Shown: positions 1-64,000 of the stretch, in pieces
Layout of the letters: every line of letters starts with the position of its first letter
How positions within the stretch are numbered: position 1 is the stretch's first letter
IMG/VR virus record: IMGVR_UViG_3300036770_005357
Length of the DNA stretch: 64,000 nucleotides
Strand: one strand, 5' to 3'
Source of the DNA: a virus
Taxonomy: Duplodnaviria > Caudoviricetes
The notes under the pieces: generated by a model
Seen by the model: the letters and a program-made list of their open reading frames with translations, nothing else
The model's database searches: none
What the model was told of the DNA's origin: nothing
Program-made: the position numbers and the translations under genes

Positions 1-3000
1 TTGTATTTTGGTAGAGTGCTTGATTTCCAAATGCACTATTTCTATTTCCAGTTGTATTACTTGCTAAAGCATAATTACCGAAAGCATTATTATTATTTGT
101 TATGTTATTATAAAGCGCTTTATAACCAAATGAATTATTAGCACTTCCACTTATATTTTTAAATCCAGACAGTCTTCCAAAACCATTATTACTTGATCCT
201 AATACATTACTTGCAAGTGCTAAATGACCAAAAGCACTATTAATATTACCCGTTATATTAGCAATTAAACTACCATATCCAAACGCACTGTTTCTGGTTC
301 CAATTGTATTGTTCTTTAATGCTAGATGACCAAACGCTGAATTTATACCAGTTGTATTACTTGCTAATGCTCTATAACCGAAAGCATTATTATTATTTGT
401 AGTATTATTCTTTAATGCTTCATAACCAAATGCACTGTTAAAATTACCGACTAAATTTGCTCTTAAAGCGTTTGTACCAAATGCACTATTTCTTGTACCA
501 CTTGTATTAAATATAGAAGCGTAATGACCAAATGCATTGTTGTCAACACCTGTTGTATTATTAAGAAGAGCACTGTTACCAAATGCATTGTTTCTTACAC
601 CTGTTGTATTAACTTTTAATGATTGATAACCAAAAGCACTGTTAAAATTACCTATTGTATTACTTGCTAATGCTTGATGACCAAATGCACTGTTTTTATA
701 ACCAGTTGTATTGCTTGCTAGAGCAAAGTAACCGAAAGCATTGTTATTGTTAGTGGTATTTGCTCTGAGAGCATACATACCAAATGCATTATTATTATTT
801 CCAGCAGTATTTAATCTGAGAGCAGATAAGCCTATTGAATTATTATTATTACCCGTTAAATTATCAAATTGTGATGCTCCACCTATAGCAATATTATATA
901 ATCCGGATGTGTGTTTATTTAAAGCATAAGCACCGAAAGCAGTATTATACCTACCAGTCGTGTTACTTGCTAACGCTCTGTGACCAAATGCACTATTATT
1001 ATCTCCGGTTATATTATTTTGTAATGCTTGATGACCAAATGCACTATTAGCAGTACCAGTTGTATTGCTTGCTAATGCTCTATAACCAAATGCGTTATTA
1101 TTGTTTGTGGTGTTATTATATAATGCTTGATGACCAAACGCATTATTTCTTACACCGATTTGATTACTTGTTAATGCTAAGTGACCGAACGCATTATTTT
1201 GTGTACCTGTAGTATTACTACCTAAAGCTTTATAACCAAATGCGTTATTGTTATCACCCGTTGTATTTACAACAAGACTCAACTCGCCGAATGCGTTGTT
1301 TCTAGAACCAATCGTGTTATCTCTTAAAGCAGCTAAACCAAAAGCATTGTTTCTTACACCCGCCGTATTATTTGTTAAAGCGGCATAACCAAATGCACTA
1401 TTTCGGGTACCGATTGTATTGTCTTGTAACGCATAATTACCAAATGCTGTATTATATCTACCACTTGTATTACTTGCTAATGCAAAACTACCAAATGCAC
1501 TATTATTTGCAGCTGTATTAGTATAGAGTGCTTTATAACCGAAAGCACTGTTACTACTGCTTATTGTATTCGCGTTAAGTGCTCTATGTCCAAATGCACT
1601 ATTTCTTTGACCGGTAGTATTATTTTTTAACGCGTAGTAACCGAATGCGTTATTATTGCTTGTAGTATTGTTATATAAAGCAGCGGTACCAACAGCATTA
1701 TTATTATTACCTACAGTATTATTTTGTAAAGCCGATCTACCTATTGCAATATTATTACGACCAGTTGTATTAAATCTTAAAGCAGCTACGCCAAATGCAT
1801 TATTTTGATAACCAAATGTGTTGCTTGCTAATGCTAATATACCAAATGCATTGTTATTATTACCAGTAGTATTGCTTATTAAAGCTTTATAACCAAAAGC
1901 ACTATTACCAGCACCAGTCGTATTATTTTGTAATGTTAAATGACCAAAGGCACTGTTTTGTACACCAGTAGTATTGCTTGCTAGAGCATAACTACCAAAT
2001 GCATTGTTAGCATTTGTCGTATTACTACTTAAAGCACTTCTACCAAATGCGTTATTATTACTACCAATTGTATTATCTGTTAAAGCTCTTCTGCCAAATC
2101 CATTGTTATTTATACCGGAAATATTATCTCTCAAAGCCCAATCACCAAAAGCATTGTTGCTGTCACCAATTGTATTGTTTTGTAAAGCACCATTACCAAA
2201 TCCGTTGTTTAGTATACCAGTAGTATTATTTTGTAAAACACCATTACCAAATGCATTGTTGTTTCTTCCGATCGTATTATTTCTTAATGCGGCATAACCA
2301 AATGCATTGTTTTGTGTACCGGTTGTATTTGATCTTAAAGCAAATGCACCGAATGCACTATTTCCTCCCGCTATATTCGTATATAGTGCTCCATAACCGA
2401 ATGCACTGTTACTACTGCTTATTGTATTAGCTTGTAATGCTCTATGACCAAAAGCGCTGTTACGATATCCTGTTGTATTACTTCTCAAAGCATAAGCACC
2501 AAACGCATTATTATTATTCGTAGTATTATTTTGTAAAGCTACATTACCAAATGCGTTGTTATTGTTACCTATACTATTACTATTTAAAGCACCATTGCCA
2601 AATGCATTATTATATTGACCACTTGTATTATTTGTTAAAGCTTGTGTACCAAACGCGTTATTTCTTGTACCCGTTGTATTATTTACTAAAGCTCTATCAC
2701 CAAAAGCATTATTTCTAACACCGATTGTATTACTTGCTAGAGATTGATAACCAAATGCACTATTTTGTACACCGGTTGTATTATTTTGTAATGCTTGATG
2801 ACCAAAAGCACTATTAGCAGTACCAGTTGTATTGCTTGCTAAAGCATAAAATCCGAAAGCATTATTATTGTTTGTGGTATTTGCTTGTAAAGCATTTCTA
2901 CCAAAAGCATTGTTACTACCACCGGTTTGATTTGATGCTAATGCTAATGTACCAAAAGCATTATTATTAGCAGCGTCAACAATATTATGACCGGCTCTAT

Positions 3001-6000
3001 AACCAAATGCATTGTTATTGTTACCAATAGTAACACTATATAATGTTCTATAACCAAATCCACTGTTATTTACACCGGTTGTATTAAATCTTAATGTATT
3101 TACACCAAACGCATTATTTCTCGCACCTATCGTATTACTTTGTAATGCATTTATTCCGAAAGCATTATTATTACTACCTACAGTATTTTTATACAGTGCA
3201 TAATGACCGAACGCTGCATTTTGTACACCACTTGTACTATTTCTAAGTGCTGAATTACCAAATGCGTTATTGACTATACCCGTGGTATTACTTGCTAAAG
3301 CTAAATAACCGAAAGCATTATTTCCAAAACCAATTGTATTGTTTTGCAATGCTTTATGACCGAAAGCACTATTAACATTACCAGTTGTATTACTTGCTAA
3401 TGACAAGTGACCGAAAGCACTGTTACCATGACCTGTTGTATTATTTGTTAATGACTTATAACCAAAAGCATTATTGTTGTTGGTTGTATTAGCTACTAAA
3501 GCATAAAATCCAAAGGCATTGTTATTATTACCCGATACATTATTTACTAAAGTTTGTGAACCAACTGCTGTGTTGCCATTACCAACTGTATTTGTTACCA
3601 AAGCGAAATTGCCTAGAGCTGTATTTTTTATACCAATGGTATTTGCATATAAAGCTCCTCGTCCAAATGCGATATTGTTGTTACCCGATGTATTTAGTCT
3701 TAAAGCATGACTTCCAAATGCACTGTTCCAATATCCGGTTGTATTAAGTTGTAATGCTAAATATCCAAATGCAGCATTTTCATATCCGGTTATATTATTT
3801 GCTAATGCTAAACTACCAAATGCACTGTTACTATATCCTCTATTTGTATAAAGTGCTAAATAACCGAAAGCACTGTTACTGCCACTGATTGTATTTGCAT
3901 TAAGTGCTCTGTGACCAAATGCACTATTTTTAGTTCCGGTTGTATTGCTTCGGAGAGCCATATAACCAAACGCGTTATTATTACTCGTTGTATTATTATA
4001 TAATGCTTGAAAGCCTACAGCGTTATTATTATTACCAATTGTATTATTAGTTAAAGCACTTCTTCCTACAGCAACATTTCTAATACCACTTGTATTAAAT
4101 ACTAAAGCGTTTGTACCTAATGCTGTATTATTTGTTCCCGTTGAATTTTGTTGTAATGCTTGAAGACCTACAGCAACATTATAATTACCGAATGTATTAA
4201 ACATTAAAGCCGCTTGACCAAATGCACTGTTAAAATTACCGGTAGTATTACTAGCTAAAGCTATGTCACCGAATGCACTGTTTTGTTTACCTCTATTTGT
4301 ATATAGTGCTTTATAACCAAATGCACTGTTACTGCTACTAATTGTATTAGCTTGTAACGCTCTATGACCAAATGCACTGTTTCTATGTCCGGTTGTGTTA
4401 CTTGCTAATGCAAAATTACCGAAAGCGTTATTACCACTTGTTGTATTATTTAAAAGAGTTTGATAACCGAATGCATTATTATTGTCACCAACTAAATTAT
4501 TATTTAGAGATTGCATTCCAAATGCATTATTTAATACACCGGTTGTGTTACTAAATAATGCATTTAATCCTACAGCAGTATTTCGCCCTCCGGTTGTATT
4601 GTTAAATAAAGCTGCACTTCCTATTGCTACATTATATTTGCCGAATGTATTTTTATATAAAGTAGTGCTCCCAAATGCGACATTAGCTCTGCCTGTAGTA
4701 TTATTTTTTAACGATTGATTGCCGAATGCGCTATTAGAATCTCCTTTGTTCGTATAAAGTGATTTATAACCGAAAGCGCTATTACTACCACTGATAGTAT
4801 TTGCTCTTAATGCTTGATGACCGAAAGCACTGTTTTGTGCACCAGTTGTATTGCTTGCTAAAGCCAAATAGCCAAAAGCATTATTGTTACTAGTTGAATT
4901 ATTTCTTAAAGCATAAAAACCGAATGCATTATTTCTATTAACAGGCGTACCCAATCCTAAAGCACCAACACCAACAGAAACATTGTTAATACCTGATGTA
5001 TTAGAATATAAAGAACCTACACCAACAGCTGTATTTGACGCTCCTGTAGTATTTTTATTTAAAGCATTATTACCAAACGCACTATTATTTGTACCAATCG
5101 TATTAAACATTAACGATTTATAACCAAACGCACTATTACCACCACCTGTTGTATTTTTATTTAAAGCATAATAACCAAATGCATTATTATTATTACCTAT
5201 TGTATTATTATTTAAAGCGCCGTATCCAAATGCATTATTTTTATAACCCGAAATATTACTTGTAAGAGCTAAATTACCAAATGCATTGTTATAATTACCA
5301 CTTGTATTATTCTTCAGTGATTGATTACCGAAAGCATTGTTAGATATACCAGTTGTATTGCTTGCTAGAGCAAGATAACCGAATGCACTGTTAAAATTAC
5401 CTATTGTATTATTCTTCAATGCTTGAAGACCAAATGCACTATTAGCTACACCTGTTGTATTACTTGCTAAAGCATAACTACCAAAAGCACTATTATTATT
5501 TGTAAGATTATTATACAAAGCATAAATACCGAATGCGTTATTACGAAACCCCGATACATTTTTAGTTAATGATTTTGCACCAAATGCTGTATTTGAACCG
5601 CCTGTACGATTGAGTCTTAATGCGAAATAACCGAATCCGCTATTGAAAGTACCACTTGTATTTTGATATAATGTTTGATGGCCAAATGCAGAATTAACTG
5701 CGCCTGTTGTATTACTTGCTAGTGCTAAATAACCGAAAGCATTATTACTGTCACCTGTGTGTTTACTTAAAGCGTAAAATCCAAATGCATTGTTTCTATT
5801 ACCAATTAAATTATATTGTAAAGCATTTCCACCAAATGCATTATTTCTAACGCCACTCGTATTTCTTCTTAAAGCACCAACGCCAAATGCACTATTAACA
5901 TTACCAGTTGTATTGCTTGCTAAAGCTATATAACCAAAAGCGCTATTACCTTGACCAATCGTATTATTTAGTAATGTTTTGTGGCCAAATGCACTGTTGC

Positions 6001-6847
6001 TTATTCCAGTTGTATTGCTTGCTAACGCTAGATAACCGAAAGCATTATTAGCATTTGTAGTGTTGTTTAGTAAAGCACCGTGCCCAAATGCGTTGTTATT
6101 ATTACCTCCTAAATTAGCTTGTAATGTATCAACTCCGAATGCGTTATTGTTTACTCCAGTTACATTTACTTTTAATGCATAAGCACCGAAAGCGTTGTTA
6201 AAATTTGCATTGGAACTTGCTAATGCTGCGGATCCAAATGCTGAATTTAAAATACCAGATGTATTTGTTATCAAACTTTGATGTCCCACAGCAGTATTTG
6301 CATAACCTGTAGTATTACCACTTAATGCTTGTCTACCAACTGCGGTATTTGCATAACCTGTAGTATTGTTATACATTGCATAACTACCGAAAGCACTATT
6401 ACTATTACCAGTTGTATTGTTGTATAGAGTGCCTCTACCAAATGCTGTATTTAATGTACCACCTGTATTAAAATTTAAAGCACCAGCGCCTACAGCAGTA
6501 TTGCTTATTACAACACCACCACCTCTACCAACTCCTATACCTTGAATTACAGCAGATTGACTTACATATAAATTTCCTTGTACTGATAATTTAGAACCGG
6601 GACTTGTTGTACCTATGCCGATATTACCACCGGTTTCATACATTACGCTATTGCCAATAGAATTGGCAGCCGTAAACTTAGGAATATAATTTGTTGTACC
6701 CGCTATATTTGTGGTTACTATACTACCACTGAAGCTTCCCGTAAAACTTTTCGCTTCTACACTGTTCTCAAACCTTACAAAGCTACTGCTTACAGTGATA
6801 TTACCGCTGCTTGTTATAAAGCTATTTTTTATTTGAATTTTAGCCAT
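1..6847 (-). CDS. Giant fibre/adhesin-like protein with ~17-aa N-x-A-F-G-x-x-A-L-x-x-N-T-T-G repeats (3'-partial, >2,280 aa)
   Basis: ATG at 6847 (MAKIQIKNSF...). The frame reads as repeats wherever I translated it and is in phase with the codons at the left edge (...NQALYQNT). Missing from the ORF track, presumably because it has no stop in the window. Contains GTTNYIPKFT and GNIGIGTTSP fibre motifs before the repeats. Confidence 0.88.
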   Translation of the reverse strand, partial: MAKIQIKNSFITSSGNITVSSSFVRFENSVEAKSFTGSFSGSIVTTNIAGTTNYIPKFTAANSIGNSVMYETGGNIGIGTTSPGSKLSVQGNLYVSQSAVIQGIGVGRGGGVVISNTAVGAGALNFNTGGTLNTAFGRGTLYNNTTGNSNSAFGSYAMYNNTTGYANTAVGRQALSGNTTGYANTAVGHQSLITNTSGILNSAFGSAALASSNANFNNAFGAYALKVNVTGVNNNAFGVDTLQANLGGNNNNAFGHGALLNNTTNANNAFGYLALASNTTGISNSAFGHKTLLNNTIGQGNSAFGYIALASNTTGNVNSAFGVGALRRNTSGVRNNAFGGNALQYNLIGNRNNAFGFYALSKHTGDSNNAFGYLALASNTTGAVNSAFGHQTLYQNTSGTFNSGFGYFALRLNRTGGSNTAFGAKSLTKNVSGFRNNAFGIYALYNNLTNNNSAFGSYALASNTTGVANSAFGLQALKNNTIGNFNSAFGYLALASNTTGISNNAFGNQSLKNNTSGNYNNAFGNLALTSNISGYKNNAFGYGALNNNTIGNNNNAFGYYALNKNTTGGGNSAFGYKSLMFNTIGTNNSAFGNNALNKNTTGASNTAVGVGSLYSNTSGINNVSVGVGALGLGTPVNRNNAFGFYALRNNSTSNNNAFGYLALASNTTGAQNSAFGHQALRANTISGSNSAFGYKSLYTNKGDSNSAFGNQSLKNNTTGRANVAFGSTTLYKNTFGKYNVAIGSAALFNNTTGGRNTAVGLNALFSNTTGVLNNAFGMQSLNNNLVGDNNNAFGYQTLLNNTTSGNNAFGNFALASNTTGHRNSAFGHRALQANTISSSNSAFGYKALYTNRGKQNSAFGDIALASNTTGNFNSAFGQAALMFNTFGNYNVAVGLQALQQNSTGTNNTALGTNALVFNTSGIRNVAVGRSALTNNTIGNNNNAVGFQALYNNTTSNNNAFGYMALRSNTTGTKNSAFGHRALNANTISGSNSAFGYLALYTNRGYSNSAFGSLALANNITGYENAAFGYLALQLNTTGYWNSAFGSHALRLNTSGNNNIAFGRGALYANTIGIKNTALGNFALVTNTVGNGNTAVGSQTLVNNVSGNNNNAFGFYALVANTTNNNNAFGYKSLTNNTTGHGNSAFGHLSLASNTTGNVNSAFGHKALQNNTIGFGNNAFGYLALASNTTGIVNNAFGNSALRNSTSGVQNAAFGHYALYKNTVGSNNNAFGINALQSNTIGARNNAFGVNTLRFNTTGVNNSGFGYRTLYSVTIGNNNNAFGYRAGHNIVDAANNNAFGTLALASNQTGGSNNAFGRNALQANTTNNNNAFGFYALASNTTGTANSAFGHQALQNNTTGVQNSAFGYQSLASNTIGVRNNAFGDRALVNNTTGTRNNAFGTQALTNNTSGQYNNAFGNGALNSNSIGNNNNAFGNVALQNNTTNNNNAFGAYALRSNTTGYRNSAFGHRALQANTISSSNSAFGYGALYTNIAGGNSAFGAFALRSNTTGTQNNAFGYAALRNNTIGRNNNAFGNGVLQNNTTGILNNGFGNGALQNNTIGDSNNAFGDWALRDNISGINNNGFGRRALTDNTIGSNNNAFGRSALSSNTTNANNAFGSYALASNTTGVQNSAFGHLTLQNNTTGAGNSAFGYKALISNTTGNNNNAFGILALASNTFGYQNNAFGVAALRFNTTGRNNIAIGRSALQNNTVGNNNNAVGTAALYNNTTSNNNAFGYYALKNNTTGQRNSAFGHRALNANTISSSNSAFGYKALYTNTAANNSAFGSFALASNTSGRYNTAFGNYALQDNTIGTRNSAFGYAALTNNTAGVRNNAFGLAALRDNTIGSRNNAFGELSLVVNTTGDNNNAFGYKALGSNTTGTQNNAFGHLALTSNQIGVRNNAFGHQALYNNTTNNNNAFGYRALASNTTGTANSAFGHQALQNNITGDNNSAFGHRALASNTTGRYNTAFGAYALNKHTSGLYNIAIGGASQFDNLTGNNNNSIGLSALRLNTAGNNNNAFGMYALRANTTNNNNAFGYFALASNTTGYKNSAFGHQALASNTIGNFNSAFGYQSLKVNTTGVRNNAFGNSALLNNTTGVDNNAFGHYASIFNTSGTRNSAFGTNALRANLVGNFNSAFGYEALKNNTTNNNNAFGYRALASNTTGINSAFGHLALKNNTIGTRNSAFGYGSLIANITGNINSAFGHLALASNVLGSSNNGFGRLSGFKNISGSANNSFGYKALYNNITNNNNAFGNYALASNTTGNRNSAFGNQALYQNT

Positions 6848-6872
6848 AAATGTAGTCAATTATAAATATTAA

Positions 6873-9800
6873 CTACATTTTTCTTATCATCGCTTTTATA
6901 ATATAACTTTCACCTTCACCAGCTTCCAACGCTTGAGCTATAACTTTACCAAATAAATCCTTCTTGAATATAGATCCTCGTTTTACAGCCTTACCATGAC
7001 CCTTTTTCTTGCTGGTAACTATATAATCACCTATTTCTACCTTGCCAGTTACTAATATAGGTTCAGCACCCAATACGATAGGTTCATCTCTACCATTTTT
7101 AGCTACACCCATTACCAATTCATCTTCATCAATTTCACAAGGCGCACATCCATTGTACTTCCATACAACAATTGTACCGGTAGCCAATTGAGCTAAATCT
7201 CTAGTTCTTAAATTAGCTTCTAATATACCACCTACAGTGGTTTGTACGACATATATATCACTAAATCTATTGCTTGGACCACCTAAAGCATATACACCAT
7301 CACCTACAGGAGCAATACTACCACTTACTTGTAATCTAAATGATGGACTTGTTGTACCTATACCAACATTACCGTTACTATCAACATTAACTCTTCTATT
7401 ACCTTGACCGTCGGCAAGTATGATGTTGTTAGCTAATGTTGCACTTAAACTTGTTACATTCGCACCGAGAATTGTATTATAATTACCCGTGGTAATTCCT
7501 CTACCTGTATTAAATCCGAGTATTGTATTTGTTCTACCAGTTGTTACATCATAACCAGATGATTGACCTACCGCGGTATTTTCCAAACCAGTTGTAGTAC
7601 TTCTTAATGAATAAGCACCAAATGAACTGTTGTCAGCACCTGTAGTTTGACTAAACAAAGCTTCTCTACCGAAAGCACTATTTTTTGAACCTATTGTATT
7701 GTTTTGTAAAGTGGTATGACCGAAAGCACTATTATTTGTTCCGGTTGTATTGCTTGCTAATGCTAAATAACCAAATGAATTGTTATTGTTTGTGGTGTTA
7801 TTATACAGAGCTTTTAATCCAAAAGCGTTGTTATTACTACCTATTGTGTTAAGCTGTAATGTTTGATGACCGAATGCGGCGTTATTTACACCCGATGTAT
7901 TACTTCTTAAAGCATAATAACCGAAAGCATTATTATTTGCACCGGTAGTATTATTTCTTAAAACACTTGAACCAAATGCATTGTTTTTAGCACCCGTACT
8001 ATTTGTATACAATGCTCTAAAACCAAATGCATTATTATTTCCACCTGTAGCTGCGCCTAGAGCAGAACCTCTTAAAGCTTCTGTACCAAATGCGTTGTTA
8101 GCTGCACCCGCTGTATTATTATACAGTGTTCTAAATCCGAAAGCATTATTTGAACCCGCGTTGATATTTTTCAAAGATCCATAACCAAATGCGCAAATAT
8201 TGTTAACACTTCCTGATTGATACATCGCAAATGCACCAAAAGCACTATTATTGAGTCCACCGCTTCTTCTTTGAAACGCTCTGTAACCAAATGCACTGTT
8301 ACCATAACCGGTTGTATTACTTGCTAATGCAACATGTCCAAATGCACTGTTTCTAAACCCGGTTGTATTACTTGCTAGTGTTTGATGACCAAATGCACTG
8401 TTATTTACGCCGGTTGTATTAGCAGTTAAAGATTGATATCCGAAAGCATTGTTGTTATTTGTAGTATTATTTCTCAAAGCATTTCTACCGAATGCGTTGT
8501 TGTTACTACCGATTAAATTTTCGGTTAAAGCTGCAGATCCAAAAGCTGTATTTAAAGTACCGGAAGTATTTTTGCTTAATGCATATGCGCCAAAAGCGCT
8601 ATTTCTTATACCCGTTGTATTGCTTATTAATGCATTATGACCAAATGCACTATTATAATTACCAAATGTATTATTATTTAATGCTCTATGACCAAATGCA
8701 CTATTAAATGTACCAGTTGTATTGTTCGCTAATGCCGAATAACCGAAAGCATTATTATTGTCTGTTGTATTATTATAGAGAGCTTTAAATCCAAATCCAT
8801 TATTATTGTTACCAATAGTATATGATAGTGCTCTGTAACCAAATGCATTATTATAATTACCATTACCACCCGTGGATAAAGCCTTATATCCAAAAACATT
8901 ATTGCCAGTACCACCACCGCCATATAACGCATAATTGCCAAATGCGTTATTTTTAATGTTACCAGCCCCACCTTTTATAGCACTAAATCCAAACGCATTA
9001 TTATGTTCGCCATTTTGATTGTTATTTAAAGTAAAATTACCAAATGCATTATTTTTTTGACCGGATGAATTATATTGTAAAGCATAATAACCAAATGCAT
9101 TATTATGATCGCTTTGATTGCTATACAAAGCACTTACACCAAATGCATTGTTGTTTAGGCCAATAAGATTTCTATTTAAAGCACTAAATCCAAAAGCACA
9201 ATTATTTCTACCACTAGTATTGCTGGCTAATGCTAAATCACCAAATGCACTGTTTTTATAACCAGTTGTATTATTTATAAATGCACTATTACCTACAACT
9301 GTATTAGTAACTATATCACCACCACCTCTACCGATTCTTACACCATCAATTATGCTAGTTGCACTGCTACCACTAACATGGAAAATTGCTGCTGGAGATG
9401 TAGTACCAATACCAATTCTACTACCACTTTCAAATATAGGCGTTACAGTATCACCTATAGTAGTACTACTTGTAAATTTAACAATTGTATTGGTTGTACC
9501 ACTTACAGCTACACTTGTACCACTCGTACCAGCACTGCCAGATGTACCTGAACTACCAGATGAACCGCTTGTACCTGATGATCCGGAAGATCCACTTGTA
9601 CCGCTGCTGCCAGATGTACCTGAACTTCCACTCGTACCTGATGATCCGGATGAACCACTTGTACCTGATGATCCGGAAGATCCGCTTGTACCAGATGAAC
9701 CACTTGTACCGCTGCTGCCAGATGTACCTGAACTTCCACTAGTACCCGACGATCCGGATGAACCACTCGTACCACTACTACCACTTGTACCACTCGTACC

Positions 9801-10871
9801 ACTACTACCACTTGTACCGCTGCTACCAGATGATCCATTTTCACCACTTGTTCCACTTGAACCAGATGTTCCGCTTGTACCGGAAGATCCAGATGAACCA
9901 CTGCTACCAGATGATCCACTGCTACCGGAACTACCACTTGTACCACTGCTGCCAGATGATCCATTTTCACCACTTGTTCCACTTGATCCGGATGTTCCAC
10001 TTGATCCGGAAGAACCACTACTTCCACTTGATCCGGATGTACCACTTGATCCACTACTACCACTAGTACCATTTTCACCACTGCTGCCTGATGTACCACT
10101 TGAACCACTAGAACCGGATGTTCCACTTGATCCGGAAGAACCACTACTTCCACTTGTACCACTTTCACCACTACTACCACTACTACCATTTTCACCCGAT
10201 GTACCGCTGGTACCATTACTACCTGTAACTTGTCTTAAACCACCTCTTGTGGCTAATGCGTATCCACTTATAGGACTTATGAATGTAAATCTTGCGTGGT
10301 TATTATCTAATAATGTGGTTGTAGATGGTAAGATATATTGATCTGAAGTATTGAATGCTTGTACAATTACTTCTTTTGCACCTAAACTATGTGTAAAGTT
10401 CCATACACTTTGATTTGTAAAACTTTGTACGATACTATTACCGAAATTGGTTGCGTAACTTGATGAATATGTGAATAGTGCCCAACTACTTGTTATAGGG
10501 TAAGTGCTACCCGTAGTGAGTGTTGTACCACCACTACTAGCATTTAATGCATAACTTGCTGTAAGTGCCCAACTACTTGTTATGGGATACAAGCTACCAG
10601 TATTTAATGTAGTTCCACCATTTAAAGCATATATAGCCCAACTCGCTGTAATTGGATATGTACTACCTGTATATAAGGTACCGCCTATTGTTCTTTTACC
10701 TACATTATTATTACCGTCCAGTGTTAAAAACTCTGTATTTGAAGAAACTGTGGGTATATTGGTTAATTTAACACGGGAAGATGTAACTCCCAACAATACA
10801 TTCAATGATCCGGATAAAAAAAGTGATCCTGTGACTGTTGGATTTAATATTTGCGGTGAGTCTATTTTCAT
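6873..10871 (-). CDS. Tail-fibre-like protein: Gly-Ser/Thr linker, ~36 17-aa solenoid repeats, C-terminal cap domain
   Basis: 1332-aa ORF with a GSSGTS tract, NxAFG repeats, GNVGIGTTSP and a C-terminal GDYIVTSKKKGHG domain. Confidence 0.85.
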   Translation of the reverse strand: MKIDSPQILNPTVTGSLFLSGSLNVLLGVTSSRVKLTNIPTVSSNTEFLTLDGNNNVGKRTIGGTLYTGSTYPITASWAIYALNGGTTLNTGSLYPITSSWALTASYALNASSGGTTLTTGSTYPITSSWALFTYSSSYATNFGNSIVQSFTNQSVWNFTHSLGAKEVIVQAFNTSDQYILPSTTTLLDNNHARFTFISPISGYALATRGGLRQVTGSNGTSGTSGENGSSGSSGESGTSGSSGSSGSSGTSGSSGSSGTSGSSGENGTSGSSGSSGTSGSSGSSGSSGSSGTSGSSGTSGENGSSGSSGTSGSSGSSGSSGSSGSSGSSGTSGTSGSSGTSGENGSSGSSGTSGSSGTSGTSGSSGTSGSSGSSGTSGSSGTSGSSGTSGSSGTSGSSGSSGTSGSSGSSGTSGSSGTSGSSGTSGSSGSSGTSGSSGSSGTSGSAGTSGTSVAVSGTTNTIVKFTSSTTIGDTVTPIFESGSRIGIGTTSPAAIFHVSGSSATSIIDGVRIGRGGGDIVTNTVVGNSAFINNTTGYKNSAFGDLALASNTSGRNNCAFGFSALNRNLIGLNNNAFGVSALYSNQSDHNNAFGYYALQYNSSGQKNNAFGNFTLNNNQNGEHNNAFGFSAIKGGAGNIKNNAFGNYALYGGGGTGNNVFGYKALSTGGNGNYNNAFGYRALSYTIGNNNNGFGFKALYNNTTDNNNAFGYSALANNTTGTFNSAFGHRALNNNTFGNYNSAFGHNALISNTTGIRNSAFGAYALSKNTSGTLNTAFGSAALTENLIGSNNNAFGRNALRNNTTNNNNAFGYQSLTANTTGVNNSAFGHQTLASNTTGFRNSAFGHVALASNTTGYGNSAFGYRAFQRRSGGLNNSAFGAFAMYQSGSVNNICAFGYGSLKNINAGSNNAFGFRTLYNNTAGAANNAFGTEALRGSALGAATGGNNNAFGFRALYTNSTGAKNNAFGSSVLRNNTTGANNNAFGYYALRSNTSGVNNAAFGHQTLQLNTIGSNNNAFGLKALYNNTTNNNNSFGYLALASNTTGTNNSAFGHTTLQNNTIGSKNSAFGREALFSQTTGADNSSFGAYSLRSTTTGLENTAVGQSSGYDVTTGRTNTILGFNTGRGITTGNYNTILGANVTSLSATLANNIILADGQGNRRVNVDSNGNVGIGTTSPSFRLQVSGSIAPVGDGVYALGGPSNRFSDIYVVQTTVGGILEANLRTRDLAQLATGTIVVWKYNGCAPCEIDEDELVMGVAKNGRDEPIVLGAEPILVTGKVEIGDYIVTSKKKGHGKAVKRGSIFKKDLFGKVIAQALEAGEGESYIIKAMIRKM

Positions 10872-10948
10872 CTGTTATATAAATAGTAACTATAAATATT
10901 CAATAACCAATCTTATTATTGATATTCTTTATAACAATTCATTTATTA

Positions 10949-11674
10949 TTACAATCCAAATCTAGTTTTAACCGCGGAATAATTTTGTGAAATTTCTGTC
11001 GATGTTAATTCTCTATTATATAGTTGAAACGAATAAATAGTACCTTTGAAATAAACTTGTCCAGACGTTCCAAATGCTAGACGCATTTGTTGTCCATTAA
11101 CATTCAACATTGTTCCATTAAAAAAAGTAGCTGAATTTTCTAAATTATTGTTAATATATATTTTAGCAGTCGCAGTTGTTGTATTATTAAATGTAGCTGA
11201 AACCATAACATTTGTACCAAAATTAATACTTGTTGTTCCAAATAGTTGATAAAAAGTACCACCAGCAGTTTTTGCGGCAAATTCAAGTTTTTGTGTTCCA
11301 CCACCATTATTGAATTGAAAATAAGGAACAATTGGATTTCCGCTTGCATCACAAATAGCAAAAAAAGGAATGCTTCCCAAAGCATACGACATGTTTAACC
11401 AAACACAACAACTAAAACCATTAAGATTTAAATTATTAGAACTAACTGTACCAACACTTATATAATCATTAGTACCATCAAAAACTATACCGCCACCGTT
11501 ACTTGCATTAAACGATGGACCGTTAGTCAAAGTTCCATTGTTACTTTTACCACTTAAATCTGTCCAAGTTGTTGCACCACCTTGTGCATAAGATCTTAAT
11601 TGTGCAGCATCATAGTTAATCAACAATCCACTTGTTACTATTTGTATACCACTTGCTGTTGCTCCTCTATACAT
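10949..11674 (-). CDS. LamG/concanavalin-A-like lectin domain virion protein
   Basis: GLLINYDAA...WTDLSGKSNNGTL...FDGTNDY...YNRELTSTEISQNY pattern typical of phage LamG proteins. Confidence 0.8.
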   Translation of the reverse strand: MYRGATASGIQIVTSGLLINYDAAQLRSYAQGGATTWTDLSGKSNNGTLTNGPSFNASNGGGIVFDGTNDYISVGTVSSNNLNLNGFSCCVWLNMSYALGSIPFFAICDASGNPIVPYFQFNNGGGTQKLEFAAKTAGGTFYQLFGTTSINFGTNVMVSATFNNTTTATAKIYINNNLENSATFFNGTMLNVNGQQMRLAFGTSGQVYFKGTIYSFQLYNRELTSTEISQNYSAVKTRFGL

Positions 11675-11679
11675 AAAAT

Positions 11680-14600
11680 TTACGCGCTTAAGTTACCAAA
11701 CATATACCATTCATTGGTACCTACTTTAACCAAACTTGCTACACCATATCTAGCATTTATTTTATACCAGTTGTTTGCTGTTCTTAATTGAACACCGCCA
11801 CCTGAACTACCTGTTATTGTGGTTTGACCTGCACCATATTGTACAATATCTACTTTGGTACCTACTTTGAATGCTACTTGTGCATTTGTGGGTACATTCA
11901 CCGTATTAGCTGTAGCTACATTCATTTCAATAAGTTTACTTGCATCTGAAAGTGACATTGTATAGTTACCTGTTCTTCTATTGAATGTTGCATAATCTGT
12001 AAGTGAACCGCTTACTTCTAATTTAGATGATGGATTTGTTGTACCTATACCAATTTTACTTCCGGTTTCAAATATAATACTATTACCTACAGCTGTTGTA
12101 CTTGTAAATTTAGCGACATAGTTGGTTGTACCTGATACTGTACCACTTCCACCACCGCCTGCGCTAGCGAGTGCGTATGAAGCGGTACCAAAGAATCTGC
12201 CTTTACCATTGGTTGTAAACATGTTACTACCAGATACTCTAGTAGCATATAAACTACCATTCACTTCTAATGGATAAGCAGGACTCGTCGTTCCTATACC
12301 TACATTACCATTGCTAATTATAGACAATTTATAAGAATTGTTAGTATATAGATGTAATGGATTAGCTCCTATTGTACCCACTTCAAATGTTGTTGATGAA
12401 GCTAATATACTACCAATTCTCGTACCAGATACACCCATATCAAAATAAGGACTTTGACCTGTGTTTGAATTGATTTCAATACCGGCACTTGAACCTGATA
12501 TACCTAAAACTTTACCGTAATTTCTAGCAAAAATATCAGGACTACTTGTACCTATACCTACATTACCACCAAACACTTTATTAAATGATGTTTGTAAACT
12601 ATCTTCGGATATACTTGTTGCAAATGTTGTAATAGATCCACTATCAAATGTAGAATACCGGCTATTACCAAAAACATCGGTTTGTATAGTCCAATTGCTA
12701 TCTTGCAAATAACCATCATCACCATTTAGTTCAATATAAAGATTTCCAGCAGTTGCACTAGAAGCAGATACATACGAATTTACAACGACATTACCAACTT
12801 TTTCAACGGTTGTTAAATTAGTATTAAAATTATATGTATAACCTGAATATCCAACATAATCTAAATAATTTACACCCGAAGCATTATCTGCCATTGCTAT
12901 GGCTTTTACTTTAACAATAAAATCAGCACCGGCACCTGCTTTTGTAAACGGTATAGTTATTCTTATAGGATTATTTGTAGTTACAGTATTGACTTTACTA
13001 TAAATAATTGTTGAATCTAAAGTCATCAATCCAGCAACATGTAATTTGTTTTTTGGACTTGTTGTTCCTATACCTATATTACCATCACTTTTAATATATA
13101 ACATCGCTGCGGTTGTTTCAGCGTCGGCAGAAAATCTTATATTACTTGTTCCACCATAACCGGTTTTTATATTCAAATCGTTATCAGATCCATGATTAAC
13201 ACTATTATAATATCCATACCACCCTTTAAATGTACCGGATGCATTCATTAAACCTAAATGAGCATTTACACCCTTTATGTTAATTGTACCTACAGATCCC
13301 GCACCAGTACCTACAACTTGAAGTAAAGTACTTGGACTACTTGTACCTATACCAACATTACCATCACTGGCAACCCTCATTTTTTCAGTACCATTAGTTC
13401 CCATCGTCATAATGTTTGAAGCGTTTAATACCAAATTATTACCCATTCTAATTTGAGTATTTGTGACGGGCCCTTGAATTGTACTTTCGTCTTCTGATAA
13501 TTTTATTGCAGCTACTCCACCGGAATTTGATTGAACTATATGTAATTTAGCACTCGGACTTGTTGTGCCTATACCAACACTACTACCTGTAAGAGTCATT
13601 ACTATAGTACTCGCATTACCAGTATAGAAATTTAATCCTCTATCAGCACTACCAATCGTTTGTATATATGACATCTTGGTAGTATCAGAACCCATTTCAA
13701 CAGAATAAGAATTACTACTATTACCAGATATTCGTATAGCTTTTTGACCAGCACCATATATTTGAAGACCACCACCAGCTATAGTTGGACTTGTTGTACC
13801 TATACCTATATTACCGCCTGTTGTTGATGTTAAATTAATATTACCACTTCCATTATAAATGTATAGAGTTTCATCACTCGCAAACCTAATTGCTGCACCA
13901 TCATGTTGTCCTATCCAAAATTCTCTGCCTAGAGTTGTGATTAATGCCGATCCACCAGCAACTGACGCTGCATTATAAGAACCACCTCCGATTGATGGTA
14001 TATATCTGATATAGCTAGTATTATCTTCTACAGTCAAAGCAAATAAATCACTTATTACAGTTCCCGTATATACATTTAATTTAGCAGCAGGACCTGTTGT
14101 ACCTATACCTACATTGCCATCAGCAGCAATTCTTAACCTTTCACTACAAGTTCCACCGGATGTAGTGTAAAACTTCATATGACTTGGTGCACCACTTGCA
14201 GTAGATGAACTTACTACCAAAAAGGCACTTCCAGTCAAATTATTTGGCGCGCCATTTAATGGTCCCAGTGTACCAATATTACCAAATGCTATAGTATTGT
14301 TACCATTAGCAGCATTTGCAACGAACAAATTACCTTTTAAATCTAATTTTGTAGCAGGACTTGTTGTACCTATACCAACATTACCACCACTAGTAACGCG
14401 TAACTTTTCACTAAATGTTCCCGATGAATTTGCTGTATGTATTCTAAATGTGCCACTTTCGTCACCTGCCGTACTATTTTCTTTTACACCATCAATTGCA
14501 ACGAAATGTGCTACAGCACTATTAGAAGTTTTGTATCCCTTGAACAGTATTGCACCACCAACATTTGTAGTAGCATTTGCTGTATCTCTCAATACCAATG

Positions 14601-15696
14601 TACCAGCGTTTGTGGATGAATAAGTTTTTCCAGTTGCACCTACTACATCCAAAATACATTCAGGACTTGTTGTGCCTATACCTACATTACCATCACTTTT
14701 TATACGAACTCTTTCTGATAAATTTGTTTGAATTGATATAAAACCTGTATCATTATTTACTAAATAAAAATCTGTGCTATATTTTTGTATATAAGAATTA
14801 CCGTTACTATTTCTTAAAGCGCATATAGCATCACTAGGACCATACATTTCAATCAAAGCACGATTACTTACGGGATATATAAGTGATGTTGTACCTACAC
14901 CTATATTACCCATAAATAATGCTGCGGGTACTGTAGCTGATCCAGTAATGTGCAATTTAGCTATGGGACTACTTGTGCCTATACCTACATTGCCACCACC
15001 TAAAACGGTCATTACGGTAACATTATTACTACTTCCTCTGAAAATTGTTGCTCCGTCATTGGCTGTGGTTATATAATTTGAACCAGCATTTAAATAATTT
15101 AAATGTGTAATGTAAGCAGCTGCAGAACTTATTCGTACTTCTCCTGAACTTACTTCCAATTTAGCAGCGGGACTACTTGTGCCTATACCTACATTACCAT
15201 TTGTATCAATTCTAGCTTTTTCAGTTGCATTTGTTTGAAAAGCCAAAGATTTACTAGACAAACCGCCTACAATTGCTACATTAGTATCCCATGTTAAATA
15301 ACCATAATTTGCACCCGATCCCCAATACATTACACCATCGCCTGTCAAAACAAATTGACTAATACCACTTCCTAGTATCCTAAATCCGTCACTTGTAGAT
15401 GAAGCCACTACTTCTAATTTGTAAGCAGGACTTGTTGTGCCTATACCGATATTACCACTGTTGTCATAAATTACACTATTACCTAAATTTGAGGTAGAAG
15501 TGAATTTGGGAACATAATTTGTGGTACCGGAAATATTTTTGACACTACCGCTTAAACTGCCAGTGAAGCTGGCAGCTTTGAGAGTACCTGTATAAGTTAG
15601 ATTGCTGCCTGTTAGCATCAATCTTTGTTGGGTATTGCTACCGTCTTGGAATGTTATTAGTTTACTTCCGGGCGTTATTACGATATCATTTGGCAT
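11680..15696 (-). CDS. Long modular tail-fibre-like protein with repeated GNVGIGTT(S)P junctions
   Basis: 1338-aa ORF with about 13 GN(V/I)GIGTxxP-type motifs separating variable beta-rich cassettes. Confidence 0.8.
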   Translation of the reverse strand: MPNDIVITPGSKLITFQDGSNTQQRLMLTGSNLTYTGTLKAASFTGSLSGSVKNISGTTNYVPKFTSTSNLGNSVIYDNSGNIGIGTTSPAYKLEVVASSTSDGFRILGSGISQFVLTGDGVMYWGSGANYGYLTWDTNVAIVGGLSSKSLAFQTNATEKARIDTNGNVGIGTSSPAAKLEVSSGEVRISSAAAYITHLNYLNAGSNYITTANDGATIFRGSSNNVTVMTVLGGGNVGIGTSSPIAKLHITGSATVPAALFMGNIGVGTTSLIYPVSNRALIEMYGPSDAICALRNSNGNSYIQKYSTDFYLVNNDTGFISIQTNLSERVRIKSDGNVGIGTTSPECILDVVGATGKTYSSTNAGTLVLRDTANATTNVGGAILFKGYKTSNSAVAHFVAIDGVKENSTAGDESGTFRIHTANSSGTFSEKLRVTSGGNVGIGTTSPATKLDLKGNLFVANAANGNNTIAFGNIGTLGPLNGAPNNLTGSAFLVVSSSTASGAPSHMKFYTTSGGTCSERLRIAADGNVGIGTTGPAAKLNVYTGTVISDLFALTVEDNTSYIRYIPSIGGGSYNAASVAGGSALITTLGREFWIGQHDGAAIRFASDETLYIYNGSGNINLTSTTGGNIGIGTTSPTIAGGGLQIYGAGQKAIRISGNSSNSYSVEMGSDTTKMSYIQTIGSADRGLNFYTGNASTIVMTLTGSSVGIGTTSPSAKLHIVQSNSGGVAAIKLSEDESTIQGPVTNTQIRMGNNLVLNASNIMTMGTNGTEKMRVASDGNVGIGTSSPSTLLQVVGTGAGSVGTINIKGVNAHLGLMNASGTFKGWYGYYNSVNHGSDNDLNIKTGYGGTSNIRFSADAETTAAMLYIKSDGNIGIGTTSPKNKLHVAGLMTLDSTIIYSKVNTVTTNNPIRITIPFTKAGAGADFIVKVKAIAMADNASGVNYLDYVGYSGYTYNFNTNLTTVEKVGNVVVNSYVSASSATAGNLYIELNGDDGYLQDSNWTIQTDVFGNSRYSTFDSGSITTFATSISEDSLQTSFNKVFGGNVGIGTSSPDIFARNYGKVLGISGSSAGIEINSNTGQSPYFDMGVSGTRIGSILASSTTFEVGTIGANPLHLYTNNSYKLSIISNGNVGIGTTSPAYPLEVNGSLYATRVSGSNMFTTNGKGRFFGTASYALASAGGGGSGTVSGTTNYVAKFTSTTAVGNSIIFETGSKIGIGTTNPSSKLEVSGSLTDYATFNRRTGNYTMSLSDASKLIEMNVATANTVNVPTNAQVAFKVGTKVDIVQYGAGQTTITGSSGGGVQLRTANNWYKINARYGVASLVKVGTNEWYMFGNLSA

Positions 15697-15710
15697 ATAT
15701 TATAAATATT

Positions 15711-18700
15711 TTATAATTCGGGTACAAGTTTAGGTATATCTTTTCTTTCAGCGACTACATAATAGTAACAATTTATTGGGGTATTATTGTTATTATTTAT
15801 TAAGATAGTATTATCACTTATATTTTCTACATAAAGTTCTTGATAAGATTTTATTGGCGTCAATGTCACTGTTATAGTATCACTATGTACTAAATAAGGC
15901 CAATAATCAGGTAGTTCTATAACATTATTATTTTCTAATTTACCACGCACAAATACTGTATGCTCAGGCGACTCAGTTACACCATGTACAAGCCACTTGA
16001 CACTCTTAGCAGGATCAGGATGCTTAATCACGAAACTCTTCGTCGTAGCACCAAAACTACCACTCACTTGTAATCTGTAGCCAGGAGCACTAGTGCCAAT
16101 ACCTACACTGCCATTACCTTTAACAACCAATAAACTGTTGCCCGAATGATCTTCAACAGATAAAGCATAGTTTGATGAATGTTCTCTTATTCTTACACCA
16201 GCAGATGAAGCAGAAACATTTGCAGCGGTTAAATTGTTTAATCTTTCAAATAATCCTACATTGGCTTTGCCAGGACTACCATTGGCTTCTACAACATAAC
16301 ATACAGGAGTAGTTGCACTAGCAGCATTTCTATATAATTTAAGTATTGAAGCATTGGACGATCCACTCACTTCAAGTCTGCCAGTAGGACTTGTTGTGCC
16401 TATACCAACATTTCCTCCATTAGGATTTAACAACAAAGGATAATTAGCAGATAAACTTGTTTCGTCGGTAGATTGTAACCACGCACCGGCGCCACCGCTT
16501 CGTATACCAATATCTAGTACAGCATTATCATTTGTATTACTAATTCTAATTATGCCATTTTGAGAAGTACCCGTTGTTGCTGGATTTCCAACAGCCCCGT
16601 CTATATGAAATTTTTGAACGGGACTACTTGTACCTATACCTACATTACCATTTTCTTGTACTCTGAATAATTCTGTACCAGATTTTACTGCATTATTTTG
16701 TACAATAAATGCTTTATTTGTATCATTATCATTACTATCAATACTTACATAAACATTTCCGGCACTTGATAGATACAAACTATTATTAGACGATGCATCT
16801 TGAGCAACAGTAAGATCATAACTGTTATCTCTCTTTAGATAAATAAATTGATTAGCTGCATCATTTCCAAAATAAAGTTCACCGGCCAAAGCAGTTGATG
16901 CGAGTAATGCTGAACCAGAAACTACACTTAATTTTTGTGTAGGCGATGTTGTGCCTATACCTACATTGCCGGTACGAATTATAGTTAATGCATTAATAGA
17001 TCCTTCTTCGTAACGAATTATAAATTCACCATTGCTACTTGGATCTGCATTGCGAATAGACCAACGATAACCCGTATTTGATCCTAATGTTAATTTTGGA
17101 TCATAAGTTGCATCACCTAATAAAACTAAATTACTATTATAAAAAGTTGAATCTATTCCGCCTCTTATTCTAGTACTGCCTACCACTTCCAATTTAGCAG
17201 CAGGACTTGTTGTGCCTATACCTATATTACCAGCACTATTAACCCGCATTTTTTCGGTAGCACCTGTAATGTCTTTTATTATAAAATTAGTACCTAAAAA
17301 AATATAATCGGCAGCATAAGAATAAAAATCATTATAACCCGGACTTCCACCTCTATTAAAAGATTGAATAAAGTTTGATCCAATTTCTATATTTTGTGTA
17401 CTACCATTACTTATTACTAATTTCTCTTGAGGGTTTGTTGTTCCTACACCTACATTACCACTACTATTGATACGCATTTTTTCAGCCGGATTTGATGGAT
17501 GTTCCCGGGTAAAAAATCTCAAGTAAGTACTTACATTTCCAGATGTTGAGTTTTCTTTTCCACCATGTATTATTGCGCCTGTATTAAGATCAACACCGTT
17601 ATATAAATTGCCAAATGAAATACCACCACCAATATCAGTTGCTACGGTACTTGTTGAGTCAACGCTTAGTATATTTGATGGATAAACCGAACTAAATAAA
17701 GTACCGTTAACATGTAATTTTTGACCGGGACTTGTTGTGCCAATACCAACATTACCATTGCTGCCAGTAATACGCATTCTTTCAGTACCATTAAATCCAA
17801 ATAAAATACTACCAGCATCATTTCTTATCACGAAATCATTTGTATTTCCACCAGCGGCGCCTAAATAATTACCACCAACACCAATTACAGCTTTGCTTGA
17901 ACCTGCTTTCTTAAAATTAATCTTAGGACCGGCAGTAGAAGGATTATCAGCACTTGCTGCTATATCCAATAATTCAGCAGGACTACTTGTACCAATACCA
18001 ACATTACTGCCGTTATCATATATAACACTGTCACCCAATTTATTTCCAGCAGTTGCTTTTGGTACATAATTGGTTGTTAAATCAACATTATTATTTGGAC
18101 CGGTTATTAGTTTATTTTGACTATTTGTTGCGGTACTACCACTTACAAAGAAATAATTACCAAAACTGTCCCACAATATGCTACTTTTAGCCGTACTACC
18201 ACTGTCATTCATTTCTATACCAGCATAACGCTTATAAGGACTTAAAGCGTTAAGTGTAATGATATTATCACCAATTACAACTTTGCTGCTGGTAATATAA
18301 ACATAACTAGCACTCAATATTGTACTAGCACCGGTTACACTCAAATTACCATTTACAGTTAATGTAGTACCATCAAATGTCAAATTACTCTCTACAGTAG
18401 CACTACTGCCAAATCCATTGTAAGTTACAACACCATTATTTGTAGATCCAGTCAGTGCCAATGTACCATTCACTCCACTCGTACCAGCACTTCCACTTGA
18501 ACCTGATGTACCTGAACTACCAGATGAACCAGTTGAACCAGACGACCCAGATGATCCTGATGTACCACTTGAACCACTTGTACCGGAACTACCACTTGTA
18601 CCAGATGAACCTGATGTACCCGAACTACCGGATGATCCTGATGTACCACTTGAACCACTTGTACCGGAACTACCACTTGTACCAGCAGAACCGCTTGTAC

Positions 18701-20165
18701 CGGAACTACCGCTTGATCCACTACTACCAGATGATCCCGATGTTCCACTTGATCCACTTGTACCGGATTCACCGCTGCTACCAGATGAACCACTACTACC
18801 AGATGATCCCGATGTACCACTTGATCCACTACTACCGGATGATCCTGATGTACCACTTGAACCACTTGTACCGGATTCACCGCTGCTACCAGATGAACCA
18901 CTACTACCAGATGATCCCGATGTACCACTTGAACCACTTGTACCAGATTCACCGCTTGATCCACTACTACCGGATGATCCTGATGTACCACTTGAACCAC
19001 TTGTACCGGATTCACCGCTGCTACCAGATGAACCACTACTACCAGATGATCCCGATGTTCCACTTGATCCACTCGTACCGGATTCACCGCTGCTACCAGA
19101 TGAACCACTACTACCAGATGATCCCGATGTTCCACTTGAACCACTTGTACCGGAACTACCGCTTGATCCACTACTACCAGATGATCCCGATGTTCCACTT
19201 GAACCACTTGTACCGGAACTACCGCTTGATCCACTACTACCAGATGATCCCGATGTTCCACTTGATCCACTCGTACCGGAACTACCGCTTGATCCACTAC
19301 TACCAGATGATCCCGATGTTCCACTTGATCCACTCGTACCGGATGATCCTGATGTACCACTTGAACCAGAACTTCCGCTGGTACCACTCGTACCACTTGA
19401 ACCTGCTGGAGTTGCTGTAGACTTATAAATGTTACCGGTTGAATCGTCTACAGTTAAATAATATCCCGTTGCATTCGTACTCAATGATGTTAATTGAGCA
19501 TTGCTCGCCGTTACATAACCACTTATTAATGTATTCTGACCAATCGTCACTACTATACCATCGTCACTTATACTGCTATTATTTATTTGATTACCAGCAA
19601 CAGCTTTAGGAATATAATTTACAGTCAAATTACTAACATTATCCGGACCCAAAATCAACTTGTTCTGACTATTTGTTGCGGTACTACCACTTATAAAAAA
19701 ATAATTGCCTAAACTATCCCATAATATGCTACTCTTAGCACTGCTTCCACTGTCATACATCTCCATACCAGCATAACGCTTATATGGACTATAAGCATTA
19801 AGTGTAATAATGTTATCACCAATTACAACCTGACTGCTTGTAAAATATATGTAACTAGCACTTACCGAAGTCAATGTACCATTTACAAATAAATTTCCAT
19901 TGATTATAGCTCCACTAGCAGTAATATTACCGCCTTTTAAATTTGAAACAATATAAGAATAACTGCTTGAAATTGAATTGTTACTCCAACTACTTGTTAT
20001 GGGATAAGTACTGCCTGTATATATTTTTGTACCACCACTACCAGCATTCAACGCAAAACTTGCGGTAATTGCTTTACTAGCAGTAGCATACATTATATTT
20101 TTGCTAAAGAAGCTACTAGAAAGATGTAGTGATCCGGATACAAATATTGGGCCGTAAATGTTCAT
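15711..20165 (-). CDS. Tail-fibre-like protein with ~310-aa Gly-Ser/Thr tract and C-terminal KSFVIKHP domain
   Basis: 1484-aa ORF with an internal duplication, a GSS tract, GNVGIGT motifs and a C-terminal KSFVIKHPDP...LVHGVTESPE domain typical of phage fibres. Confidence 0.82.
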   Translation of the reverse strand: MNIYGPIFVSGSLHLSSSFFSKNIMYATASKAITASFALNAGSGGTKIYTGSTYPITSSWSNNSISSSYSYIVSNLKGGNITASGAIINGNLFVNGTLTSVSASYIYFTSSQVVIGDNIITLNAYSPYKRYAGMEMYDSGSSAKSSILWDSLGNYFFISGSTATNSQNKLILGPDNVSNLTVNYIPKAVAGNQINNSSISDDGIVVTIGQNTLISGYVTASNAQLTSLSTNATGYYLTVDDSTGNIYKSTATPAGSSGTSGTSGSSGSSGTSGSSGTSGSSGTSGSSGSSGSSGSSGTSGSSGTSGSSGSSGSSGSSGTSGSSGTSGSSGSSGSSGSSGTSGSSGTSGSSGSSGSSGSSGESGTSGSSGTSGSSGSSGSSGSSGESGTSGSSGTSGSSGSSGSSGESGTSGSSGTSGSSGSSGSSGSSGESGTSGSSGTSGSSGSSGSSGTSGSSGSSGSSGSSGESGTSGSSGTSGSSGSSGSSGSSGTSGSAGTSGSSGTSGSSGTSGSSGSSGTSGSSGTSGSSGTSGSSGTSGSSGSSGSTGSSGSSGTSGSSGSAGTSGVNGTLALTGSTNNGVVTYNGFGSSATVESNLTFDGTTLTVNGNLSVTGASTILSASYVYITSSKVVIGDNIITLNALSPYKRYAGIEMNDSGSTAKSSILWDSFGNYFFVSGSTATNSQNKLITGPNNNVDLTTNYVPKATAGNKLGDSVIYDNGSNVGIGTSSPAELLDIAASADNPSTAGPKINFKKAGSSKAVIGVGGNYLGAAGGNTNDFVIRNDAGSILFGFNGTERMRITGSNGNVGIGTTSPGQKLHVNGTLFSSVYPSNILSVDSTSTVATDIGGGISFGNLYNGVDLNTGAIIHGGKENSTSGNVSTYLRFFTREHPSNPAEKMRINSSGNVGVGTTNPQEKLVISNGSTQNIEIGSNFIQSFNRGGSPGYNDFYSYAADYIFLGTNFIIKDITGATEKMRVNSAGNIGIGTTSPAAKLEVVGSTRIRGGIDSTFYNSNLVLLGDATYDPKLTLGSNTGYRWSIRNADPSSNGEFIIRYEEGSINALTIIRTGNVGIGTTSPTQKLSVVSGSALLASTALAGELYFGNDAANQFIYLKRDNSYDLTVAQDASSNNSLYLSSAGNVYVSIDSNDNDTNKAFIVQNNAVKSGTELFRVQENGNVGIGTSSPVQKFHIDGAVGNPATTGTSQNGIIRISNTNDNAVLDIGIRSGGAGAWLQSTDETSLSANYPLLLNPNGGNVGIGTTSPTGRLEVSGSSNASILKLYRNAASATTPVCYVVEANGSPGKANVGLFERLNNLTAANVSASSAGVRIREHSSNYALSVEDHSGNSLLVVKGNGSVGIGTSAPGYRLQVSGSFGATTKSFVIKHPDPAKSVKWLVHGVTESPEHTVFVRGKLENNNVIELPDYWPYLVHSDTITVTLTPIKSYQELYVENISDNTILINNNNNTPINCYYYVVAERKDIPKLVPEL

Positions 20166-20246
20166 ATAGTTACTACTGCTAAGTACACTATATAATTATA
20201 ATAAACATAACCAATTGTAATGGATTAATTTTAACGATATTAATAC

Positions 20247-21107
20247 TCAAGAAACCGTGACAATTCCAAAATAATCACTGCCACCCGTCGCCGGTTTACA
20301 ATAAATAAAAATACAATCATTAGCACTAATACTTAAACCACTAAATGTATAGGTTTGTACAGTATATTGTGTAACCGTTTTAGTTTGTGAAACTCCTTGA
20401 ATTGTTGCGGTAGAGAAATCAGATCCATTTGATGATTTATATACCGCTATTTCAGTACTATTGCTCGCAACACCATTTTGTCTTATATAAACATTAACCG
20501 TTGACAAACCAGATGCGGGAATCAAAAATGCCGAATCAGCAACAGTGCTGGCAGAAGCATCAGATGTTCTTGTAAACGCATTAAAATAAAATGCATTGGC
20601 ATTGCTTCTATTAGCACCAACTACTATACGAACAACAGATGTAGCAGATATAGGCGATGTACCACTTGTTCCACTACTACCAGTTGCGCCACTTGTACCG
20701 GCACTACCACTACTACCGGATGTACCACTTGAACCACTCGTACCACTAGACCCACTACTACCATTTTGACCACTAGTACCACTTGAACCGTTTTGTCCAC
20801 TACTACCAGATGAACCATCTTGACCACTTGTACCACTGCTACCTGTTTGACCGCTAGTACCACTACTTCCACCAGTACCTGTGTTACCACTACTTCCACT
20901 ACTACCAGATGTACCCGAACCACCTCCGCCTCCACCACCTACCGTTTTTTGTACAGTACCATCAGAGGTTATTGTAAGATATGTTGTATTGGATGGATTT
21001 GTTACAAGATTTGTTAATTTGATATATGAAGATGTTAATGAACTATCTACAACAACTTTACCTATTGCTGTACTACTTACCAATAATGTTGGTTCATATA
21101 TCTTCAT
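20247..21107 (-). CDS. Gly-Ser-rich putative virion protein
   Basis: 286-aa ORF with a GSSG tract and a beta-rich C-terminus. Confidence 0.7.
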   Translation of the reverse strand: MKIYEPTLLVSSTAIGKVVVDSSLTSSYIKLTNLVTNPSNTTYLTITSDGTVQKTVGGGGGGGSGTSGSSGSSGNTGTGGSSGTSGQTGSSGTSGQDGSSGSSGQNGSSGTSGQNGSSGSSGTSGSSGTSGSSGSAGTSGATGSSGTSGTSPISATSVVRIVVGANRSNANAFYFNAFTRTSDASASTVADSAFLIPASGLSTVNVYIRQNGVASNSTEIAVYKSSNGSDFSTATIQGVSQTKTVTQYTVQTYTFSGLSISANDCIFIYCKPATGGSDYFGIVTVS

Positions 21108-21121
21108 TTGTTATATAAATA

Positions 21122-22354
21122 TTATGTTAGTTCTCTAACTATCAAAGATGGATATACCGTGTAAGTATTATCTATGGTTTTTATACCAACCGCTAATATA
21201 TCACTCGTATTATCTATTTTTCTACCCAAACCATAATATGGATCCAATACAATCATTTGTGCTACACTGTTAGCTGCTGTACCCGCAAAATATCCAGTAG
21301 CTATTACTGTGCCGGGATTCGTTATAACATTACCGGCTGCAACCACACCAACTTGCGTAACCACAGATCCACTTGCATTATTGTATGTTACATCATTTGT
21401 TACAGTCGGATTTACTAACAATTCCCATCTACCAGCAAAAGTACTACTGTTACCAGGCTTTATCAACAAATCCAATTGTTCAGGTATAATTTGAGCACAC
21501 TTGGATGTACTACTATTATATCTTAAAAATAATATTGCATCATATTCCGATGCACCAATTGTAGCACCGTTGTTACTAGTAACTACAACTCTTTTACCTG
21601 TATTATCAAAACCACCTTCACTTATAACAGTACTACAAACTTGCGTCATCAAACTACCGGTTGTAGTATTTTTGTGGGTACTCATTTCATATCTTACAGG
21701 CAAATTAGGATTTCTCAAGTAAACGGTTTCTAAACTATTGTAATTTGTTATTTCATGTACATATATCAACGCACCTTTTTGTACAACACCATATCTTATT
21801 CTACCTATACCCAACCATTCATAGTCCATCATGAAAATTTGTGCTTTATTTGTATCCAATATATTTGCACTAGGACCGCTGCCATTCATTTTATCTAAAT
21901 TCCAATTACTTTGACTTATGAATGTATCTGTTCTTACACCATTGATAGTTTTTCTAAGCACCACACCAAAACTACTACCACTCATTTGGAAAAAGTATCC
22001 GTTATCATCATCAAAACTACCAAAACTTTTCTTTATACCATCTACTCTGTTACCGAATTTGCCTGTACAAATAATTTGTTGAGATTTTCCCGGTTGATAT
22101 ACAAATATTCTTTTAGTTTGTTTTATTGCTCTACTACCACTTGTTGAAGTTACTTTGAATGTACTATCAGCACTACCACTATTCCATGTCACGGTAGCGC
22201 CTGTTGTAGTTTTGATATCAAAGTAGAAGCTACCACTGTCTACTACTTGTTTACTATCAAACAGAGTAGTTGGTTGACTTACACGCCATTTACCGAATGC
22301 GTCTATACTTGGACTATCGGCTGCTAATATTCTTGTTTTTTCAAAGTATGACAT
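21122..22354 (-). CDS. Putative virion structural protein
   Basis: 410-aa ORF with an N-terminal DAFGKWRVSQPTTLFDSK motif recalled from large myovirus structural proteins; structural-module context. Confidence 0.6.
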   Translation of the reverse strand: MSYFEKTRILAADSPSIDAFGKWRVSQPTTLFDSKQVVDSGSFYFDIKTTTGATVTWNSGSADSTFKVTSTSGSRAIKQTKRIFVYQPGKSQQIICTGKFGNRVDGIKKSFGSFDDDNGYFFQMSGSSFGVVLRKTINGVRTDTFISQSNWNLDKMNGSGPSANILDTNKAQIFMMDYEWLGIGRIRYGVVQKGALIYVHEITNYNSLETVYLRNPNLPVRYEMSTHKNTTTGSLMTQVCSTVISEGGFDNTGKRVVVTSNNGATIGASEYDAILFLRYNSSTSKCAQIIPEQLDLLIKPGNSSTFAGRWELLVNPTVTNDVTYNNASGSVVTQVGVVAAGNVITNPGTVIATGYFAGTAANSVAQMIVLDPYYGLGRKIDNTSDILAVGIKTIDNTYTVYPSLIVRELT

Positions 22355-22357
22355 AAA

Positions 22358-23542
22358 TTATAATATCCAATATTGGTTTGTTCCATCACTTTGCACCATC
22401 ATATTTGTTCCTCTGTGACTAATACTTTGCGTCACATCATAATCTATATATGAAGCATTTGCTACAGTTACATGTACATCGTGACCAGTCTTATCTATTT
22501 TCTTTATATTATATATGTTTGTATTACCCACCGGATTTGGTAATACTACATTAAACGATCCGCTTGTAGCATCACATAATATCGTATAATCAGTGGTTCT
22601 TACAACTGTATAATTGTTATAAATTCTTCTTACGGGATAAGTTACACCGCTTACTTGTATATAACTACTTGTTGCTGTATAAAGTGCCCAACTACTTGTT
22701 ATGGGGTATGTGCTACCGGTTTGCAATAACGAACCACTTCTTATTTTCAAACCACTTCTACTTGCAATTGCCCATCCACTTTCACTTACGGGAAAAGTGA
22801 GCGTCACAACATTATTATTATTTAATTTTATGTTTGATGGTACAATTTGATTGTTACCATAATCGTATGCTTGTACTAGTACAGGCAAATCATCCAAATT
22901 ATGTGTAAATACCCAAGTACTACTACTAACAAATTGTTGTGCTACTGTATCGCCTGTTAAATCACATGTACATGGCGCCCAACTAGCACTTAGTGCCCAA
23001 CTACTTGTTATAGGATAGGTACTACCTGTACCTAGATAAAAACTTTGTGTTAATCTTTGTGTGACGCTATTTAAACCTCCCAACGAAGCTACTGCTGTAC
23101 CACAAGTGTCACGACTAAAAGCAATTATTGCTGTATTTTCATCGTATAAATTTATTACTTCAGGTATTAACTGATTGTTATACTCATCATATGTTTGTAT
23201 AACAACATATTGATTTCCCAGATTATGATTGAATGTCCAAATACTACTGCTACAAAATGAACCGGTTACACTTGAACCCACTGGACAGTTACAATTGAGT
23301 GCGTAACTAGCTGTTAGTGCCCAACTGCTTGTTATTGGGTAAGTGCTACCTGTATTTAGTGTAGTACCGCCTGAACCTGAAGGACAGTTACAATTGAGTG
23401 CGTAACTTGCTGTAACATTTAGAAATTGAACTTGACTACCGGTGCCGTCTAATACTATGCCACTATCATAGTATTGAAGTAACTTATTATAACTCTCACA
23501 TATTTTTTGTGAATTGAGGTTTTGTGATGGAAAAACCGGCAT
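22358..23542 (-). CDS. Putative virion/fibre-associated protein with repeated GSTYPITSSWA motifs
   Basis: 394-aa ORF with three GSTYPITSSWAL motifs and duplicated WxFxHNL domains. Confidence 0.65.
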   Translation of the reverse strand: MPVFPSQNLNSQKICESYNKLLQYYDSGIVLDGTGSQVQFLNVTASYALNCNCPSGSGGTTLNTGSTYPITSSWALTASYALNCNCPVGSSVTGSFCSSSIWTFNHNLGNQYVVIQTYDEYNNQLIPEVINLYDENTAIIAFSRDTCGTAVASLGGLNSVTQRLTQSFYLGTGSTYPITSSWALSASWAPCTCDLTGDTVAQQFVSSSTWVFTHNLDDLPVLVQAYDYGNNQIVPSNIKLNNNNVVTLTFPVSESGWAIASRSGLKIRSGSLLQTGSTYPITSSWALYTATSSYIQVSGVTYPVRRIYNNYTVVRTTDYTILCDATSGSFNVVLPNPVGNTNIYNIKKIDKTGHDVHVTVANASYIDYDVTQSISHRGTNMMVQSDGTNQYWIL

Positions 23543-23557
23543 ATCATATTATATTAA

Positions 23558-24085
23558 TTATAAACCTCTTTTAAGAATATTTTTGATAAGTTCTTTCTTT
23601 TCAGCTTTTGTTAACTTACTATTTTCACTTATCTTCTTTATTTCTTCATTAATATAACCAAGCACTATTTCCTTATCACTCAACACCTTTTCTTGTTTCT
23701 TCTTTGGTTCTTCTACAACCACTTTCTTTTTATCTTCTTTAACCTTGATTTCAATAAGTGGCTTTTGTTTGACGCTCTTAACTTCTTTGATTTCTACTTT
23801 ATTATATGTTTCAAATTCCACTTCACTTTCCCATGGCGTAATCAATTGATTTTCAACGATTACTTCCAATTTGATTTTGGCACTATCTTTTTCGGTGAAG
23901 TATTTCTTTAAACTTTTGATGGGTACACTGATACTATCTTTATCTATTTCTCCGTAGAAGACGAGGTTTACATCGTCACTTTCAATGATTAATCTTGCAC
24001 TACTATTTTTATATGAAGCGTTTTTGATACTTGCTTCACAGAGGAAAGTTTCTTCTTTGTCTAAGTATATGGTATAGGCACTCAT
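23558..24085 (-). CDS. Hypothetical protein
   Basis: 175-aa ORF with TATTTATA motif upstream. Confidence 0.7.
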   Translation of the reverse strand: MSAYTIYLDKEETFLCEASIKNASYKNSSARLIIESDDVNLVFYGEIDKDSISVPIKSLKKYFTEKDSAKIKLEVIVENQLITPWESEVEFETYNKVEIKEVKSVKQKPLIEIKVKEDKKKVVVEEPKKKQEKVLSDKEIVLGYINEEIKKISENSKLTKAEKKELIKNILKRGL

Positions 24086-24140
24086 TTTAATAAATTATAA
24101 ATATAAATATATAAAAGATACTGTATTTGATTACTTAATT

Positions 24141-25013
24141 TTACTTAATTAAAGTCCAACCTTTATGAGATTTTATATGTCCTTTCTTTAAATTAGATAC
24201 TCCAGATCTAGACAATTTAAATTCAGTATAAAATTCATAAGCTGTACAAATTCGTGTTATATTTAAATTTGAGTTATAAAACTTGTAAATTGTTTTATCA
24301 TACGATGCATTATTTTCTCCCATATATAAACCAATTCTACTATCACTTAATTTTTTCCTAATTTCATTTGAATACTTTTTTCCTTTATTTGCAAGTCCTA
24401 TTTTCCGTTTATGATCTTCGCTTAGTTTTTTTCCTTTATTAAAAATATGTAGTTTTAATTTAGCAGCAGCTGTTAGTTTTATTCCTTTATGAACTTCTGA
24501 TAACTTTAATCTTATTTCTTCAGTTACTTTTCGGCCCGTATTTGCTTTACTAATTTTTTGTTTACTATACTCACTTAATTCACCACCTCGAGCGTCATAA
24601 TTGAGATTGTAACTCATTTTAGATTCAACCTTAACTATATCTAAGTATTTTTGTTCTACCAATAATAATTCTTCGCTTTTGACAAGTTCTATTATTTGAA
24701 ACTCAAAATTAGATTCGCCGTGTTTATTCCAAGCATTTTGTAAAAAATCATTGGGATGTTTATTTAATCGTAATACTCTTCTATGTTCATCCCATCTTTT
24801 TTGAATATTTTTAGAACTGCCTACATAATATTTTCCATCTATTTTATTAATTATCCTGTAAATCCCGCTTTTTATCGTAGTATCGTTCAAGATTTTTTCG
24901 CTTAATGTCTGTTCTGTTTCTAAGATAGTATCGCATTTGTCGTTCTCTTCTTTCTGCGATAAGTTCTTCAATTGGCCTGTTAAGTTTTTTTCTTCCCATA
25001 AATTATTATTCAT
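24141..25013 (-). mobile_element. Free-standing GIY-YIG homing endonuclease with NUMOD3-like repeats
   Basis: SGIYRIINKIDGKYYVGSS...RWDEH catalytic motifs followed by basic HKGIKL/NKGKKLSEDHKRKI repeats. Confidence 0.9.
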
Positions 25014-25055
25014 ACTTTATAAATATAAAATGTAGAATAAAAAGTAGAAAAAATA

Positions 25056-25451
25056 TTAAGAAAGCAAGTTATTTAAATCGTTGTCACTATATCGTTTTAT
25101 GTTTTTAACATCTATACCTGCTTCTGACATCGTGTTAATAATAAACTTCACATCTTCAACTTTAACAAAAATATTTTTAGCTGGTAATTCAATTTTTTTC
25201 TTGTACTTTTTATTTGCACACTTTACATATATGTCTATTAAAATAGACCTTATTTCTTGATTTTTTTTCTGAAAGTCTAGCAGAGCCTTTTGTTGATCCA
25301 AGTAATCCCCATAATTTCCATCTCCCCATTCCTGTGGATTGCGAGCACCACCAAATACTTCTTCTATAACAGCACCTATACACTCTGACCACTTATTGCA
25401 TGTAGTGCCCCAAGTTTCACAGACATCACCAAATGTACCTGTAACACTCAT
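25056..25451 (-). CDS. Hypothetical protein
   Basis: 131-aa ORF whose start overlaps the upstream LamG stop (ATGA). Confidence 0.65.
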   Translation of the reverse strand: MSVTGTFGDVCETWGTTCNKWSECIGAVIEEVFGGARNPQEWGDGNYGDYLDQQKALLDFQKKNQEIRSILIDIYVKCANKKYKKKIELPAKNIFVKVEDVKFIINTMSEAGIDVKNIKRYSDNDLNNLLS

Positions 25452-26650
25452 ATTCCAAATCTTGTTCTCGTAGCATTAAAGTTTTGAAGCACTTCACTGG
25501 CAGATAATGCACGGTTGTATAGTTGAAAATTAGCTATATTACCACTATGATAATATGGACCTGGATTTGCAGAACCATCTATATTTGAACCTAAGCTAAA
25601 TTTAGGACTAGATGCTACTGCTCCAGTACTTTGTGACGCTGTATTTTTTAATACTCCATTTATATAAATTTTAACATTAGTACCATCAGCGGTTACCCCA
25701 ATATGATACCAAGTGTTTGTTGAAGGTACAATCCCAGAACTCACTCTTCCATAACCACTTCCAAATTCAAATACAAGTTCATCTGATACTACATTGAATC
25801 CATAAGCAAGTAATGCTAAACCGCCCGTCGGACCACCAATATCTCTGCCTATACATAACAAAAATCTATCTGAAGTTGGATCTGAAAAAGTAGCCCATAC
25901 AACAAATGAAAGAGTTGTGGTAGGAGGATTTGGTATTGAAGAATTTATAACATAATCATCTACACCATCAAATGTAATAACGCCAAGATTACTGGAACCG
26001 AATACAGGAGCATTAGTGAATGTTCCATTATTATTATTTCCACTTAAATCACGAAATGTTAGATTTTTTGTTCCATTAGTCGCTCCAACTGAAGCTACAT
26101 AATCCCCAGCAACCGTACCAAGAACAACTTGAGGACCCCATATGTAATATGTACAATTTCCAGTTGTATTTCTAAATTGCATTCCACGACTAGTATCACT
26201 AACAGAAGAAATATAATATGTATACCTCGTCCAAGTGGTTGTCAATGTTTGACTATAAGTCATATGACTATCATTTAAACCAAAATCTATAGTTTCACCA
26301 CCACTAGCACCTCTAGCGTATACCGTAACCGTATAACCTTTGCCTGATGATAAAATAACAGAAGGATATACCGAATATAACAACCCCCAAGCTTCAGTAT
26401 TATTGCAGGTTACATTGGATCCTCTTACTACTTTTATAGCTGTATTTGTACCTAATGGATCCGTTACATCTGTTGTATTATAAGTTATATTACTTGTTGG
26501 ACCACAATATCCACTCCAATTAGTGGTTAAAGTGTTTGTATAAGTCAATAAATTAGTAACAGGTTGTCCTGTACAACTTTTTCTATTAGCAGCATCTAGA
26601 TACAGTACTAAACCATTTCTTACAATATTTGGACCACGAATAAAAGCCAT
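25448..26650 (-). CDS. LamG domain virion protein with inserted carbohydrate-binding-like domain
   Basis: GPNIVRNGLVLYLDAAN...FDGVDDY...YNRALSASEVLQNFNA; about 150 aa inserted relative to the paralogues. Confidence 0.8.
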   Translation of the reverse strand: MAFIRGPNIVRNGLVLYLDAANRKSCTGQPVTNLLTYTNTLTTNWSGYCGPTSNITYNTTDVTDPLGTNTAIKVVRGSNVTCNNTEAWGLLYSVYPSVILSSGKGYTVTVYARGASGGETIDFGLNDSHMTYSQTLTTTWTRYTYYISSVSDTSRGMQFRNTTGNCTYYIWGPQVVLGTVAGDYVASVGATNGTKNLTFRDLSGNNNNGTFTNAPVFGSSNLGVITFDGVDDYVINSSIPNPPTTTLSFVVWATFSDPTSDRFLLCIGRDIGGPTGGLALLAYGFNVVSDELVFEFGSGYGRVSSGIVPSTNTWYHIGVTADGTNVKIYINGVLKNTASQSTGAVASSPKFSLGSNIDGSANPGPYYHSGNIANFQLYNRALSASEVLQNFNATRTRFGI

Positions 26651-26661
26651 ATATCTAATAA

Positions 26662-27357
26662 CTATATACCAAATCTGCCTCTCGTAGCATTAAAGTTTTG
26701 AAGTACTTCGGTAGCACTTAAACCCCTATTATATAATTTAACATTTGCTATATATCCATTATGATATGTATGAAACCCAGCATAGCCAATTGTAACATTT
26801 TCATTAGACCATGCCCACGGCCCCCCCGCAGTTGCAGTTCCTATTGAAACTGCATTCAAATATAAAACATGTGCGTCACCAGAAGTAGTAGCTACTACAT
26901 GATACCATGTATTTAAACTTAATTGGGTAGTAGTAACATAAATACCAGGATCAGATCCTCCATATCTTTGCCATAAAAGATATCTATTAGGACCATAATA
27001 CCAAAGTCCAAATGTTCTATTATTAGCACCACCACTACTTGATCCAGTTCCAACAATTCTTACCCAATCGCTTGGAGATGAAGATATATAAAACCAAGAT
27101 TCAACCGTAATATTTGTTGTTAATTGTATGGAAGATCCTTGACCACAATTTACATAATCATTTGTACCGTCAAAAACAATAGTGCCACGACCGTTATTAC
27201 TAAAACCGGGACTATTGATTAATGTACTCGTATTACCATTATTACTTAAATCTCGCCAAGAATTACTACCACTAACATAACTTTTTCTATTAGCAGCATC
27301 TAGGTAAAGTGCCAGACCACTTGTTACGATTGATGGATTGCCTGCTATACCAGCCAT
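26662..27357 (-). CDS. LamG domain virion protein
   Basis: Same LamG signature; 231 aa. Confidence 0.82.
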   Translation of the reverse strand: MAGIAGNPSIVTSGLALYLDAANRKSYVSGSNSWRDLSNNGNTSTLINSPGFSNNGRGTIVFDGTNDYVNCGQGSSIQLTTNITVESWFYISSSPSDWVRIVGTGSSSGGANNRTFGLWYYGPNRYLLWQRYGGSDPGIYVTTTQLSLNTWYHVVATTSGDAHVLYLNAVSIGTATAGGPWAWSNENVTIGYAGFHTYHNGYIANVKLYNRGLSATEVLQNFNATRGRFGI

Positions 27358-27362
27358 AAATA

Positions 27363-27650
27363 TTAAATTGGCATAAAGCTACCTGTATTTGTCCATTCAG
27401 GTGTGCTTAATATGGTTAATATTTCTTCGTATGTATATGGACCTTCTTTTGTGGATAAACTACTTGTGAAATATGGAGCAACACCATCCCATTTGACGAA
27501 GGTTTTTGTGCCGTCAATACTTTTTCTTACAGTGTCTTCACTTGTTTCACATACTTTCGTAAAATCTACGAGATTAAGTTCACTTACATTAAATATAAGA
27601 AAACTTCTATCTTCGTACGGCGGTAAATTTGATGTTAGTTCTTCACTCAT
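27363..27650 (-). CDS. Hypothetical protein
   Basis: 95-aa ORF tightly packed in the operon. Confidence 0.7.
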   Translation of the reverse strand: MSEELTSNLPPYEDRSFLIFNVSELNLVDFTKVCETSEDTVRKSIDGTKTFVKWDGVAPYFTSSLSTKEGPYTYEEILTILSTPEWTNTGSFMPI

Positions 27651-27664
27651 ATGTTTGTATATAA

Positions 27665-28393
27665 CTATAATCCAAATCGTGTCTTAACTGCATTAAAATT
27701 TTGAAGCACTTCACTAGCAGATAAAGTTCTGTCATATATTAATGTTTGAGCAACTCTTCCTGTAAAAGCTCTCTCTACACCCCCTAAACTAAATCCTTTA
27801 CCTATAGTAATATTATTCATTACCGCTATAAATCCAGTTGGACTGCCATATGAACCTCTTGATAATCCCGTTGAATTTCCGTTATAAAAAGTTGTTGAAG
27901 TATTTGAACTACCATTATATGTAATTCCAGCACAGTGCCAAGTATTTGCCGTTAATCCAGATTGAACAACTGCTTGTGTATAAAATGCATCATTATTATT
28001 AGTGATGTTTGAATAAACCCATGTAAGATTTCCAGCATCATTCATTTCTAATCTCGGACCTATATTTCCTGTAGTTCCATTATACCCATAATTACAATCT
28101 ATTGGATTTTCATAATTACTAACCGATGTTGGATAAAACCAAACAATTACAGAAAATGAAGCAAAAGAACCTACTAATGCTCCAGACGATGCATAATCAT
28201 CGCTGCCATCAAAAACAATACTTCCTCCATTAGAACTGTTAAATGTTGTAGCTCCAAAATTGTATAATGTACTATTATAACTAGTATTAGCTAAATTTAA
28301 CCAACTATTACCACTGCCTTTATAACTTTTTTTATTAGCGGCATCTAGATAAAGTACCAGACCACTTCTAACAATTTGCGGTCCAAAATTCAT
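27665..28393 (-). CDS. LamG domain virion protein
   Basis: Same LamG signature; 242 aa. Confidence 0.82.
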   Translation of the reverse strand: MNFGPQIVRSGLVLYLDAANKKSYKGSGNSWLNLANTSYNSTLYNFGATTFNSSNGGSIVFDGSDDYASSGALVGSFASFSVIVWFYPTSVSNYENPIDCNYGYNGTTGNIGPRLEMNDAGNLTWVYSNITNNNDAFYTQAVVQSGLTANTWHCAGITYNGSSNTSTTFYNGNSTGLSRGSYGSPTGFIAVMNNITIGKGFSLGGVERAFTGRVAQTLIYDRTLSASEVLQNFNAVKTRFGL

Positions 28394-28406
28394 AACAAAC
28401 TACAAA

Positions 28407-28763
28407 TTAACCCAATGAACCTGTTGTTGCCCAAGGTAATGGCAATTGTACAACAGGCGGATTAATCAAATTATCAATTTGTGTTTGTACAGCACTTTCA
28501 TATGCCAACTTTTGTTCCTCACCCATTGATGTCCATACCCATCCCAATACTTCAGCTTCAGTCAATTGTTCATATGGTATAAATGCTGATCCTGAATGAA
28601 TACTCACACCATTACATCCATATACTCTACCATTATAAGTGCTTCCACTATACTCTTGACTGCCTAAACAATCCCAGTGTACATTGAATACTACATCAAT
28701 ATAATTGTCATACTTTGGATAAGAATCCATACATCCTACACGCCATGTAATTGTTGCACTCAT
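28407..28763 (-). CDS. Hypothetical protein (fibre-associated)
   Basis: 118-aa ORF with TATTTATA motif upstream. Confidence 0.7.
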   Translation of the reverse strand: MSATITWRVGCMDSYPKYDNYIDVVFNVHWDCLGSQEYSGSTYNGRVYGCNGVSIHSGSAFIPYEQLTEAEVLGWVWTSMGEEQKLAYESAVQTQIDNLINPPVVQLPLPWATTGSLG

Positions 28764-28781
28764 AATAATTTATATAATCCT

Positions 28782-29369
28782 TTATTTATAAATATACTTT
28801 TTAAGTATTTCCTTCAATTTTATTTCTTTAAGATTGTCACCCTCAAACTTTCTAGGTGTACTCAAATCAACCAACTTATATTTAATCGGTAAATCTTTTA
28901 TAGTTCTATATGTAGCCAATATGTTTTTGCTGCTGTCATCCACAAAGAATATATCATTATATCCTTCATTGTTTATCTTGTTCAATATCCAATTCGCTTT
29001 AGCCTGTGGATTGCCATCTCCTAAAGCTACTACATCTATATCCACATTAAAGTACTTCTTTATAATTTCTTTTATGTGAGGTATTGCTTCAGTGCCTCTA
29101 GCAGTCAATATCACATAAGATCTATTATCAGTACCAGCAGAAACAATCTTATAAAACCGTTTAGCTACAGGTCTTATCAATGTTGGATTTATTACTTTAG
29201 CAAATTGACTAAAATCAAAACGATCACCCGGCAGTGGTTCATACAAAGCATATTCAGCAGGTGTCATCTCTACCGTTTCACCACTTGATTTAGTTAATAT
29301 AACTTTACCTTCGGTTTCAAAAATTGTATCATCAAAGTCAAAAATGCGAAGCTTCTTTATCATATACAA
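28782..29369 (-). CDS. HAD-superfamily phosphatase (phage RNA-repair/PNKP-phosphatase-like)
   Basis: HAD motifs: I (RIFDFDDT), II (ILTAR), III (K in PQAKA), IV (FVDDSSKN). Confidence 0.8.
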   Translation of the reverse strand: MYMIKKLRIFDFDDTIFETEGKVILTKSSGETVEMTPAEYALYEPLPGDRFDFSQFAKVINPTLIRPVAKRFYKIVSAGTDNRSYVILTARGTEAIPHIKEIIKKYFNVDIDVVALGDGNPQAKANWILNKINNEGYNDIFFVDDSSKNILATYRTIKDLPIKYKLVDLSTPRKFEGDNLKEIKLKEILKKYIYK

Positions 29370-29548
29370 TAAGTATCATCAAATTTACTCTCAACTTGTG
29401 GCTTATAATCTTTGACTCGTTCCATGACAACATCTCGTTCACCGTTTGTATAAAACATCCAGTCTCGTATTTCTTCCCAACTACGACCACAACCAATACA
29501 GATTTGTTCGTTATCTAATTTGCAAATTCTTTTGCACGGACTCTTCAT
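29360..29548 (-). CDS. DUF1289-family small Cys-rich protein
   Basis: SPCKRICKLD..ICIGCGRSWEEIRDW signature. Confidence 0.85.
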   Translation of the reverse strand: MKSPCKRICKLDNEQICIGCGRSWEEIRDWMFYTNGERDVVMERVKDYKPQVESKFDDTYCI

Positions 29549-29674
29549 TATCTGTATTATATGTTATTTTCTTTATTAATTCTTTTGATAGTTGTACTAC
29601 CCTAAATAGTGATACTACACACACACCTAGTGATAATATATTTATTAGTGTTGATCCATCATTCATATTCATAT

Positions 29675-29887
29675 TCATATTATTATTTTCTTACATTGTT
29701 CATATAGTATACCAACATAAAACTTAATAAATCTTATGTTGTCATTAAATGTCAAAAATATTATGGAAATGTAAAAAGACATTTCAAACATTATTTTCGT
29801 CGTATCCTTAATCGTTAAAAGAACTTCCTTAAATTCTTTAAGAATTTCATTCAACTTTCTCAAATATTTTATTATTTCATCAGACAT
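29675..29887 (-). CDS. Hypothetical protein
   Basis: Short ORF; likely start at MSDEII. Confidence 0.35.
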   Translation of the reverse strand: MSDEIIKYLRKLNEILKEFKEVLLTIKDTTKIMFEMSFYISIIFLTFNDNIRFIKFYVGILYEQCKKIII

Positions 29888-29960
29888 TAAATGATAAAAA
29901 CCTACCAGCATTCGCCAGTAGGTTTTCGTTAAAAGTTATTCATTGTTAACTAAAACAATA

Positions 29961-30425
29961 TTACTTTTTCTTTAACTTCTTACCCTTCTCCAAAGCAGCA
30001 CCAATTGCTTTGCGTCTCTTCATCAAATACTTATCAGTACCATCCGTCTTACCATCATTGTTTACATCACTGTCTTCCTTACCAACCGGATCCATACCTT
30101 CTTCGTAACATTCTTCACAATCCAATTCAGCTAACATCTCTTCAATACTACTTTCTTCAAGAGTTTGACCAATACGATTCTTTAACATCTTACCAATTCT
30201 ACCAAATAAAGCAGCGTCACCTTTGTCACCTTTTGAAGCATTCTTCTTTTCGTGTTTATCAATTTGATGTACTAAATTCTTGGTTACCTTCGTTTCAGGT
30301 TCCTTTGGTTCAACCTTCTTAGGTTCTTCCTTCTTTTCACCCTTTTTAGCTTCTTCGTATGTGTCTTCAGCTACAACTTCTGAAAAAGCTTCACGAATTA
30401 GTTTCTTTAAATCTTCTTTGGTCAT
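29961..30425 (-). CDS. Acidic/basic phage protein with EF-hand/dockerin-like loop
   Basis: Likely start MTKEDLKK (30425); DPVGKEDSDVNNDGKTDGTDKYL Ca-loop-like motif. Confidence 0.65.
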   Translation of the reverse strand: MTKEDLKKLIREAFSEVVAEDTYEEAKKGEKKEEPKKVEPKEPETKVTKNLVHQIDKHEKKNASKGDKGDAALFGRIGKMLKNRIGQTLEESSIEEMLAELDCEECYEEGMDPVGKEDSDVNNDGKTDGTDKYLMKRRKAIGAALEKGKKLKKK

Positions 30426-30462
30426 ATTTGATATTCTCCTTATTATAATACTAATAAATATA

Positions 30463-30780
30463 TCAATAGGGAATAACAATGCCCTTTTTTACAAGTTTCT
30501 CATACCACTCCCTACCCTCCCTAGTAAACCGCCCATCCCACAATAATTCATACTTGCTCTGTAACTCCTCTACCATTGCAGTACCATAACCCTTATGCCT
30601 ATAATCATGCTTTATAAAGATAAACTCTATATAAACTTGCATGTCCAAAAAGTACTCCTTATAGTACTTACAATATCCAACAAATTTATCGTCACCCAAT
30701 AGATTGTCGTAAATGTTACAACAATAATCATATTGAATATCACTAGAGCCAATAAACTTATGCTCAAATGTCAACAACAT
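30463..30780 (-). CDS. Small GNAT-family acetyltransferase
   Basis: Acetyl-CoA-binding motif IFIKHDYRHKGYGT. Confidence 0.7.
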   Translation of the reverse strand: MLLTFEHKFIGSSDIQYDYCCNIYDNLLGDDKFVGYCKYYKEYFLDMQVYIEFIFIKHDYRHKGYGTAMVEELQSKYELLWDGRFTREGREWYEKLVKKGIVIPY

Positions 30781-30817
30781 ATTTTAACCCGTCAATAGGT
30801 TAAATATAAATATCTAC

Positions 30818-31024
30818 TTATCCACTAATTACACTCTTACCACCATAATCACCCAACTCACTCAAATCACCCTTCACCTTAAGTACCCCACCACCAACCA
30901 TCTGTAACTTGCTATATCCATCCTCCTTAAACGGAAACGCCCATATAACATTATCCACATTAACCATAATGGGTCCACTGCTACTATCATTGTTGATAAT
31001 CTCAAATTTTACAAAATGTGCCAT
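30818..31024 (-). CDS. Hypothetical protein
   Basis: 68-aa ORF. Confidence 0.6.
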   Translation of the reverse strand: MAHFVKFEIINNDSSSGPIMVNVDNVIWAFPFKEDGYSKLQMVGGGVLKVKGDLSELGDYGGKSVISG

Positions 31025-31051
31025 AACTTATTTGTCTTTCTATATAAAAAT

Positions 31052-31130
31052 TGGAGCGGTGTCTCGGACTTATTTATTCACCGGCCTTCTCACAGGAATG
31101 TAAGCGTGCTCCTCATGACACTAACACCGC
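31052..31130 (-). tRNA. Degenerate tRNA-Gly(TCC)-like gene
   Basis: Acceptor GCGGTGT/ACACCGC + TCCA; D-arm identical to its neighbour; anticodon loop 6 nt (ATTCCT); T-loop expanded to 13 nt. Confidence 0.55.
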
Positions 31131-31139
31131 ATCAAAATC

Positions 31140-31213
31140 TGGAGCGGAATCTCGGACTTGCACCGGCCTTGTGAACTGGTAGTCCACCGTGCTCCTCATG
31201 ACACTAATTCCGC
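31140..31213 (-). tRNA. tRNA-Gly(ACC)
   Basis: Acceptor GCGGAAT/ATTCCGC, U73, CCA; anticodon stem GTGGA/TTCAC with loop CT-ACC-AG; T-loop TGCAAGT with a weak T-stem. Confidence 0.75.
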
Positions 31214-31224
31214 ATTAAATCTAA

Positions 31225-31525
31225 TAAAATAGGGAGGATTAATGATTACCTCCAAGTTTCTTAACTACGATATGTTATTCGTCCACAATCCATAAAGTTA
31301 ATTACTCTCTATGTTCACGATCGATGGGACTCTTTTACCCACAACAAGCCACGATTTATCATACGATTTTAGCTACGATCTCGTTACGCTCAAACTTAAA
31401 GTTGTACGACTTCAAATTCTCCATAGACTTACATACCATAATTATTACTTCAACCAATATGCCATGTTTTTCAACACAACACACTGTGCGTTATACCCTA
31501 AACGAAGGTATTGTTCCGCCACTAT
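31225..31525 (-). ncRNA. Candidate structured ncRNA within the tRNA operon
   Basis: ~300 nt with no credible ORF and several hairpins (atacc/ggtat, ttgaagt/actttaa, gtggg/cccat); starts just downstream of a boxA-like element. Confidence 0.35.
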
Positions 31526-31532
31526 CTTAAAT

Positions 31533-31545
31533 TGTTAAAGAACTA
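31533..31545 (-). promoter_or_regulatory. boxA-like antitermination element
   Basis: TAGTTCTTTAACA versus rrn boxA TGCTCTTTAACA. Confidence 0.6.
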
Positions 31546-31553
31546 TCAAAAAA

Positions 31554-31641
31554 TGGTGGGCAAGGTGGGATTTGAACCCACAGCGTTTCTAATGTAAGGG
31601 ATTTTAAGTCCCTCGTGTTTCTCCAGTTTCACCACTTGCCC
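31554..31641 (-). tRNA. tRNA-Leu(TAA)
   Basis: Full cloverleaf; AGGGA-CT TAA AA-TCCCT; long variable arm; CCA encoded. Confidence 0.93.
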
Positions 31642-31668
31642 ATTTAAATTTTAAAGAACCGTCACTTA

Positions 31669-32331
31669 CTACTTTCTTATCTTACCACAGGTTTTCTTTT
31701 CGTCAAGCGCTTTAATAAATATCAATTTCTTATTTTCGCCTGTAGGTTTGACAAACTTTTCTTTTAGTTGTTCACCTTTATCCCACTTCATACTCACACT
31801 TTTATGTGAAGGTAATCCAGCGGTTTCACCAATACATTTCCAATTATCAGCTCGATATACAGCGCCATTGTTACCACCAGCAACAAAGGTTATTATATAT
31901 TTCAAATCATCACCATATTTCTTCTTCCATTCAATTGGAGCTAATTTTCTCAACTGTTTAAGAATCATAGTTCCAGCATTTGGAATCTTTCGTTTCAAAC
32001 AAAATCTCCAATTATTTGCAAAACTATTGAATACATCTTTATACTGATTCTTAGATAAATTAACTTCAGTAAGAATATCTTTGGGTGGTGGATATACACT
32101 ACTACCAATACCAATCATACCCAATAATTCTTTATCAGGTGGTGGAAATAAATCTTCGGAACCGTCTTCAACTAAATAAACCAACCAATCAATTCTTCTA
32201 CCAACACTAGAATTGGATGGTACATAACTATGATGATTTTCAATAACCTTTTTAACTAGTTTCTTTTGATCTTCTGTAACTACTAGTTCAAGTTTAATTA
32301 TTGATTTGTTTTTTGATAAATCCACGCTCAT
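31669..32331 (-). CDS. DUF4338/DruA-like (Mom-related GNAT-fold) putative DNA-modification protein
   Basis: HHSY, ANNWRF, EWKKKYG, TFV and GAVYRADNWKCIGETAG motifs; likely start MSVDL (32331). Confidence 0.75.
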   Translation of the reverse strand: MSVDLSKNKSIIKLELVVTEDQKKLVKKVIENHHSYVPSNSSVGRRIDWLVYLVEDGSEDLFPPPDKELLGMIGIGSSVYPPPKDILTEVNLSKNQYKDVFNSFANNWRFCLKRKIPNAGTMILKQLRKLAPIEWKKKYGDDLKYIITFVAGGNNGAVYRADNWKCIGETAGLPSHKSVSMKWDKGEQLKEKFVKPTGENKKLIFIKALDEKKTCGKIRK

Positions 32332-32899
32332 CAAATATGAATCGGTTTTGATATACACTGTTACAATGATAACATTGAGGAATAGTATTGTCAATAGTAA
32401 GTGGTTTATTAGGATCCATATGTCCTTTTTCTAAACGAGTAATATCCGATGGAAATTTAAAATGTGGTTCACCTTCTTTACTACCACAACAAATACATCT
32501 GTAATTATAAGTTTTCTTCAAACCATCCCAATCAATATTACAGTCTCTACGACCTAACGACCAATTTAAATGTGGTACCGTAAAATCACTTGCTTGATAA
32601 TTACAATTCTTTTTATTACCAGACTTACTTATATTCCATCCTTTTTGTGTACTTAAATGTCTAGCTTGTTGTACATCATTAACTTCAGGATAAAAATTAC
32701 GAATAAAAATAGTCAACTCACGCTTACTAACAAGTCGATCACGATGTCTATACAAATAAACAAGTGTAAGAGCATCAATAACAAACTTATTATTCTTCTT
32801 AGAAATAAGTTTAGGCATAACAATACCCAACTTCTCAAGATGTTCCTTGTGAAGATTTACGAGTTCTTGATATACACTATTAATTTCTTCGATAGTCAT
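32294..32899 (-). CDS. HNH (betabetaalpha-Me) endonuclease with N-terminal helical/winged-helix-like domain, restriction-enzyme-like
   Basis: CICC...GHMDP...DNTIPQCYHCN zinc/HNH motifs. Confidence 0.8.
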   Translation of the reverse strand: MTIEEINSVYQELVNLHKEHLEKLGIVMPKLISKKNNKFVIDALTLVYLYRHRDRLVSKRELTIFIRNFYPEVNDVQQARHLSTQKGWNISKSGNKKNCNYQASDFTVPHLNWSLGRRDCNIDWDGLKKTYNYRCICCGSKEGEPHFKFPSDITRLEKGHMDPNKPLTIDNTIPQCYHCNSVYQNRFIFDERGFIKKQINN

Positions 32900-32904
32900 T
32901 TGTA

Positions 32905-32946
32905 TGGTGGGTATGGAGGGAGTCGAACCCCCATGCCTTTCGGCGG
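32905..32946 (-). pseudogene. 3' half of a class II (Leu-type) tRNA
   Basis: Variable arm GCC-GAAA-GGC, T-arm GGGGG-TTCGACT-CCCTC and CATACCC-A-CCA; no matching 5' half seen. Confidence 0.7.
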
Positions 32947-32954
32947 TTTTATAA

Positions 32955-33031
32955 TGGTAGCTAGGGTCAGATTCGAACTGACACTGGACCGATTTTGAGT
33001 CGGGTGCCTCCTGCCGTTGGGCTACCTAGCC
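32955..33031 (-). tRNA. tRNA-Leu(CAA), short variable loop
   Basis: Cloverleaf with loop CT CAA AA, T-loop TTCGAAT, A73, CCA. Confidence 0.9.
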
Positions 33032-33045
33032 ATTAAAATTAAAAA

Positions 33046-33138
33046 TGGTGGTCCTGTCAGGTAACGCTCCTGATTCTTACGCTAGTCCGGCGATTAACTG
33101 TGTTATAAGCACAGCGGCTTTCTTTAAGCTACAGGACC
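33046..33138 (-). tRNA. tRNA-Ile(TAT), atypical
   Basis: GGTCCTG/CAGGACC acceptor; CTGTG-CT TAT AA-CACAG; 24-nt variable region; T-loop AGCGTTA; CCA. Confidence 0.8.
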
Positions 33139-33178
33139 ATTTTAAAATTTTTAAAGAACTATCAACTTCTATGTAATA

Positions 33179-33206
33179 ACTATACCATGTTCTTTTTAAG
33201 AGTCAA
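33179..33206 (-). promoter_or_regulatory. Sigma70-type promoter
   Basis: TTGACT-N16-TATAGT with TG extension. Confidence 0.7.
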
Positions 33207-33276
33207 CCGAAATTTTTGGTTTCGGGTTAAATATTTAAAATTCGATTTTTGAGTTTTATTTATATATTTATATTAT

Positions 33277-33951
33277 ATGACTTTTTTATTTACTGACAAA
33301 GATTTCGAAAATGCTAAATCACATGACAAGTTGAATCTTAAATGTAAAAATTGTAACGGAACATTTTCTTCTACCAAGAAAGCGATTAATTTTGAATTAA
33401 AACATAAAAGAGGTAGATTACAATTTTGTACAAAAAAATGTTTTGATGATAAACAAACTAATAAAAATCCTGTTAATTGTAAACAATGTAATAAAATAGT
33501 TTTAAAAATACCTAGTCAACTTAAAAGGTCTCCGAATACATTTTGTTCTTCTTCTTGTTCCGCAACTTATAATAATACACATAAAAAATTTGGTACTAGA
33601 AGATCTAAATTAGAAAAATGGTTGGAAGAAAAATTGATTCAGTTACATCCGAATTTAGTTTTTCACTTTAATCGTAAAGACACTATCAACGCCGAATTAG
33701 ACATTTATATACCATCTTTAAAGTTAGCATTCGAGTTAAATGGAATATTTCATTACGAACCAATATATGGAGAAGAAAAACTACATTCAACTCAAAATAA
33801 TGATAAAAGAAAATTCCAAGCGTGTTTAGAACAAAAAATTGAACTTTGTATTATAGATGTTTCCAAAGAAACATATTTTAAAGAACATATATCAAAAAAA
33901 TATTTAGATATTATAAATAATATAATAAATTCTAAATTGTTGAATTCTTAG
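33277..33951 (+). mobile_element. Free-standing zinc-ribbon + PD-(D/E)xK/Vsr-like putative homing endonuclease
   Basis: Repeated CxxC motifs, then RSKLE...ELDIYIPSLKLAFELNGIFHY; inserted antisense within the tRNA operon. Confidence 0.78.
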
Positions 33952-34009
33952 TTACAGATATTAACTGTATGCAATAGTCACTGCGTGCAAGTGATTCAAC
34001 TTGACTATC
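33939..34009 (-). ncRNA. HDV-like (theta-type) self-cleaving ribozyme at the 3' end of tRNA-Met
   Basis: P1 GATAGTC/GACTATT with a G.U first pair; P2 GTTGAA-TC/GA-A-TTCAAC; P3 ACT/AGT; L3 TGCACGC; P1.1 GC/GC; P4 TACAG/CTGTA; J4/2 ACTAA. Confidence 0.85.
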
Positions 34010-34084
34010 TTGCAGCTACAGGAGTCGAACCTGCTATCGCCTGGTTATGAGCCAGGAATGATATTTCCGTTTCACTCAGCTGCG
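34010..34084 (-). tRNA. tRNA-Met(CAT), initiator-like, CCA not encoded
   Basis: C1xA72 mismatch; CCTGG-CT CAT AA-CCAGG; T-loop TTCGACT; ends at discriminator A73. Confidence 0.88.
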
Positions 34085-34282
34085 ATTGAAAATTTAAAAG
34101 AACTAAAATTGTAAATTGGTGTTGGGTATTTTTATTGAATACTTAATTACCCAACGAATCAAGTATACCATGAACTAACCCCGCAACCAAGAAATTTTTA
34201 AGAGAATTTCCAACTCTGGGAGTTTTTGGTTATATACTCCTCCACCAGTCAGTTTTGAATTTGGATGTCTGACAACCAAAAG

Positions 34283-34357
34283 TGGCAGTCCTGCGGAGAT
34301 TCGCACTCCGGTCTCTTGGATGAAAGCCAAGAATCCTAACTACTAGACGACAGGACC
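34283..34357 (-). tRNA. tRNA-Glu(TTC)
   Basis: CTTGG-CT TTC AT-CCAAG; T-loop TGCGAAT; G73; CCA. Confidence 0.92.
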
Positions 34358-34367
34358 ATTTAAAGCG

Positions 34368-34510
34368 AACTGGTAACCCGATTCGGTTTTTTACGAACCG
34401 GTTTCCTACTGTCTTTAGGCGGATGATTTATGTTTTCTCTTCTCACGTCAAGCGGTTATACAATAGACAGTGTATAACTTTTTGTCATCCTCTCTAGATA
34501 ATTACCAGTT
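34368..34510 (-). ncRNA. Unassigned multi-stem RNA with predicted kissing loops
   Basis: 9-bp closing stem and four internal helices; loops CTGTCTAT and AAGACAG are complementary over 6 nt. Confidence 0.65.
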
Positions 34511-34515
34511 TAAAT

Positions 34516-34590
34516 TGGTAGGGCGCCACGGTAACGATCCGTGTTCTACTGGTTAAAAGCCAGTTGCTTCACCGTTAAAGCTTGCACCCC
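34516..34590 (-). tRNA. tRNA-Lys(TTT)
   Basis: ACTGG-CT TTT AA-CCAGT; T-loop ATCGTTA; CCA. Confidence 0.92.
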
Positions 34591-34598
34591 ATTAAAAA

Positions 34599-34611
34599 TG
34601 TTAAAGAACTA
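34599..34611 (-). promoter_or_regulatory. boxA-like antitermination element
   Basis: TAGTTCTTTAACA directly upstream of tRNA-Lys. Confidence 0.6.
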
Positions 34612-34762
34612 AACTTACAGAAACCGTGTAACTTTTGTATCCCTAAAGTTACAGAAAAGGGTCAGACTCACACTGAGGTGATAAGTTGTTTTTTCGTTAA
34701 ACTTATAACAATCGGTTGAGTTTTTAGTTTTCGGTATCGGACTCAACTAACCTTATGTAATC

Positions 34763-34790
34763 ATCTTACCAGAACTTTTCGTTTTGTCAA
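34763..34790 (-). promoter_or_regulatory. Sigma70-type promoter
   Basis: TTGACA-N16-TAAGAT with TG extension. Confidence 0.7.
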
Positions 34791-34916
34791 CCGTCTTTTT
34801 TCTTTTTCTTTTTGGCGATCCCCTTTGATAGAAGGTCAAGGCGATTCCTGCACACTTAGATGCTCTGGAGGAGTGCTACTCCCGCCATGCTAGAAAAAGA
34901 ACTTACTATACTTATT

Positions 34917-34944
34917 ATCCTACCACAAACTTTTCAAAGATCAA
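34917..34944 (-). promoter_or_regulatory. Sigma70-type promoter
   Basis: TTGATC-N16-TAGGAT with TG extension. Confidence 0.55.
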
Positions 34945-34995
34945 GTATTTTTTGTAGTTATAAATATATAAATGTTCAAAAAAATACTTGTAAAA

Positions 34996-35077
34996 ATGGC
35001 GCTTCGGGAGGGATTTGAACCCACATTTACATCCAATTATGCACTTAGAGCTTAGAAGACTCCGCCATTACCGAAGC
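34996..35077 (-). tRNA. tRNA-Arg(TCT)-like gene lacking the D-arm
   Basis: GCTTCGG/CCGAAGC acceptor, G73, CCA; only 7 nt between acceptor and anticodon stems; loop CT TCT AA; 22-nt variable region. Confidence 0.65.
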
Positions 35078-35094
35078 ACGATCACTTATTGAAA

Positions 35095-35424
35095 TTACTG
35101 CTTATCCTTCTTTAGTTCATCTTGTACTGACTTACCCAGTTCTGTCAAGCCAAAAAGTGGCTCTCCATTCTTATCATAACCAACAATCTGTACAAGTCCT
35201 TGCTTGACAAGATCATCCACAGTTTCCTTAACCTCCATAAGAGAAGCCTCTTCATAGATTTCATTGGCTTCAGCTTCGTCACAACCAGTTTCCTTCATAA
35301 TGTACTCAATGGCAGATTGTCGTTCACACTGCTTATCCAGCTCATCTACATTAAGATTTGCGCAATGGTTAAGCACTTGATCAATTGTACCGGTAAACAT
35401 ACCACCGTGTTCAGAAAATTCCAT
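35095..35424 (-). CDS. Hypothetical protein (winged-helix-like C-terminus)
   Basis: 109 aa; LVKQGLVQIVG...LTELGK pattern. Confidence 0.65.
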   Translation of the reverse strand: MEFSEHGGMFTGTIDQVLNHCANLNVDELDKQCERQSAIEYIMKETGCDEAEANEIYEEASLMEVKETVDDLVKQGLVQIVGYDKNGEPLFGLTELGKSVQDELKKDKQ

Positions 35425-35443
35425 AGTATTATTTAATTAATAA

Positions 35444-35752
35444 TTAGACACTAAGATTGAAATCGTAGCTAGTTTCATCAGTATGCTGCTTGTAGTACCT
35501 ACGGGCACGATTTGACATGTGATGAAGAACCTTGTTGACATTGTGAGGAACCCTAACATTAGGCCCCCAACCAAACTCAGCACGACCGAAAGCAATGTCA
35601 TAAGCACGATGCTTATCAAACTTATCGCCAGCGGTGGTGTTGGTATAACTCCAACCTAGGCGAATTTGGTTATTGATAACGGTTGCGACGACGAGACCAC
35701 GAGCATTACCCTTACGATCACGAACGAACTGAGACAGACTAGTATCCTTCAT
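35444..35752 (-). CDS. Hypothetical early protein
   Basis: 102 aa, downstream of a sigma70 promoter. Confidence 0.7.
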   Translation of the reverse strand: MKDTSLSQFVRDRKGNARGLVVATVINNQIRLGWSYTNTTAGDKFDKHRAYDIAFGRAEFGWGPNVRVPHNVNKVLHHMSNRARRYYKQHTDETSYDFNLSV

Positions 35753-35800
35753 ATTTAGTTTTTTGTTTTTTGGTTTAGATTGTGTACCGACGATAAAACC

Positions 35801-35828
35801 ACTATACCATACCTTTATAGAAAGTCAA
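35801..35828 (-). promoter_or_regulatory. Sigma70-type promoter
   Basis: TTGACT-N16-TATAGT with TG extension. Confidence 0.7.
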
Positions 35829-35854
35829 GCGGGTATTTTGAAGGAATATAGTTT

Positions 35855-36877
35855 TTATATATTGAATATAGATTTTAGCTTAGATTCTACTGTATAGAAC
35901 CAATCTGTATTATTTGAAGGTGTGGTTGGAATTTTACTTAAAAGTATTTTCGTACTATATGTTGCCAAACCATGTTGTTCGGCATCATTACAATTGGCAT
36001 ATTGTTCGTAGTGATTTGGCAATGGTACCATTAAGACTGGTTTATTATTCAATATAGCTTCAGCGGTTGTTTCAAATCCACCGCTACAAATAACAGCTTT
36101 GCACACTTTCATTTTTTCTTGAAAAAGTTTACCGTCTAATTTATGTAATTTTAAGTTATGTGGACATTCAAAATTTCTTGTTAATCTTGTAAAGCATTCT
36201 AATTTTATATCTGGATATTTTATAGCTTCTTCAATTAAACCGGGTACCAAATCTTGATTCATTAAATATATTAACACAAAATCTTCAGTTTTGTCACTTT
36301 TGTCATAACTGTTTTGTCTAAGCACTGGTGGACAGCAGATAACATTATCATCATTAAATTCATAATAACTCAACGCAACTTTTTTGGCTCGTATAGTTGT
36401 GATACAATTAATTAACTTTACAAAGAATTTTTGTATTGCATAACCATTTATTTTTGGATATACATCAAGTATCATTGCATTTTGGTGGGATATGCTTATA
36501 TAATTGATTTTAGGAAATAATAAAGCAGAAAGCCCGACCAATGGTTCATAAAAGTTAACAATTGTATCTGGATTTTCTTGTTTGATTGTTTTACAAATCT
36601 TAATAAATGCATAAATTAATCGGGGTAATTCTATTACATTTTTTAACATGGTTTTCCATAAAACTACTTTGCCGTGATTATCAAATACAAAATCAAAACC
36701 TTCAAAGGTTACCACATTAAATTCATCGGTAAAAAACTTTGGTAGACCTACTTTCTTTTCTGCTGCTAATATACAGCTTACATCGTGATTGTTTTTATTT
36801 AGAAATTGTTTAGTGGCAATAGCTTGTATTGTATGTCCACTACCTTCTGTACAAACAGCAAATAATATTTTTTTCAT
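35855..36877 (-). CDS. GT-B glycosyltransferase, MJ1255/VC2487-like (GT28/UgtP-related)
   Basis: TEGSGH N-terminal loop; ICSGGFETTAEAILNNKPVLMVP...EQYAN C-terminal motif. Confidence 0.85.
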   Translation of the reverse strand: MKKILFAVCTEGSGHTIQAIATKQFLNKNNHDVSCILAAEKKVGLPKFFTDEFNVVTFEGFDFVFDNHGKVVLWKTMLKNVIELPRLIYAFIKICKTIKQENPDTIVNFYEPLVGLSALLFPKINYISISHQNAMILDVYPKINGYAIQKFFVKLINCITTIRAKKVALSYYEFNDDNVICCPPVLRQNSYDKSDKTEDFVLIYLMNQDLVPGLIEEAIKYPDIKLECFTRLTRNFECPHNLKLHKLDGKLFQEKMKVCKAVICSGGFETTAEAILNNKPVLMVPLPNHYEQYANCNDAEQHGLATYSTKILLSKIPTTPSNNTDWFYTVESKLKSIFNI

Positions 36878-37578
36878 AATTTTATTAATTGTATATCACC
36901 GTCAACAGTTTCAACTACAGCTGTAAGGCTTTCAACGAAATCTCCTGTATTAACATAATGAATATTGTTCATTTGTTTGATTATAGGCGCGTGTATATGT
37001 CCACAAATTACGCCGTCATAATTATTTAATTTACAATATTCCGATAGAGTATCTTCATAATTACCGATGTATTTTACAGCTTCTTTAGCTTTTTGTTTTA
37101 AAAAATTACTGAAGCTAAATTTAAACATTCTGAATAATTTATTTATACCCAAACTAAAATCGTAAATTACAGCTCCAATTCTTTGAATCCACTTATTTTT
37201 GGTTACTATGCCATCAAATTGATCGCCGTGTATAATCAAATATCTTTTATTATTCAGTGTTGTATGTATTGTTTCTCTTGTAATAAGAATATTATCTCCA
37301 AAATGAATATCATTAAATGGTTCCATAAAGTCATCGTGATTACCCCACAAATAGGTAACAACCGTACCTTTACGACTCATTCTTAATATCTTTTGCAATA
37401 TTACATTGTAGTTGTTGTGCCATTTAAATCTTCGTTTGAGTGCCCAACCATCTACAAAATCACCTATTATGTATAAATATTCACATTCAGTTTCACTTAT
37501 TAATTTCAATAACTTTTCATGATTACAAAACTCACTTCCAATGTGTGTATCGCTAATAAAAAGAGTTCTTACTTTCAT
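36874..37578 (-). CDS. plcP: PlcP-like phospholipase C (LpxH-family metallophosphoesterase)
   Basis: RTLFISDTH, GDFVDGW, QKILRMSRKGT, GNHD, HGDQFD, DGVICGHIH and NTGDFVESLTA motifs; likely start MKVRTLF; TGA/ATG overlap with the glycosyltransferase. Confidence 0.75.
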   Translation of the reverse strand: MKVRTLFISDTHIGSEFCNHEKLLKLISETECEYLYIIGDFVDGWALKRRFKWHNNYNVILQKILRMSRKGTVVTYLWGNHDDFMEPFNDIHFGDNILITRETIHTTLNNKRYLIIHGDQFDGIVTKNKWIQRIGAVIYDFSLGINKLFRMFKFSFSNFLKQKAKEAVKYIGNYEDTLSEYCKLNNYDGVICGHIHAPIIKQMNNIHYVNTGDFVESLTAVVETVDGDIQLIKL

Positions 37579-37586
37579 TGACAATA

Positions 37587-37620
37587 AATATAAAAAGGTA
37601 TGGTTACAAAGTCGTGACAA
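37587..37620 (-). promoter_or_regulatory. Pho-box-type promoter
   Basis: TTGTCAC-GACT-TTGTAAC (11-bp period) followed exactly 10 bp later by -10 TATATT. Confidence 0.7.
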
Positions 37621-37725
37621 ATGTTTTTTGTAAAGGAATTGTAAAAGTTAAAATTTATCTATTATAAAAAATTATGTATATTATGTAATCAATTAAGGTT
37701 ACGATTTAAAACGAAAGGATTATAT

Positions 37726-38073
37726 ATGTTAAAGTATCTATTGATATTGTTGACCGCAACAAGTTTGTACGCTCAAGAAGGACCAAAAGGACCACCTCCC
37801 GGTAATCGTCCACCACGTCCAGCTTTGACTGAAGAACAAAAAAAGCAACGAGATGCAATTGTTGCCAAGTACGACACCAACAAAGATGGTAAGTTGGATA
37901 GAGAAGAAAGATCCGGTGTAAGCGAAGAAGATCGCAAGACATTGAGAAGTTTTGGTCCTCCGCCAGGCGGTCCTCGTAGAGGTCCCGGCGGTCCTTACGG
38001 ACCACGTAAAGATGTTCCTCCAGCTAAGAAAGAAGTATCAGCTTGTTGCAGTGTAAAATGTGAATGTTGTTAA
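37726..38073 (+). CDS. Secreted EF-hand protein, Pro/Gly-rich with Cys-rich tail
   Basis: Signal-peptide-like N-terminus; canonical EF loop DTNKDGKLDREE; AGGA Shine-Dalgarno. Confidence 0.8.
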   Translation: MLKYLLILLTATSLYAQEGPKGPPPGNRPPRPALTEEQKKQRDAIVAKYDTNKDGKLDREERSGVSEEDRKTLRSFGPPPGGPRRGPGGPYGPRKDVPPAKKEVSACCSVKCECC

Positions 38074-38091
38074 TTATAATATAAAACAGTG

Positions 38092-38116
38092 AACCCCGCT
38101 TTTGGCGGGGTTTTTT
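38092..38116 (+). terminator. Rho-independent terminator
   Basis: aaccccgc-ttttg-gcggggtt followed by a T-run. Confidence 0.85.
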
Positions 38117-38117
38117 G

Positions 38118-38264
38118 TTAACTTGCTAATGAACCACTTGTACTACTAATACTTACATCGTAAGCTGGTTGACCTAATTGGTTATTTACATAATTAAGAT
38201 CCCAACTAGGTACATTTACCAACTTCTTTTTGCCTTTTTTGTCTTTAGTTATAATTCTTCTCAT
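38118..38264 (-). CDS. Small hypothetical protein (48 aa)
   Basis: MRRIITKDKKGKKK...; TATTTATA motif just upstream. Confidence 0.45.
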   Translation of the reverse strand: MRRIITKDKKGKKKLVNVPSWDLNYVNNQLGQPAYDVSISSTSGSLAS

Positions 38265-38324
38265 ATCATATAAATAGAAAACCCCACCAAATAAGTGATG
38301 GGGTCACATAACAATTTATTTCAT

Positions 38325-38540
38325 TTACTTTTTACAAATAAACGATGTATATACATTTTCTGCGCGTTGCAACGCATCATGTAATGGAATATCACCGATA
38401 TATTCAAGTGATTTACCGCTCTTCTCAGCATTACGTTCAGCAATTTCTTTTTTGGTAAACCACTCGTTTTGAGTGATGTTGATCATTTCTTTTAGAATTT
38501 CCCAACGCAATTCGTAGGGAGTCTTATTATTATCTGCCAT
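38325..38540 (-). CDS. Hypothetical protein
   Basis: Likely start MADNNKTPYELR; followed by a terminator-like hairpin at 38278-38304. Confidence 0.7.
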   Translation of the reverse strand: MADNNKTPYELRWEILKEMINITQNEWFTKKEIAERNAEKSGKSLEYIGDIPLHDALQRAENVYTSFICKK

Positions 38541-38603
38541 ATTTTTCCTTTGTGTTTGTGTGTTATGATAGCCACTATTGACTATCACTTATATATAACA
38601 AAG

Positions 38604-38637
38604 AAAAAACCCACCGAATTATTATATTCAGTGGGTT
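38604..38637 (-). terminator. Rho-independent terminator
   Basis: acccac...gtgggt stem plus T-run on the minus strand. Confidence 0.7.
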
Positions 38638-38653
38638 ATATATCTAATTTTTA

Positions 38654-39334
38654 TTAAGCTTGTTTAGATTCAAAAAATCCTCTTTTAGCGAGAGTTTCTG
38701 CATCTTCCAACATATCTTTCAACATTTCCTTAGCAATTTCGTCTTTTTCGATACTACCGAAAAGTTTCTCGAATTCTTGTCTTTCGTCTGATTTTTTAAT
38801 ATTATCTATATCCGTGCGAATTTCCAAACTTAAAAAATCAATTTTTTCTTCAAAACTCATTTTTTTGTATTTTCGCCAATCAAGCATTCCCATGTTTTTG
38901 ATTGCATATATAACATTATTTTTATATTTATCTACTAATTTTCTCAATCTGACTTTTTTGTTGATTAGTTGTTTTTCTTTTTCCTTTTCCAAGTAATTTC
39001 TCAAGTACGCATTAAAATGATACAAAATGGATGTACCAGGAAATTCACTATATTCATCAAAATCAAATCCACCATAACCACCGTTATGTTGTGAAGTGTT
39101 TAAATAAGTAAGAAAATCGTTTAACTTTTCATTACTCCAACCGGCTTTAGCTGCATATTGTTTTATTGTAAATTTTGGTCGTTTCTCAACTCTTTGTCGT
39201 GTACCGGTTAAACCATCTGGATCCCAATCAGGTCGTTCAGTCTCTGGTTCTTCATAATATTCATTAATATTTAAATGTTCTTTAAGCAGTTTAAGATGCT
39301 TCTTAAATGTGTCGTTTAAAGTGTTTTCGTTCAT
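38654..39334 (-). CDS. Hypothetical protein
   Basis: 226-aa charged ORF. Confidence 0.7.
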   Translation of the reverse strand: MNENTLNDTFKKHLKLLKEHLNINEYYEEPETERPDWDPDGLTGTRQRVEKRPKFTIKQYAAKAGWSNEKLNDFLTYLNTSQHNGGYGGFDFDEYSEFPGTSILYHFNAYLRNYLEKEKEKQLINKKVRLRKLVDKYKNNVIYAIKNMGMLDWRKYKKMSFEEKIDFLSLEIRTDIDNIKKSDERQEFEKLFGSIEKDEIAKEMLKDMLEDAETLAKRGFFESKQA

Positions 39335-39374
39335 GTCAGATGATTCCTTGTAGATATAAATATAAATATAAGAT

Positions 39375-39404
39375 AAAAACCCACTAAGTATTATTTTAGT
39401 GGGT
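39375..39404 (-). terminator. Rho-independent terminator
   Basis: acccactaa/ttagtgggt stem plus T-run. Confidence 0.75.
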
Positions 39405-39430
39405 AGGAATATTAATACTGTTATAACACT

Positions 39431-40219
39431 TTAATTGGGATTTGTAGTTGGATCTTCTGTCCAAATTACTCTCTCTTGAGGAAATATAGCTTTGCCAGGT
39501 TTACCTACACCTTCTCTAGTTTCTACTACTTGATTACCTTTAAAATTCTCAGCGTGTCCATCTGCAAATATTAAATTACCGGTATTGTTATGACGAGCAG
39601 AAAATCTGCTAGCAAAAGCATTTGGTTGACCATTATATTTACTTTGTTTAGCATGAAACATTGCTTCTCCCGGTAATCCACATTCAGTAAATACCACAGT
39701 GGATACCGGTATTTGAATTGCACCAATTCTAGTCAAATTAGTGTCACGATTCAATTTACTGTTCATAGCAAGTGAAAATAATGGATTAGCTTTTCTTACT
39801 TCTACAGCAGGCAACTTTGCTGCGGGACATGTAAACATAGAACCCTTTTCATAAAATGCTAATGGTGTATTAGCAAAATTAGATACGGGTATAGTTCCTA
39901 TAGCTCTAGGAATTGAATTACACCACAATTCTCTATTTTCATCTTGTATAGCTAAACTATAATCTAATATGTCTTGTCCAGATGGTAAATTAAATGGTTT
40001 GTCTAACGGCAAATAATCTTGATTTTCATCAACATAATACATCAAACCAAGACCCCATTGTTTTTCTTGATTTAAACAAGATATTCGTAAAGCGTTGCCT
40101 TTAGCCTTACTAAGTGCCGGTAACAACATACCAGCTAATATAGCAATTATTGCGATTACAACCAACAATTCTATTAAGGTAAACCCTTTCTTCAATCTAT
40201 TTGTAATATTCAACTTCAT
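39431..40219 (-). CDS. Prepilin-type N-terminal cleavage/methylation protein with H-X9-DG domain (DUF1559-like)
   Basis: KKG|[22 protein letters not shown] class III signal; [12 protein letters not shown] motif; AGGA SD. Confidence 0.9.
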
Positions 40220-40316
40220 AGTTATGTCCTTTTGTTAAGAGACAATAACTATTTTTATAATAAATCCGTTTCTCTTCTGTAACTGTGATGTAACAATCGT
40301 TGACAGTTTGTTACAA

Positions 40317-41099
40317 TTATTTATAAAACGGTTCATTTATATCAATTTTACCATCATTTAAATCATTTATTAATTGTGGTATATTTTCTTTTTCAATAAT
40401 TGGCATTTCTTCTTTAAGTAATTCTGTTGCAGATACTTTTACAATTTTATTGTGTTTTGAATTGTTTATCAATATTTGTTTACCGGTTAAACTATTACTA
40501 TTTGCACCCGGTACTTTAGACATCAATAATTTCACTTTTTCAGCACTATAACTCGTTTTACCATAATTTATACCGTTATCATAAGCATTGTTAATTTTTG
40601 ATTCTAAATTAATAAATGATTGTTCTATTGATTCACCTGTAGATGGTTTGCCTTTAGTAATATTCAACTTACCAACAGTATAAGTGTTTAATACTGTTAT
40701 AAGTTTATTTTTTGTTAAATTAATCTTTATATATTTTACTTTCATATTCGGATTAATTGTTATAGCGGCTGCCCACTTATGATGACCATCCATAATTGCA
40801 GGTGGATCATCATTTGAAACTACAGCATCCATATCCTCCAAATTCAACCATGTTTCATTAGCAAGATGTGCCAAAATAAAAGAAAGCACTTTGTCCGAAA
40901 CAAGTGTTTTTTGTGTAGGCGTTAAAAGAATAACATCACCCACGACAATTTCGCTGGTAACAATATCATCTTTTATATCACCATCTTTATGACCCGATTC
41001 AATTTTTACTTTAGCAACATTTGTATCTATATTTGAAAGTGCAATTGGATCTTTGGAAAAAGCAACCGTTATAAATAAAAAAAATAGTAGTATTCTCAT
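40317..41099 (-). CDS. Signal-peptide-bearing ParB/Srx-like domain protein
   Basis: Hydrophobic N-terminus MRILLFFLFITVAFS; IMDGHHKWAA ParB-like motif. Confidence 0.6.
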   Translation of the reverse strand: MRILLFFLFITVAFSKDPIALSNIDTNVAKVKIESGHKDGDIKDDIVTSEIVVGDVILLTPTQKTLVSDKVLSFILAHLANETWLNLEDMDAVVSNDDPPAIMDGHHKWAAAITINPNMKVKYIKINLTKNKLITVLNTYTVGKLNITKGKPSTGESIEQSFINLESKINNAYDNGINYGKTSYSAEKVKLLMSKVPGANSNSLTGKQILINNSKHNKIVKVSATELLKEEMPIIEKENIPQLINDLNDGKIDINEPFYK

Positions 41100-41134
41100 G
41101 TAAGAATAACTACTATTCCGATTTTTAAAACTAG

Positions 41135-41152
41135 GTTACAGATCTGTAACAA
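41135..41152 (-). promoter_or_regulatory. Pho-box-like direct repeat (also a 16-bp palindrome)
   Basis: TTGTTAC-AGAT-CTGTAAC, 35 nt upstream of the 41099 ATG. Confidence 0.45.
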
Positions 41153-41154
41153 AG

Positions 41155-41433
41155 TTACTCAGCACTCAGACCAATACCTCGTATATCAAGATACTCTGGC
41201 TCCTTACCATATAGTTCATCAATGGTCTGCTTAATAGCCATCTTGTAGGTGTACTGAGTATAAAGATCACTGTATTGAAGTTTCTTCTCAGCAATCTTCT
41301 GCTTCAGATTATTAATAACTGTCTCCGTACTCTTCATAATCCCACTTAGTTCGTTTAGTGTTGTCTTGGTTGTCCCACTTCTTCTTAGACTTTTTATTAG
41401 CCTTATTTCCGTCAAAACGATCCCACTTGTCAC
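41155..41433 (-). CDS. Hypothetical protein
   Basis: Coiled-coil-like ORF; start uncertain. Confidence 0.5.
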   Translation of the reverse strand: MTSGIVLTEIRLIKSLRRSGTTKTTLNELSGIMKSTETVINNLKQKIAEKKLQYSDLYTQYTYKMAIKQTIDELYGKEPEYLDIRGIGLSAE

Positions 41434-41521
41434 GACGGCCCTTATCTTTCCAACTCTTGCCCATTTTAGTATTTAGTTTTAAATATAAATATTAAATAAA
41501 AAGTGGTTCAACCACATTTAT

Positions 41522-41764
41522 TTAAGCAGTAGCAGCCTTGGCCTGTGCAACAGTGTACACGATTGACGGCTTGCCACGCTTACCACTCTTAAGAGTGCCA
41601 GTAGCGACATATCGGCCAGCGGCGACATTACGCTTGACATGCATCCTAACAGTAGGAGCCTTGACATTAGTGTTGAGGTTGAGAAGATCCACAACCGTAA
41701 AATTACGGTCAGTGATCTCGTTGAGCTGAGTAGCCTTACGGCTAACCTTAGTATTAGTATTCAT
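41522..41764 (-). CDS. Small basic DNA-binding (winged-helix-like) early protein
   Basis: 80 aa, basic, RGKPSIVY wing motif; sigma70 promoter at 41817-41844. Confidence 0.6.
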   Translation of the reverse strand: MNTNTKVSRKATQLNEITDRNFTVVDLLNLNTNVKAPTVRMHVKRNVAAGRYVATGTLKSGKRGKPSIVYTVAQAKAATA

Positions 41765-41816
41765 AACTTATTTTATTTTTTATTGTTTGTTGTTAGTTGT
41801 TTACCTTACAAGATCC

Positions 41817-41844
41817 ATACTACCATGATTTTTTTATTTGTCAA
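41817..41844 (-). promoter_or_regulatory. Sigma70-type promoter
   Basis: TTGACA-N16-TAGTAT with TG extension. Confidence 0.7.
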
Positions 41845-42053
41845 CGACTATTTTGAGCAGCATCCATAATCAAAGCAGTGGTAAGATTGCCAACTCCATA
41901 GCGTTTGCCATTTTTATCGTATGTAGTGTTAGCATTTTTATTGTAGTAACCTACATTTTGTCCGTTCTTGCCATGAGCGTAAACAGTAGATCCCATATCA
42001 TTATAGTAACCCACCCTACGGCCCTGTCCATCAAATACATATTCCATTCCCAT
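41841..42053 (-). CDS. Hypothetical protein
   Basis: 70-aa beta-hairpin-repeat-like ORF. Confidence 0.65.
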   Translation of the reverse strand: MGMEYVFDGQGRRVGYYNDMGSTVYAHGKNGQNVGYYNKNANTTYDKNGKRYGVGNLTTALIMDAAQNSR

Positions 42054-42067
42054 ATTATTATATATTG

Positions 42068-42607
42068 TTAAAGTTTATCGTAATAGTTGCGGTAATTAGA
42101 CATAATAATTCCGCTAGTAGTACCTACATTAAGAGATCTTACACTACCATATGCCTGAATTGTAATAATCAAATCACTATTGTCAAGCATAAAACCACTT
42201 AATCCATCTTTTTCCTCGCCAAAAATAAACATTGGCTTGTCAATACCATAAAATAGATCTTCCTCATACAAATCATAAGTCTTATGTTCATATTCAGGTA
42301 TATTGTTTTCTACCGCAATCAAATTGTAATTTTCATTCTTGACATAATCTACAAATGATTCTTCATCAGTAAAATGACTTATATCCGTATAGTGATATGT
42401 ACCTACACTTCCTCGTCTATCCCACTTCTTCTTGCCAACATAACAAGCTTGCTTGTAACCAAAAAAGTTGGCATTACGAATCAAAGTGCTGAGATTAAAA
42501 TCTCCAGACACATGCATCATTGCAACACCAGCATCAATCGCTGAATCTTTACAATAATTCTTAATTTCAAGAACCGTATGGGTCTTGAGATGATCCAAAA
42601 CATTCAT
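42068..42607 (-). CDS. SpoU/TrmH-family (SPOUT) RNA 2'-O-methyltransferase
   Basis: NLSTLIRNA (motif 1), FIFGEEKDGL (motif 2), VRSLNVGTT (motif 3). Confidence 0.9.
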   Translation of the reverse strand: MNVLDHLKTHTVLEIKNYCKDSAIDAGVAMMHVSGDFNLSTLIRNANFFGYKQACYVGKKKWDRRGSVGTYHYTDISHFTDEESFVDYVKNENYNLIAVENNIPEYEHKTYDLYEEDLFYGIDKPMFIFGEEKDGLSGFMLDNSDLIITIQAYGSVRSLNVGTTSGIIMSNYRNYYDKL

Positions 42608-42615
42608 ATAACAAT

Positions 42616-42867
42616 TTACTTCTTCTTGTTCTTAACCTTCTTTGTAACGGTGGGTTCCTCTACAACATATGTAGGAGAATCATCAGTCATTACACCTATA
42701 TTAGCATCAAACTCTTTTTCTGCTGTATAAATAACATTTGCAACAAATTCTGTCAATATACCACTCCACTTATTGGCTACACTATCTTCCTTGACAGCGA
42801 TTTGTTTCCACTTAGGAAGTTCATTGAACAATCGGTTATATGTGTCTTTATATTGTTTTGATGTCAT
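42616..42867 (-). CDS. Hypothetical protein
   Basis: 83-aa ORF. Confidence 0.65.
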   Translation of the reverse strand: MTSKQYKDTYNRLFNELPKWKQIAVKEDSVANKWSGILTEFVANVIYTAEKEFDANIGVMTDDSPTYVVEEPTVTKKVKNKKK

Positions 42868-42878
42868 GTTTATAAATA

Positions 42879-43130
42879 TTAAAATGAAGTAGTCAAACGA
42901 CTCGCATACCCCATATTACTGTTCTTACCCATACGATACGAAACTTTTTGATAATTGTCAAATGCTTTTCTGGAAGTAACAACAATAGCACCAGCAGTTT
43001 TGTGACCATAAGATATGTAACCAAACTTCTTATGTTTCTGTGCTACCTTGTCACCGCAAGTCAAACAAATCTTGTAGCCAAGTTCGTATCGTTCAGGATG
43101 AATATCATTTCCACAACCACATTTAATCAT
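42879..43130 (-). CDS. Small zinc-finger hypothetical protein
   Basis: CGCG...CLTC; promoter TTGACT-N17-TATACT at 43137-43165. Confidence 0.7.
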   Translation of the reverse strand: MIKCGCGNDIHPERYELGYKICLTCGDKVAQKHKKFGYISYGHKTAGAIVVTSRKAFDNYQKVSYRMGKNSNMGYASRLTTSF

Positions 43131-43166
43131 ATAAAAAGTATACGATAGAGGGTTGATTTAGTCAAT

Positions 43167-43193
43167 AAAAAAAGCGTACCACTAGGTACGCTT
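43167..43193 (-). terminator. Rho-independent terminator
   Basis: aagcgtacc/ggtacgctt stem plus T-run. Confidence 0.8.
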
Positions 43194-43199
43194 GATTTT

Positions 43200-43538
43200 T
43201 TAGTTAGAAGGTTCGTGATGATAGTGATCGGTATTTAACCGTTTCTCAATATAATCTTGAAGTTCCTTGACCTTGATTCGCAGTCTAGTAAGTTCATCCA
43301 TTTCATCCGTTTGTGCATCTACAATTTGTCCAATTCGTTCAATCGTCTTAATTGCACCTGCGTTGTCCTGTTCGTTAACAATATCAAGTGCCCAATCAAT
43401 TGCAACATTTTCGTCAGTAATTGACGGGTAGAGTTTAGTTAGTTCATCGGCAATCAACTCAAGATGCTGATTTTGAACATTACTTACCGCACGATAAACT
43501 TCGGCGTACATTAGAATTTTTTGTTTGCTTTTATTCAT
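43200..43538 (-). CDS. Hypothetical protein
   Basis: 112-aa ORF. Confidence 0.7.
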   Translation of the reverse strand: MNKSKQKILMYAEVYRAVSNVQNQHLELIADELTKLYPSITDENVAIDWALDIVNEQDNAGAIKTIERIGQIVDAQTDEMDELTRLRIKVKELQDYIEKRLNTDHYHHEPSN

Positions 43539-43542
43539 ATTT

Positions 43543-44517
43543 TTATCTTCCCGGTGGTAAACTATTTTCCTTCACTTCAAATATACCATTACCAACGAAA
43601 TCTGTCAAGGATTTATATCCACTATAACTTACAGCTGATGATAGTCCACCCCACAAATCATCAACCAATTCTTGTAGAGACTTAACACTATTACGATCTA
43701 CTTCATACACTTTACCTTCACTATGTCGTCTCACACCACCATACAGTTGTTGTTGTTTGGTACTTGCTCCACCCCAATATGTACCATCGCCGGTTTCCCA
43801 TGTATAGGCTTCTTTAGCTCTAGCAAAGTAACCACCCATCATAACATAATCAGCACCAGCACCAAATGCTTTAGCAGCATAGTTACCGTTCTTTATACCA
43901 CCATCCGCAATTACTTTTAAGTTGTCAATATCAGCTTGATCACTACATTCTATAATTTCTGTAATTTGTCCTCTGTTATAACCAGTAGCATCACTTGTAG
44001 CACAAGCACTACCACCAGCAATACCAACTCTAATCAATACTTCGGGTATATATTTACTAAAATAACTGTATAAATTTATACCATCTGCGGTCATTACATT
44101 GCCGACCATTAAACGATTAACTTTATGTTTATTACATAGCTTATTAATTACATCACGAATTTGTGGTAAATAACCATTGGCACAATCAATCAACCAATTA
44201 TCAACACCTTCACTTGCCAACTCTTTAGCTCTGTCCCAATCATTAAGTCCAATGCTTACAAATAAGTTTTCTTTATTTGGTACAATGGAATAATTAATTA
44301 CAGCATTATCAATATCACAAAACTTATGTTGACATACAGTTAACCCTAGTTTTGTAGCTTCTTTAGCAAATGTTTGTCCTACAACTGCTGCCATAGGACT
44401 AACAATTATGCGATTCAGTTCAAGCGGCACATCCTTACGACTACCGATTTCAGCTGGTTGTGCTATAAGATTTACATCGTTATAGTAAATTGACTTGGTT
44501 TTCTTAAAAACTGCCAT
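43543..44517 (-). CDS. guaC: GMP reductase (IMPDH/GMPR family)
   Basis: IDCANGY, VGIAGGSAC catalytic loop, IADGGI, GADYVMMGG and SEGK motifs; no CBS domain. Confidence 0.8.
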   Translation of the reverse strand: MAVFKKTKSIYYNDVNLIAQPAEIGSRKDVPLELNRIIVSPMAAVVGQTFAKEATKLGLTVCQHKFCDIDNAVINYSIVPNKENLFVSIGLNDWDRAKELASEGVDNWLIDCANGYLPQIRDVINKLCNKHKVNRLMVGNVMTADGINLYSYFSKYIPEVLIRVGIAGGSACATSDATGYNRGQITEIIECSDQADIDNLKVIADGGIKNGNYAAKAFGAGADYVMMGGYFARAKEAYTWETGDGTYWGGASTKQQQLYGGVRRHSEGKVYEVDRNSVKSLQELVDDLWGGLSSAVSYSGYKSLTDFVGNGIFEVKENSLPPGR

Positions 44518-44520
44518 AAC

Positions 44521-44706
44521 TTATTCACCTTTCTTGAAACTATTCTTCATATCTTTAAGTAATTCGCCGATAGCTTTCAAACTTCGTACTCTATCTTTAT
44601 ATAGAATTTCAGTCTTTACTTCTTCTTGTTCAATAAGAAGAATTAAATCATTAATCTTCTTCATTGTAATAGTTGGTTTTAGCCGTTCAAATTCACTTGC
44701 ATTCAT
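44521..44706 (-). CDS. Hypothetical protein
   Basis: 61-aa ORF in operon. Confidence 0.55.
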   Translation of the reverse strand: MNASEFERLKPTITMKKINDLILLIEQEEVKTEILYKDRVRSLKAIGELLKDMKNSFKKGE

Positions 44707-44950
44707 TGTTTAAAAAGTCCTTTAATTGTTTTTGGTTTTCCTCATTTAAAATAATATAGTCTGACCAAGGCATGCCATGTCTAAGAATTTGCCAACACCA
44801 TCTCAATCTATCTCGCCATGACAATATCCTACCATCCAGTCCTCTTTCAAATAAACTCAAAGAAACTTTTTTCTCATCGTTATATTTTTCTACTAAAAGT
44901 CCGTGGCCATAACAATCACAAATCAAAAAGATTGAATCTTGGTCTTTCAT
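44693..44950 (-). CDS. Hypothetical protein
   Basis: 85-aa ORF in operon. Confidence 0.65.
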   Translation of the reverse strand: MKDQDSIFLICDCYGHGLLVEKYNDEKKVSLSLFERGLDGRILSWRDRLRWCWQILRHGMPWSDYIILNEENQKQLKDFLNNECK

Positions 44951-44956
44951 ATTTAC

Positions 44957-45499
44957 TTATCTATATTCTTCTTTTAGAAGTCTCCATCTATTACTATCTA
45001 TGGTAAGTTCTCCGTTGTCAATCATTTTTAATGTCAAAAGTATTTCATCCAAGTTATTATAAATGTAACGATGTGGAATCATACCTAGTATCCAAAGTGG
45101 ACAATTTTTCTTTCCACCTTCTACACTCAAGAAAATTGGCTTCTTTGCTCTGTTTGCAGTAACAAGCTCTTCTGCGCTACCCCAACTTGCTATATCGGGT
45201 ATAATATGTGCAACTATAAAATCGCTACGATCAACCAAATTAAGATCATAGATACGAATCTCTTTCATTGCCTTTTGAACTTCATCATATTCTTCATTTT
45301 GCAGATGATGTTTCAATTTGGATCTTATATGATTACCTTCGTCTACATCTTTAACAAATGGCTTATCGTATGGATCAAACACAGTTATACCCATCTTTTC
45401 TAGATAGGTACGAACATTTTGACGCCAACCAGAACCGTCTGCATATTGCATATGACCTACTAGATAAGTTTTGGTTTTATTTAGTACATTCTTTTGCAT
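44957..45499 (-). CDS. Nucleoside 2-deoxyribosyltransferase-like protein
   Basis: YLVGHM...WR; DLNLVDRSD; GSAEEL motifs. Confidence 0.75.
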   Translation of the reverse strand: MQKNVLNKTKTYLVGHMQYADGSGWRQNVRTYLEKMGITVFDPYDKPFVKDVDEGNHIRSKLKHHLQNEEYDEVQKAMKEIRIYDLNLVDRSDFIVAHIIPDIASWGSAEELVTANRAKKPIFLSVEGGKKNCPLWILGMIPHRYIYNNLDEILLTLKMIDNGELTIDSNRWRLLKEEYR

Positions 45500-45595
45500 A
45501 AGATATTTTATTTATATGAAAATAACCACATCTAGGACAAGTTGAATATTTTTTATATACATTTTTTCCACAAATTTTACACTTATAACAAATGT

Positions 45596-46183
45596 TTAAA
45601 ATGTTATTTTTCTTTCTATTGTCCATATTGAAGAACTAATTTTATCACAAATACTTTTAATAAAACGAGTTGTATATATTACTAATTGATTATAATATTT
45701 CAAAATATACTTATAATACCACTTATTTTCAAATTCATTTCTGACTTTGTGTTCCTGTTTAAAGCATTCATCTCGTTCTTTTCTTTGTTTATTAGGAATC
45801 GTTTGAAACTCAGAAAGTTTTACATCGGTTACGATACCATCAATTATAGTGACTGTATAAATTATATCATAATCATACTCCGTGTTATCGCTTGTAATAT
45901 AATCATACATTTCAATAGTATTGGTAATTTTGGCAGCTTCCCACCAAGATTTAATGGTTTTTATAGTACCAATTTGTTCAATAAAAGATTTTCCATTTGG
46001 ATTGCCCGGAATATATTCATTTTCTTCCTTTTGAATCCAAAGTGAACCATCTTCTTTAATTTCATAATGTGACAAAAACTGTCCCAAATCTTTGGTTTGA
46101 AAAGAAAGACTATTTTTATATCCTTTAGGATCTTCCGGTTGGGGAAGTGGATACTTACAGTTTATCGTGTCGTACATTCCCAT
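45596..46183 (-). CDS. Hypothetical protein
   Basis: 195 aa; MGMYDTI...FQTKDL motif. Confidence 0.7.
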   Translation of the reverse strand: MGMYDTINCKYPLPQPEDPKGYKNSLSFQTKDLGQFLSHYEIKEDGSLWIQKEENEYIPGNPNGKSFIEQIGTIKTIKSWWEAAKITNTIEMYDYITSDNTEYDYDIIYTVTIIDGIVTDVKLSEFQTIPNKQRKERDECFKQEHKVRNEFENKWYYKYILKYYNQLVIYTTRFIKSICDKISSSIWTIERKITF

Positions 46184-46186
46184 AAC

Positions 46187-46420
46187 TTAATTTCCTCGAT
46201 TTTTGTATTCTTCTATATCAAGTAAGAAGTTACGAAATAATTGATAATCTTCAATATCTACTTGTGGTACTCCATCTAGCTTATAATCTTTAACATATTC
46301 CAAAAGCACACCAACATAATAGCCTGGAATGGTAATTGTTTTACCATCAAACTTAAGGTCATCGTGTTGAATGATGATAGGATTGTTTACTTTGTCTTTA
46401 ATGAATAGTTCGTGTTCCAT
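46187..46420 (-). CDS. Hypothetical protein
   Basis: 77-aa ORF. Confidence 0.6.
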   Translation of the reverse strand: MEHELFIKDKVNNPIIIQHDDLKFDGKTITIPGYYVGVLLEYVKDYKLDGVPQVDIEDYQLFRNFLLDIEEYKNRGN

Positions 46421-46455
46421 TACACGAATTTAAAACACAATTATAGATTTGTCAA

Positions 46456-46824
46456 CTATAAACTTTTTCCATATATAGCTAAATTTGGATTAGCATATCC
46501 AAACTTCTTAACTAATTGACCCGCTACAGCATTAGCTTCGTCTTCAATTTTACCACCAACATCAGGCACGGGTTGATTTAATTCACCTCTTTGATTTTGT
46601 AAATGATGAATCAGTTCATGTGCTACACTTCTCAATACATCTGCCAATCCTCTATCTTTACAATATACTTTTATTAATCCACTACTAGGATCATAATAAG
46701 CATATGTCCTTAAATCTTCGCTACGATTAGTTACCAACTGCACTTTAAATGGAGTTTCTAAGTTCAACTCGTCTCTTAAGAACTTAATAAACTTAAATAA
46801 AGCATATTTACTTAATTTATCCAT
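46456..46824 (-). CDS. Putative HExxH zincin-like metallopeptidase
   Basis: LRSVAHELIHHLQ...EDEANA. Confidence 0.75.
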   Translation of the reverse strand: MDKLSKYALFKFIKFLRDELNLETPFKVQLVTNRSEDLRTYAYYDPSSGLIKVYCKDRGLADVLRSVAHELIHHLQNQRGELNQPVPDVGGKIEDEANAVAGQLVKKFGYANPNLAIYGKSL

Positions 46825-46825
46825 A

Positions 46826-47188
46826 TTAGTCTAATGTTAATAAATATTTAAGTTTATTCAACTGAGCTAACATTTCATCACGAAGATTTAATAAATCGGT
46901 ATCTTTTTCAGTATCTAAACCCTTAGGCACTTCATTTATTAAATAATCAATATATTTGTCAACAAAATCTACAGTTCCTAAATCCTCATAGTTGGATAAT
47001 TCAATTTTGAATCCACTTTCACTTTTTACTCTACCATATTTACCCATTAAAACTTCAATAAACTCATCAATTAAACCGGTAAATTCGTCGTATGTAGAAC
47101 CAAGTGCTTGATGTTCGGCATAACTCTTGGTTTGCCAGTGATGTACTTTGAGTTGATTGTGTAAAGTAAGTAAATTGGTGACTATCAT
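46826..47188 (-). CDS. Ferritin/Dps-like four-helix protein
   Basis: HNQLKVHHWQT..YAEHQAL...YD...D..IE ferroxidase-like pattern. Confidence 0.75.
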   Translation of the reverse strand: MIVTNLLTLHNQLKVHHWQTKSYAEHQALGSTYDEFTGLIDEFIEVLMGKYGRVKSESGFKIELSNYEDLGTVDFVDKYIDYLINEVPKGLDTEKDTDLLNLRDEMLAQLNKLKYLLTLD

Positions 47189-47246
47189 ATCTTATAAATA
47201 TAAATATAATTAAAAAAGAGTATGTATATATCTATATATTGATCCG

Positions 47247-47582
47247 ATGAAATGTGTCCTACATACAGTATTTAATGACGATTTAAACACTTTATTTAAA
47301 AATAAAAGTTTTTTTGAATTTGAAATAAAGCATTTTTTGACAACAAATTATAAAAATATCAATGAAAACGTATTTAAACAGTTTGAACAAATTTTTTATT
47401 TTAAAAATAAAGACGATTTTAAAAATCAAATTAAAAATATAATACTTTATTTCAATACATTTGGATATGATGAAATATATGTTTCCAAAACTAGTATAAT
47501 TAATCCTGACCAAATTGTTTTTGTTAGAACGGATGATTTACTTAAACATTTTACCGTTATAAACAATATCGTTAACATTTAA
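47247..47582 (+). CDS. Hypothetical protein
   Basis: 111-aa ORF on the opposite strand. Confidence 0.5.
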   Translation: MKCVLHTVFNDDLNTLFKNKSFFEFEIKHFLTTNYKNINENVFKQFEQIFYFKNKDDFKNQIKNIILYFNTFGYDEIYVSKTSIINPDQIVFVRTDDLLKHFTVINNIVNI

Positions 47583-48560
47583 ATTTTTAAACGATTTAAT
47601 TATTTTATTATTTAGTACAACAAATGTTTTATTGATTAAACTCGGATCAACTTCAATTACTGTCCAACAACTCGGATAAATTAAGTTTTGTGTGTATAAA
47701 TTATCATCTACATAAACTTTTATATCGACAGATTCTTTTAATCCTATTGTATGGTAATAAAATATAAATTTTTGATTTATTTCGCTATGAATAAAATTAC
47801 ATCGAAATTCATCGTCAACATTATTATATGAATATACAATATTTAAAGTAGATTTATTAAATATATCCGATGGATTTTTTATTTCACTTATTTTGATTTT
47901 TTCAGACTTATATTTCGTTACTAAATTCAAAAAGGTTCTTTCTAGGAAATGTAAATTGGTATCAGGATCTTTTGTAAATTCATTTACAGTGTATGGAAAG
48001 TTTTTAAAAATTTTCCAGCATTCTTCATTTAAATTACCGAAATGAAAGTATGTACAATAAACATTACTACTTTCTTGATTTGGAATACTATTAAATGTAA
48101 ATAAAATTAAATCATTGTGATTTAATTCATCAAAAAAAGAATTTAATTTTAATAAATCATCATCATCAAATAAATGATCGTCTTCACAATAAAAATATTT
48201 ATCATACGATAAAGATTTAGCGGTACCAATCAAAGTTTTTATATTTCTGATTAACGATGGAAAATGTGTATCTTGGAAAAAAACTACATTGTGATAACTA
48301 TTATTGTCATAAAAAAAATAACCTAATCCGTTTGTGTTTTTATAATAAGTGGCGTATTCTTTTTTAGAACAACGATTTTCATTGTAATCATGTATAACAA
48401 GTTTTGATTTTTCATAAATGTATTCCGGTAAACAATCAGTCGTTGTTAATGTAATTATATCACAACCTAATTTTTCCAACTGCTTAAAATTATCCAAACA
48501 CATTTTTATTCTAGAAAACGAATTTGGACTTGTAAGAAATAAAACAACTTTTTTTTCCAT
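47538..48560 (-). CDS. Hypothetical protein, possibly glycosyltransferase-related
   Basis: 340 aa; YFYCEDD DxD-like motif only. Confidence 0.55.
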   Translation of the reverse strand: MEKKVVLFLTSPNSFSRIKMCLDNFKQLEKLGCDIITLTTTDCLPEYIYEKSKLVIHDYNENRCSKKEYATYYKNTNGLGYFFYDNNSYHNVVFFQDTHFPSLIRNIKTLIGTAKSLSYDKYFYCEDDHLFDDDDLLKLNSFFDELNHNDLILFTFNSIPNQESSNVYCTYFHFGNLNEECWKIFKNFPYTVNEFTKDPDTNLHFLERTFLNLVTKYKSEKIKISEIKNPSDIFNKSTLNIVYSYNNVDDEFRCNFIHSEINQKFIFYYHTIGLKESVDIKVYVDDNLYTQNLIYPSCWTVIEVDPSLINKTFVVLNNKIIKSFKNLNVNDIVYNGKMFK

Positions 48561-48562
48561 AA

Positions 48563-48793
48563 TTAAGTTACAACCTCAACTTTACATTTATGTTTTGTAA
48601 AGAAACCTTCATCTATTAAATACTTAATAACTAAATCACAGTTTTCCTTAAATTCGGAAAACTCAATATCAACAGGTTTCCAAATTCTAATCGTGTTATT
48701 ATCTTTGATTAGAAATTTTATTCCACGAACCATACCTGTCTTGTTAATGTGATTCATATCTATAAATATTATTTGGATTTTAATAAAAGTCAA
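48563..48793 (-). CDS. Hypothetical protein
   Basis: Short ORF; start uncertain. Confidence 0.5.
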   Translation of the reverse strand: MTFIKIQIIFIDMNHINKTGMVRGIKFLIKDNNTIRIWKPVDIEFSEFKENCDLVIKYLIDEGFFTKHKCKVEVVT

Positions 48794-48843
48794 ATGTGTT
48801 AATTTAACTTGATTATTTTTTCTTAACCGGTTAATTTTATTAT

Positions 48844-49350
48844 ATGATTACTAATATTGGATGGAACGAATGGTTTATGCAAGGTGTATATTGGGTCGCT
48901 AGCAAAAGCAAAGATCCAAAAACTCGTATCGGTGCTATACTAGTAAAAGATAACAGAATCATTTCTACAGGTTACAATGGACTACCACAAGGTGTTTTAG
49001 ATAAGCCAGATCGTCTAGAAAGACCACTCAAATATCTTTTTATATCCCACGCTGAACGAAACGCTCTTTATTCCGCAGCTAAATATGGAATTGTTACAGA
49101 AGATAGCGTTTTATATACAAATGCGCTTCCTTGTACAGACTGTATGAAAGGTGTAATTCAATCTGGTATAAAATGTATTTATATTCACAAGCAGTTTGAA
49201 GATGCTTGTGGTAAAATCACAAGACCTGAGTGGGAAAAACATAAAAATGTTTCGCTACAAATGTGTAAAGAAGCGGACATTCAATTACACGAAATCAATA
49301 TTAAACTAAATATAGAAACATTATTGGACGGAGAGGTTATAACAGTATGA
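48844..49350 (+). CDS. dCMP deaminase
   Basis: SKDPKT, TGYNGLP, HAERNA and PCTDC motifs. Confidence 0.9.
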   Translation: MITNIGWNEWFMQGVYWVASKSKDPKTRIGAILVKDNRIISTGYNGLPQGVLDKPDRLERPLKYLFISHAERNALYSAAKYGIVTEDSVLYTNALPCTDCMKGVIQSGIKCIYIHKQFEDACGKITRPEWEKHKNVSLQMCKEADIQLHEINIKLNIETLLDGEVITV

Positions 49351-49853
49351 ATCCTAAATTAGAAAATTATCTTAAAACTAAATTCCCGAAACTTTATACC
49401 GAATGTGGTGAACAAACGACATTTACTTTAGTTGGATTTGAATGTGATGATGGATGGTTTAGACTTATACTTTGGTTGAGTCGTTATTTACAAAGTTATA
49501 TAGATCAACAAAATGAATGGGCAGCTAAATATCCAGATCAATATCTACCTGTAAAACAAATCAAAGTATTACAAGTTAAGGAGAAATTTGCTACACTTAG
49601 ATTTTATGTTGCTGGTGGCAATGAACGAACCGAAGCAATTATTTCTTTTGCTCAATATATGTCCGGATTTATATGTGAATCCACAGGTAAAACAAATAAT
49701 GTAGCCGTCAATAAAAAAGGATGGTATAAGACACAACATATTGATAATACCAAAAATCCTAAGAATTATAACTTCGTCGATGACGAGGAACTTAGAAAAC
49801 TTTTGTGGGAAATGAAAGAAGAAAATTCAAATCAAACCTACTTTGATTTATAA
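49347..49853 (+). CDS. Hypothetical protein
   Basis: 168 aa; ECDDGW and QVKEKFATLRFY motifs. Confidence 0.75.
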   Translation: MNPKLENYLKTKFPKLYTECGEQTTFTLVGFECDDGWFRLILWLSRYLQSYIDQQNEWAAKYPDQYLPVKQIKVLQVKEKFATLRFYVAGGNERTEAIISFAQYMSGFICESTGKTNNVAVNKKGWYKTQHIDNTKNPKNYNFVDDEELRKLLWEMKEENSNQTYFDL

Positions 49854-49861
49854 TTATAGGC

Positions 49862-50464
49862 ATGGCGAAAAAAATACTATTAACCGCTGATGTTGATGAT
49901 GTTGAATCAAGTAGTGATAAACCAAAACAGATATCTACAATTAATAGTAATGAGATTTATTTTTATAACGATGTAAATACCGAATCATGCGTACTATTAA
50001 ATAAATCTATAACCGATCTTGGTAAACAATTACAAATAATTAAAATAACATTTGATTTAGATGAACCGCCGCCTATTAAATTATACATAAACAGTGATGG
50101 TGGAGAAGTATTTGGAGCACTATCAGTAGTAGATAGAATCAAACAGTCCGATGTACCTGTTCATTCATATGTAGAAGGTTTAGTTGCTTCAGCCGCTACA
50201 TTAATAAGTGTAAGTTGTCATAAACGATATATTAGAAAAAATAGTATTATATTGATACATCAAATAAGAAGTTGGTTTGGCGGTACCCACGAAAACTTCA
50301 AAGATGAAGCGCATAACTTAGATGTATTATCAAATATAATAAAACAAATTTACCTTAAAAATACTAAGTTTACGGAACAAGAATTAACTAAGCTACTTAA
50401 ACGAGATATATATTTGAGTGCAGAAGAAGCAGTCAAGTACGGCCTCGCCGACAAAATCGTCTAG
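49862..50464 (+). CDS. clpP: ClpP-like serine protease
   Basis: LYINSDGG, VASAAT (catalytic Ser), IHQ and RDIYLSAEEAVKYGLAD. Confidence 0.85.
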   Translation: MAKKILLTADVDDVESSSDKPKQISTINSNEIYFYNDVNTESCVLLNKSITDLGKQLQIIKITFDLDEPPPIKLYINSDGGEVFGALSVVDRIKQSDVPVHSYVEGLVASAATLISVSCHKRYIRKNSIILIHQIRSWFGGTHENFKDEAHNLDVLSNIIKQIYLKNTKFTEQELTKLLKRDIYLSAEEAVKYGLADKIV

Positions 50465-50786
50465 AGTTAAAGAAGGTTATATATACATAATCAGTAATAG
50501 TAACTTTAACGGTTACTACAAGATAGGCGTTACTCAAGATATAAATGCAAGATTAAGAACCTATCAGACATCATCTCCATTCAGAGACTATAAAGTAGAA
50601 TATTATATACATCATCCAGACTGTTATAAAGCAGAGAAACAAATTCAAGAAAAAATGCATTATTTTGCAACTGATCGTAAAAAAGAGTGGTTTAGGTGTT
50701 CATTGGAACTTATAAAAAATAGACTTGATGAGAGTTTGGAACCGGAAGAAAAAATACCCTTGACTTTTATAAAAAGCACGGTATAG
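50418..50786 (+). CDS. T5orf172/GIY-YIG-like domain protein
   Basis: GYIYII...YKIGVT....RL..YQT...AE...EWF; start uncertain. Confidence 0.8.
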   Translation: MQKKQSSTASPTKSSRVKEGYIYIISNSNFNGYYKIGVTQDINARLRTYQTSSPFRDYKVEYYIHHPDCYKAEKQIQEKMHYFATDRKKEWFRCSLELIKNRLDESLEPEEKIPLTFIKSTV

Positions 50787-50787
50787 T
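50760..50787 (+). promoter_or_regulatory. Sigma70-type promoter
   Basis: TTGACT-N16-TATAGT. Confidence 0.7.
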
Positions 50788-50800
50788 TATTGTATAAGTT

Positions 50801-51442
50801 ATGAATACAGTTGCAAATAAACTTATTTGTTTAAATTTGAACGCTCAATGGCAACCAGTTGGTTTTAAGACCGTAAAGGATGCGATTATTGCACTTTGTG
50901 CGTCTGATGCTGACGGTAAAGACAATTCATTGGCACTAGATATAGACTATAATATTCTAGACAATGGTGAACCAGATTTGTCTGAACCAAAGGCTATGAC
51001 TCCGGTGTCTTGGAATGATTGGTTAAGTCTACCTATTCGTAGTTGGGACTTGACTATTAGTTCACCCTCTATGACTATTAGGGTACCTACAGTTATTATT
51101 TCAGCTAACTTCTCTAAGATGCCCGTCAAACATTTCAAGGGTAAGCCTAGTAAAGACGCTATCTATAACCGTGATAAAGGTACTTGTCAATATACAGGTA
51201 AGAAGATTGACCGAAACCATGCTACAGTTGACCATGTAATACCTCGTAGCAGAGGTGGTGAAGATAGTTGGACTAATCTTGTGTTGTGTTCCAAAGACAT
51301 CAATACAAAGAAGGGTAACAAGCTAAATTCCGAGATTGGTTTACAACTATTGAAGAATCCGTTAGCTCCACAACCAGTACCAGTATATTCACTGATTCGG
51401 GAAGCGAAACATGTTGATTGGAAACATTTTTTGATTAGTTAA
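50801..51442 (+). CDS. HNH endonuclease
   Basis: RDKGTCQYTG...TVDHVIPRSRGGEDSWTNLVLC...N..K. Confidence 0.9.
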   Translation: MNTVANKLICLNLNAQWQPVGFKTVKDAIIALCASDADGKDNSLALDIDYNILDNGEPDLSEPKAMTPVSWNDWLSLPIRSWDLTISSPSMTIRVPTVIISANFSKMPVKHFKGKPSKDAIYNRDKGTCQYTGKKIDRNHATVDHVIPRSRGGEDSWTNLVLCSKDINTKKGNKLNSEIGLQLLKNPLAPQPVPVYSLIREAKHVDWKHFLIS

Positions 51443-51469
51443 ACTTTTTTAGAAAAATTTTTCAAGCGC

Positions 51470-51504
51470 AAGATATATAATCTATTAGATTGTATATCTT
51501 TTTT
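51470..51504 (+). terminator. Rho-independent terminator
   Basis: aagatata-taatct/agattg-tatatctt stem plus T-run. Confidence 0.7.
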
Positions 51505-51514
51505 GTTTTTATTT

Positions 51515-51679
51515 ATGAAAAAACCACGCAATATCACCATCAATGTCAATGACGAAGAGTTAGTCTTAAATGAGGCACAAATCAAATTCTATCAACAAGA
51601 AACTAAAAAAACAAAAGTTGAAAAGAACGGATTACAAAAGTTCTTCGCTAATTTAATTAAGATGTTTAAAAATGAATGA
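51515..51679 (+). CDS. Small hypothetical protein (54 aa)
   Basis: MKKPRNITINVNDEEL...; fills the intergenic gap. Confidence 0.5.
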   Translation: MKKPRNITINVNDEELVLNEAQIKFYQQETKKTKVEKNGLQKFFANLIKMFKNE

Positions 51680-51694
51680 TCATATTTATTATAA

Positions 51695-52282
51695 ATGGAT
51701 CATTTTGAAAAATATATAACCGAAGCATATCAAGGCGGATTAAGAGCTTGGTTTGGTAAAGGTGGTTTAGGCAGTTCAAGCGGTGGTGGTTGGGATAGAT
51801 ATGATAGTAGTGGTAAAAAGGCTGGTAAATGTGGAGATGCTAAAAAAGGTGCAAGTTATAGTGCTTGTTTGGGTAAGAAGTTTGCTGCTAGATTGAGAGC
51901 TAAAGGTGGTAAGAAAGCTATTGCTAATTGGGTAAGAAGAAAAAAAGCTGCTCAAAGATCGGCAGGTAGAGGTGAAAAAGGAAGTGGTGGTAAAGGTAAA
52001 GCTCCTGTAAGAGTAAGTTATAAAGAAGCTTTAAGCGAAGTTTTTGTAATCAATCATAAACAACAATTAAAGGATGATTTAATACAGTTTTTAAAACAAG
52101 AGTTTAATAAAGGCGAATTAAAACCAATACATTTAGGTTTAAGTACAACTGAATTTAAACCAGACGATTGGATTCCAGATATCGCTGATAATATAGTAAA
52201 TAGATTAATACAATATTTTGATACAATCCGGGGTCAAACAGAAAGAAATCTAAAATCAAGTATTCCTTTAGCTAAGGATTAA
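51695..52282 (+). CDS. Basic Gly/Lys-rich phage protein
   Basis: GGLRAWFGKGG...GGWDRY...GKCG motif. Confidence 0.7.
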   Translation: MDHFEKYITEAYQGGLRAWFGKGGLGSSSGGGWDRYDSSGKKAGKCGDAKKGASYSACLGKKFAARLRAKGGKKAIANWVRRKKAAQRSAGRGEKGSGGKGKAPVRVSYKEALSEVFVINHKQQLKDDLIQFLKQEFNKGELKPIHLGLSTTEFKPDDWIPDIADNIVNRLIQYFDTIRGQTERNLKSSIPLAKD

Positions 52283-52341
52283 CGATAATATAATATTAAA
52301 ACTGGTTGATAATAGAATAGTTATATAGTAGAATAATTTTT

Positions 52342-52641
52342 ATGAAATACTATATAGATGATACCACAATAAAACAAGTTGTTTATTTTAGCGATATTAA
52401 TGATGTTTTAATATATCTTGAACAACTTTGTAAAAAGAAGTTTAAACAAAATCGTAAAGATTGGATGTTTGAAATGCAAACTCTCGGTCATGGTTTTGAT
52501 GATGCACAAGGAGTTTACTTTACCGAACTGATGAGCGGTTATTTTAATATTGGTGTATTAAGAGATGATGGTCGTCATGTAAAAACCAACATACATGAAT
52601 TACAAAGGAATTTAAAGTATAGAAACGAAATGGGTGACTAG
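52342..52641 (+). CDS. Hypothetical protein
   Basis: 99-aa ORF. Confidence 0.7.
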   Translation: MKYYIDDTTIKQVVYFSDINDVLIYLEQLCKKKFKQNRKDWMFEMQTLGHGFDDAQGVYFTELMSGYFNIGVLRDDGRHVKTNIHELQRNLKYRNEMGD

Positions 52642-52644
52642 TCT

Positions 52645-55269
52645 ATGCTTAATTTGAACATACAGTGGTCTGATCCAGTTCAAATTGAAAAAAACGGAGA
52701 AGTTCTCTTTCAGAGAAGTTGGGTTATACCGCCAGAATATCTTAATCAGTTCTTTACTTATTGGAAAGTCAATAAGTTTGCTTTAAAAGAAAGAGGTTAT
52801 GGTGTAACTAAACTGGTTGATAAATGGATTCTTACAGAAGTTAAAGATAACCCTACTTTCTTTAAAGATCCTAAGAAGACGAAAGAAACCGTTGACGAAA
52901 AATTACCGTTATATGAAGTGAAGAATCCAAATGGCCTACGTCCATGGCAAGTTGATGCTGTAAGCAAAATAGTAGCATCAATAAATAAATGGGGCGCTGC
53001 TGTGGACGGTAGTGATGTAGGCATTGGCAAATGTCATTCAAAAGGAACGAAAATTAGAATGTATGATGGATCGTTAAAAAATGTTGAAGATATAATAGTT
53101 GGTGATCTATTAATGGGAGATGATTCTTCACCCAGAACAGTTTTATCATTAGCTAACGGAATTGATCAAATGTACGAAATTGTCCCAACAAATGGTGGAA
53201 TTTCGTGGGGATGTAATAGCGAACACATATTAGTTTTAAACTATACATCTAGAAAACAAACAATTGAAATTTCTGTAAAAGATTTTCTTACAAAATATAA
53301 AACTAATCGCCATAATTGGACTTTAAAACGGGTTGTTGTAAACTATCCATATAAAAAAGTTAATATTGATCCATATCTAATGGGATTATGGATTGGAGAT
53401 GGAACTTGGAATTCATTATCAATTACTACACATAAAAAAGATACTTCCATAATTAACTATTTATACAATTTTGAAAACCAAGTAGATTTAAATGTACGGA
53501 TTTATAAATCTAAAAACCGTGAGTTATCAAACTGTAATACATATTACTTAAGAAGTAATATTATTGGTAAAAATATTTTATGGAATGAATTTAAAAAATA
53601 TGGCTTCGGTAAAAATAAAGAAAAATTTATACCCAAAGAATTTTTGATAAATGATATTAATACTCGCAAATCAATTTTAGCCGGTCTTATAGATTCGGAT
53701 GGTTGGAAAGATTCAAATGGTTGTTATGGTATTATAACCAAATGGGAAAAGTTGAGAAATGACATAGTTGAACTGTCTCGTTCACTTGGATATAAAGTTT
53801 CAATACATGATAAAGTATCAAAAAACAATAATTTTGGTATAAACGGAAATGTTTATTATAAAATTCAAATATCAGGCGCACATGATTTACCAATATTACT
53901 TGATCGGAAAAAATCATCGTCTAGAAAACAAAAAAAATCAGTGTTATCAAGTGGTTTTAAGATTATTCCAAAAGGCATCGGAGAGTATTTTGGTTTTACA
54001 TTAGACAACAATCATAGATATCTTTTAGAAGATTTCACCGTTACACATAATACATACACAGCGACTGCTGTTGCCAGAGAACTAGATATGGACATTATGG
54101 TTGTATGTCCAAAAGCAGTCATGGAAAGTTGGAAAAGAGTTATAAAAAACCATTTCAAATATTGGGGTAAATGTATTGGTATTGTTAACTATGAATCTCT
54201 TCGTATAGGTAGAACAGATAGTATGTTTGCATCTATTGTTAAAAGAAGAGATACCCGTCGTAAAGAATTTGTGTGGAAAGTACCCAAGAATACATTAATT
54301 GTATGGGATGAAGCACAAAAGTTGAAGAATGCTAAAACCAAGAATAGTGAAATGTGTATGGCTGCTTTAAAAGCTGGATATAAGATGTTATTCTGTTCGG
54401 CTACTATGGCAACCAATCCACTAGAACTAAAGACGGTAGGTCAATGTATTCAATTGTTTAAAACCAATAAACAATACTATGATTGGGCATATGCACACGG
54501 TGTTGTGAGAGGTAGATTTGGTATGGAATTTACAGGTGATCGTAAAGCACTTGCTAAATTAAATAATGATATATTCAACAATAGAGGTGTAAGACTTAAA
54601 CGAGATAAAATTCCTAACTTTCCAGAAAGTCAAATTATAGCGGAATGTTATGAAATGGAAAAAGAAGATCAAGATAAGATTAACTCTGCTTATGATGAGA
54701 TGAGACTTGAACTTCTTAAGATTGAGAAATTAGCTAAAAAAGATCAAAAGACATCCGAATTAACCGCTATATTGCGCGCACGCCAGAAAGTTGAGATTGT
54801 TAAGGTGCCATTGTTTGTGGAAATGGTAGAAGAAGGTTTAGAGAATGGAATGAGCGTTGTTGTATTCTGTAATTTTACCGAAACAATTAAAGCGTTGTCT
54901 CAAAGATTAAACACACAATGTATTGTTAACGGTGAAATAAAAGATAAAGTAAGACAACAAAACATAGATGATTTTCAGATGGATAGACAACGAGTTATCC
55001 TAATAAATCTAGCAGCGGGTGGTGCTGGATTGAACTTACACGATATAACTGGTAAACATCCAAGGTTGGCATTGATTAGTCCTTCATATTCAGCAGTAAA
55101 TATGCGTCAGGCTACTGGTAGAGTATGGCGTGATAGTGCTAAGAGTAAGAGTCTTCAAAAAATAGTATTTGTTGCAAATACAGTTGAAGAAAAAGTATGT
55201 GATAGCGTCAATCAAAAACTAGCTAATTTGGATTTGCTTAACGATGGAGATATGAATTATGCCAAATAA
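52645..55269 (+). CDS. Superfamily 2 (SNF2-like) helicase/ATPase with intein
   Basis: LRPWQ Q-motif; GIGK|T Walker A split by an intein; WDEAQ, SAT and QATGRVWR motifs. Confidence 0.9.
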   Translation: MLNLNIQWSDPVQIEKNGEVLFQRSWVIPPEYLNQFFTYWKVNKFALKERGYGVTKLVDKWILTEVKDNPTFFKDPKKTKETVDEKLPLYEVKNPNGLRPWQVDAVSKIVASINKWGAAVDGSDVGIGKCHSKGTKIRMYDGSLKNVEDIIVGDLLMGDDSSPRTVLSLANGIDQMYEIVPTNGGISWGCNSEHILVLNYTSRKQTIEISVKDFLTKYKTNRHNWTLKRVVVNYPYKKVNIDPYLMGLWIGDGTWNSLSITTHKKDTSIINYLYNFENQVDLNVRIYKSKNRELSNCNTYYLRSNIIGKNILWNEFKKYGFGKNKEKFIPKEFLINDINTRKSILAGLIDSDGWKDSNGCYGIITKWEKLRNDIVELSRSLGYKVSIHDKVSKNNNFGINGNVYYKIQISGAHDLPILLDRKKSSSRKQKKSVLSSGFKIIPKGIGEYFGFTLDNNHRYLLEDFTVTHNTYTATAVARELDMDIMVVCPKAVMESWKRVIKNHFKYWGKCIGIVNYESLRIGRTDSMFASIVKRRDTRRKEFVWKVPKNTLIVWDEAQKLKNAKTKNSEMCMAALKAGYKMLFCSATMATNPLELKTVGQCIQLFKTNKQYYDWAYAHGVVRGRFGMEFTGDRKALAKLNNDIFNNRGVRLKRDKIPNFPESQIIAECYEMEKEDQDKINSAYDEMRLELLKIEKLAKKDQKTSELTAILRARQKVEIVKVPLFVEMVEEGLENGMSVVVFCNFTETIKALSQRLNTQCIVNGEIKDKVRQQNIDDFQMDRQRVILINLAAGGAGLNLHDITGKHPRLALISPSYSAVNMRQATGRVWRDSAKSKSLQKIVFVANTVEEKVCDSVNQKLANLDLLNDGDMNYAK
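53032..54051 (+). mobile_element. Intein (340 aa) with LAGLIDADG homing endonuclease
   Basis: Begins CHSKGT, ends VTHN, +1 residue Thr; internal LMGLWIGDG and LAGLIDSDG motifs. Confidence 0.93.
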
Positions 55270-55594
55270 AACTAATTATAATGTAAAAACGGCCGGTTGG
55301 ACTATGGATGTGTATGTGGATGAAGATATATTTGACGATCCGCATGTAGAAGCTTGTACAGTCAGTATTGAAAGTAAAATACTGGGACTTGAAGAAGGTA
55401 ATGACTTCTTGGTAAATCCAGTTATGTTGGTAAGATCACTGAAAAGAAAGAATGCTAAAACTAAGATTATAAATACATATAAGGTATTATTAAATGCTGG
55501 TTTACCCAAACGAGCTGAAATGTTACGACGAGTATTTTACATGAGTACACAAGTAGATTTAGCACACGAACCACTATCAGCATCTAAGATATAA
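55259..55594 (+). CDS. Hypothetical protein
   Basis: 111-aa ORF. Confidence 0.7.
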   Translation: MPNKTNYNVKTAGWTMDVYVDEDIFDDPHVEACTVSIESKILGLEEGNDFLVNPVMLVRSLKRKNAKTKIINTYKVLLNAGLPKRAEMLRRVFYMSTQVDLAHEPLSASKI

Positions 55595-56325
55595 TGGATC
55601 CATCTGATATAGAAAAGAGACTACAAGAACTTGAACAACTTAAAACACAAGTTCAAGAACTTCTTAGCTTGAGTCAAATGGGTCAAGATGTTCGTCAAGA
55701 ATTAGAACAATTCAAGATACTACAATCTAAAGGTGTTACTATTCCACATTTAGAAAAACAGTTTGCAGATACACTGTATCCCAAACGAAAGACTCATAGT
55801 AGCAAACAAAAACCATTCTTACAATCGGAAATCCAAGAAGCAATAGATAGAGCACCGAGTGCTAAAAAAGCTGCTAGACTATTGGGTATAAGTTATATTA
55901 CATTTAAGAAATATGCTAAAACATATGGTATACATGTAACTAAGGGATGGCCTGTAAAGAAAGGTGTATGTTGTAGAGGACCAATAGATCCTAAAAAAGG
56001 TAAATTCCCAATACAAGATATATTAGACGGTAAACATCCAGATTTCCCAATACATAGACTCAAAGATAAATTGATAAGAAGTGGTATTAAACAGGCTGAA
56101 TGTGAACAATGTGGATATAAGGAAAGAAGATTGACAGATGGAAAGATACCATTATTGCTTAATTTTGAGGACGGTAACAATAAAAATCATAAAATAGAAA
56201 ATATAAGATTACTTTGTTATAATTGTACATTTACATGTGGTAAAGGTTATATAAGCAAAGGACCAAAAATATTTGATCCAGATACATTACAAGATAGTAA
56301 AAAGATACTTAAACAAAGATTCTAA
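55594..56325 (+). CDS. HTH + degenerate HNH zinc-finger protein
   Basis: SAKKAARLLGISYITFKKYAK HTH; CEQC...LLLNFEDGN...NIRLLCYNC. Confidence 0.75.
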   Translation: MDPSDIEKRLQELEQLKTQVQELLSLSQMGQDVRQELEQFKILQSKGVTIPHLEKQFADTLYPKRKTHSSKQKPFLQSEIQEAIDRAPSAKKAARLLGISYITFKKYAKTYGIHVTKGWPVKKGVCCRGPIDPKKGKFPIQDILDGKHPDFPIHRLKDKLIRSGIKQAECEQCGYKERRLTDGKIPLLLNFEDGNNKNHKIENIRLLCYNCTFTCGKGYISKGPKIFDPDTLQDSKKILKQRF

Positions 56326-56339
56326 ACTATTTAATATTA

Positions 56340-56798
56340 ATGATTAACGAATTTCAACATCTTTTAACTAAGCACGGTATTCTTACTTCATTTAATATCG
56401 CTAAAAGGATTAAAAAATCTCAAATCAATACAATAAGAAAACGATTAGAAAAGAAGGGTTTAAATGCTGAAACTATAGAAGAAGAAATTGATAAACAAAT
56501 TATTAATAATACCAAAAAATTTTTAGAAGAACATGAAATACCGGGTTTAGAGCCAGGCAATTCGGAAATTAAAATAAATCCGAAAAAACAAAAAAAGTTG
56601 GTTAAATTATCAAACGACATTACACTGTACTGTGAGTCAAATGATTTTACGAAAGAAGATGTTATAATATTAGTACAAGCAATATTTCACATTCTTAAAA
56701 TAACAAACAGTGATGTACAAAGATTTAAGGAAAAATATAATTTAGATTCGGATAGTGATGATGACTATTTAGATGAAGATGATAATGACGAATTTTAA
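56340..56798 (+). CDS. Hypothetical protein
   Basis: 152 aa with acidic tail. Confidence 0.7.
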   Translation: MINEFQHLLTKHGILTSFNIAKRIKKSQINTIRKRLEKKGLNAETIEEEIDKQIINNTKKFLEEHEIPGLEPGNSEIKINPKKQKKLVKLSNDITLYCESNDFTKEDVIILVQAIFHILKITNSDVQRFKEKYNLDSDSDDDYLDEDDNDEF

Positions 56799-56803
56799 TT
56801 TTA

Positions 56804-57922
56804 ATGAAAAATGTTATGGATATTTTAAACATAAATGATAGTTTATCTTTCTTAGATAAAAATAAGAAAGTTGTTTTTGTAACAGGTGTTACTGGACAAG
56901 ATGGCAGTCATATAGTTGATTATCTTCTTAAAAATACGGATCATATCATCATCGGTGGTGTTAGAAGGTTAAGTATTAAAAATCATGAAAATATAAAACA
57001 TCTTGAAAACAATCCAAGGTTTAAAATAGTTAACTTTGATTTAAGTGATGCACATAGTATTAGTAAAATAGTAGAAACGATTAAACCAGACTATTTTATT
57101 AATTTGGCAGCCCAAACATTCGTTGGATCGTCGTGGGATTTTCCAGCCCAAACTTGGGAATGTAATACAACGGGTGTAATTCATATACTAGAAGCAATTA
57201 AACAACATAAACCGAATTGTAGATTTTACAACGCAGGTAGTAGCGAAGAATATGGCAATGTAGAATATACTCCACAAGATGAAAAACATCCATCTAAACC
57301 TCGTAGTCCGTACGGAGCGAGTAAATCAGCTGCTAGACAATTAGTTAAAGTATATCGTGAAAGTTATAATTTATATGCAGTTCAAGGTTTGTTGTTTAAT
57401 CATGAAGGTACTAGAAGAGGTGAAGAATTTGTAACTCGTAAGATCACAAAAGGTGTAGCTAGAATTAAACAAGCTTTGTTGGAAAACAAATCATTTGAAT
57501 CTATAGAATTAGGCAATGTAGATGCAAAACGAGATTGGAGTGATGCTGAAGATTTTGTCGATGGTATATGGTTGATGATGAATCAAAATAAACCAAATGA
57601 ATATGTGCTCAGTAGCAATGAAACACATACAATCCGTGAATTCGTTTCACTCGCATTTAAATATGCTGATATAGGAGGTAATTGGCATGGTAACGGATTA
57701 AGTGAACAATTCAGTATAAGTCATAATGATTATACAACTTACAATCCTAAATCAAGTGTTATGGTTAAAATTAATCCTAAGTTCTTTAGACCAGCTGAAG
57801 TAGATTTATTATTAGGTGATAGTACCAAGGCTAGAACTGAACTGAATTGGAAACCTAAAACAACATTTGAACAATTGGTTCAGAAAATGGTAAAAAATGA
57901 TTTAAATTTAATTGGATTATAA
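56804..57922 (+). CDS. gmd: GDP-mannose 4,6-dehydratase
   Basis: TGVTGQDGS, NLAAQ, SSEEYG, PRSPYGASK, LFNHE, FVTRKIT, RDW and FRPAEVD motifs. Confidence 0.93.
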   Translation: MKNVMDILNINDSLSFLDKNKKVVFVTGVTGQDGSHIVDYLLKNTDHIIIGGVRRLSIKNHENIKHLENNPRFKIVNFDLSDAHSISKIVETIKPDYFINLAAQTFVGSSWDFPAQTWECNTTGVIHILEAIKQHKPNCRFYNAGSSEEYGNVEYTPQDEKHPSKPRSPYGASKSAARQLVKVYRESYNLYAVQGLLFNHEGTRRGEEFVTRKITKGVARIKQALLENKSFESIELGNVDAKRDWSDAEDFVDGIWLMMNQNKPNEYVLSSNETHTIREFVSLAFKYADIGGNWHGNGLSEQFSISHNDYTTYNPKSSVMVKINPKFFRPAEVDLLLGDSTKARTELNWKPKTTFEQLVQKMVKNDLNLIGL

Positions 57923-57938
57923 TATAGTTATAGGTAAT

Positions 57939-58340
57939 ATGAGTGACACTTATACATTATACAATAATACCGTAATGGATCATTTTATTAACCCACGAAA
58001 TATGGGCGATTTAAAAGATGCTGATGCTATAGGTGAAGTGGGTGCAGCTGCGTGTGGCGATATTATGAAAATAAGTCTTAAGATAGATGAAAAGACTAAT
58101 AAAGTAATTGATGCACGTTTCAAGACCTTTGGTTGCGGTAGTGCTATAGCAGCATCATCTATGGCTACAGAACTTATAAAAGGTAGATCCATAGAAGATT
58201 TAGAAAAGAATTTTGATAATCAACAAATTGTAGATGCTTTAGGCGGTCTTCCACCAGTGAAGATACATTGTAGCGTTTTAGCCAGTGAAGCATTAAATGC
58301 AGCTTTAGAAGATTATAAAAAAAGAAAGGGAATTAATTAG
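57939..58340 (+). CDS. iscU: Fe-S cluster scaffold IscU/NifU-N
   Basis: DHFINPRNMG, ACGD, FKTFGCGSAIA and LPPVKIHCSVLA; likely start MSDTY. Confidence 0.92.
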   Translation: MSDTYTLYNNTVMDHFINPRNMGDLKDADAIGEVGAAACGDIMKISLKIDEKTNKVIDARFKTFGCGSAIAASSMATELIKGRSIEDLEKNFDNQQIVDALGGLPPVKIHCSVLASEALNAALEDYKKRKGIN

Positions 58341-58342
58341 TT

Positions 58343-58612
58343 ATGTTTAATAATAAAATTGAAGGAATGAATATACCACAACCAAATGTAAATTTTGGTC
58401 TTAAAGACACACAACCAGTTGTTTGTGCTGAATGTAAAGGTGATGTTTTTCAAAACGGTGTCATCTTTAGAAAAGTAAGCAAGATTCTAGCAGGTACTGA
58501 TAAAGATGCTTTGGTACCAATTAATGTACCATATTGTGTAAACTGTATGGCAGCTTTAGATGAACTGTTACCTACAGAACTCAAGAAACCTAAGTTTACA
58601 TTAGAACAATAA
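58343..58612 (+). CDS. Zinc-ribbon hypothetical protein
   Basis: CAEC...CVNC. Confidence 0.7.
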   Translation: MFNNKIEGMNIPQPNVNFGLKDTQPVVCAECKGDVFQNGVIFRKVSKILAGTDKDALVPINVPYCVNCMAALDELLPTELKKPKFTLEQ

Positions 58613-58616
58613 AATG

Positions 58617-58641
58617 AAACCCGCTGAAAAGCGGGTTTTTT
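58617..58641. terminator. Bidirectional terminator
   Basis: aaacccgct-gaaa-agcgggttt between convergent genes. Confidence 0.88.
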
Positions 58642-58642
58642 A

Positions 58643-60019
58643 TTAAATTTTTTTAGGTATATATTCTAGTGCTTTTAGAACATCGGTGTTTTTATAAGAC
58701 GCCCACATTTGATCATTATCATCGTAATAAGAATGAAAATGATACATATTAAATGTGGGAATTAATTCATAATCTATCAATATATCCGATCCATCTAAAA
58801 ATTCTTTTTCCGCACCAAATTTACCACATATTACTTTATTACCAAATTTTTTAGCAGTGTAACTGCACAGTCCAAATCCTTCTCCTCGATTTAATGTAAA
58901 ATAAACATCAAAATTATTATGTAAACTTTGAATTTCAATCTCACTTAAATCTTGAAAGCAAAAAATTAAATCGGGTGGATTTTTAAAATGTTTAACAATT
59001 TCATTTATTTTATATTTTAACCATTCGGTTTGAGAGGGAATAACATCTTTTAAAGATGTTTTAACAAATAAACAAACATTGTCGTTTTTAGTAAATCTTG
59101 TACAAAAAGTTTTTATCATTTGATCAAGATTTTTCCGTTCAGTATATTGACTTATATTATAATAAACAGTTTTTGTATTTAAAATATTTTCAATTTGAAT
59201 GTCGTGTCTAATAAATTTAGATTCTTTGTACAATCGCATTTTCTCTGTCAAACTTTTAATTGATACTAAATTGTTAATTTCTGGCGGTAAAATATCATAT
59301 TTCCAAATGTGTAAAGGTTTTTCTACTCCTGAATTTTTAAATATTTCATAATTAAATTGTGATGGTATAATCACCTCTTCGACAGCACTTTCATTAATTA
59401 AATTTACCCAATTTTTATTCAGTTTTGTAGTTTCCCACACAGTGCTCGCTAATAATTTTTTGCAAATTATATTTTCATTTTGTATGATTTTTTGCCACTC
59501 GTTCGGCGTTGTTTTAATTATACATGTATCATATTCATTGTTATCAGTCTGTTTATCCAATTTTTCAAAAATATTTTTTTCTGAAATGCATGTGGGTTCA
59601 TAGTTTGATTCAAAATAGTTTTTAACATTCCAGTAAACATCATATTTTTGATTTTGTAATTGATAAATGTAATTTCTACTAGCATAACCGTAACCAGTTT
59701 TATTGTTAGCTGAAATAAAATTAATTATATTACCTTCAATAAAAGATAAATTTGTAAATTTGTGTTCAAACAAAACTTTATAATTCTTCAATCTAACTAT
59801 TTTAAATGTTACATCGTTTTTAAAAAAAGAAAATGGTTTATTTAAACCAGAAAAATATGTAACTTTATTACGAACTTGCGTTAAATCACAATGTAATAAC
59901 GATTTATAAAAATCATCTTCCCAAATAAACATCACAGATTCATTTTCATCAATGCCGTTTACAGTAAATTCAATAAATAATGGATCGGTTTTTTTGCTTA
60001 CTAAAATAATCATGCTCAA
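58643..60019 (-). CDS. GT-B (GT4-like) glycosyltransferase with N-terminal extension
   Basis: TGYGYASR, TVWET, ERKN and NRGEGFGL motifs. Confidence 0.85.
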   Translation of the reverse strand: MSMIILVSKKTDPLFIEFTVNGIDENESVMFIWEDDFYKSLLHCDLTQVRNKVTYFSGLNKPFSFFKNDVTFKIVRLKNYKVLFEHKFTNLSFIEGNIINFISANNKTGYGYASRNYIYQLQNQKYDVYWNVKNYFESNYEPTCISEKNIFEKLDKQTDNNEYDTCIIKTTPNEWQKIIQNENIICKKLLASTVWETTKLNKNWVNLINESAVEEVIIPSQFNYEIFKNSGVEKPLHIWKYDILPPEINNLVSIKSLTEKMRLYKESKFIRHDIQIENILNTKTVYYNISQYTERKNLDQMIKTFCTRFTKNDNVCLFVKTSLKDVIPSQTEWLKYKINEIVKHFKNPPDLIFCFQDLSEIEIQSLHNNFDVYFTLNRGEGFGLCSYTAKKFGNKVICGKFGAEKEFLDGSDILIDYELIPTFNMYHFHSYYDDNDQMWASYKNTDVLKALEYIPKKI

Positions 60020-60032
60020 TAATTAGTGAAAA

Positions 60033-60284
60033 TTAACCGAGTAATATTTTTTTATTCTCAGTCTTCTCAGTTAATATACCTAACTTATTCCTAAGCATAT
60101 TTAAAGCTGCTTTAGGTGTCATTCTACCACAGTTAAACCCCAATATATTATATTGTTTACAAAATTCTTCTAATTCACGAATGTCATTTTGATCATATTC
60201 AATCGTAGGAAAACTCTGTGGATCTTCTTCTCGTTGTTTTCTACGCAACAACATTTGATACGGATCAAACGCTGGATAATTCAT
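60033..60284 (-). CDS. Hypothetical protein
   Basis: 83-aa ORF. Confidence 0.65.
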   Translation of the reverse strand: MNYPAFDPYQMLLRRKQREEDPQSFPTIEYDQNDIRELEEFCKQYNILGFNCGRMTPKAALNMLRNKLGILTEKTENKKILLG

Positions 60285-60287
60285 AAC

Positions 60288-62447
60288 TCAAAAATAATAA
60301 TTAAAACCAAAATATTCGGTCAAGAATCTTTGTAAGAACGCTGAATTTCTTCCTTTAAGTTCTTTACCACCAGCAAATCTCTTGTACTGATCTTTCATGC
60401 CTTTCAAATCATTTTTAAGAGCAGCTTGAGTAAACTTTGGAAATTTCTTAAGCGTTCCCATGTTAAACACAAAATCAACAAACATTTCCATTTGTTTCTT
60501 ACTTAATGGTCTACCACCCACTTCTTTATTGACTTGACTTAAAGCTTTTTGTAAATCTTTCTTTAACAATGTTTCAGCTTGTACATCAGTTATACCCTTA
60601 CTAAAATCTTCTCCTGGTTGAATTTTATGACCGTATCCAATTGTATCACTACCACCTTCAAAACTTTTGTGTGGAAACCATAAATTTCTCTTTTTATCAA
60701 ATCCTTTCTTACCAGCGTTTTCTACACTCTTTATATAATCTACAAACGATTGATCTAATGTAGCTGTTGATTTTGTAGGTGTAGTTTTTTGAACAGTTTG
60801 TGTTATGCCAGGTCTACTTACCAATTGACGAGATACTTTAATTGGTTTAGCGGCATGTAAACCGCCACCAGTTAAAGCACCCAATCCAATTGCACCGGCA
60901 GCAACCCAGTCTCGCCATCCCTCTTTAAGTTCTTGCGCAAGTTTCACTTCATCCAGCTTTCTACCTTCTGGACCGAAGTGATCTAGGTGGTGATACACAT
61001 CGTCCAAGTATTCACCGGCTAAGTTTAACTTAGCTTTTACCCAATCCTCTAACTCAGTGGTTGGTTGCAACATTGATTCCAACTCTTTAGCATCATTGTT
61101 GATTTGTTTCAACGCACCCATAGCCATGCTACTATTGAACTCTTTCAACAATTGATTCGTTACTTCTTTATAAATTTCTCTTACTGGTTTACTTTTTGTG
61201 TGTTTACCAGCTTGTCTTAACTTTCTAGCTCTACAATGTGCTTTTTGACTAAATCCCTTTGGATTGCTACAATTAATAGTCTTCTTATATTTGTTACTCC
61301 ATTTTTCATCTATTTGATCTATCGGAGTACCAGCTTCCTTTTCATCACGATAAAACTTCAAATAATCTCTTACTGTAGCCACATAATCACAAGCATGATT
61401 CAACTTAGCTTTTACCCAGTCTTCTAAATTATCATCTACACTAAACATTGACTGTAGTTTTTCACTATAATCAATAAGTTTAGTAACATCACTTTGTGCC
61501 ATCTCAGCATTTTCATCCAACGAAGGATCCGACCAACTTGTAGCATCAATCTTACTCTTTTGATGTAACTTACCTAAATCAGAATAATGAAATGCGTATT
61601 TATGTAAATCGTTTAATTTAGCAGTCAATTCCGGAAAGTTCTTACCCAAACCACTCAATACTGCATCTACAACGCTTTGTGTAACAATATCACTTGTAGG
61701 AGTTTTTGCTTTACCAAGCAACTTAATCTTTTCCAATTTACCGATTAATTTCAAAGCAATATTTTTATATGCTTCATATTGTGTATTTTCAGTCATAGCT
61801 TGTAATTTCTTTAATGCTTTGGCATAACTAGCAGGTAATTCCGGAGTACGCATATGTGCCGTTTTGACAAACTCCTTTTCTTTATCGGACAATTTAGAAA
61901 CCCCACTGGTAATCTTTGGCGTAAAACTGTTTACTAGTTTGAATTCACTTGATGGTCCGGTACCCACCATACCCATCTGTATATATGTTTGTTGTTTTGG
62001 AAACTTAGATAAATACTCTAGTAAAGCATTATACTGTTCTTGAGTAATAGAAGTATTCCAAATACCAATAAAATAATAATCTTTGTTCTGTAATTTTACT
62101 ATCCAAGCTCTTCCACTTAAACAAGTTTTTCGTAAAAATTCCATGTTATCTTGTTTACTATACTTTTCTTTACGAATGTCTTGTAATTCTTTACTACCAG
62201 CATAAATCGTTTCGTTGTGATCGGATCCTTTACCACCTTTTAATATTAACTTTTTATCACCGTCATTATATATCAAAAATCCATAACCATTTTCTTCATT
62301 ACCTTTAAATACAGTAGTATACTTGTTGAGGCCCTTTTCAAACACTTTTAATGTAAAACCTCTAGCAGATGGTGGAGTGCCCATCATATCGCCTGGGCCT
62401 CCTACCATATACTCAAAGCTACCAATCTGTATAGGATATGTCTTCAA
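60288..62447 (-). CDS. Modular protein with C-terminal lysozyme-like domain
   Basis: C-terminal SVEN...EGGSDTIGYGH...FVFNMG; duplicated LEDWVKAKLN modules; hydrophobic segment before the enzyme domain. Confidence 0.8.
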   Translation of the reverse strand: MKTYPIQIGSFEYMVGGPGDMMGTPPSARGFTLKVFEKGLNKYTTVFKGNEENGYGFLIYNDGDKKLILKGGKGSDHNETIYAGSKELQDIRKEKYSKQDNMEFLRKTCLSGRAWIVKLQNKDYYFIGIWNTSITQEQYNALLEYLSKFPKQQTYIQMGMVGTGPSSEFKLVNSFTPKITSGVSKLSDKEKEFVKTAHMRTPELPASYAKALKKLQAMTENTQYEAYKNIALKLIGKLEKIKLLGKAKTPTSDIVTQSVVDAVLSGLGKNFPELTAKLNDLHKYAFHYSDLGKLHQKSKIDATSWSDPSLDENAEMAQSDVTKLIDYSEKLQSMFSVDDNLEDWVKAKLNHACDYVATVRDYLKFYRDEKEAGTPIDQIDEKWSNKYKKTINCSNPKGFSQKAHCRARKLRQAGKHTKSKPVREIYKEVTNQLLKEFNSSMAMGALKQINNDAKELESMLQPTTELEDWVKAKLNLAGEYLDDVYHHLDHFGPEGRKLDEVKLAQELKEGWRDWVAAGAIGLGALTGGGLHAAKPIKVSRQLVSRPGITQTVQKTTPTKSTATLDQSFVDYIKSVENAGKKGFDKKRNLWFPHKSFEGGSDTIGYGHKIQPGEDFSKGITDVQAETLLKKDLQKALSQVNKEVGGRPLSKKQMEMFVDFVFNMGTLKKFPKFTQAALKNDLKGMKDQYKRFAGGKELKGRNSAFLQRFLTEYFGFNYYF

Positions 62448-62453
62448 GGAATG

Positions 62454-63665
62454 TTACTTCTTCTTTGCAATCTTACTTAATGTTTGTGCTAATCTGGCTC
62501 TCTTACCAAGTTTACCACCCTTCTTAGCAGCTGCAGCTAACTTACCAGCTGGAATTTTTTCACCAGTAGCTACACCAAGTTGTTTATGAAGAGCACCTGG
62601 CTTGCTGATTGCTTTTTGAATCCACTTCTTTTTAGCTTCATCCATTGATTCAGATTCTTCAAAAGTGATTTCATCTACACTTTCACCTTCATCATCCGTT
62701 TGTACTGGCAATTGATCACTACTCATATCAGCTGCTGTATCTTGAGGGGCGTCTTCGGGACTACCTACAGCTTCAGAGTCTTCCGGACCAGCTGGAGTTT
62801 CAGCTTCCGGTTCCGGTTGAAGTTGTGTCATCAACAAGTCATGAAGTTTTTGAGCAAGTTCTTTGTCCAATGTGATGGTAACTGTTTCTTTTTCAGCTTC
62901 TACATCAACCGGATCTTGTTCTTGTTCAACGATTGTTTGTTTAATTAACTTTTTGATAGCTTCTTTTAATTGTTCTTTTTTCATGTTATTTTCCTTGTTT
63001 TCTGCATATCCTACAAAATCATATCCGCTGCCATATGTACCTTGTCCTTCAGGTGATACTTCTGCTGGAAATGGACTTTCAACTGAACCGATAGGGCTTG
63101 ATTCCATATCTTCACTCATTCTCCATCCACCGCCCTTACTCTTATACCATCTAGCAGCCCAAGCATTAGCATAAGCACTTGGATAAACATCAAACTTTGA
63201 TCTAGCAGCCGATTTAGCTCTAGCCCACAAAGCAGGATTGGTTGGTTTAGGTTTCTTTTTACCCTTCTTTTCGTCCAATTCTATATCAATGGTTTTGTTA
63301 ACAATAGGTTCGCTATTTCTACCATCTACTTGACCATTGGATGTTCCGCCTATTTTACCATGCATATTTCCTTTTTTAAATCCACCATTACCGGTTCTAG
63401 CAGCATCATTAAAAGATTGATCCGGATCGCCGAAACCACTATTATGTGAAGGTTTAAATTCGGAAGCTAATCCAGCTTTTACTAATTTTGTATAATACTG
63501 CGGATCTTCCATCAAATGATCTAATGAAATTTCTTTGGCGATTTCGGGATCATTAGTGTGTTCCATTTCAATTTGTATTCCTAAAGAAAGTTGTACAGGA
63601 TCTACTTTAGATGTGTCAGCATTATCACCTACACCTCCGAGCAATTTATTTAAATTGTCAATCAT
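62454..63665 (-). CDS. Modular acidic/basic phage protein (small conserved modules)
   Basis: EMEHTNDPEIAKEISLDHL, PSAYANAWAARWYKSKGG and KWIQKAISKPGALH modules. Confidence 0.7.
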   Translation of the reverse strand: MIDNLNKLLGGVGDNADTSKVDPVQLSLGIQIEMEHTNDPEIAKEISLDHLMEDPQYYTKLVKAGLASEFKPSHNSGFGDPDQSFNDAARTGNGGFKKGNMHGKIGGTSNGQVDGRNSEPIVNKTIDIELDEKKGKKKPKPTNPALWARAKSAARSKFDVYPSAYANAWAARWYKSKGGGWRMSEDMESSPIGSVESPFPAEVSPEGQGTYGSGYDFVGYAENKENNMKKEQLKEAIKKLIKQTIVEQEQDPVDVEAEKETVTITLDKELAQKLHDLLMTQLQPEPEAETPAGPEDSEAVGSPEDAPQDTAADMSSDQLPVQTDDEGESVDEITFEESESMDEAKKKWIQKAISKPGALHKQLGVATGEKIPAGKLAAAAKKGGKLGKRARLAQTLSKIAKKK

Positions 63666-63861
63666 TTTTTAATCCTTGTTGGAACTTTTCAAAACTCTTA
63701 CCACTATGATAACTAGGATCAATCATCCAAGTTCTACCACGCATTTCGGGATGTCCTTTTGTAGGATCGTGCGGTTTACCATCACCAATATAGTGCCACC
63801 CCTTTTTAAGTGGATCCGGCTTACAATATTCAGGAGGACCATCTTTAGCAAAGTTTCTCAT
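63658..63861 (-). CDS. Hypothetical protein
   Basis: Likely start MRNFAKDG. Confidence 0.55.
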   Translation of the reverse strand: MRNFAKDGPPEYCKPDPLKKGWHYIGDGKPHDPTKGHPEMRGRTWMIDPSYHSGKSFEKFQQGLKND

Positions 63862-63878
63862 AGTATATATAATAAATA

Positions 63879-64000
63879 TTAACTCCAATTACGACGATTT
63901 AGCTTATCTTTATACATTTGTTGCATAATTTCCGCTATAGCTTTTTCTTGTGGTGTACGAAAATCTTGTGGTTTATCAGATTCATTTTCTTCGTCTACAC
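63879..64000 (-). CDS. Hypothetical protein (5'-partial)
   Basis: Open frame from the right edge, ending ...KLNRRNWS*. Confidence 0.55.
   Translation of the reverse strand, partial: VDEENESDKPQDFRTPQEKAIAEIMQQMYKDKLNRRNWS

Follow-up and report, generated by a model that had tools for sequence, protein, structure and literature searches.

A phage-borne family of tRNAGly-like RNAs linked to mom genes and its possible role in carrying glycine for DNA modification

The window analyzed here, a stretch of 64,000 nucleotides of DNA, is part of a 173-kb IMG/VR record (IMGVR_UViG_3300036770_005357; Caudoviricetes) that is estimated to be 73% complete and has a G+C content of 32%. The virion proteins of this virus bear only a distant resemblance to those of isolated phages, and DNA similarity searches against 50,697 phage records, in near and distant modes, gave no match. 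A tRNA cluster on the minus strand of the window includes two tRNAGly-like RNAs, RNA A (positions 31140 to 31213) and its tandem paralogue RNA B (31052 to 31130). Directly 5′ of RNA A lies a conserved noncoding stretch of ~330 nt (31214 to 31553), followed upstream by tRNALeu(UAA) (31554 to 31641; called by ARAGORN and by the Rfam tRNA model at 60.5 bits), by the gene of a 220-residue Mom-like GNAT protein of the DUF4338/DruA type (31669 to 32331), and by an HNH-type nuclease ORF (32294 to 32899; Pfam HNH E value of 0.009) that overlaps the start of the Mom-like gene, all on the minus strand. A small GNAT of 105 residues (30463 to 30780), which is syntenic 1 to 6 kb downstream in relatives, is too short and generic to interpret.

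RNA A comprises a 71-nt body and an encoded CCA end, 74 nt in total, with G1 at 31213, U73 at 31143, and CCA at 31142 to 31140. Its acceptor stem of 7 bp (GCGGAAU/AUUCCGC) is topped by G1-C72, C2-G71, and G3-C70, and is followed by a D arm with a 4-bp stem and an 8-nt loop, an anticodon stem of 5 bp that includes one G·U pair, a variable region of 4 nt, and a T arm with the loop UGCAAGU (U54-G55-C56-A57-A58-G59-U60). The anticodon loop reads CUACCAG (C32-U33-A34-C35-C36-A37-G38) and thus presents ACC at 31180 to 31178, with A34 at 31180. The T stem has three contiguous pairs, and family comparison adds a fourth, across an A that bulges from the 3′ strand; a G·A mismatch occupies position 49/65. 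With its 7-nt loop, U33, and NCC anticodon, RNA A resembles a canonical elongator, whose 5-bp T stem and U54-U55-C56 it does not share (G55, the bulge, and the mismatch). The bacterial GlyRS identity set (G1-C72, C2-G71, G3-C70, U73, C35, and C36) is complete in both RNA A and RNA B. The glycine identity, ACC anticodon, T loop, and three contiguous T-stem pairs had been read from the DNA in an initial annotation, and every detail of that description was borne out.

Standard detectors pass over this RNA. At default settings ARAGORN made no call, although six ordinary tRNAs nearby on the same strand were called in the same run; the Rfam tRNA model (RF00005) gave no match at E values of ≤10, while it matched seven other tRNAs of the region; and no Rfam family fits RNA A. 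The earlier tRNAGly assignment was nonetheless recovered when ARAGORN was run at its 85% threshold (-ps85), which returned tRNA-Gly(acc) at exactly 31140 to 31213 on the minus strand, but not at default settings. The unconstrained minimum free energy fold of RNA A is a cloverleaf, with a single-sequence fold z-score of only −1.1. The loop CUACCAG is also found in ~25 loci whose RNAs, with covarying stems, are of another subtype, as well as in three independently found loci (L152, L161, and L162); the nearest relative of the window (L049) has UCC in place of ACC. Because the loop recurs in other loci, ACC is a recurrent state, and a sequencing or base-calling error is not likely.

RNA B, which the initial annotation overlooked, begins 9 nt downstream of RNA A. 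The two RNAs have an identical D arm and share the T-stem flanks, which in RNA B surround a T loop of 13 nt. The acceptor stem of RNA B (GCGGUGU/ACACCGC) differs from that of RNA A by compensatory changes, CCA is again encoded, and the “anticodon” arm consists of a 5-bp stem and a 6-nt loop, AUUCCU. ARAGORN made no call for RNA B even at -ps80. The same variant recurs in three other loci (L024, L043, and L050).

The noncoding stretch that precedes RNA A is a candidate structured RNA: it is conserved at ~80% full-length identity in at least 17 loci, and RNAalifold predicted 90 pairs, 19 of them with double changes. It probably shares a transcript with RNA A. In a consensus scan, a sigma-70-like promoter match (TTGACA-17-TATCAT, 11 of 12 positions; 32366 to 32394, minus strand) was found ahead of the Mom-like ORF, and the scan gave no minus-strand terminator-like site between this match and RNA B.

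The Mom-like GNAT ORF is co-oriented with RNA A and ends 456 nt upstream of it. In PHROG, Pfam, and hhalign comparisons and in a search with its AlphaFold model, it is only distantly Mom-like. Its sole PHROG match is phrog_1384, “Mom-like DNA modification protein” (E value of 1.5e-8). In Pfam it scores 24.6 bits against DruA/DUF4338 (E value of 1.7e-5), just under the cutoff of 27, and 12.5 bits against Mom (PF25680; E value of 0.11), below the cutoff of 27.1 bits. An hhalign comparison with the Mom alignment (E value of 2.9e-4) brings the HxSY, Arg, Ser/Thr, and G-x-x-Y-x-A-x-N-W motifs into register. In a weak hhalign match (E value of 0.0016), R109 falls on R111 of Mu Mom and T121 on S124, two residues that are essential or catalytic there; the position of T121 is S or T in the family. 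When the AlphaFold model (pLDDT of 76.7) was compared with 350,542 PDB chains, the best match was the Mu Mom structure 8BV8 (E value of 1.2e-5, TM scores of 0.50/0.54), although generic GNATs scored almost as well. More than 1,250 homologues of the protein, of ~191 residues, are present in metagenomes.

The HNH ORF and the Mom-like gene together form a 1.3-kb insertion between tRNALeu(CAA) and tRNALeu(UAA), which are 1313 nt apart in the window versus 86 nt in two relatives (L007 and L003). The insertion is lineage specific and absent from relatives with the same RNAs, which counts against a role of RNA A as a glycyl carrier for the adjacent enzyme; the position of the Mom-like gene beside RNA A may thus be accidental. 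When 80 loci of DruA-like proteins were searched, 79 had no such RNA within 5 kb, and since the RNA was found within that distance at 1 of the 80, we do not claim the DruA-like gene as its usual partner. Also counting against the carrier role, no canonical Mom (PF25680) was found in the 173-kb record, which is 73% complete. A custom Mom hidden Markov model run on this record (G000) returned only the Mom-like GNAT and a Mom-like C-terminal domain of a 503-residue “homing endonuclease” (167429 to 168937).

RNA A and RNA B belong to a larger family. Scans of viral contigs with a shared D-arm word gave 7 loci, and a looser pattern, composed of the 3′ strand of the D stem, CCAG, AAGG, and UGCAA, gave 64, at all of which the same RNA is recognizable. 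One subtype is AT-rich and resides in the tRNA clusters of large phages, often as tandem pairs; the second is of mid- to high-GC content. A covariance model, R1, was built from 45 distinct sequences. In a search of 624 kb of these loci, members of the family scored 41 to 95 bits and genuine tRNAs at most 20 bits. Within the window R1 gave exactly two matches, RNA A at 74.4 bits (E value of 6e-16) and RNA B at 49.4 bits, scores that are partly circular since both RNAs are in the training set; relatives outside the training set scored 29 to 68 bits. The match of RNA A is not one of chance. RNA A displays the hallmarks of the family, namely GCG...CGC-U-CCA ends, C35-C36-A37-G38, a UGCRA T loop, and the bulged A in the 3′ strand of the T stem. 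An identification with T4 rnaC/rnaD was considered and was dropped after the glycine identity and the link to mom had emerged.

The family is conserved across ~90 loci, and each of the four stems shows compensatory changes. In the R1-guided alignment, 99.1% of the pair cells are standard and 19 of 21 pairs show double changes, while sliding the 3′ partners by 1 to 3 columns lowered pairing to 34 to 46%; an alignment fitted to R1 favors structure, yet the compensatory changes in the acceptor and anticodon stems are plain in the raw sequences anyway. Pairs 1-72, 2-71, and 3-70 are fixed in 48 to 49 of 50 sequences, whereas each of pairs 4 to 7 occurs as four or five pair types. Every member has U73, C35, and C36, the looser pattern having fixed positions 35 to 38 and left 33 and 34 free. 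The elements that are fixed are those that bacteria use for glycine identity (Giegé and Eriani 2023, PMC9976931). The 45 distinct members carry U (24), A (9), G (7), or C (2) at position 33 (non-U33, 43%) and A (20), U (18), or C (4), with no case of G, at position 34. Several members have 6-nt loops, and some of those linked to mom have no D arm. The family pattern matched 17 times in bacterial and archaeal genomes (596 Gb), about the number expected by a rough estimate; none of the matches had a cloverleaf or a Mom, and all are ascribed to chance. In the collections searched, the RNA is virus borne.

At 40 of the 64 loci found by pattern (G+C of 0.44 to 0.69), ORF clustering placed the RNA inside the 3′ end of an ORF, and the overlapping protein cluster is Mom (PF25680, E values of 1e-43 to 1e-52; phrog_1384). 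The gene order at these small-phage loci is a ParB_N-like gene, mom with the embedded RNA, and then the terminase genes. The RNA lies within the final 75 to 90 nt of the mom ORF, in one and the same frame throughout, and therefore encodes a conserved C-terminal tail, which is missing from Mu Mom and from the Moms of jumbo phages. We consider this embedding strong evidence for a link with Mom.

An independent test started from the protein: 80 Mom loci were chosen by similarity to Mu Mom and then searched with R1. In all 17 loci with distant Moms (36 to 41% identity), R1 located the RNA directly 3′ of the region homologous to Mom, on the strand of mom. A canonical tRNAGly(UCC) lies ~120 nt upstream of three Mu-like Moms (67 to 69% identity), and the 60 close relatives of Mu among the 80 loci have neither.

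In large phages, the RNA and mom co-occur without being adjacent, and the following counts are small and take no account of kinship. The two near-complete records with the AT-rich RNA hold canonical Mom genes, two in G003 (100% complete) and one in G002. Fourteen records were picked via their jumbo-type Mom protein; R1 matched in 5, including all 4 that are at least 55% complete, and two of the five matches are ordinary-looking tRNAGly(UCC). Among five records picked via a DruA-like gene, the RNA is present only in the two that carry 2 to 3 canonical Mom genes. The two complete genomes of this set that have the DruA-like protein and no Mom lack the RNA, which weakens a partnership between the RNA and the adjacent gene of the window. 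A search for canonical Mom in six further relatives was uninformative because the records are fragments (4 to 41% complete).

What Mom does with tRNA has been established for phage Mu only. Mu Mom is a GNAT that moves glycine from Gly-tRNAGly to the N6 of adenine in double-stranded DNA (Silva et al. 2026, PMC13219725), where a rearrangement on the base gives N6-carbamoylmethyl-dA (PMC13219725; preprint 2023). All three E. coli glycine isoacceptors work in this reaction and Gly-tRNAAla fails; Silva et al. interpret Mu Mom as a scavenger of host tRNA, and neither a tRNA-like RNA nor a phage tRNA gene is mentioned in their article (PMC13219725).

With some reserve, we lean toward the view that RNA A is a glycyl carrier, chargeable by GlyRS, that serves Mom-type DNA modification mainly outside translation, and RNA B is probably a carrier likewise. 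Beyond the observed fold, family, covariation, and genetic linkage to mom genes, we infer from sequence that the two RNAs are expressed, charged, kept away from EF-Tu, and used by Mom. RNA A would be part of the transcript of the minus-strand tRNA cluster and would be processed to its encoded CCA end. Charging by the host GlyRS is proposed because all bacterial glycine identity elements are kept. The deformed T arm (G55 in place of U55, the 49/65 mismatch, and the bulged A), together with the unconstrained positions 33 and 34, would then hold the RNA outside the pool used by EF-Tu and the ribosome. A Mom-family GNAT, which could be the divergent Mom-like product of the gene 456 nt upstream or a canonical Mom from elsewhere in the genome, would move the glycyl group onto adenine N6 in phage double-stranded DNA, and the adduct would rearrange to N6-carbamoylmethyl-dA and so block restriction. 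Selection may preserve the GlyRS identity set together with the acceptor/T-arm module while freeing or spoiling the parts needed for decoding, which would explain the recurrent ACC, the non-U33 members, and the 6-nt loops. Three roles had been offered in the initial annotation, and action outside translation is the best supported of them, the family being tied to Mom-type GNATs that are published to use Gly-tRNAGly. As to the wider proposal, that many phages, small siphovirus-like ones and 300-kb jumbo phages alike, encode translation-insulated, tRNAGly-derived glycyl carriers dedicated to Mom-type hypermodification, we regard the case as evenly balanced; RNA A and RNA B would then be a pair of such carriers.

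The alternative that survives best is that RNA A is an unorthodox but working elongator tRNAGly(ACC) which boosts the decoding of GGU and perhaps acts as a Mom donor besides. GGT accounts for 60% of the 3,548 glycine codons genome-wide and for 66 to 70% of those in three giant Gly-rich ORFs (13.5 to 16.6% Gly), so that the codon numbers fit the earlier suggestion of a service to abundant GGT codons in fiber genes. RNA A combines U33 and A37 with a 7-nt loop and an encoded CCA, the six canonical neighboring tRNAs all serve A/U-rich (A/U-ending) codons, and one locus of the collection (L152) has a tRNAGly(ACC) whose T arm is canonical. The T loops of the tRNAGlu (UGCGAAU), tRNALys, and tRNAIle of this phage are odd as well, and because of that tRNAGlu, G55 alone says little. 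Yet the T stem of RNA A is mismatched and bulged at the pairs that set EF-Tu affinity, the RNA is rejected by the Rfam tRNA model and by ARAGORN in its default mode, and RNA B is unable to present a normal anticodon. The GlyRS identity set is retained even by close relatives with G33 or A33, with 6-nt loops, or with no D arm, and the link of the family is with mom genes rather than with codon usage. The family as a whole, with its 43% of non-U33 members, its 6-nt loops, its members devoid of a D arm, and its bulged T stem, thus argues against decoding as the main role. We consider the elongator explanation unlikely, though it deserves to be taken seriously; the roles of carrier and GGU decoder are compatible and not mutually exclusive.

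It is considerably less probable that the RNAs are decoys or replacements that protect against defenses directed at tRNAGly or Gly-tRNAGly, such as anticodon nucleases or GNAT toxins of the TacT type. The specificity of TacT toxins depends on U73 and G71 (PMC9976931), both of which are invariant in the family, and the variable positions 33 and 34 could reflect escape from a nuclease that cuts the anticodon loop. We found no known anticodon nuclease specific for tRNAGly, however, and decoys would leave unexplained why the RNA is embedded in the mom genes of dozens of unrelated small phages. Evasion of an anticodon nuclease, one of the roles offered in the initial annotation, thus gained no support from the analysis. 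That RNA A is a functionless, decaying tRNAGly pseudogene or mere processing punctuation of the tRNA operon, as the failure of standard tRNA detectors and the fold z-score might suggest, is very improbable and is in effect excluded by the covariation, given that across ~90 loci all four stems vary by compensatory changes while the identity nucleotides stay fixed, and that the tandem duplicate has compensatory changes in its acceptor stem. A role in cell wall synthesis was also considered and rejected; no Fem-type transferase (PF02388, PF13480) was found in G000 at E values of ≤1.

Two components of the glycyl-carrier reading were already known, namely the embedded RNA (2011) and the tRNA dependence of Mom (2023 and 2026). 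A full-text literature search found no paper that joins the Mom-embedded “pseudo-tRNA” to the use of Gly-tRNAGly by Mom; in the literature searched, neither dedicated phage carriers nor the free-standing form of jumbo phages, with its ACC and 6-nt loops, appears to have been published. To our knowledge, the cell wall tRNAGly species of staphylococci are the only well-studied dedicated nonribosomal tRNAs so far. Should the carrier reading hold, this would be the first virus with a dedicated aminoacyl-tRNA-like cofactor for the chemical modification of its DNA. It would also explain the “pseudo-tRNA” noted in mom homologues in 2011, supply a missing component for the Mom pathway of 2026, in which scavenging of host tRNA was assumed, and account for the recurrence in phages of an almost never used glycine anticodon, ACC. 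The RNA would then be a marker for annotating genomes with Mom-type hypermodification.

Ordinary phage tRNAGly(UCC) shares with the window RNA a Gly-type acceptor, an encoded CCA, and a location in tRNA clusters, and in some Mom-carrying phages (L217 to L219, L326, and L327) a canonical tRNAGly(UCC) occupies an equivalent role or position. The window RNA differs in escaping the tRNA detectors, in its G55, in the bulge of its 4-bp T stem, in its ACC anticodon, and in having a sister whose loop is 6 nt long. The Mu system (8BV8, PF25680) has a partner enzyme of the same family, which discriminates the body of tRNAGly. Mu, however, manages without such an RNA, which counts against the carrier role: R1 gave no match at the mom locus of Mu, whose Mom stops before the RNA-encoded tail. 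The adjacent enzyme of the window, for its part, is only a distant relative of Mom.

The closest functional precedent, by analogy, is the group of nonproteogenic tRNAGly species NP1 to NP3 of Staphylococcus aureus and Staphylococcus epidermidis, which are good GlyRS substrates that feed a GNAT-fold aminoacyl-transferase outside translation. Their T loops read TGC or TGT instead of TTC, their binding to EF-Tu is weak, and Fem transferases prefer them (PMC7826273). The parallel drawn with them in the initial annotation holds, RNA A showing the sequence correlates of weak EF-Tu binding, namely UGC in the T loop and a disrupted 49-65 pair. NP1 to NP3 differ in being cellular and confined to staphylococci, in serving Fem enzymes, and in that the acceptor of glycine is a peptidoglycan precursor and not DNA; unlike the window RNAs, they keep the UCC anticodon and regular stems. 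The likeness is one of analogy and not of membership.

The closest counterpart in genomic arrangement comes from the ssrA islands of Dehalococcoides, where a conserved 76-bp tRNAGly-like “pseudo-tRNA” with the anticodon DCC lies in a mom homologue (McMurdie et al. 2011, PMC3146451). That mom homologue follows a gene with a ParB domain, and the “pseudo-tRNA” was given no function (PMC3146451). The order of ParB_N, Mom, and embedded RNA is that of the 40 small-phage loci described above, and the “pseudo-tRNA” is here likened to the R1 family by its description and not by alignment. When it was described, the dependence of Mom on tRNA was reportedly still unknown. Compared with the Dehalococcoides element, the window RNAs lie outside any mom ORF, free-standing in a jumbo-phage tRNA cluster, and are AT-richer and duplicated.

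The non-coding stretch of ~330 nt that separates tRNA-Leu(UAA) from RNA A, the tRNA-Gly-like RNA with an ACC anticodon, lies at window 31214-31553 on the minus strand and retains ~80% full-length identity across at least 17 jumbo-phage loci. RNAalifold predicts 90 pairs within it, 19 of which display compensatory double changes. No Rfam family fits the stretch (top match manA, E = 0.34). It is a candidate for a new type of structured RNA of phage tRNA clusters.

On the other side of the Gly-like RNAs, the minus strand encodes a 105-aa GNAT acetyltransferase (window 30463-30780; Acetyltransf_1, E = 1e-7). At least eight related jumbo-phage loci keep this ORF, 1 to 6 kb downstream of their Gly-like RNAs, with a conserved ORF of ~170 aa after it. 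Irregular T loops occur in several accepted tRNAs of the phage, all on the minus strand: tRNA-Glu (34283-34357; UGCGAAU, with G55), tRNA-Lys (34516-34590; AUCGUUA), and tRNA-Ile (33046-33138; AGCGUUA). A further tRNA-like RNA at 35000-35077 (minus strand), matched by the Rfam tRNA model with 29.9 bits and not called by ARAGORN, has a nearly absent D arm and an insert of 19 nt.

The DruA-like, Mom-like GNAT gene upstream of RNA A (31669-32331) is overlapped at its start by an HNH nuclease ORF (32294-32899, minus strand), and the two form a joint 1.3-kb insertion that separates two tRNA-Leu genes of the window. This unit may represent either a nuclease-modifier pair or a homing cassette. Beyond the window, the same 173-kb viral record (G000) encodes a 503-aa protein (G000:167429-168937, corresponding to L080:2430-3938) that is annotated in PHROGs as a homing/HNH endonuclease and matches phrog_3339, phrog_559, and Pfam DUF7487; its C-terminal ~150 aa resemble the Mom-like phrog_1384 (E = 1.3e-11). 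In marine phage contigs (L100, L101, L111, L112, L115, L117, and L157), a tmRNA gene is often found 1 to 2 kb upstream of the DruA-like gene; according to ARAGORN, these tmRNAs are mostly of the permuted type.

In small phages, a tRNA-like RNA is embedded in mom itself, and the ORF reads through it in a single fixed frame (L009, L012, L014, and 34 other Mom ORFs; in L014, ORF 584-1294 and RNA 1203-1278). The RNA thus doubles as coding sequence: it specifies the conserved C-terminal tail of Mom (...GSADSGT..Q..RGGA.PT...), a segment absent from Mu Mom. Because its excision would sever the mom mRNA upstream of the stop codon, some regulatory coupling may exist.

On a 43-kb viral contig, a DruA-like/Mom-like gene is preceded, at a distance of 7 nt, by a tRNA-Gly(ACC) that ARAGORN calls and whose T arm is canonical (L152:2438-2509). 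In three Mu-like phages, whose Mom proteins share 67 to 69% identity with Mu Mom, mom follows a canonical tRNA-Gly(UCC) gene that lies ~120 nt upstream (L217:2806-2879, L218:2798-2872, and L219:2800-2873).

Follow-up and report, generated by a model that had tools for sequence, protein, structure and literature searches.

HDV-like ribozymes cut 5′ of the first base of their P1 helix (PMC10879173). Those associated with tRNAs have been described as theta ribozymes, minimal HDV-like ribozymes of gut Caudoviricetes (Kienbeck et al., 2024, PMC10879173), four of which were shown to be active; their authors deliberately shortened L4 to define this minimal form (PMC10879173). Among the tRNAs linked to theta ribozymes 95.5% lack an encoded CCA and 4.5% carry one, tRNA-Met is one of the three commonest partners, and a DRB0094-family ligase is found in 54.5% of theta-ribozyme phage genomes, a 140-fold enrichment (PMC10879173). 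An example row reads, segment by segment, GAAUAGC, AA, AUGAGAA, ACC, U, CC, ACGU, GGU, GCUAUUC, GG, GUAACG, CUAA and UUCUCAU (PMC10879173). In our literature search that paper was the only report found of tRNA-linked HDV-like ribozymes, and the published account is limited to gut phages and to the P4-less form.

Two other systems are relevant here. Classical HDV-like ribozymes with a P4 helix (HDV, CPEB3, drz; RF00094) take part in the processing of genomes or retrotransposons. Free-standing homing endonucleases of the T4 Seg/Mob type reside in phage tRNA arrays, and endonucleases are also known in partnership with introns. The locus described below lies in a 64,000-nt stretch (the window) of the IMG/VR virus record IMGVR_UViG_3300036770_005357, for which an initial annotation, made from the letters alone, had proposed a theta-type ribozyme behind a tRNA-Met gene.

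A predicted theta-type ribozyme directly behind tRNA-Met

The record is a linear virus of 173 kb with 32% G+C and an estimated completeness of 73%. Because ORFs of the window match phage virion, baseplate/tail-lysozyme and terminase PHROGs, it represents a large tailed phage. Near-identical DNA was found in subsurface, freshwater, aquatic and marine metagenomes of 11 studies, none of them gut, and no RNA run was among the matches listed in the sequencing-run search for such DNA. Homologs of its nucleotide-sugar epimerase were found in a Flavobacteriaceae MAG and in many marine archaea, a mix that speaks neither for nor against the PVC host suggested in the initial annotation.

When the minus strand was read again, the letters and all of the coordinates quoted in the initial annotation proved exact, and every element of the complete nested double pseudoknot that it had described (7-bp P1, P2, 3-bp P3, 7-nt L3 and P4) was present between 34009 and 33939 (Table 1). 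The segments follow one another as P1-P2-P3-L3-P3′-P1′-P1.1-P4-J4/2-P2′, the order that defines HDV-like ribozymes (drz), and the J4/2 cytosine and the G1.U wobble at the base of P1 that go with this class are both found at 33939-34009. P2 comprises 8 bp with A33946 bulged or, alternatively, 7 bp. The discriminator A73 was located relative to the T-loop TTCGACT, which is followed by five nucleotides of T-stem, seven of acceptor strand and then A73 itself; the next base, G34009, is G+1 of the ribozyme. Two details of the earlier description needed adjustment. C33951 had been correctly picked out as the catalytic cytosine of J4/2, but by the convention of the published rows it is the first rather than the second base of that segment, and the A before it is a P4 flank. 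The GC/GC P1.1, which had been presented as a compensatory version, is a real pairing but not a special one, as GC/GC occurs in several published theta rows. Judged by its sequence, the element is very probably a theta-type HDV-like self-cleaving ribozyme that makes the 3′ end of the phage tRNA-Met.

Table 1. Positions of the ribozyme segments, neighbouring genes and related ORFs (window coordinates unless a locus is named).
Feature	Position	Strand	Details	Basis
tRNA-Met(CAU)	34010..34084	-	C1xA72 mismatch, A73, no encoded CCA	Rfam RF00005 44.1 bits; ARAGORN; 3′ flank
Predicted scissile bond	34009..34010	-	A73 (34010) / G+1 (34009)	HDV-like cut rule (PMC10879173); +1 placement in relatives
Predicted HDV-like ribozyme	33939..34009	-	71 nt: P1, J1/2, P2, P3, L3, P1.1, P4, J4/2	descriptor match and covariation
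P1, 5′ strand	34003..34009	-	GAUAGUC; partner GACUAUU 33979-33973; 7 bp, G1.U wobble	sequence read, descriptor, covariation
J1/2	between P1 and P2 5′ strands	-	AA	sequence read
P2, 5′ strand	33993..34000	-	GUUGAAUC; partners AUUCAAC 33945-33939 and G33947, A33946 bulged	descriptor, covariation
P3 and L3	33980..33992	-	ACU/AGU (3 bp) around L3 UGCACGC (33989-33983)	sequence read, published rows, covariation
P1.1		-	G33988-C33971 and C33987-G33972 (two L3 bases paired)	sequence read, published rows, covariation
L4 with P4	33952..33970	-	19 nt: A33970, hairpin UACAG-7nt-CUGUA (5 bp), A33952	descriptor, fold, relatives
J4/2	33948..33951	-	CUAA; C33951 = C75-equivalent, predicted catalytic cytosine	position and letters as in published theta rows
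Homing-endonuclease-like ORF	33277..33951	+	224 aa, antisense to tRNA array	PHROG HNH/homing endonuclease families
Insertion (endonuclease cassette)	33162..33931	.	~770 bp, absent in near-identical L027	blastn break points
tRNA-like genes with CCA straight after the discriminator	31557-31641, 32958-33031, 33046-33138, 34286-34357, 34519-34590, 35000-35077
Ribozyme-linked endonuclease ORFs	window 33277-33951; L024:973-1647; L025:534-1250; L132:932-1606; L133:424-1092; L137:1201-1890; L143:1001-1675; L145:1001-1684

The claim that the tRNA-Met is the only CCA-less tRNA was borne out: among the tRNA-like genes checked in the window, each of the other six encodes CCA. A corresponding gene without the ribozyme was available from the related phage L019, the only one of five loci from a protein-anchored search for relatives that reaches the tRNA array. 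There the orthologous tRNA, which shares the acceptor arm UGCGGGU...ACCCGCU-A and has an odd T-arm, carries an encoded CCA and no ribozyme; encoded CCA and ribozyme are thus alternatives at one gene. Three CAU tRNA-like genes of this relative (L019:12860-13115), the ortholog being one of them, were not called by ARAGORN.

The tRNA had also been termed initiator-like. In favor of this, it combines the anticodon CAU and A73 with a 1:72 position that is not a Watson-Crick pair (C1xA72), and orthologs in L001, L019 and L033 have U1xU72 there (read from the flanks). The other initiator hallmarks, three G-C pairs at 29-31:39-41 together with A11:U24, are absent: the anticodon stem holds two of the three G-C pairs (U29-A41, G30-C40, G31-C39), relatives have fewer, and 11:24 is U-A as in elongators. 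We therefore consider initiator-like a fair description of how the gene looks, while its identity as an initiator is not supported as such.

Two of the other tRNA-like genes are irregular. The minus-strand gene at 33046-33138 is an aberrant 93-nt "Ile(UAU)" without a normal T-arm, and the 78-nt minus-strand element at 35000-35077 scores 29.9 bits, just reaching the Rfam threshold, and was not called by ARAGORN; both encode CCA. The six regular tRNA genes (the weak one at 35000 excluded) each have an A/T motif of 5-7 nt ending in AAT directly before the 5′ end (TTTAAAT, TTTTAAT or TTTCAAT; e.g., 34085-34091 and 34358-34364), which may represent a shared 5′-leader or RNase P context.

Comparison with theta and classical HDV-like ribozymes

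The window ribozyme shares with theta ribozymes the order and the lengths of P1, J1/2, P2, P3, L3 and P1.1. J1/2 is AA, and L3 follows the frame U-NN-NCGY (here U, GC, ACGC), with a P1.1 that complements its second and third bases. J4/2 reads CUAA and begins with the catalytic C, in keeping with the C-N-R-A core letters. Both the GC/GC P1.1 and the ACU/AGU P3 are present in the accessible part of the published rows. [quoted passage not shown] The genome also carries a DRB0094-family ligase; this RNA ligase of 335 aa has an N-terminal OB module and scores 179.5 bits against TIGR02306. Its gene lies near one for an ATP-dependent DNA ligase, separated from it by a single 87-aa ORF (G000:C1:17767-20150; L016:1012-3395).

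Several features set the locus apart from theta ribozymes. The element does not fit the minimal theta form: its 19-nt L4 contains a 5-bp P4 hairpin, whereas L4 spans 5-8 nt in the accessible part of the published rows. Since the theta authors shortened L4, the published descriptor probably misses the window element. The phage derives from subsurface, freshwater and marine sources rather than from the mammalian gut, the source of the theta-ribozyme Caudoviricetes with their Bacteroidota or Bacillota hosts, its genome uses the standard code with no suppressor tRNA called by ARAGORN, and the 3′ end of the ribozyme is overlapped by an antisense homing-endonuclease ORF.

The double pseudoknot with P4, the G1.U wobble, the J4/2 cytosine and the 2-bp P1.1 are equally those of classical HDV-like ribozymes. 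Unlike these, the window element is much shorter, has core letters that follow the theta consensus, matches no Rfam HDV-family model and has a predicted role in forming a tRNA 3′ end. Together, the P4-bearing subfamily, its aquatic and subsurface habitat and the endonuclease TAG antisense to the catalytic CUA look new, while the GC/GC P1.1 and the association with tRNA-Met are already published.

Relatives conserve the pairing and the exact position behind the tRNA

Exact and half-degenerate ribozyme patterns run against IMG/VR recovered only L001 in addition to 14 random matches. L001 is a close relative, a syntenic phage with ~60-70% protein identity. Its tRNA is ~77% identical to that of the window, with compensatory changes in the stems, and its ribozyme is 96% identical, the changes being confined to one extra A in J1/2 and two in the P4 loop; the similarity stops a few bases past P2. 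A scan of metagenomes with P3-L3-P3′, P1.1 and CUAA held fixed gave 20 matches, seven of which were true relatives. In two of these relatives, L025 and L033, the sequences of P1, P2 and P4 are different and all still paired. GenBank phages searched by blastn and megablast matched only the tRNA part or nothing. Contigs of four other metagenome runs gave a qualitative picture with patchy cover: among the differences listed (there are 93 further) one fell in the ribozyme, in the P4 loop, and many more in the flanks.

When eight sequences were aligned, all 139 cells (100%) paired and two-sided changes were seen at 11 of the 20 pairs; in P2, 7/8 pairs covary. None of 500 shuffles reached this result, and when partners were shifted by 1-3 columns only 27-42% paired. 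Five more ribozymes were found through the neighbouring endonuclease protein, independent of any ribozyme pattern. As MAFFT had misaligned P1 and P4 of the diverged members, the resulting 12 ribozymes were parsed by script in one fixed register. Across these 12 distinct sequences 99.1% of 228 cells in P1, P2, P3 and P1.1 pair and 15 of 19 pairs are changed on both sides (maxima in 1000 shuffles: 90.4% paired and 10 two-sided pairs), although part of this pairing statistic is due to selection, because the patterns fixed P3, L3, P1.1 and CUAA or the acceptance descriptor required pairing.

All seven positions of P1 vary among the relatives, six of them through two-sided changes, and swaps of UA for CG in P3 and of GC for UA in P1.1 were also seen. 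In each lineage P4 forms a hairpin of 4-7 bp between A...A flanks but has a different sequence. The G1.U wobble occurs in the window and in 10/12 relatives, with A1-U in two, and the equivalent of C33951 is kept in 12/12, in searches that required or favoured CUAA. The position of the element behind N73 is a marker independent of the pairing-based selection: in all 12 relatives the +1 base lies exactly 13 nt (5+7+1) past the T-loop, directly behind N73, and none of the pattern matches that failed the pairing test lies behind a tRNA-like 3′ end. [quoted passage not shown]

A second IMG/VR pattern, ACCTGCACGTGGT-N6-YGCA, which stands for the version with an ACC/GGU P3, L3 UGCACGU and a GC P1.1, returned 44 matches (L146-L188). 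Complete P1 and P2 pairing was found in 39 of them, which are complete HDV-like ribozymes, all with an L4 of P4 length (14-30 nt). A tRNA T-arm immediately precedes 30 of the 39, the first base is A (paired to U) rather than G in about half, and many are located on contigs of 100-357 kb.

The genes in front of the ribozymes were not always ordinary tRNA genes. In three relatives (L024:828-913, L026 and L132:1666-1751) an 86-nt CAU tRNA with a long extra arm precedes a near-identical ribozyme and replaces the 75-nt form. In another case, L025:104-546 (contig Ga0315905_10085372), the upstream gene is a tmRNA (Rfam RF00023, 99.8 bits, G3:U70 acceptor) with discriminator A478 and no CCA, and a ribozyme of the same subfamily starts at base 479. 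This ribozyme is overlapped by an endonuclease ORF 51% identical to that of the window. Our literature search found no report linking HDV-like ribozymes with tmRNA genes or tmRNA 3′ ends.

An endonuclease ORF ends on the antisense of the catalytic triplet

The final 13 nt of the endonuclease-like ORF lie inside the ribozyme: its last codons, K-L-L-N-S, are antisense to P2′, and on the opposite strand its TAG stop (33949-33951) reads as the CUA of J4/2. The ORF had no Pfam match, and a protein identical to its product is encoded on a 305-kb contig. The initial annotation had the ribozyme retained despite the overlapping stop codon, which understates the case, as the overlap is a conserved arrangement. 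In 8/8 ribozyme-linked endonuclease loci the stop is a TAG antisense to CUA and the last codons are antisense to P2′/J4/2. The proteins have diverged (79% identity to the window's in L024, 51% in L025), and the gene upstream varies between tRNA-Met, long-arm CAU tRNA and tmRNA, with an uncalled tRNA-like 3′ end in L145. Because the same arrangement recurs at diverged ribozyme-linked loci, it is not an accident of this genome. We found no published case of an endonuclease ORF that terminates within a ribozyme, opposite its catalytic triplet.

The relative L027 is 98% identical to the window over the tRNA and the ribozyme and lacks 33162-33931; since it is otherwise near-identical, the cassette represents a recent gain or loss. 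Endonucleases of the T4 Seg/Mob type offer a parallel: as with them, the window ORF has entered between conserved genes and is present in some near-identical strains and absent in others, and most of the sampled loci have the gene antisense within a tRNA array. Unlike them, it ends within a ribozyme.

These observations bear on an alternative in which the ribozyme is mainly part of a mobile endonuclease cassette, both moving to tRNA-like 3′ ends and replacing the CCA and trailer. The ribozyme would then restore the exact 3′ end, as a self-splicing intron excuses its endonuclease, and the chemistry would be the same while origin and beneficiary would differ. The TAG/CUA overlap is constant in all eight loci despite differing P1, P2, P4 and upstream gene, the break point of the polymorphic cassette falls only 7 nt past the P2 end of the ribozyme, and L025 shares with this phage genome nothing but the endonuclease gene, with a tblastx match that extends into the ribozyme overlap; all of this speaks for such a cassette. 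However, five relatives have the ribozyme without an endonuclease (L001/L037, L023, L026, L027, L033), and the 39 further P4-type ribozymes in IMG/VR were found irrespective of one. Conversely, the ribozyme is missing from 15 of the 23 endonuclease loci sampled; most of these genes lie antisense in tRNA arrays, and their stops are mostly TAA or TGA. On the endonuclease tree, which is mostly unresolved, the ribozyme-linked rows do not group (5 changes; 53 of 500 shuffles were as low). We consider it improbable that the ribozyme belongs mainly to the endonuclease.

It is also possible, if still rather unlikely in our view, that ribozyme and endonuclease form one overlapping mobile module that spreads between viral genomes to tRNA-like 3′ ends. 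The ribozyme might in this case be carried along so that the invaded gene, whether tRNA-Met, long-arm CAU tRNA or tmRNA, keeps its exact 3′ end. If true, such a module would parallel the intron/homing-endonuclease partnership, with a ribozyme in the place of the intron. Alternatively, the endonuclease may have come to lie beside ribozymes on repeated occasions. Through the recurrent overlap with the endonuclease stop, a connection between a selfish DNA element and a self-cleaving ribozyme becomes open to testing.

Inactive structure and chance as explanations

The element could also be a relic that has lost its activity, or a spacer with a structure of its own (such as a signal at which host RNases process or terminate the RNA), and be merely HDV-like in its fold. 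The covariance-model check that had been suggested for the locus came out negative, in that no Rfam HDV family matched at the gathering score, nor at E<=10 on 33850-34120, pseudoknots being outside such models. The nested MFE fold of the 71 nt was likewise unexceptional, no better than that of shuffles at z = -0.35, in a type of fold in which pseudoknots cannot be scored. While both results would suit a relic or spacer, the compensatory changes in P1, P2, P3, P1.1 and P4, the strictly kept letters of the catalytic core and the base-exact placement in 12/12 relatives argue against it. In addition, no terminator-like site was found on the minus strand in the region scanned (32900-35200), and a CCA-less tRNA needs a precise cut. 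An inactive structure is therefore very improbable.

A check with descriptors of HDV-like ribozymes had also been suggested and gave a single match. With helices only, the loose descriptor matched at one place in the window, compared with 0.27 matches per dinucleotide-shuffled window. The strict descriptor, which adds the conserved letters U...CGY of L3 and C-N-R-A of J4/2, matched once in the window, once in the entire 173-kb record and in 0 of 291 dinucleotide shuffles, and its sole match begins on the single base directly behind a tRNA. A chance match of a permissive descriptor in AT-rich DNA, which the loose rate might suggest, is scarcely credible beside the strict result, and it is effectively refuted by the conserved relatives in at least 11 studies and several habitats.

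A proposed route to the tRNA 3′ end

For the theta-type ribozyme at the end of tRNA-Met, we infer the following course of events. The tRNA array would be transcribed from the minus strand, and the 71 nt behind A73 would fold co-transcriptionally into the double pseudoknot described above. The 2′-OH of A73 would then attack the bond to G+1, catalysed by C33951 together with a Mg2+ ion that L3 and the G1.U wobble keep in place. This would release a tRNA that ends at the discriminator A73 with a 2′,3′-cyclic phosphate, and the ribozyme would remain, with a 5′-OH at 34009, on the downstream RNA that is antisense to the endonuclease gene. The cyclic phosphate would finally be removed and CCA added. 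Both of these steps would most likely be carried out by host enzymes, because no CCA-adding enzyme, PNK, kinase/phosphatase, AAA_33 kinase, 2H phosphoesterase or HD domain was found in the 173-kb record (estimated 73% complete). Cyclic-phosphodiesterase activity is a property of class II CCA-adding enzymes that contain an HD domain.

The window locus and its relatives show that large phages of groundwater, lakes and the sea have the same device, with a P4; in one case it stands behind a tmRNA. Given these aquatic P4-bearing relatives, viruses probably use ribozymes as a general means of forming the 3′ ends of tRNA-like RNAs, and the published descriptor undercounts such cases. A short, fast-folding 3′-end cassette of this kind would also be practical for producing exact RNA 3′ ends.

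At the far end of the endonuclease cassette, toward the next tRNA, the minus strand carries a promoter-like site at 33206-33179 (TTGACT-16-TATAGT with TG). Although this is a consensus match of a kind common in AT-rich DNA, the site could restart transcription of the next tRNAs.

Follow-up and report, generated by a model that had tools for sequence, protein, structure and literature searches.

A small folded non-coding RNA of a previously uncatalogued family, RNAC-like in design, in the tRNA-Lys/tRNA-Glu gap of phage tRNA arrays

An RNA gene between tRNA-Lys and tRNA-Glu

The window, that is, the whole stretch of 64,000 nucleotides analysed here, belongs to a 173-kb IMG/VR virus record that is estimated to be 73% complete. 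On its minus strand, the gap between a tRNA-Lys and a tRNA-Glu gene holds a 143-nt RNA gene (34368-34510), which we designate X and which is present as one copy in its own genome. Its constant upstream neighbour is tRNA-Lys(UUU) (34516-34590, minus strand) and its usual downstream neighbour is tRNA-Glu(UUC) (34283-34357, minus strand). The CCA encoded by tRNA-Lys is separated from X by the 5-nt spacer AUUUA (34511-34515, minus strand). The 10 nt between X and tRNA-Glu (34358-34367, minus strand) are made up of a 3' tail of X, CGC, and the array's usual UUUAAAU spacer, without CCA. In the family described below this tail is variable (CGC, UAC, CAA or CAU) and is CCA in none of the members. Each of the two flanking tRNAs of the window encodes its own CCA and has normal ends.

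A sigma-70-like promoter (TTGACA, 16 nt, TAAGAT, with a TG) lies upstream of tRNA-Lys on the same strand (34763-34790), and the same promoter is also found ahead of tRNA-Lys in a relative, L097. No terminator-like site was found on this strand from the promoter to X. As judged from the sequence, the promoter at 34790-34763 is likely the start of a Lys-X-Glu transcript. The original prediction had placed X within a tRNA transcription unit, and the shared strand of X and both tRNAs, the upstream promoter and the lack of an intervening terminator are all consistent with this. Of note, a 170-nt leader with several hairpins separates the promoter from tRNA-Lys (34591-34760, minus strand); it is identical in another relative, L172, and about 30 nt long in the closer relative L097.

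The fold of X is a four-way junction formed by a closing stem P1, a compound arm P2+P3, and the hairpins P4 and P5, all on the minus strand. P1 comprises RNA positions 1-10 and 134-143 (34510-34501 and 34377-34368) and pairs AACUGGUAAU with GUUACCAGUU over 10 base pairs, the final one being U.G; its 3' strand is joined directly to P5, just as acceptor stem and T arm adjoin in a tRNA. P2 (RNA 21-26/85-90; 34485-34490 and 34421-34426) pairs GGAUGA with UCAUCC. P3 (RNA 33-40/49-56; 34455-34478) is a hairpin of 7-8 bp, GUUAUACA-CUGUCUAU-UGUAUAAC, joined to the far end of P2 by a 6-nt linker. Its loop L3 is CUGUCUAU (34463-34470), and a purine-rich linker (34427-34454) leads from P3 to the 3' strand of P2. 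P4 (RNA 92-95/103-106; 34405-34419) reads CCUA-AAGACAG-UAGG. P5 (RNA 110-117/126-133; 34378-34401), in the position of a T arm, reads CCGGUUCG-UAAAAAAC-CGAAUCGG and contains one G.U pair. The topology is cloverleaf-like. The D-arm position is taken by the 70-nt compound arm, the linker 3' of the first strand of P1 measures 10 nt (10-12 nt in the family), and the linkers between P2 and P4, P4 and P5, and P5 and P1 measure 1 nt, 3 nt (AAA) and 0 nt, respectively.

All five of these helices had been listed for the minus strand in the original prediction, and ViennaRNA gave an identical fold, the minimum-free-energy structure being the same as the centroid structure. Only the closing stem needed correction, since it had been described one pair short. 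The folding energy of X is -38.2 kcal/mol, as compared with -23.8 ± 3.5 kcal/mol for 200 dinucleotide shuffles (z = -4.1), none of which was as stable.

The four-way junction and the position of X in a gene slot behind the usual UUUAA spacer are reminiscent of tRNAs (RF00005) and of viral tRNA-like structures. X differs from them by the 10-12 nt linker after its closing stem and by having no D loop, no T loop and no CCA. The loop of P4 is AAGACAG in the window and a 6-nt AGACAG in most members of the family, and most members have no U33 loop of 7 nt in the anticodon position. Although P5 directly adjoins P1, it does not qualify as a T arm, since it comprises 7-8 bp and carries a variable loop of 8-10 nt without the UUCRA consensus. 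The length measured by RNase P and by the CCA-adding enzyme is 12 bp. The stack of P1 and P5 would amount to 17-18 bp, which, together with the non-T-arm character of P5, makes recognition of X as a tRNA doubtful. ARAGORN made no call in X, and RF00005 (gathering threshold 29 bits) gave no match overlapping 34368-34510 at E ≤ 10. More generally, Rfam 15 contained no match to X even at E ≤ 10, in keeping with the earlier statement that X could not be assigned to a known family.

Conservation and covariation in the X family

Homologues were retrieved by scanning metagenome contigs with the spacer plus the closing stem as a pattern. Among the 18 stretches returned, 12 were true homologues, bringing the family to 13 copies including the window, with 9 distinct sequences of 133-143 nt. 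A family covariance model (R2) scored members at 122-170 bits, and the X of the window at 145.9 bits (E = 1e-35). All 13 copies lie on the tRNA strand in the Lys slot, one per genome. The junction ACCA-AUUUA-AACUGG behind tRNA-Lys(UUU) is identical in every copy whose contig covers it, and it adjoins at least four quite different tRNA-Lys sequences. tRNA-Glu(UUC) follows X in every copy except that of L171. In L171, which has no tRNA-Glu, a conserved pseudoknot region lies directly 3' of X, and the tRNA-Lys(UUU) upstream of X (L171:2131-2208) is divergent and is not called by ARAGORN.

Other searches yielded no further members. A covariance model built from the single X of the window (R1) had no match in about 50 related loci or in whole contigs. 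The closing-stem palindrome had 56 matches in IMG/VR, close to the number estimated for chance, and none was X-like by BLAST; two further IMG/VR patterns produced no additional X member. A pattern scan of GTDB genomes gave 3 matches, none of which was confirmed by the family model, and BLAST of X against the phage collection returned the flanking tRNAs only. Synteny through a neighbouring PlcP-like gene led to 19 loci, none with a tRNA array, and a search with a tail-fibre-like protein gave remote matches only. When open reading frames were clustered for 12 loci with X, 9 with the type A or B inserts described below and 21 with neither, no X-specific protein family was found across lineages; the best X-associated cluster, which is GNAT-like, is also present without X.

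Covariation was assessed on a model-fitted alignment of the 9 distinct X sequences, with 500 shuffles as controls. Standard pairs occupied 96.6% of the cells, against 23-39% when the partners were slid by 1-3 columns. Eight pairs vary on both sides, and they are distributed over P2, P3, P4, P5 and the contact between the loops of P3 and P4; none of the 500 shuffles reached the observed covariation score. In P2, two G-C pairs are replaced by A-U, both partners having changed, in 6-7 of the 9 sequences. P3 has three covarying pairs, GUU/AAC versus ACC/GGU, each version being found in 4 sequences. The third pair of P4 is seen as U-A, C-G and G-C, and the seventh pair of P5 changes from C-G to A-U in 3 sequences, the family keeping 7 pairs, an invariant G.U and a variable loop in this hairpin. 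The 10 bp of P1, in contrast, are invariant in all 9 distinct sequences. An alignment from phage metagenomes, to test covariation of the loops, had been proposed as a check of the original prediction; the 12 homologues show compensatory changes in four of the five helices, which supports the fold.

About half of the alignment columns are invariant. They include the A-rich strands beside P2 (CAAAAA and AAA), G91, GGAAACCGGUU and AAUCGGGUUACCAGUU. Such a combination, junctions and loops invariant and stems covarying, is what catalytic or ligand-binding cores typically show. Because the family is shallow, part of this invariance may reflect mere recent ancestry. The linker between P3 and P2 varies among members; in two lineages its place is taken by a clean hairpin of 5-6 bp.

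These findings indicate that X is an RNA gene whose small, folded, non-coding product belongs to a family not catalogued before.

Several other readings of the same nucleotides were considered and rejected. A hammerhead-like core is suggested by the presence of GAUGA, GAAAC and GUC, but GAUGA is base-paired and covarying, and there was no match in Rfam. The sole recurrent reading frame starts from the invariant AUGACA and would encode peptides of 10, 12, 10, 29 and 23 codons. The covariation in P3 alters the amino acids of this frame and follows pairing, not codons, so that X is under no coding constraint and has no conserved frame. The likeness of P1 to the anticodon stem of the window's tRNA-Lys (ACUGG/CCAGU) is a coincidence, since P1 is invariant and the anticodon stems of other carriers differ. 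Finally, two weak sigma-70-like matches inside X do not qualify as internal promoters: their total equals the expectation from shuffles and their spacing is lost in the L175 and L169 lineages.

We also considered the contact between the two loops. In the window, L3 and L4, the loop of P4, are complementary over 6 nt, CUGUCU (34465-34470) facing AGACAG (34409-34414). Runs of this length were found in 0.2% of random loop pairs matched in size, and shuffling the two loops themselves produced them in 1.3% of cases. We scanned all pairs of unpaired 4-column windows of the alignment for complementarity in at least 7 of the 9 sequences, and this returned two overlapping matches only, both of which correspond to the L3:L4 contact. 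All five core pairs, CUGUC/GACAG, are preserved in 7 of the 9 sequences, the motif CUGUC being kept in L3 in 7 and GACAG in L4 in 8; only the window and L172 have the sixth pair, U-A. Changes in both loops have turned the central G-C pair into A-U in the L169 lineage. In L171, an uncompensated U-to-A change leaves 3 contiguous pairs. The geometry seems plausible as well, since a stack of P2 and P4 of about 11 bp would allow P3, folded back, to reach the loop of P4. The predicted kiss thus gains from being the only extra conserved complementarity and from one compensated change, and loses from one uncompensated mismatch, all within 9 sequences. We regard it as probable, that is, as supported though not proven by the sequence comparison.

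The Lys|Glu slot in related arrays

The contents of the slot were surveyed in 29 related IMG/VR loci, identified through a conserved block downstream of tRNA-Glu, and in a later locus, L138. Contigs whose virion protein is 89% identical to that of the window have the same array without X; in these X-less close contigs, tRNA-Lys is followed by 7 nt (ATTTAAC or TTTTAAC) and then by tRNA-Glu. Since most of the closest relatives have just this 7-nt spacer, X is an optional cassette. Overall, the slot holds a bare spacer of 6-7 nt in 13 loci and an insert of 214-218 nt in 9 loci (eight of the 29, plus L138). Its other contents include blocks made up of a promoter, an RNA and a tRNA, a tRNA-like gene of 130 nt with a long stem, and a homing-endonuclease gene. 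In one pair of loci with near-identical flanks, the slot is empty in L099 and filled in L101.

The 214-218 nt inserts fall into type A (L101:125-338, L107, L119, L123 and L138) and type B (L109:11710-11923, L113, L117 and L125). They share with X the slot, the strand and a closing stem AACUGGUAAU...AUUACCAGUU. Their 5' portion, roughly 25 nt, resembles that of X (AACGAAG, AAAU), and the same junction, CCAGUU-CA-UUUAAC, is found on their right-hand side. Their interior, however, exceeds that of X by about 70 nt and resembles it neither by BLAST nor by the family model, and no T-arm-like hairpin abuts their closing stem. Going by these sequence features, the insert may be a larger sister RNA of X, known in two variants.

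Comparison of the window with L172 shows how such arrays change. The leader and X are 99-100% identical, tRNA-Lys and tRNA-Glu have been replaced, and similarity stops 3' of X. The identity of leader and X on either side of swapped tRNA genes suggests that the array exchanges cassettes at TTTAA-type spacers, X being one of them. Thus, non-tRNA RNAs too would travel by cassette swaps at the short spacers of these arrays.

Several unusual genes were encountered in the related loci. In L126 (about 6338-6470), tRNA-Lys is directly followed by a further oversized, tRNA-like RNA gene of this slot, about 130 nt long, in which a canonical T arm, GUGGGUUCGAAUCCCAU, abuts a 12-bp closing stem, UUGAAAAAGUUG/CAACUUUUUCAA. 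Downstream of tRNA-Lys genes that are 93-97% identical, L084 (12441-12696, minus strand), L079 (2223-2487) and L085 (13091-13288, minus strand) have another region of about 150 nt with multiple hairpins; one of these is T-arm-like (UUGAGG-UGCGAUC-CCUCAA), and a promoter-like block common to these contigs comes next. L077 has a tRNA-like gene of about 80 nt (12327-12413, minus strand) in which the acceptor stem (7 bp), the T arm and the encoded CCA are present but the D stem is missing. In the place of an anticodon loop it has CUGUCUA, which is Asp-like (GUC) except for U37, and ARAGORN made no call there. A 459-nt gap between tRNA-Thr and tRNA-Glu in L085 (8152-8610, minus strand) is filled with many short hairpins with CCGCAAG-type (GCAA) loops, after which comes a small hydrophobic open reading frame. 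In L115 (12958-13901), a tRNA-Glu-like gene not called by ARAGORN and then a free-standing endonuclease-like open reading frame are found between tRNA-Lys and the pseudoknot region.

Possible role of X and comparison with known phage RNAs

Taken as a whole, we think it likely that X is a non-coding RNA of an uncatalogued family, carried by a group of large uncultured phages as an optional cassette of their tRNA arrays, co-transcribed with its neighbours, folded into a cloverleaf-like structure with a kiss, and acting in trans as a stable RNA. The promoter at 34790-34763 would drive its transcription along with that of tRNA-Lys and tRNA-Glu. In the folded RNA, the invariant 10-bp P1 would stack on the 7-8 bp of P5, and P2 and P4 would form the other stack. 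P3 would branch off the far end of P2 and fold back so that its CUGUC[U] loop pairs with the [A]GACAG loop of P4, turning the arm into a closed ring. Host tRNA-processing nucleases could then cut the flanking AU-rich spacers (an RNase E-type enzyme and possibly RNase P at the base of P1), and the compact, exonuclease-resistant X would accumulate as a stable species of about 145 nt. We propose that X would be a trans-acting RNA whose invariant junction core most likely offers a binding platform, or a decoy, to a tRNA-handling protein. A processed, stable, trans-acting RNA is our best guess for its function.

We considered the possibility that X acts only in cis, as a folded spacer that directs or separates endonuclease cuts or shields the 3' end of tRNA-Lys and is then degraded, never becoming a free functional RNA. 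The fixed ACCA-AUUUA-X junction beside at least four tRNA-Lys sequences, and the AU-rich spacers on either side of X, would fit such a module. Yet most relatives process Lys-Glu with a plain 7-nt spacer, so that the module is not needed, and a spacer requires no invariant loops, invariant junction core or conserved kiss; we consider this reading unlikely. A small self-cleaving ribozyme of a new class, trimming the neighbouring tRNA transcripts like the theta (HDV-like) ribozymes behind other phage tRNAs, would account for the invariance of about half of the columns, junctions and loops included, next to covarying stems. Tertiary loop-loop contacts are common in small ribozymes. Furthermore, tRNA-linked ribozymes do occur in phages (PMC10879173). 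Against this, models of hammerhead, twister, twister-sister, pistol, hatchet and HDV-like ribozymes, run over 33900-35200, gave no match at E ≤ 10, trimming is superfluous between two tRNAs that encode CCA and have normal ends, and X offers no evident candidate cleavage site. We hold a ribozyme to be very unlikely. The purine riboswitch aptamers are also multi-helix junctions closed by a loop-loop contact, and by analogy the conserved junction of X could be a ligand-binding aptamer or a riboswitch-like sensor. The next gene, only 10 nt away, is tRNA-Glu, which leaves no expression platform and no downstream coding gene, and no riboswitch of Rfam matched X, so that a sensor is highly improbable.

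Two explanations remain. If X were a selfish mobile cassette of the miniature inverted-repeat type, P1 would represent terminal inverted repeats serving DNA mobility and the fold would be incidental. Invariant 10-bp inverted termini, the same as P1, are indeed present and are common to the 214-nt insert with its unrelated interior, TTTAA-type repeats occur on both sides of X, and X is present or absent at one site with near-identical flanks, as seen for the insert in L099 (empty) and L101 (filled). Yet all copies sit in one slot, one per genome, rather than at several sites with target-site duplications. The flanking 'repeats' are the ordinary inter-gene spacers of the array, and tRNA genes move likewise as cassettes, as the window and L172 show. 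Four internal helices have compensatory changes and the kiss is conserved, which points to selection on the RNA. Accordingly, we assign very little probability to a mobile element. A decayed tRNA gene, or a functionless chance fold, would explain the cloverleaf-like topology in a tRNA slot, and in our reading the P5 strands GGUUCG/CGAAUC resemble a T arm whose two halves were separated by an insertion. This is extremely improbable, since X has no tRNA-model score and no ARAGORN call, and its helices, unlike those of a pseudogene, are kept by covariation over 9 sequences.

With a trans-acting stable RNA as the preferred reading, the identity of its target can be considered. Phage tRNA-Lys genes are known to counter host defences directed against tRNA-Lys. 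The strict linkage of X to a phage tRNA-Lys(UUU) raises the possibility that PrrC- or PARIS-type nucleases directed against tRNA-Lys are its targets; such a connection between X and these defences is tentative and, in our estimate, improbable.

Phage tRNA clusters are customarily annotated as tRNAs plus junk spacers. Here, the Lys-Glu spacer is instead a conserved RNA, apparently with a tertiary lock. Beyond the helices and the loop contact of the original prediction, the present analysis adds the cloverleaf-like topology, the status of X as an optional cassette absent from the closest relatives, and a likeness to RNAC of phage T4. RNAC is a stable RNA known since the 1970s.

Two kinds of small structured RNA from phage tRNA clusters lend themselves to comparison. 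Theta ribozymes, which are minimal HDV-like ribozymes, adjoin phage tRNAs (PMC10879173) and, like X, are embedded among phage tRNA genes. They fold into a nested double pseudoknot, whereas X is a four-way junction without a match to the HDV family and follows a tRNA that encodes CCA.

RNAC and RNAD are products of the T4 tRNA region whose roles are unknown (PMC3014915, PMC9697503), and T4 RNAC accumulates in infection as a stable processed RNA, as seen by Northern blot (PMC9697503). RNAC (species 1 RNA, rnaC; NC_000866 70908-71046) measures 139 nt, as compared with 143 nt for X, and likewise lies in a tRNA cluster on the tRNA strand. Its layout is that of X, a cloverleaf-like four-way junction whose closing stem runs into the 3' hairpin without any linker. 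A long compound arm takes the place of the D arm, and a short hairpin that of the anticodon arm. In both RNAs the long arm ends in a tip that is complementary to the loop of the short hairpin (UUGACG with CGUCAA in RNAC, CUGUC with GACAG in X). We aligned rnaC from T4 (L098:1409-1547, minus strand), an Enterobacter phage and a Kosakonia phage (L184:61-200 and L185:40-190, the two other sequences aligned). The tips were invariant in these three diverged T4-like phages while the stems change and covary, which suggests, at the level of sequence, a conserved kiss in RNAC itself.

The two RNAs also differ. A canonical T arm (CCGGG-UUCGAAU-CCCGG) is present in RNAC, whose closing stem is short and imperfect, whereas that of X is invariant over 10 bp and X has no T-loop consensus. 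RNAC is the last member of its cluster, preceded by tRNA-Arg and RNAD, whereas X is always directly behind tRNA-Lys(UUU). R1, the model made from the X of the window, returned only noise on the T4 tRNA region, with no match to rnaC. X is therefore an RNAC-like stable-RNA design of phage tRNA clusters that is unrelated to RNAC in sequence. The recurrence of this design in an unrelated family suggests that selection keeps the design itself. One could go further and place X, RNAC and other kissing-loop RNAs of phage tRNA arrays in a single, widespread functional class, framed like a tRNA but with the 'decoding' half replaced by a kiss-locked ring, and serving as decoys or inhibitors, made by the machinery of tRNA processing, of host factors that attack or handle tRNAs; we put this forward as a speculation with a low probability. 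X nonetheless provides a comparative handle on the old question of RNAC, with a junction core, a kiss and a linkage to tRNA-Lys(UUU) that are all features open to mutation and test.

Follow-up and report, generated by a model that had tools for sequence, protein, structure and literature searches.

A large phage from freshwater carries a bacterial-type two-gene operon, a plcP-family esterase gene followed by a glycosyltransferase gene, behind a phosphate-starvation-type operator, and therefore probably swaps the phospholipids of its host for sugar lipids. We propose that this cassette is a phage copy of the plcP-glycosyltransferase lipid-renovation operon, by which membrane phosphorus would be mined and the membrane refilled with glycolipid, with control probably exerted via the PhoB protein of the host; we put the probability of this reading at slightly above one half (about 0.55). 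The DNA comes from a 173-kb IMG/VR virus record, about 73% complete, of which one stretch of 64,000 nucleotides (hereafter the window) was analysed. That the record is one of a virus agrees with the phage origin assumed in a first-pass annotation of the window.

Layout of the phage locus

The features discussed below are collected in Table 1. The esterase is read from the ATG at 37578 on the minus strand (ORF 37578..36874), the TTG start at 37620 in the program's list of open reading frames being spurious. The gene ends in a TGA that overlaps the glycosyltransferase start codon (gene at 36877..35855) in the sequence ATGA, confirming the translational coupling claimed earlier, and all the sequence statements of the first-pass annotation (box, spacing, TATATT, ORF overlap) hold on re-reading. 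The host probably belongs to the Verrucomicrobia/PVC group, though it may be one of the Bacteroidota. A distant blastn search of a phage collection with positions 35000-39000 returned a single 62-nt match, to two unannotated jumbo-phage records, and no annotated relative. No pstS/PstS-type gene, PhoH, OmpR-type DNA-binding domain (Trans_reg_C) or FA_hydroxylase was found in the 173-kb record, at its completeness of about 73%.

Table 1. Genes and upstream elements of the plcP-glycosyltransferase region (positions in the window).
Feature	Coordinates	Strand	Basis
GT-B glycosyltransferase P0002, MJ1255/VC2487 family (PF13528), 340 aa	35855..36877	-	profiles, model, neighbourhoods, trees
PlcP-family metallophosphoesterase P0001, predicted phospholipase C, 234 aa	36874..37578	-	profiles, alignment, tree, model
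TATATTTAT = TATATT (37592..37587) + TATTTAT (37590..37584), 5 nt before ATG	37584..37592	-	
7-4-7 direct repeat TTGTCAC-GACT-TTGTAAC = TTGTCACGACTTTGTAAC, 18 bp, Pho-box-like operator	37603..37620	-	
Second 7-4-7 repeat TTGTAAA-GGAA-TTGTAAA, back to back with the plcP box, facing the EF-hand gene	37628..37645	+	
115-aa protein, signal peptide and weak EF-hand match, divergent from plcP	37726..38073	+	
Prepilin-type protein, 262 aa, N_methyl signal and H-X9-DG motif	39431..40219	-	
Array of four half-sites resembling TGT(A/C/T)AC, phased at 10-11 bp, 5' of the prepilin-like gene	40278..40316	-	
260-aa protein, signal peptide and DGHHKW motif; ParB-like nuclease leads weak only	40317..41099	-	
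7-4-7 repeat TTGTTAC-AGAT-CTGTAAC, 35 nt before the ATG at 41099	41135..41152	-	

Assignment of the esterase

P0001 matches the Pfam Metallophos profile at 49.5 bits and its metal motifs (DxH, GD, GNHD, HGD and GHxH) are intact, with D10, H12, D40, N80-H81-D82, H117, H194 and H196 invariant in the alignment. It falls below the cut-offs of the curated LpxH models (32.5 vs. 190.35 bits for TIGR01854 and 42 vs. 134 bits for NF003743). Five betaproteobacterial genomes each contain a true LpxH (185-262 bits on the LpxH model) and a second paralogue (34-51 bits); P0001 matches only the non-LpxH paralogue (E-values of 1e-61 to 1e-65), the LpxH proteins of the same genomes giving 4e-4 or worse. Its identity to cellular non-LpxH paralogues of the PlcP family is 40-45%, vs. 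17-24% to LpxH. In a tree built without an experimentally characterised PlcP sequence, for which the plcP-GT4 locus of Burkholderia latens served as proxy, a branch of about 10 changes per site (support 100/100) sets LpxH apart, and the phage clade lies within the other group. The curated thresholds, the paralogue comparison and the tree speak against a true LpxH. Judged by profile scores and phylogeny, the enzyme belongs to the PlcP branch of the LpxH-like family, as the first reading of the sequence had supposed.

In the non-LpxH group, a GT4/agt gene lies downstream in 22 of 80 loci, including that of Burkholderia latens, and btaA, an MGDG synthase or a patatin gene is found elsewhere. No family was found for the ORF tried as a dagK after the Burkholderia latens GT4 gene. 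The plcP-agt operon of the Burkholderia cepacia complex has been characterised (PMC13691135).

The predicted structure of P0001 shows an LpxH-like fold with a helical cap, the cap being modelled at low confidence, and its 25 best matches among solved structures are all LpxH. In the alignment, phage PlcPs are about 7 cap residues shorter than the cellular ones, which counts against the phospholipase reading. A PHROGs search led to generic phosphoesterase families only for the esterase, and to nothing for the glycosyltransferase.

The glycosyltransferase partner

P0002 matches PF13528 over residues 3-303 (85.8 bits, cut-off 25) and TIGR00661 over its full length (129.6 bits, under the cut-off of 195.9). 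The model has a GT-B fold (pLDDT 89.5); among reviewed entries, MJ1255 and MM_0582 come nearest. MurG, which uses a lipid-linked acceptor, is the nearest named family, and the nearest solved folds are those of MurG and of natural-product glycosyltransferases. The label of GT28/UgtP-like enzyme given at first has to be replaced by that of the MJ1255/VC2487 family (PF13528): P0002 has no PF06925 (MGDG_synth) domain and only a weak match to PF04101 (27 bits, residues 253-307), and is not of the UgtP or MGDG synthase type. The accompanying suggestion of a family other than the usual Agt was correct, P0002 having no GT4 match (PF13439/PF00534) where the cellular Agt-type neighbours have both domains.

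The PF13528/MJ1255 family has no characterised member and no known acceptor, and we found no paper characterising this glycosyltransferase. Because of this, it is gene context that points to diacylglycerol as the predicted acceptor. In Flavobacterium johnsoniae, a Pi-induced pf04101 glycosyltransferase is counted among the entries for lipid remodelling (PMC8115612). In Dokdonia under phosphorus starvation, aminolipids rather than glycolipids are reported to go up (PMC4796936), which counts against a glycolipid product.

Pairing of the two genes in phages and bacteria

Trees and gene neighbourhoods indicate that the two genes travel together. The ATGA coupling occurs in all 12 phage loci found, which are monophyletic for both genes, and both trees, that of PlcP and that of the glycosyltransferase, recover the phage sequences as one clade whose sister group consists of cellular pairs from Bacteroidota and Verrucomicrobia. 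The best cellular relatives of P0002 are glycosyltransferases encoded immediately 3' of plcP. The pairing is not unusual: a PF13528-type glycosyltransferase gene lies directly downstream of plcP in 78 of the 109 sampled Bacteroidota PlcP loci, where it is the commonest plcP arrangement, and also in some Verrucomicrobia. The glycosyltransferase family is rare in the Verrucomicrobiota sample (2-3 of 251 genomes), and because two extra matches to it do not adjoin PlcP, adjacency in this phylum is drawn from two loci found via PlcP. A word-indexed protein search with the glycosyltransferase returned phage-clade relatives only; three contexts were examined from an exhaustive search, one of them another esterase-glycosyltransferase pair and two on contigs that were too short.

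One could imagine that membrane glycerolipids are not the substrate of the pair, the esterase instead hydrolysing a nucleotide-linked or lipid A precursor in LpxH-like fashion and the glycosyltransferase being part of a phage glycan machinery that decorates virions, DNA or LPS. This would fit the LpxH fold of the esterase, a glycosyltransferase family that is uncharacterised and whose nearest solved folds are MurG and natural-product enzymes, and the practice in viromics papers of filing such genes as lpxH, LPS biosynthesis (PMC10653327, PMC9611531). We nevertheless consider it very improbable, given that the esterase fails the LpxH thresholds and is distant from LpxH in the tree, and that the glycosyltransferase is without exception inherited together with PlcP in phages and, in Bacteroidota, is usually encoded next to plcP. 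Moreover, at least 27 kb separate the cassette from the glycan clusters, and its two genes move as one unit from one phage context to another.

The upstream repeat and the start-proximal motif

The repeat upstream of the esterase gene has the architecture of a Pho box: two direct repeats of 7 bp, 4 bp apart (11-bp period), one turn upstream of a -10-like element and in the position of a -35. Downstream of the box (37620..37603) the sequence runs through CATACCTTTT (10 nt), TATATT (37592..37587) and TATTGTCA to the ATG at 37578, with 8 nt between TATATT and the ATG, so that the arrangement of box, TATATT and metallophosphoesterase gene is as originally described. The geometry of a PhoB-activated promoter that had been seen in it stands in part: the repeat and its spacing are present, but the supposed -10 is a general start-proximal motif of the phage. 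TATATT is not a free-standing -10; it belongs to a phage-wide motif, TATTTAT-N5-ATG, which precedes many ORFs, including large structural ones (859-2768 aa). The promoter is thus not of the plain PhoB/sigma-70 type, and the TATTTAT motif points to a promoter of phage type whose transcript would have a very short leader or none at all. A generic sigma-70 scan was uninformative, its matches in this AT-rich region being at the level of shuffled sequence.

Conservation of the repeat in phages and bacteria

The 7-4-7 repeat keeps both its register and its distance from the start codon in 6 of the 12 phage cassettes (the present one and five diverged). Among these boxed cassettes, whose proteins are 67-92% identical, invariance upstream is confined to the columns GTnnC-N6-GTnAC and TAnTTAT; the former stands at a fixed 11-12 nt from the TATTTAT motif, and the flanks are randomised. 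The best-conserved half-site across the phage cassettes is GTAAC, not TGTCA. The box is absent from the other 6 cassettes, which form part of operons that also contain DHFR, methyltransferase or other genes. With half of the cassettes unboxed and located inside nucleotide-metabolism operons, phosphate control does not extend to all of them. In related cassettes the neighbouring genes include those for DHFR, thymidylate synthase, dCMP deaminase and IMPDH-like proteins, which we count as a link to nucleotide supply.

Boxes of the same form precede pstS operons in candidate host phyla, in a comparison made at the level of phylum or group (one verrucomicrobial and five Bacteroidota genomes). The sequence TTGTCAC-ACAA-TCGTAAC before a verrucomicrobial porin-pstS operon shares 13 of 14 half-site positions with the phage box, and the same genome also has plcP and the glycosyltransferase gene; 7-4-7 TAAC boxes lie before the pstS operons of the five Bacteroidota genomes. 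A CTGTCAC-GGCA-TGGTCAC box is present upstream of Burkholderia plcP. In the regions upstream of 20 cellular plcP-glycosyltransferase operons, TAAY sites recur at distances of 11 and 22 bp more often than expected (0 of 300 shuffles); the excess is seen with TAA[CT], and with strict TAAC at 22 bp, but not with strict half-sites at 11 bp. A TGT-based Pho-box scan of cellular PlcP loci gave few matches, the boxes of these phyla having a TAAC core. These comparisons support the view that the phage box behaves like a conserved OmpR/PhoB-type operator and resembles the boxes of pstS operons. The Pho-box-like nature first attributed to the repeat is upheld both by this likeness and by its conservation across phage cassettes.

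The cassette might also be expressed by the phage programme from the TATTTAT promoter, in every infection and whatever the phosphate supply, the repeat being a relic of the cellular operon or of minor importance. TATTTAT-N5-ATG is common to many unboxed phage genes, and as the -10-like element is shared with structural genes, expression may indeed follow the phage programme; the 6 of 12 related cassettes found unboxed, in operons with DHFR, methyltransferase or other genes, point the same way. A relic, however, would not keep GTnnC-N6-GTnAC invariant at one distance amid randomised flanks, and three further boxes occur in the window. We regard a cassette driven by the phage programme as quite unlikely.

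A cluster of boxed promoters

A single box is not significant by itself: TGTCAY-N5-TGTNAY is expected 0.26 times per window and occurs at least once in 23 of 100 shuffles. TGTNAC-N5-TGTNAC, on the other hand, is found 3 times in the window vs. 0.22 expected, a number reached in 0 of 100 shuffles. All three sites fall between 37.6 and 41.2 kb, and the rest of the 173-kb record contains no other. We consider the plcP box to be beyond chance because it is conserved in other phage cassettes, is clustered with others in the window and has the same form as the pstS boxes. The island comprises four boxed promoters within 3.6 kb, and the three besides that of plcP precede envelope or secreted-protein genes. 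None of these genes (pseudopilin-like, secreted protein, EF-hand) is an evident phosphate gene, which counts against the Pho reading. Prepilin-type proteins such as that encoded at 39431..40219 are typical of Planctomycetota, Verrucomicrobiota and Lentisphaerota, and can be used as a host marker.

The enzymes could be as described here and the repeats be operators of another OmpR-family regulator (e.g. an envelope-stress regulator, with CpxR-like GTAAA/GTAAC sites) or of a phage protein. In that case the four boxed units would together make up an island for envelope remodelling, serving for example superinfection block or lysis preparation, and not phosphorus scavenging. The four boxes in 3.6 kb, all before envelope or secreted functions, are compatible with such an island, as are GTAAC as the best-kept half-site (not TGTCA) and the lack of phosphate-uptake genes in the record (about 73% complete). 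Lipid remodelling is also reported to alter phage adsorption in Ruegeria and Pseudomonas (PMC9938194, PMC9804370). Against this, the same half-sites stand, again as 7-4-7 repeats, in front of pstS operons in genomes of Verrucomicrobia and Bacteroidota, plcP has belonged to the core of the Pho regulon in every case tested (PMC4796936, PMC13691135, PMC8115612), and the phage record encodes no DNA-binding response regulator. We hold control by a regulator other than PhoB to be unlikely.

Discussion

Under the reading that we prefer, a phage-borne lipid-renovation operon, the esterase, a Mn-type enzyme of the PlcP branch and putative phospholipase C, would cut the phospho-head group off host glycerophospholipids, and diacylglycerol would stay in the membrane. 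The coupled GT-B enzyme would move a sugar, of whichever kind, from a nucleotide sugar onto that diacylglycerol. The bilayer would be refilled with phosphorus-free glycolipid, and the phage would benefit from the freed phosphate esters, which would feed its large DNA synthesis. In the present phage and its nearest relatives the cassette appears to have a start signal of its own, made of TATTTAT plus the direct repeat at one fixed helical distance. The repeat is most likely bound by the PhoB-type response regulator of the host; given such binding, the genes would be turned up in a phosphate-starved host.

A broader version of this scheme can be put forward tentatively, as possible rather than probable. 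The four Pho-type operators in 3.6 kb would define a small regulon driven by host PhoB, through which the phage under phosphorus starvation would mine phospholipid phosphorus, refill the membrane with a PF13528-made glycolipid and alter the envelope (pseudopilin-like, EF-hand and secreted proteins). Viral "lpxH" genes would really encode phospholipases, and the glycolipid synthase so far missing in Bacteroidota and Verrucomicrobia would be the PF13528 partner of PlcP.

The cassette resembles the bacterial PlcP-Agt pathway (S. meliloti SMc00171; Phaeobacter MED193; SAR11 HTCC7211 PB7211_983/960; B. cenocepacia BCAL2364-2366; Methylosinus OB3b) in that the PlcP-family esterase comes first, a lipid synthase follows directly downstream (diacylglycerol-using there, with a predicted acceptor here) and a Pho-box-type repeat lies upstream. 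It differs in being phage-encoded, in having a PF13528/MJ1255 GT-B partner instead of a GT4 Agt, in its shorter PlcP (234 aa, with a trimmed cap) and in a promoter that joins the repeat to a phage-specific motif. With the plcP-GT(PF13528) operon of Bacteroidota and Verrucomicrobia it shares families, order and strand, the cellular operon having TAAC-type repeats of 11-bp periodicity upstream, but identity is only 35-44% for PlcP and 28-35% for the glycosyltransferase. LpxH, the UDP-2,3-diacylglucosamine diphosphatase of the lipid A pathway, also has a metallophosphoesterase core and a helical lipid-binding cap; at 17-24% identity, however, it is a separate paralogue in genomes holding both.

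The bacterial pathway and Pho-regulated phage genes are both already known, and our literature search yielded no paper joining plcP with "auxiliary metabolic". Zeng and Chisholm reportedly described, in 2012, cyanophage pstS and phoA genes that have Pho boxes and are Pho-regulated. As in that case, a phage gene would be placed under the phosphate-starvation regulator of the host and serve replication when phosphorus is scarce. Unlike pstS and phoA, which act in external phosphate uptake or release, the cassette would mine the host's own membrane and rebuild that membrane. Membrane phospholipids are among the larger phosphorus stores of a bacterial cell.

PlcP relatives occur on viral contigs at least 550 times in IMG/VR, and the viral category "lpxH, LPS biosynthesis" (PMC10653327, PMC9611531) may be misassigned. 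As the standard PlcP partner in Bacteroidota (78/109), the PF13528/MJ1255 glycosyltransferase offers a directly testable function for a widespread uncharacterised family. The fusion of an operator to a phage-specific promoter motif may provide a compact model for wiring a host stress regulator into phage transcription. If our reading is true, the cassette would represent a new kind of auxiliary metabolism, in which membrane phosphorus is turned into nucleotide phosphorus with the membrane kept intact, and would bear on the replication of large phages in phosphorus-poor lakes.

The plcP-like gene and its coupled glycosyltransferase gene

The window comes from an IMG/VR virus record that is 173 kb long, with an estimated completeness of about 73%; its G+C content is about 33% and it contains very large ORFs. 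The metallophosphoesterase gene (P0001) and the glycosyltransferase (GT) gene that follows it (P0002) overlap at an ATGA, where the stop codon of the first meets the start codon of the second. The box, the TATATT, the ATG and this coupling had been described in the first-pass annotation, correctly in every detail. A start of P0001 at TTG 37620, proposed by the ORF finder, was rejected: it extends the protein through the promoter, and all homologues start MKVR at the ATG. A few kb upstream of the island of boxed genes lie genes for an IMPDH/GMP-reductase-like protein and for a SpoU-type RNA methyltransferase; IMPDH-like genes adjoin the plcP-GT cassette in two other fetched loci (L005 and L188) too.

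Features of the plcP-GT locus and related elements in the window
Feature	Position	Strand	Remarks
TTGTCAC-GACT-TTGTAAC box	37620..37603	-	upstream of plcP
CATACCTTTT		-	between box and TATATT
TATATT	37592..37587	-	
TATTGTCA		-	between TATATT and ATG
P0001 ORF	37578..36874	-	234 aa
P0002 ORF	36877..35855	-	340 aa
Extra repeat	37628-37645	+	precedes gene
Extra repeat, four half-sites	40316..40278	-	precedes gene
Extra repeat	41152..41135	-	precedes gene
TATTTAT motif, examples	37584-37590, 15708, 10885, 6868, 25025	-	
Prepilin-type protein	39431-40219	-	N-terminal methylation signal, H-X9-DG motif (DUF1559-like); behind four phased half-sites
260-aa protein	40317-41099	-	signal peptide, DGHHKW motif; behind 7-4-7 box
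SpoU-type RNA methyltransferase	42068-42607	-	
IMPDH/GMP-reductase-like	43543-44517	-	

Placement of P0001 relative to PlcP and LpxH

P0001 is a calcineurin-type metallophosphoesterase with every catalytic motif intact, and its best named relatives carry an LpxH annotation. It scored 32.5 and 42 bits on the curated NCBI models of LpxH, compared to cut-offs of 190 and 134. We retrieved 80 cellular relatives (38-45% identity) together with the flanking DNA. Five betaproteobacterial genomes among these loci have two paralogues each. One scores 185-262 bits on the LpxH model and is a true LpxH; the other scores 34-51 bits and is the sole paralogue to match P0001 (E 1e-61 to 1e-65). A maximum-likelihood tree set LpxH apart from all other proteins on a branch about ten changes per site long (support 100/100), and the phage P0001-type proteins formed their own clade within the non-LpxH group.

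In the non-LpxH group, the gene directly downstream encodes an Agt-type GT4 at 22 loci (Burkholderia latens among them) and a patatin at three; two loci have BtaA (DUF3419) in this place and another two an MGDG-synthase-type GT28. These arrangements match those published for plcP (PMC4796936, PMC9239053), and a plcP-agt-dagK operon has been characterised in the Burkholderia cepacia complex (PMC13691135). It is this synteny that identifies the non-LpxH group as PlcP. The earlier proposal that the esterase is PlcP rather than LpxH is thus borne out by the missed LpxH cut-offs, the 100/100 split and the PlcP-type synteny, and the phylogenetic and HMM comparison suggested as its check places P0001 outside LpxH on both counts. 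We put the probability that P0001 belongs to the PlcP family at about 0.9; family membership would make it a phospholipase C. The predicted structure (pLDDT 82.7) is built like LpxH, a helical cap interrupting the esterase core, and its 25 best solved-structure matches are all LpxH. Confidence of the model is low in the cap, where P0001 has about seven residues fewer than cellular PlcPs.

The glycosyltransferase and its cellular relatives

P0002 matches PF13528 (Glyco_trans_1_3) over its whole length and the MJ1255/VC2487 subfamily model below that model's cut-off. The domain search also gave a weak GT28 C-terminal match, and neither an MGDG_synth domain nor GT4 domains. The structural model is confident (pLDDT 89.5) and shows a GT-B fold. 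Among reviewed proteins, the uncharacterised archaeal GTs MJ1255 and MM_0582 come nearest, followed by MurG. Neither a solved structure nor a known acceptor was found for any member of the family, and the 'GT28/UgtP-like' label given to P0002 at first is therefore only loosely right: the GT28 match is weak, and the MGDG_synth domain is absent. That its family differs from the usual Agt agrees with the lack of GT4 domains. Gene context moderately favours P0002 as the DAG-using partner of PlcP. A Flavobacterium johnsoniae GT with a pf04101 match, which lies in the phoBR operon, is strongly induced by low phosphate and is listed under lipid remodelling (PMC8115612), may be a related case.

Relatives of P0002 occur in 3 of the 80 cellular PlcP loci (two Verrucomicrobia, one Rhodothermia), always directly downstream of plcP; other verrucomicrobial relatives, away from plcP, are more distant. 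Among the closest non-phage relatives from an exhaustive search, one likewise comes after a 271-aa metallophosphoesterase. PlcP homologues were present in 109 of 301 sampled Bacteroidota genomes, and coordinate comparison placed a PF13528-type gene immediately downstream of plcP, on the same strand, in 78 of these 109. The plcP operon of this phylum therefore normally takes the paired form, which we did not find stated in the literature searched; plcP with a PF13528/MJ1255 GT (G260-G559; L197-L236) looks like a standard, undescribed lipid-remodelling operon of Bacteroidota. In the two verrucomicrobial loci (L027:5895-6915 and L087:5931-6870), the PlcP frame stays open 150-200 nt beyond the start of GT homology, which lies in a different frame; a long overlap, an extended C terminus or a misassembly could each account for this.

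Distribution of the cassette in phages

The pair, always coupled, was found on at least 11 further distinct phage contigs, from lakes as well as other waters, and near-identical cassette DNA in metagenomes of at least 11 other studies. The surroundings of the cassette vary between contigs, several copies lying amid dCMP deaminase, DHFR, thymidylate synthase and IMPDH-like genes. The PlcP and GT trees each place the phage proteins in a single clade (100/99) and agree on its basal member; in both, the sister group consists of cellular plcP-adjacent pairs. The two genes were therefore captured together, as one operon, and then co-inherited. In close relatives of this phage, a fatty-acid hydroxylase family gene (PF04116; L006:4301-4831, L002:551-1075) lies directly upstream of or near the cassette, possibly as another auxiliary gene for lipid modification; a search of the record that holds the window did not find it.

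More distant PlcP genes number at least 550 on IMG/VR viral contigs, most without a PF13528 GT, and several lie directly behind TATAAATA, of the T4 late-promoter type. Viromics papers place such genes as lpxH in LPS biosynthesis (PMC10653327, PMC9611531), which is probably a misassignment.

A conserved Pho-box-like repeat on a phage-type promoter

A single box in 64 kb could be due to chance. A 7-4-7 repeat is found 11-12 nt before TATTTAT in 6 of the 12 phage cassettes compared, whose encoded proteins are 67-92% identical; upstream of these six, only GTnnC-N6-GTnAC and TAnTTAT are invariant, and the sequence beyond the repeat is unalignable. The six boxless cassettes lie inside operons, without intergenic space. 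The box and the three extra repeats cluster within 3.6 kb of the window, and TGTNAC-N5-TGTNAC does not occur elsewhere in the 173-kb record.

Similar sites precede cellular pstS genes. A Limisphaerales genome with plcP and the GT has TTGTCAC-ACAA-TCGTAAC, which shares 13 of the 14 half-site positions with the plcP box of the window, before its porin-pstS operon, and a second box three helical turns downstream. Another verrucomicrobial pstS has TTGTTAC-ATCT-ACTTCAC-GTTT-GCGTCAC, a Rhodothermia genome five phased TAAC-type half-sites before its pstS operon, and four other Bacteroidota genomes 7-4-7 boxes (e.g. TGGTAAC-ATTT-GCTTAAC); the Burkholderia plcP box is CTGTCAC-GGCA-TGGTCAC. Upstream of 20 cellular plcP-GT operons, TAA[CT] pairs are spaced at 11 bp in eight cases and at 22 bp in nine (0.8 expected; reached in none of 300 shuffles), counts that are not fully independent because some of the genomes are related. 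Conservation, clustering, likeness to pstS boxes and the sites of cellular plcP-GT operons thus mark the repeat as a conserved OmpR/PhoB-type operator, for which PhoB is the best candidate.

The first-pass annotation had also recognised a PhoB-type promoter geometry. The conserved Pho-box-like repeat holds; a free-standing -10 does not, the TATATT being part of TATTTAT followed by 5 nt and the ATG. TATTTAT(A), about 5 nt and ATG precede many phage ORFs with the same spacing, including giant structural ones (859-2768 aa), and the motif also precedes PlcP genes on related phage contigs (L124, L136, L143, L166). This recurrence suggests that TATTTAT is a phage-specific promoter yielding leaderless or near-leaderless mRNAs. 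The plcP promoter is therefore a phage-type element with an operator added, apparently with almost no leader.

The three further boxed genes encode the prepilin-type protein, the secreted 260-aa protein, which matched no family and had only weak links, at the level of features, to ParB-like nuclease families, and an EF-hand protein that carries a signal peptide. No obvious phosphate gene is among them, and neither pstS, phoH nor an OmpR-type DNA-binding domain was found in the record (about 73% complete). We therefore retain, against the likeness to pstS boxes, a rival explanation in which a different, envelope-related regulator uses the boxes, and we give PhoB control of the cassette even odds.

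Host and proposed function

The prepilin/H-X9-DG protein belongs to a family that typifies Planctomycetota, Verrucomicrobiota and Lentisphaerota, and it is likely a host marker. The box has its closest match in a verrucomicrobial genome, and the nearest clusters of the GT by protein features are from Bacteroidota. Our best guess for the host is a PVC member.

The bacterial PlcP pathway and Pho-regulated phage genes are already known; no description of a phage-encoded PlcP pathway was found in the literature searched. The locus is a phage-borne plcP-GT operon of the Bacteroidota/Verrucomicrobia type in which a conserved Pho-box-like operator has been joined to a phage promoter. Most likely, it would convert host phospholipids into glycolipids and release phosphorus for phage replication, an effect that would be stronger under phosphate starvation.
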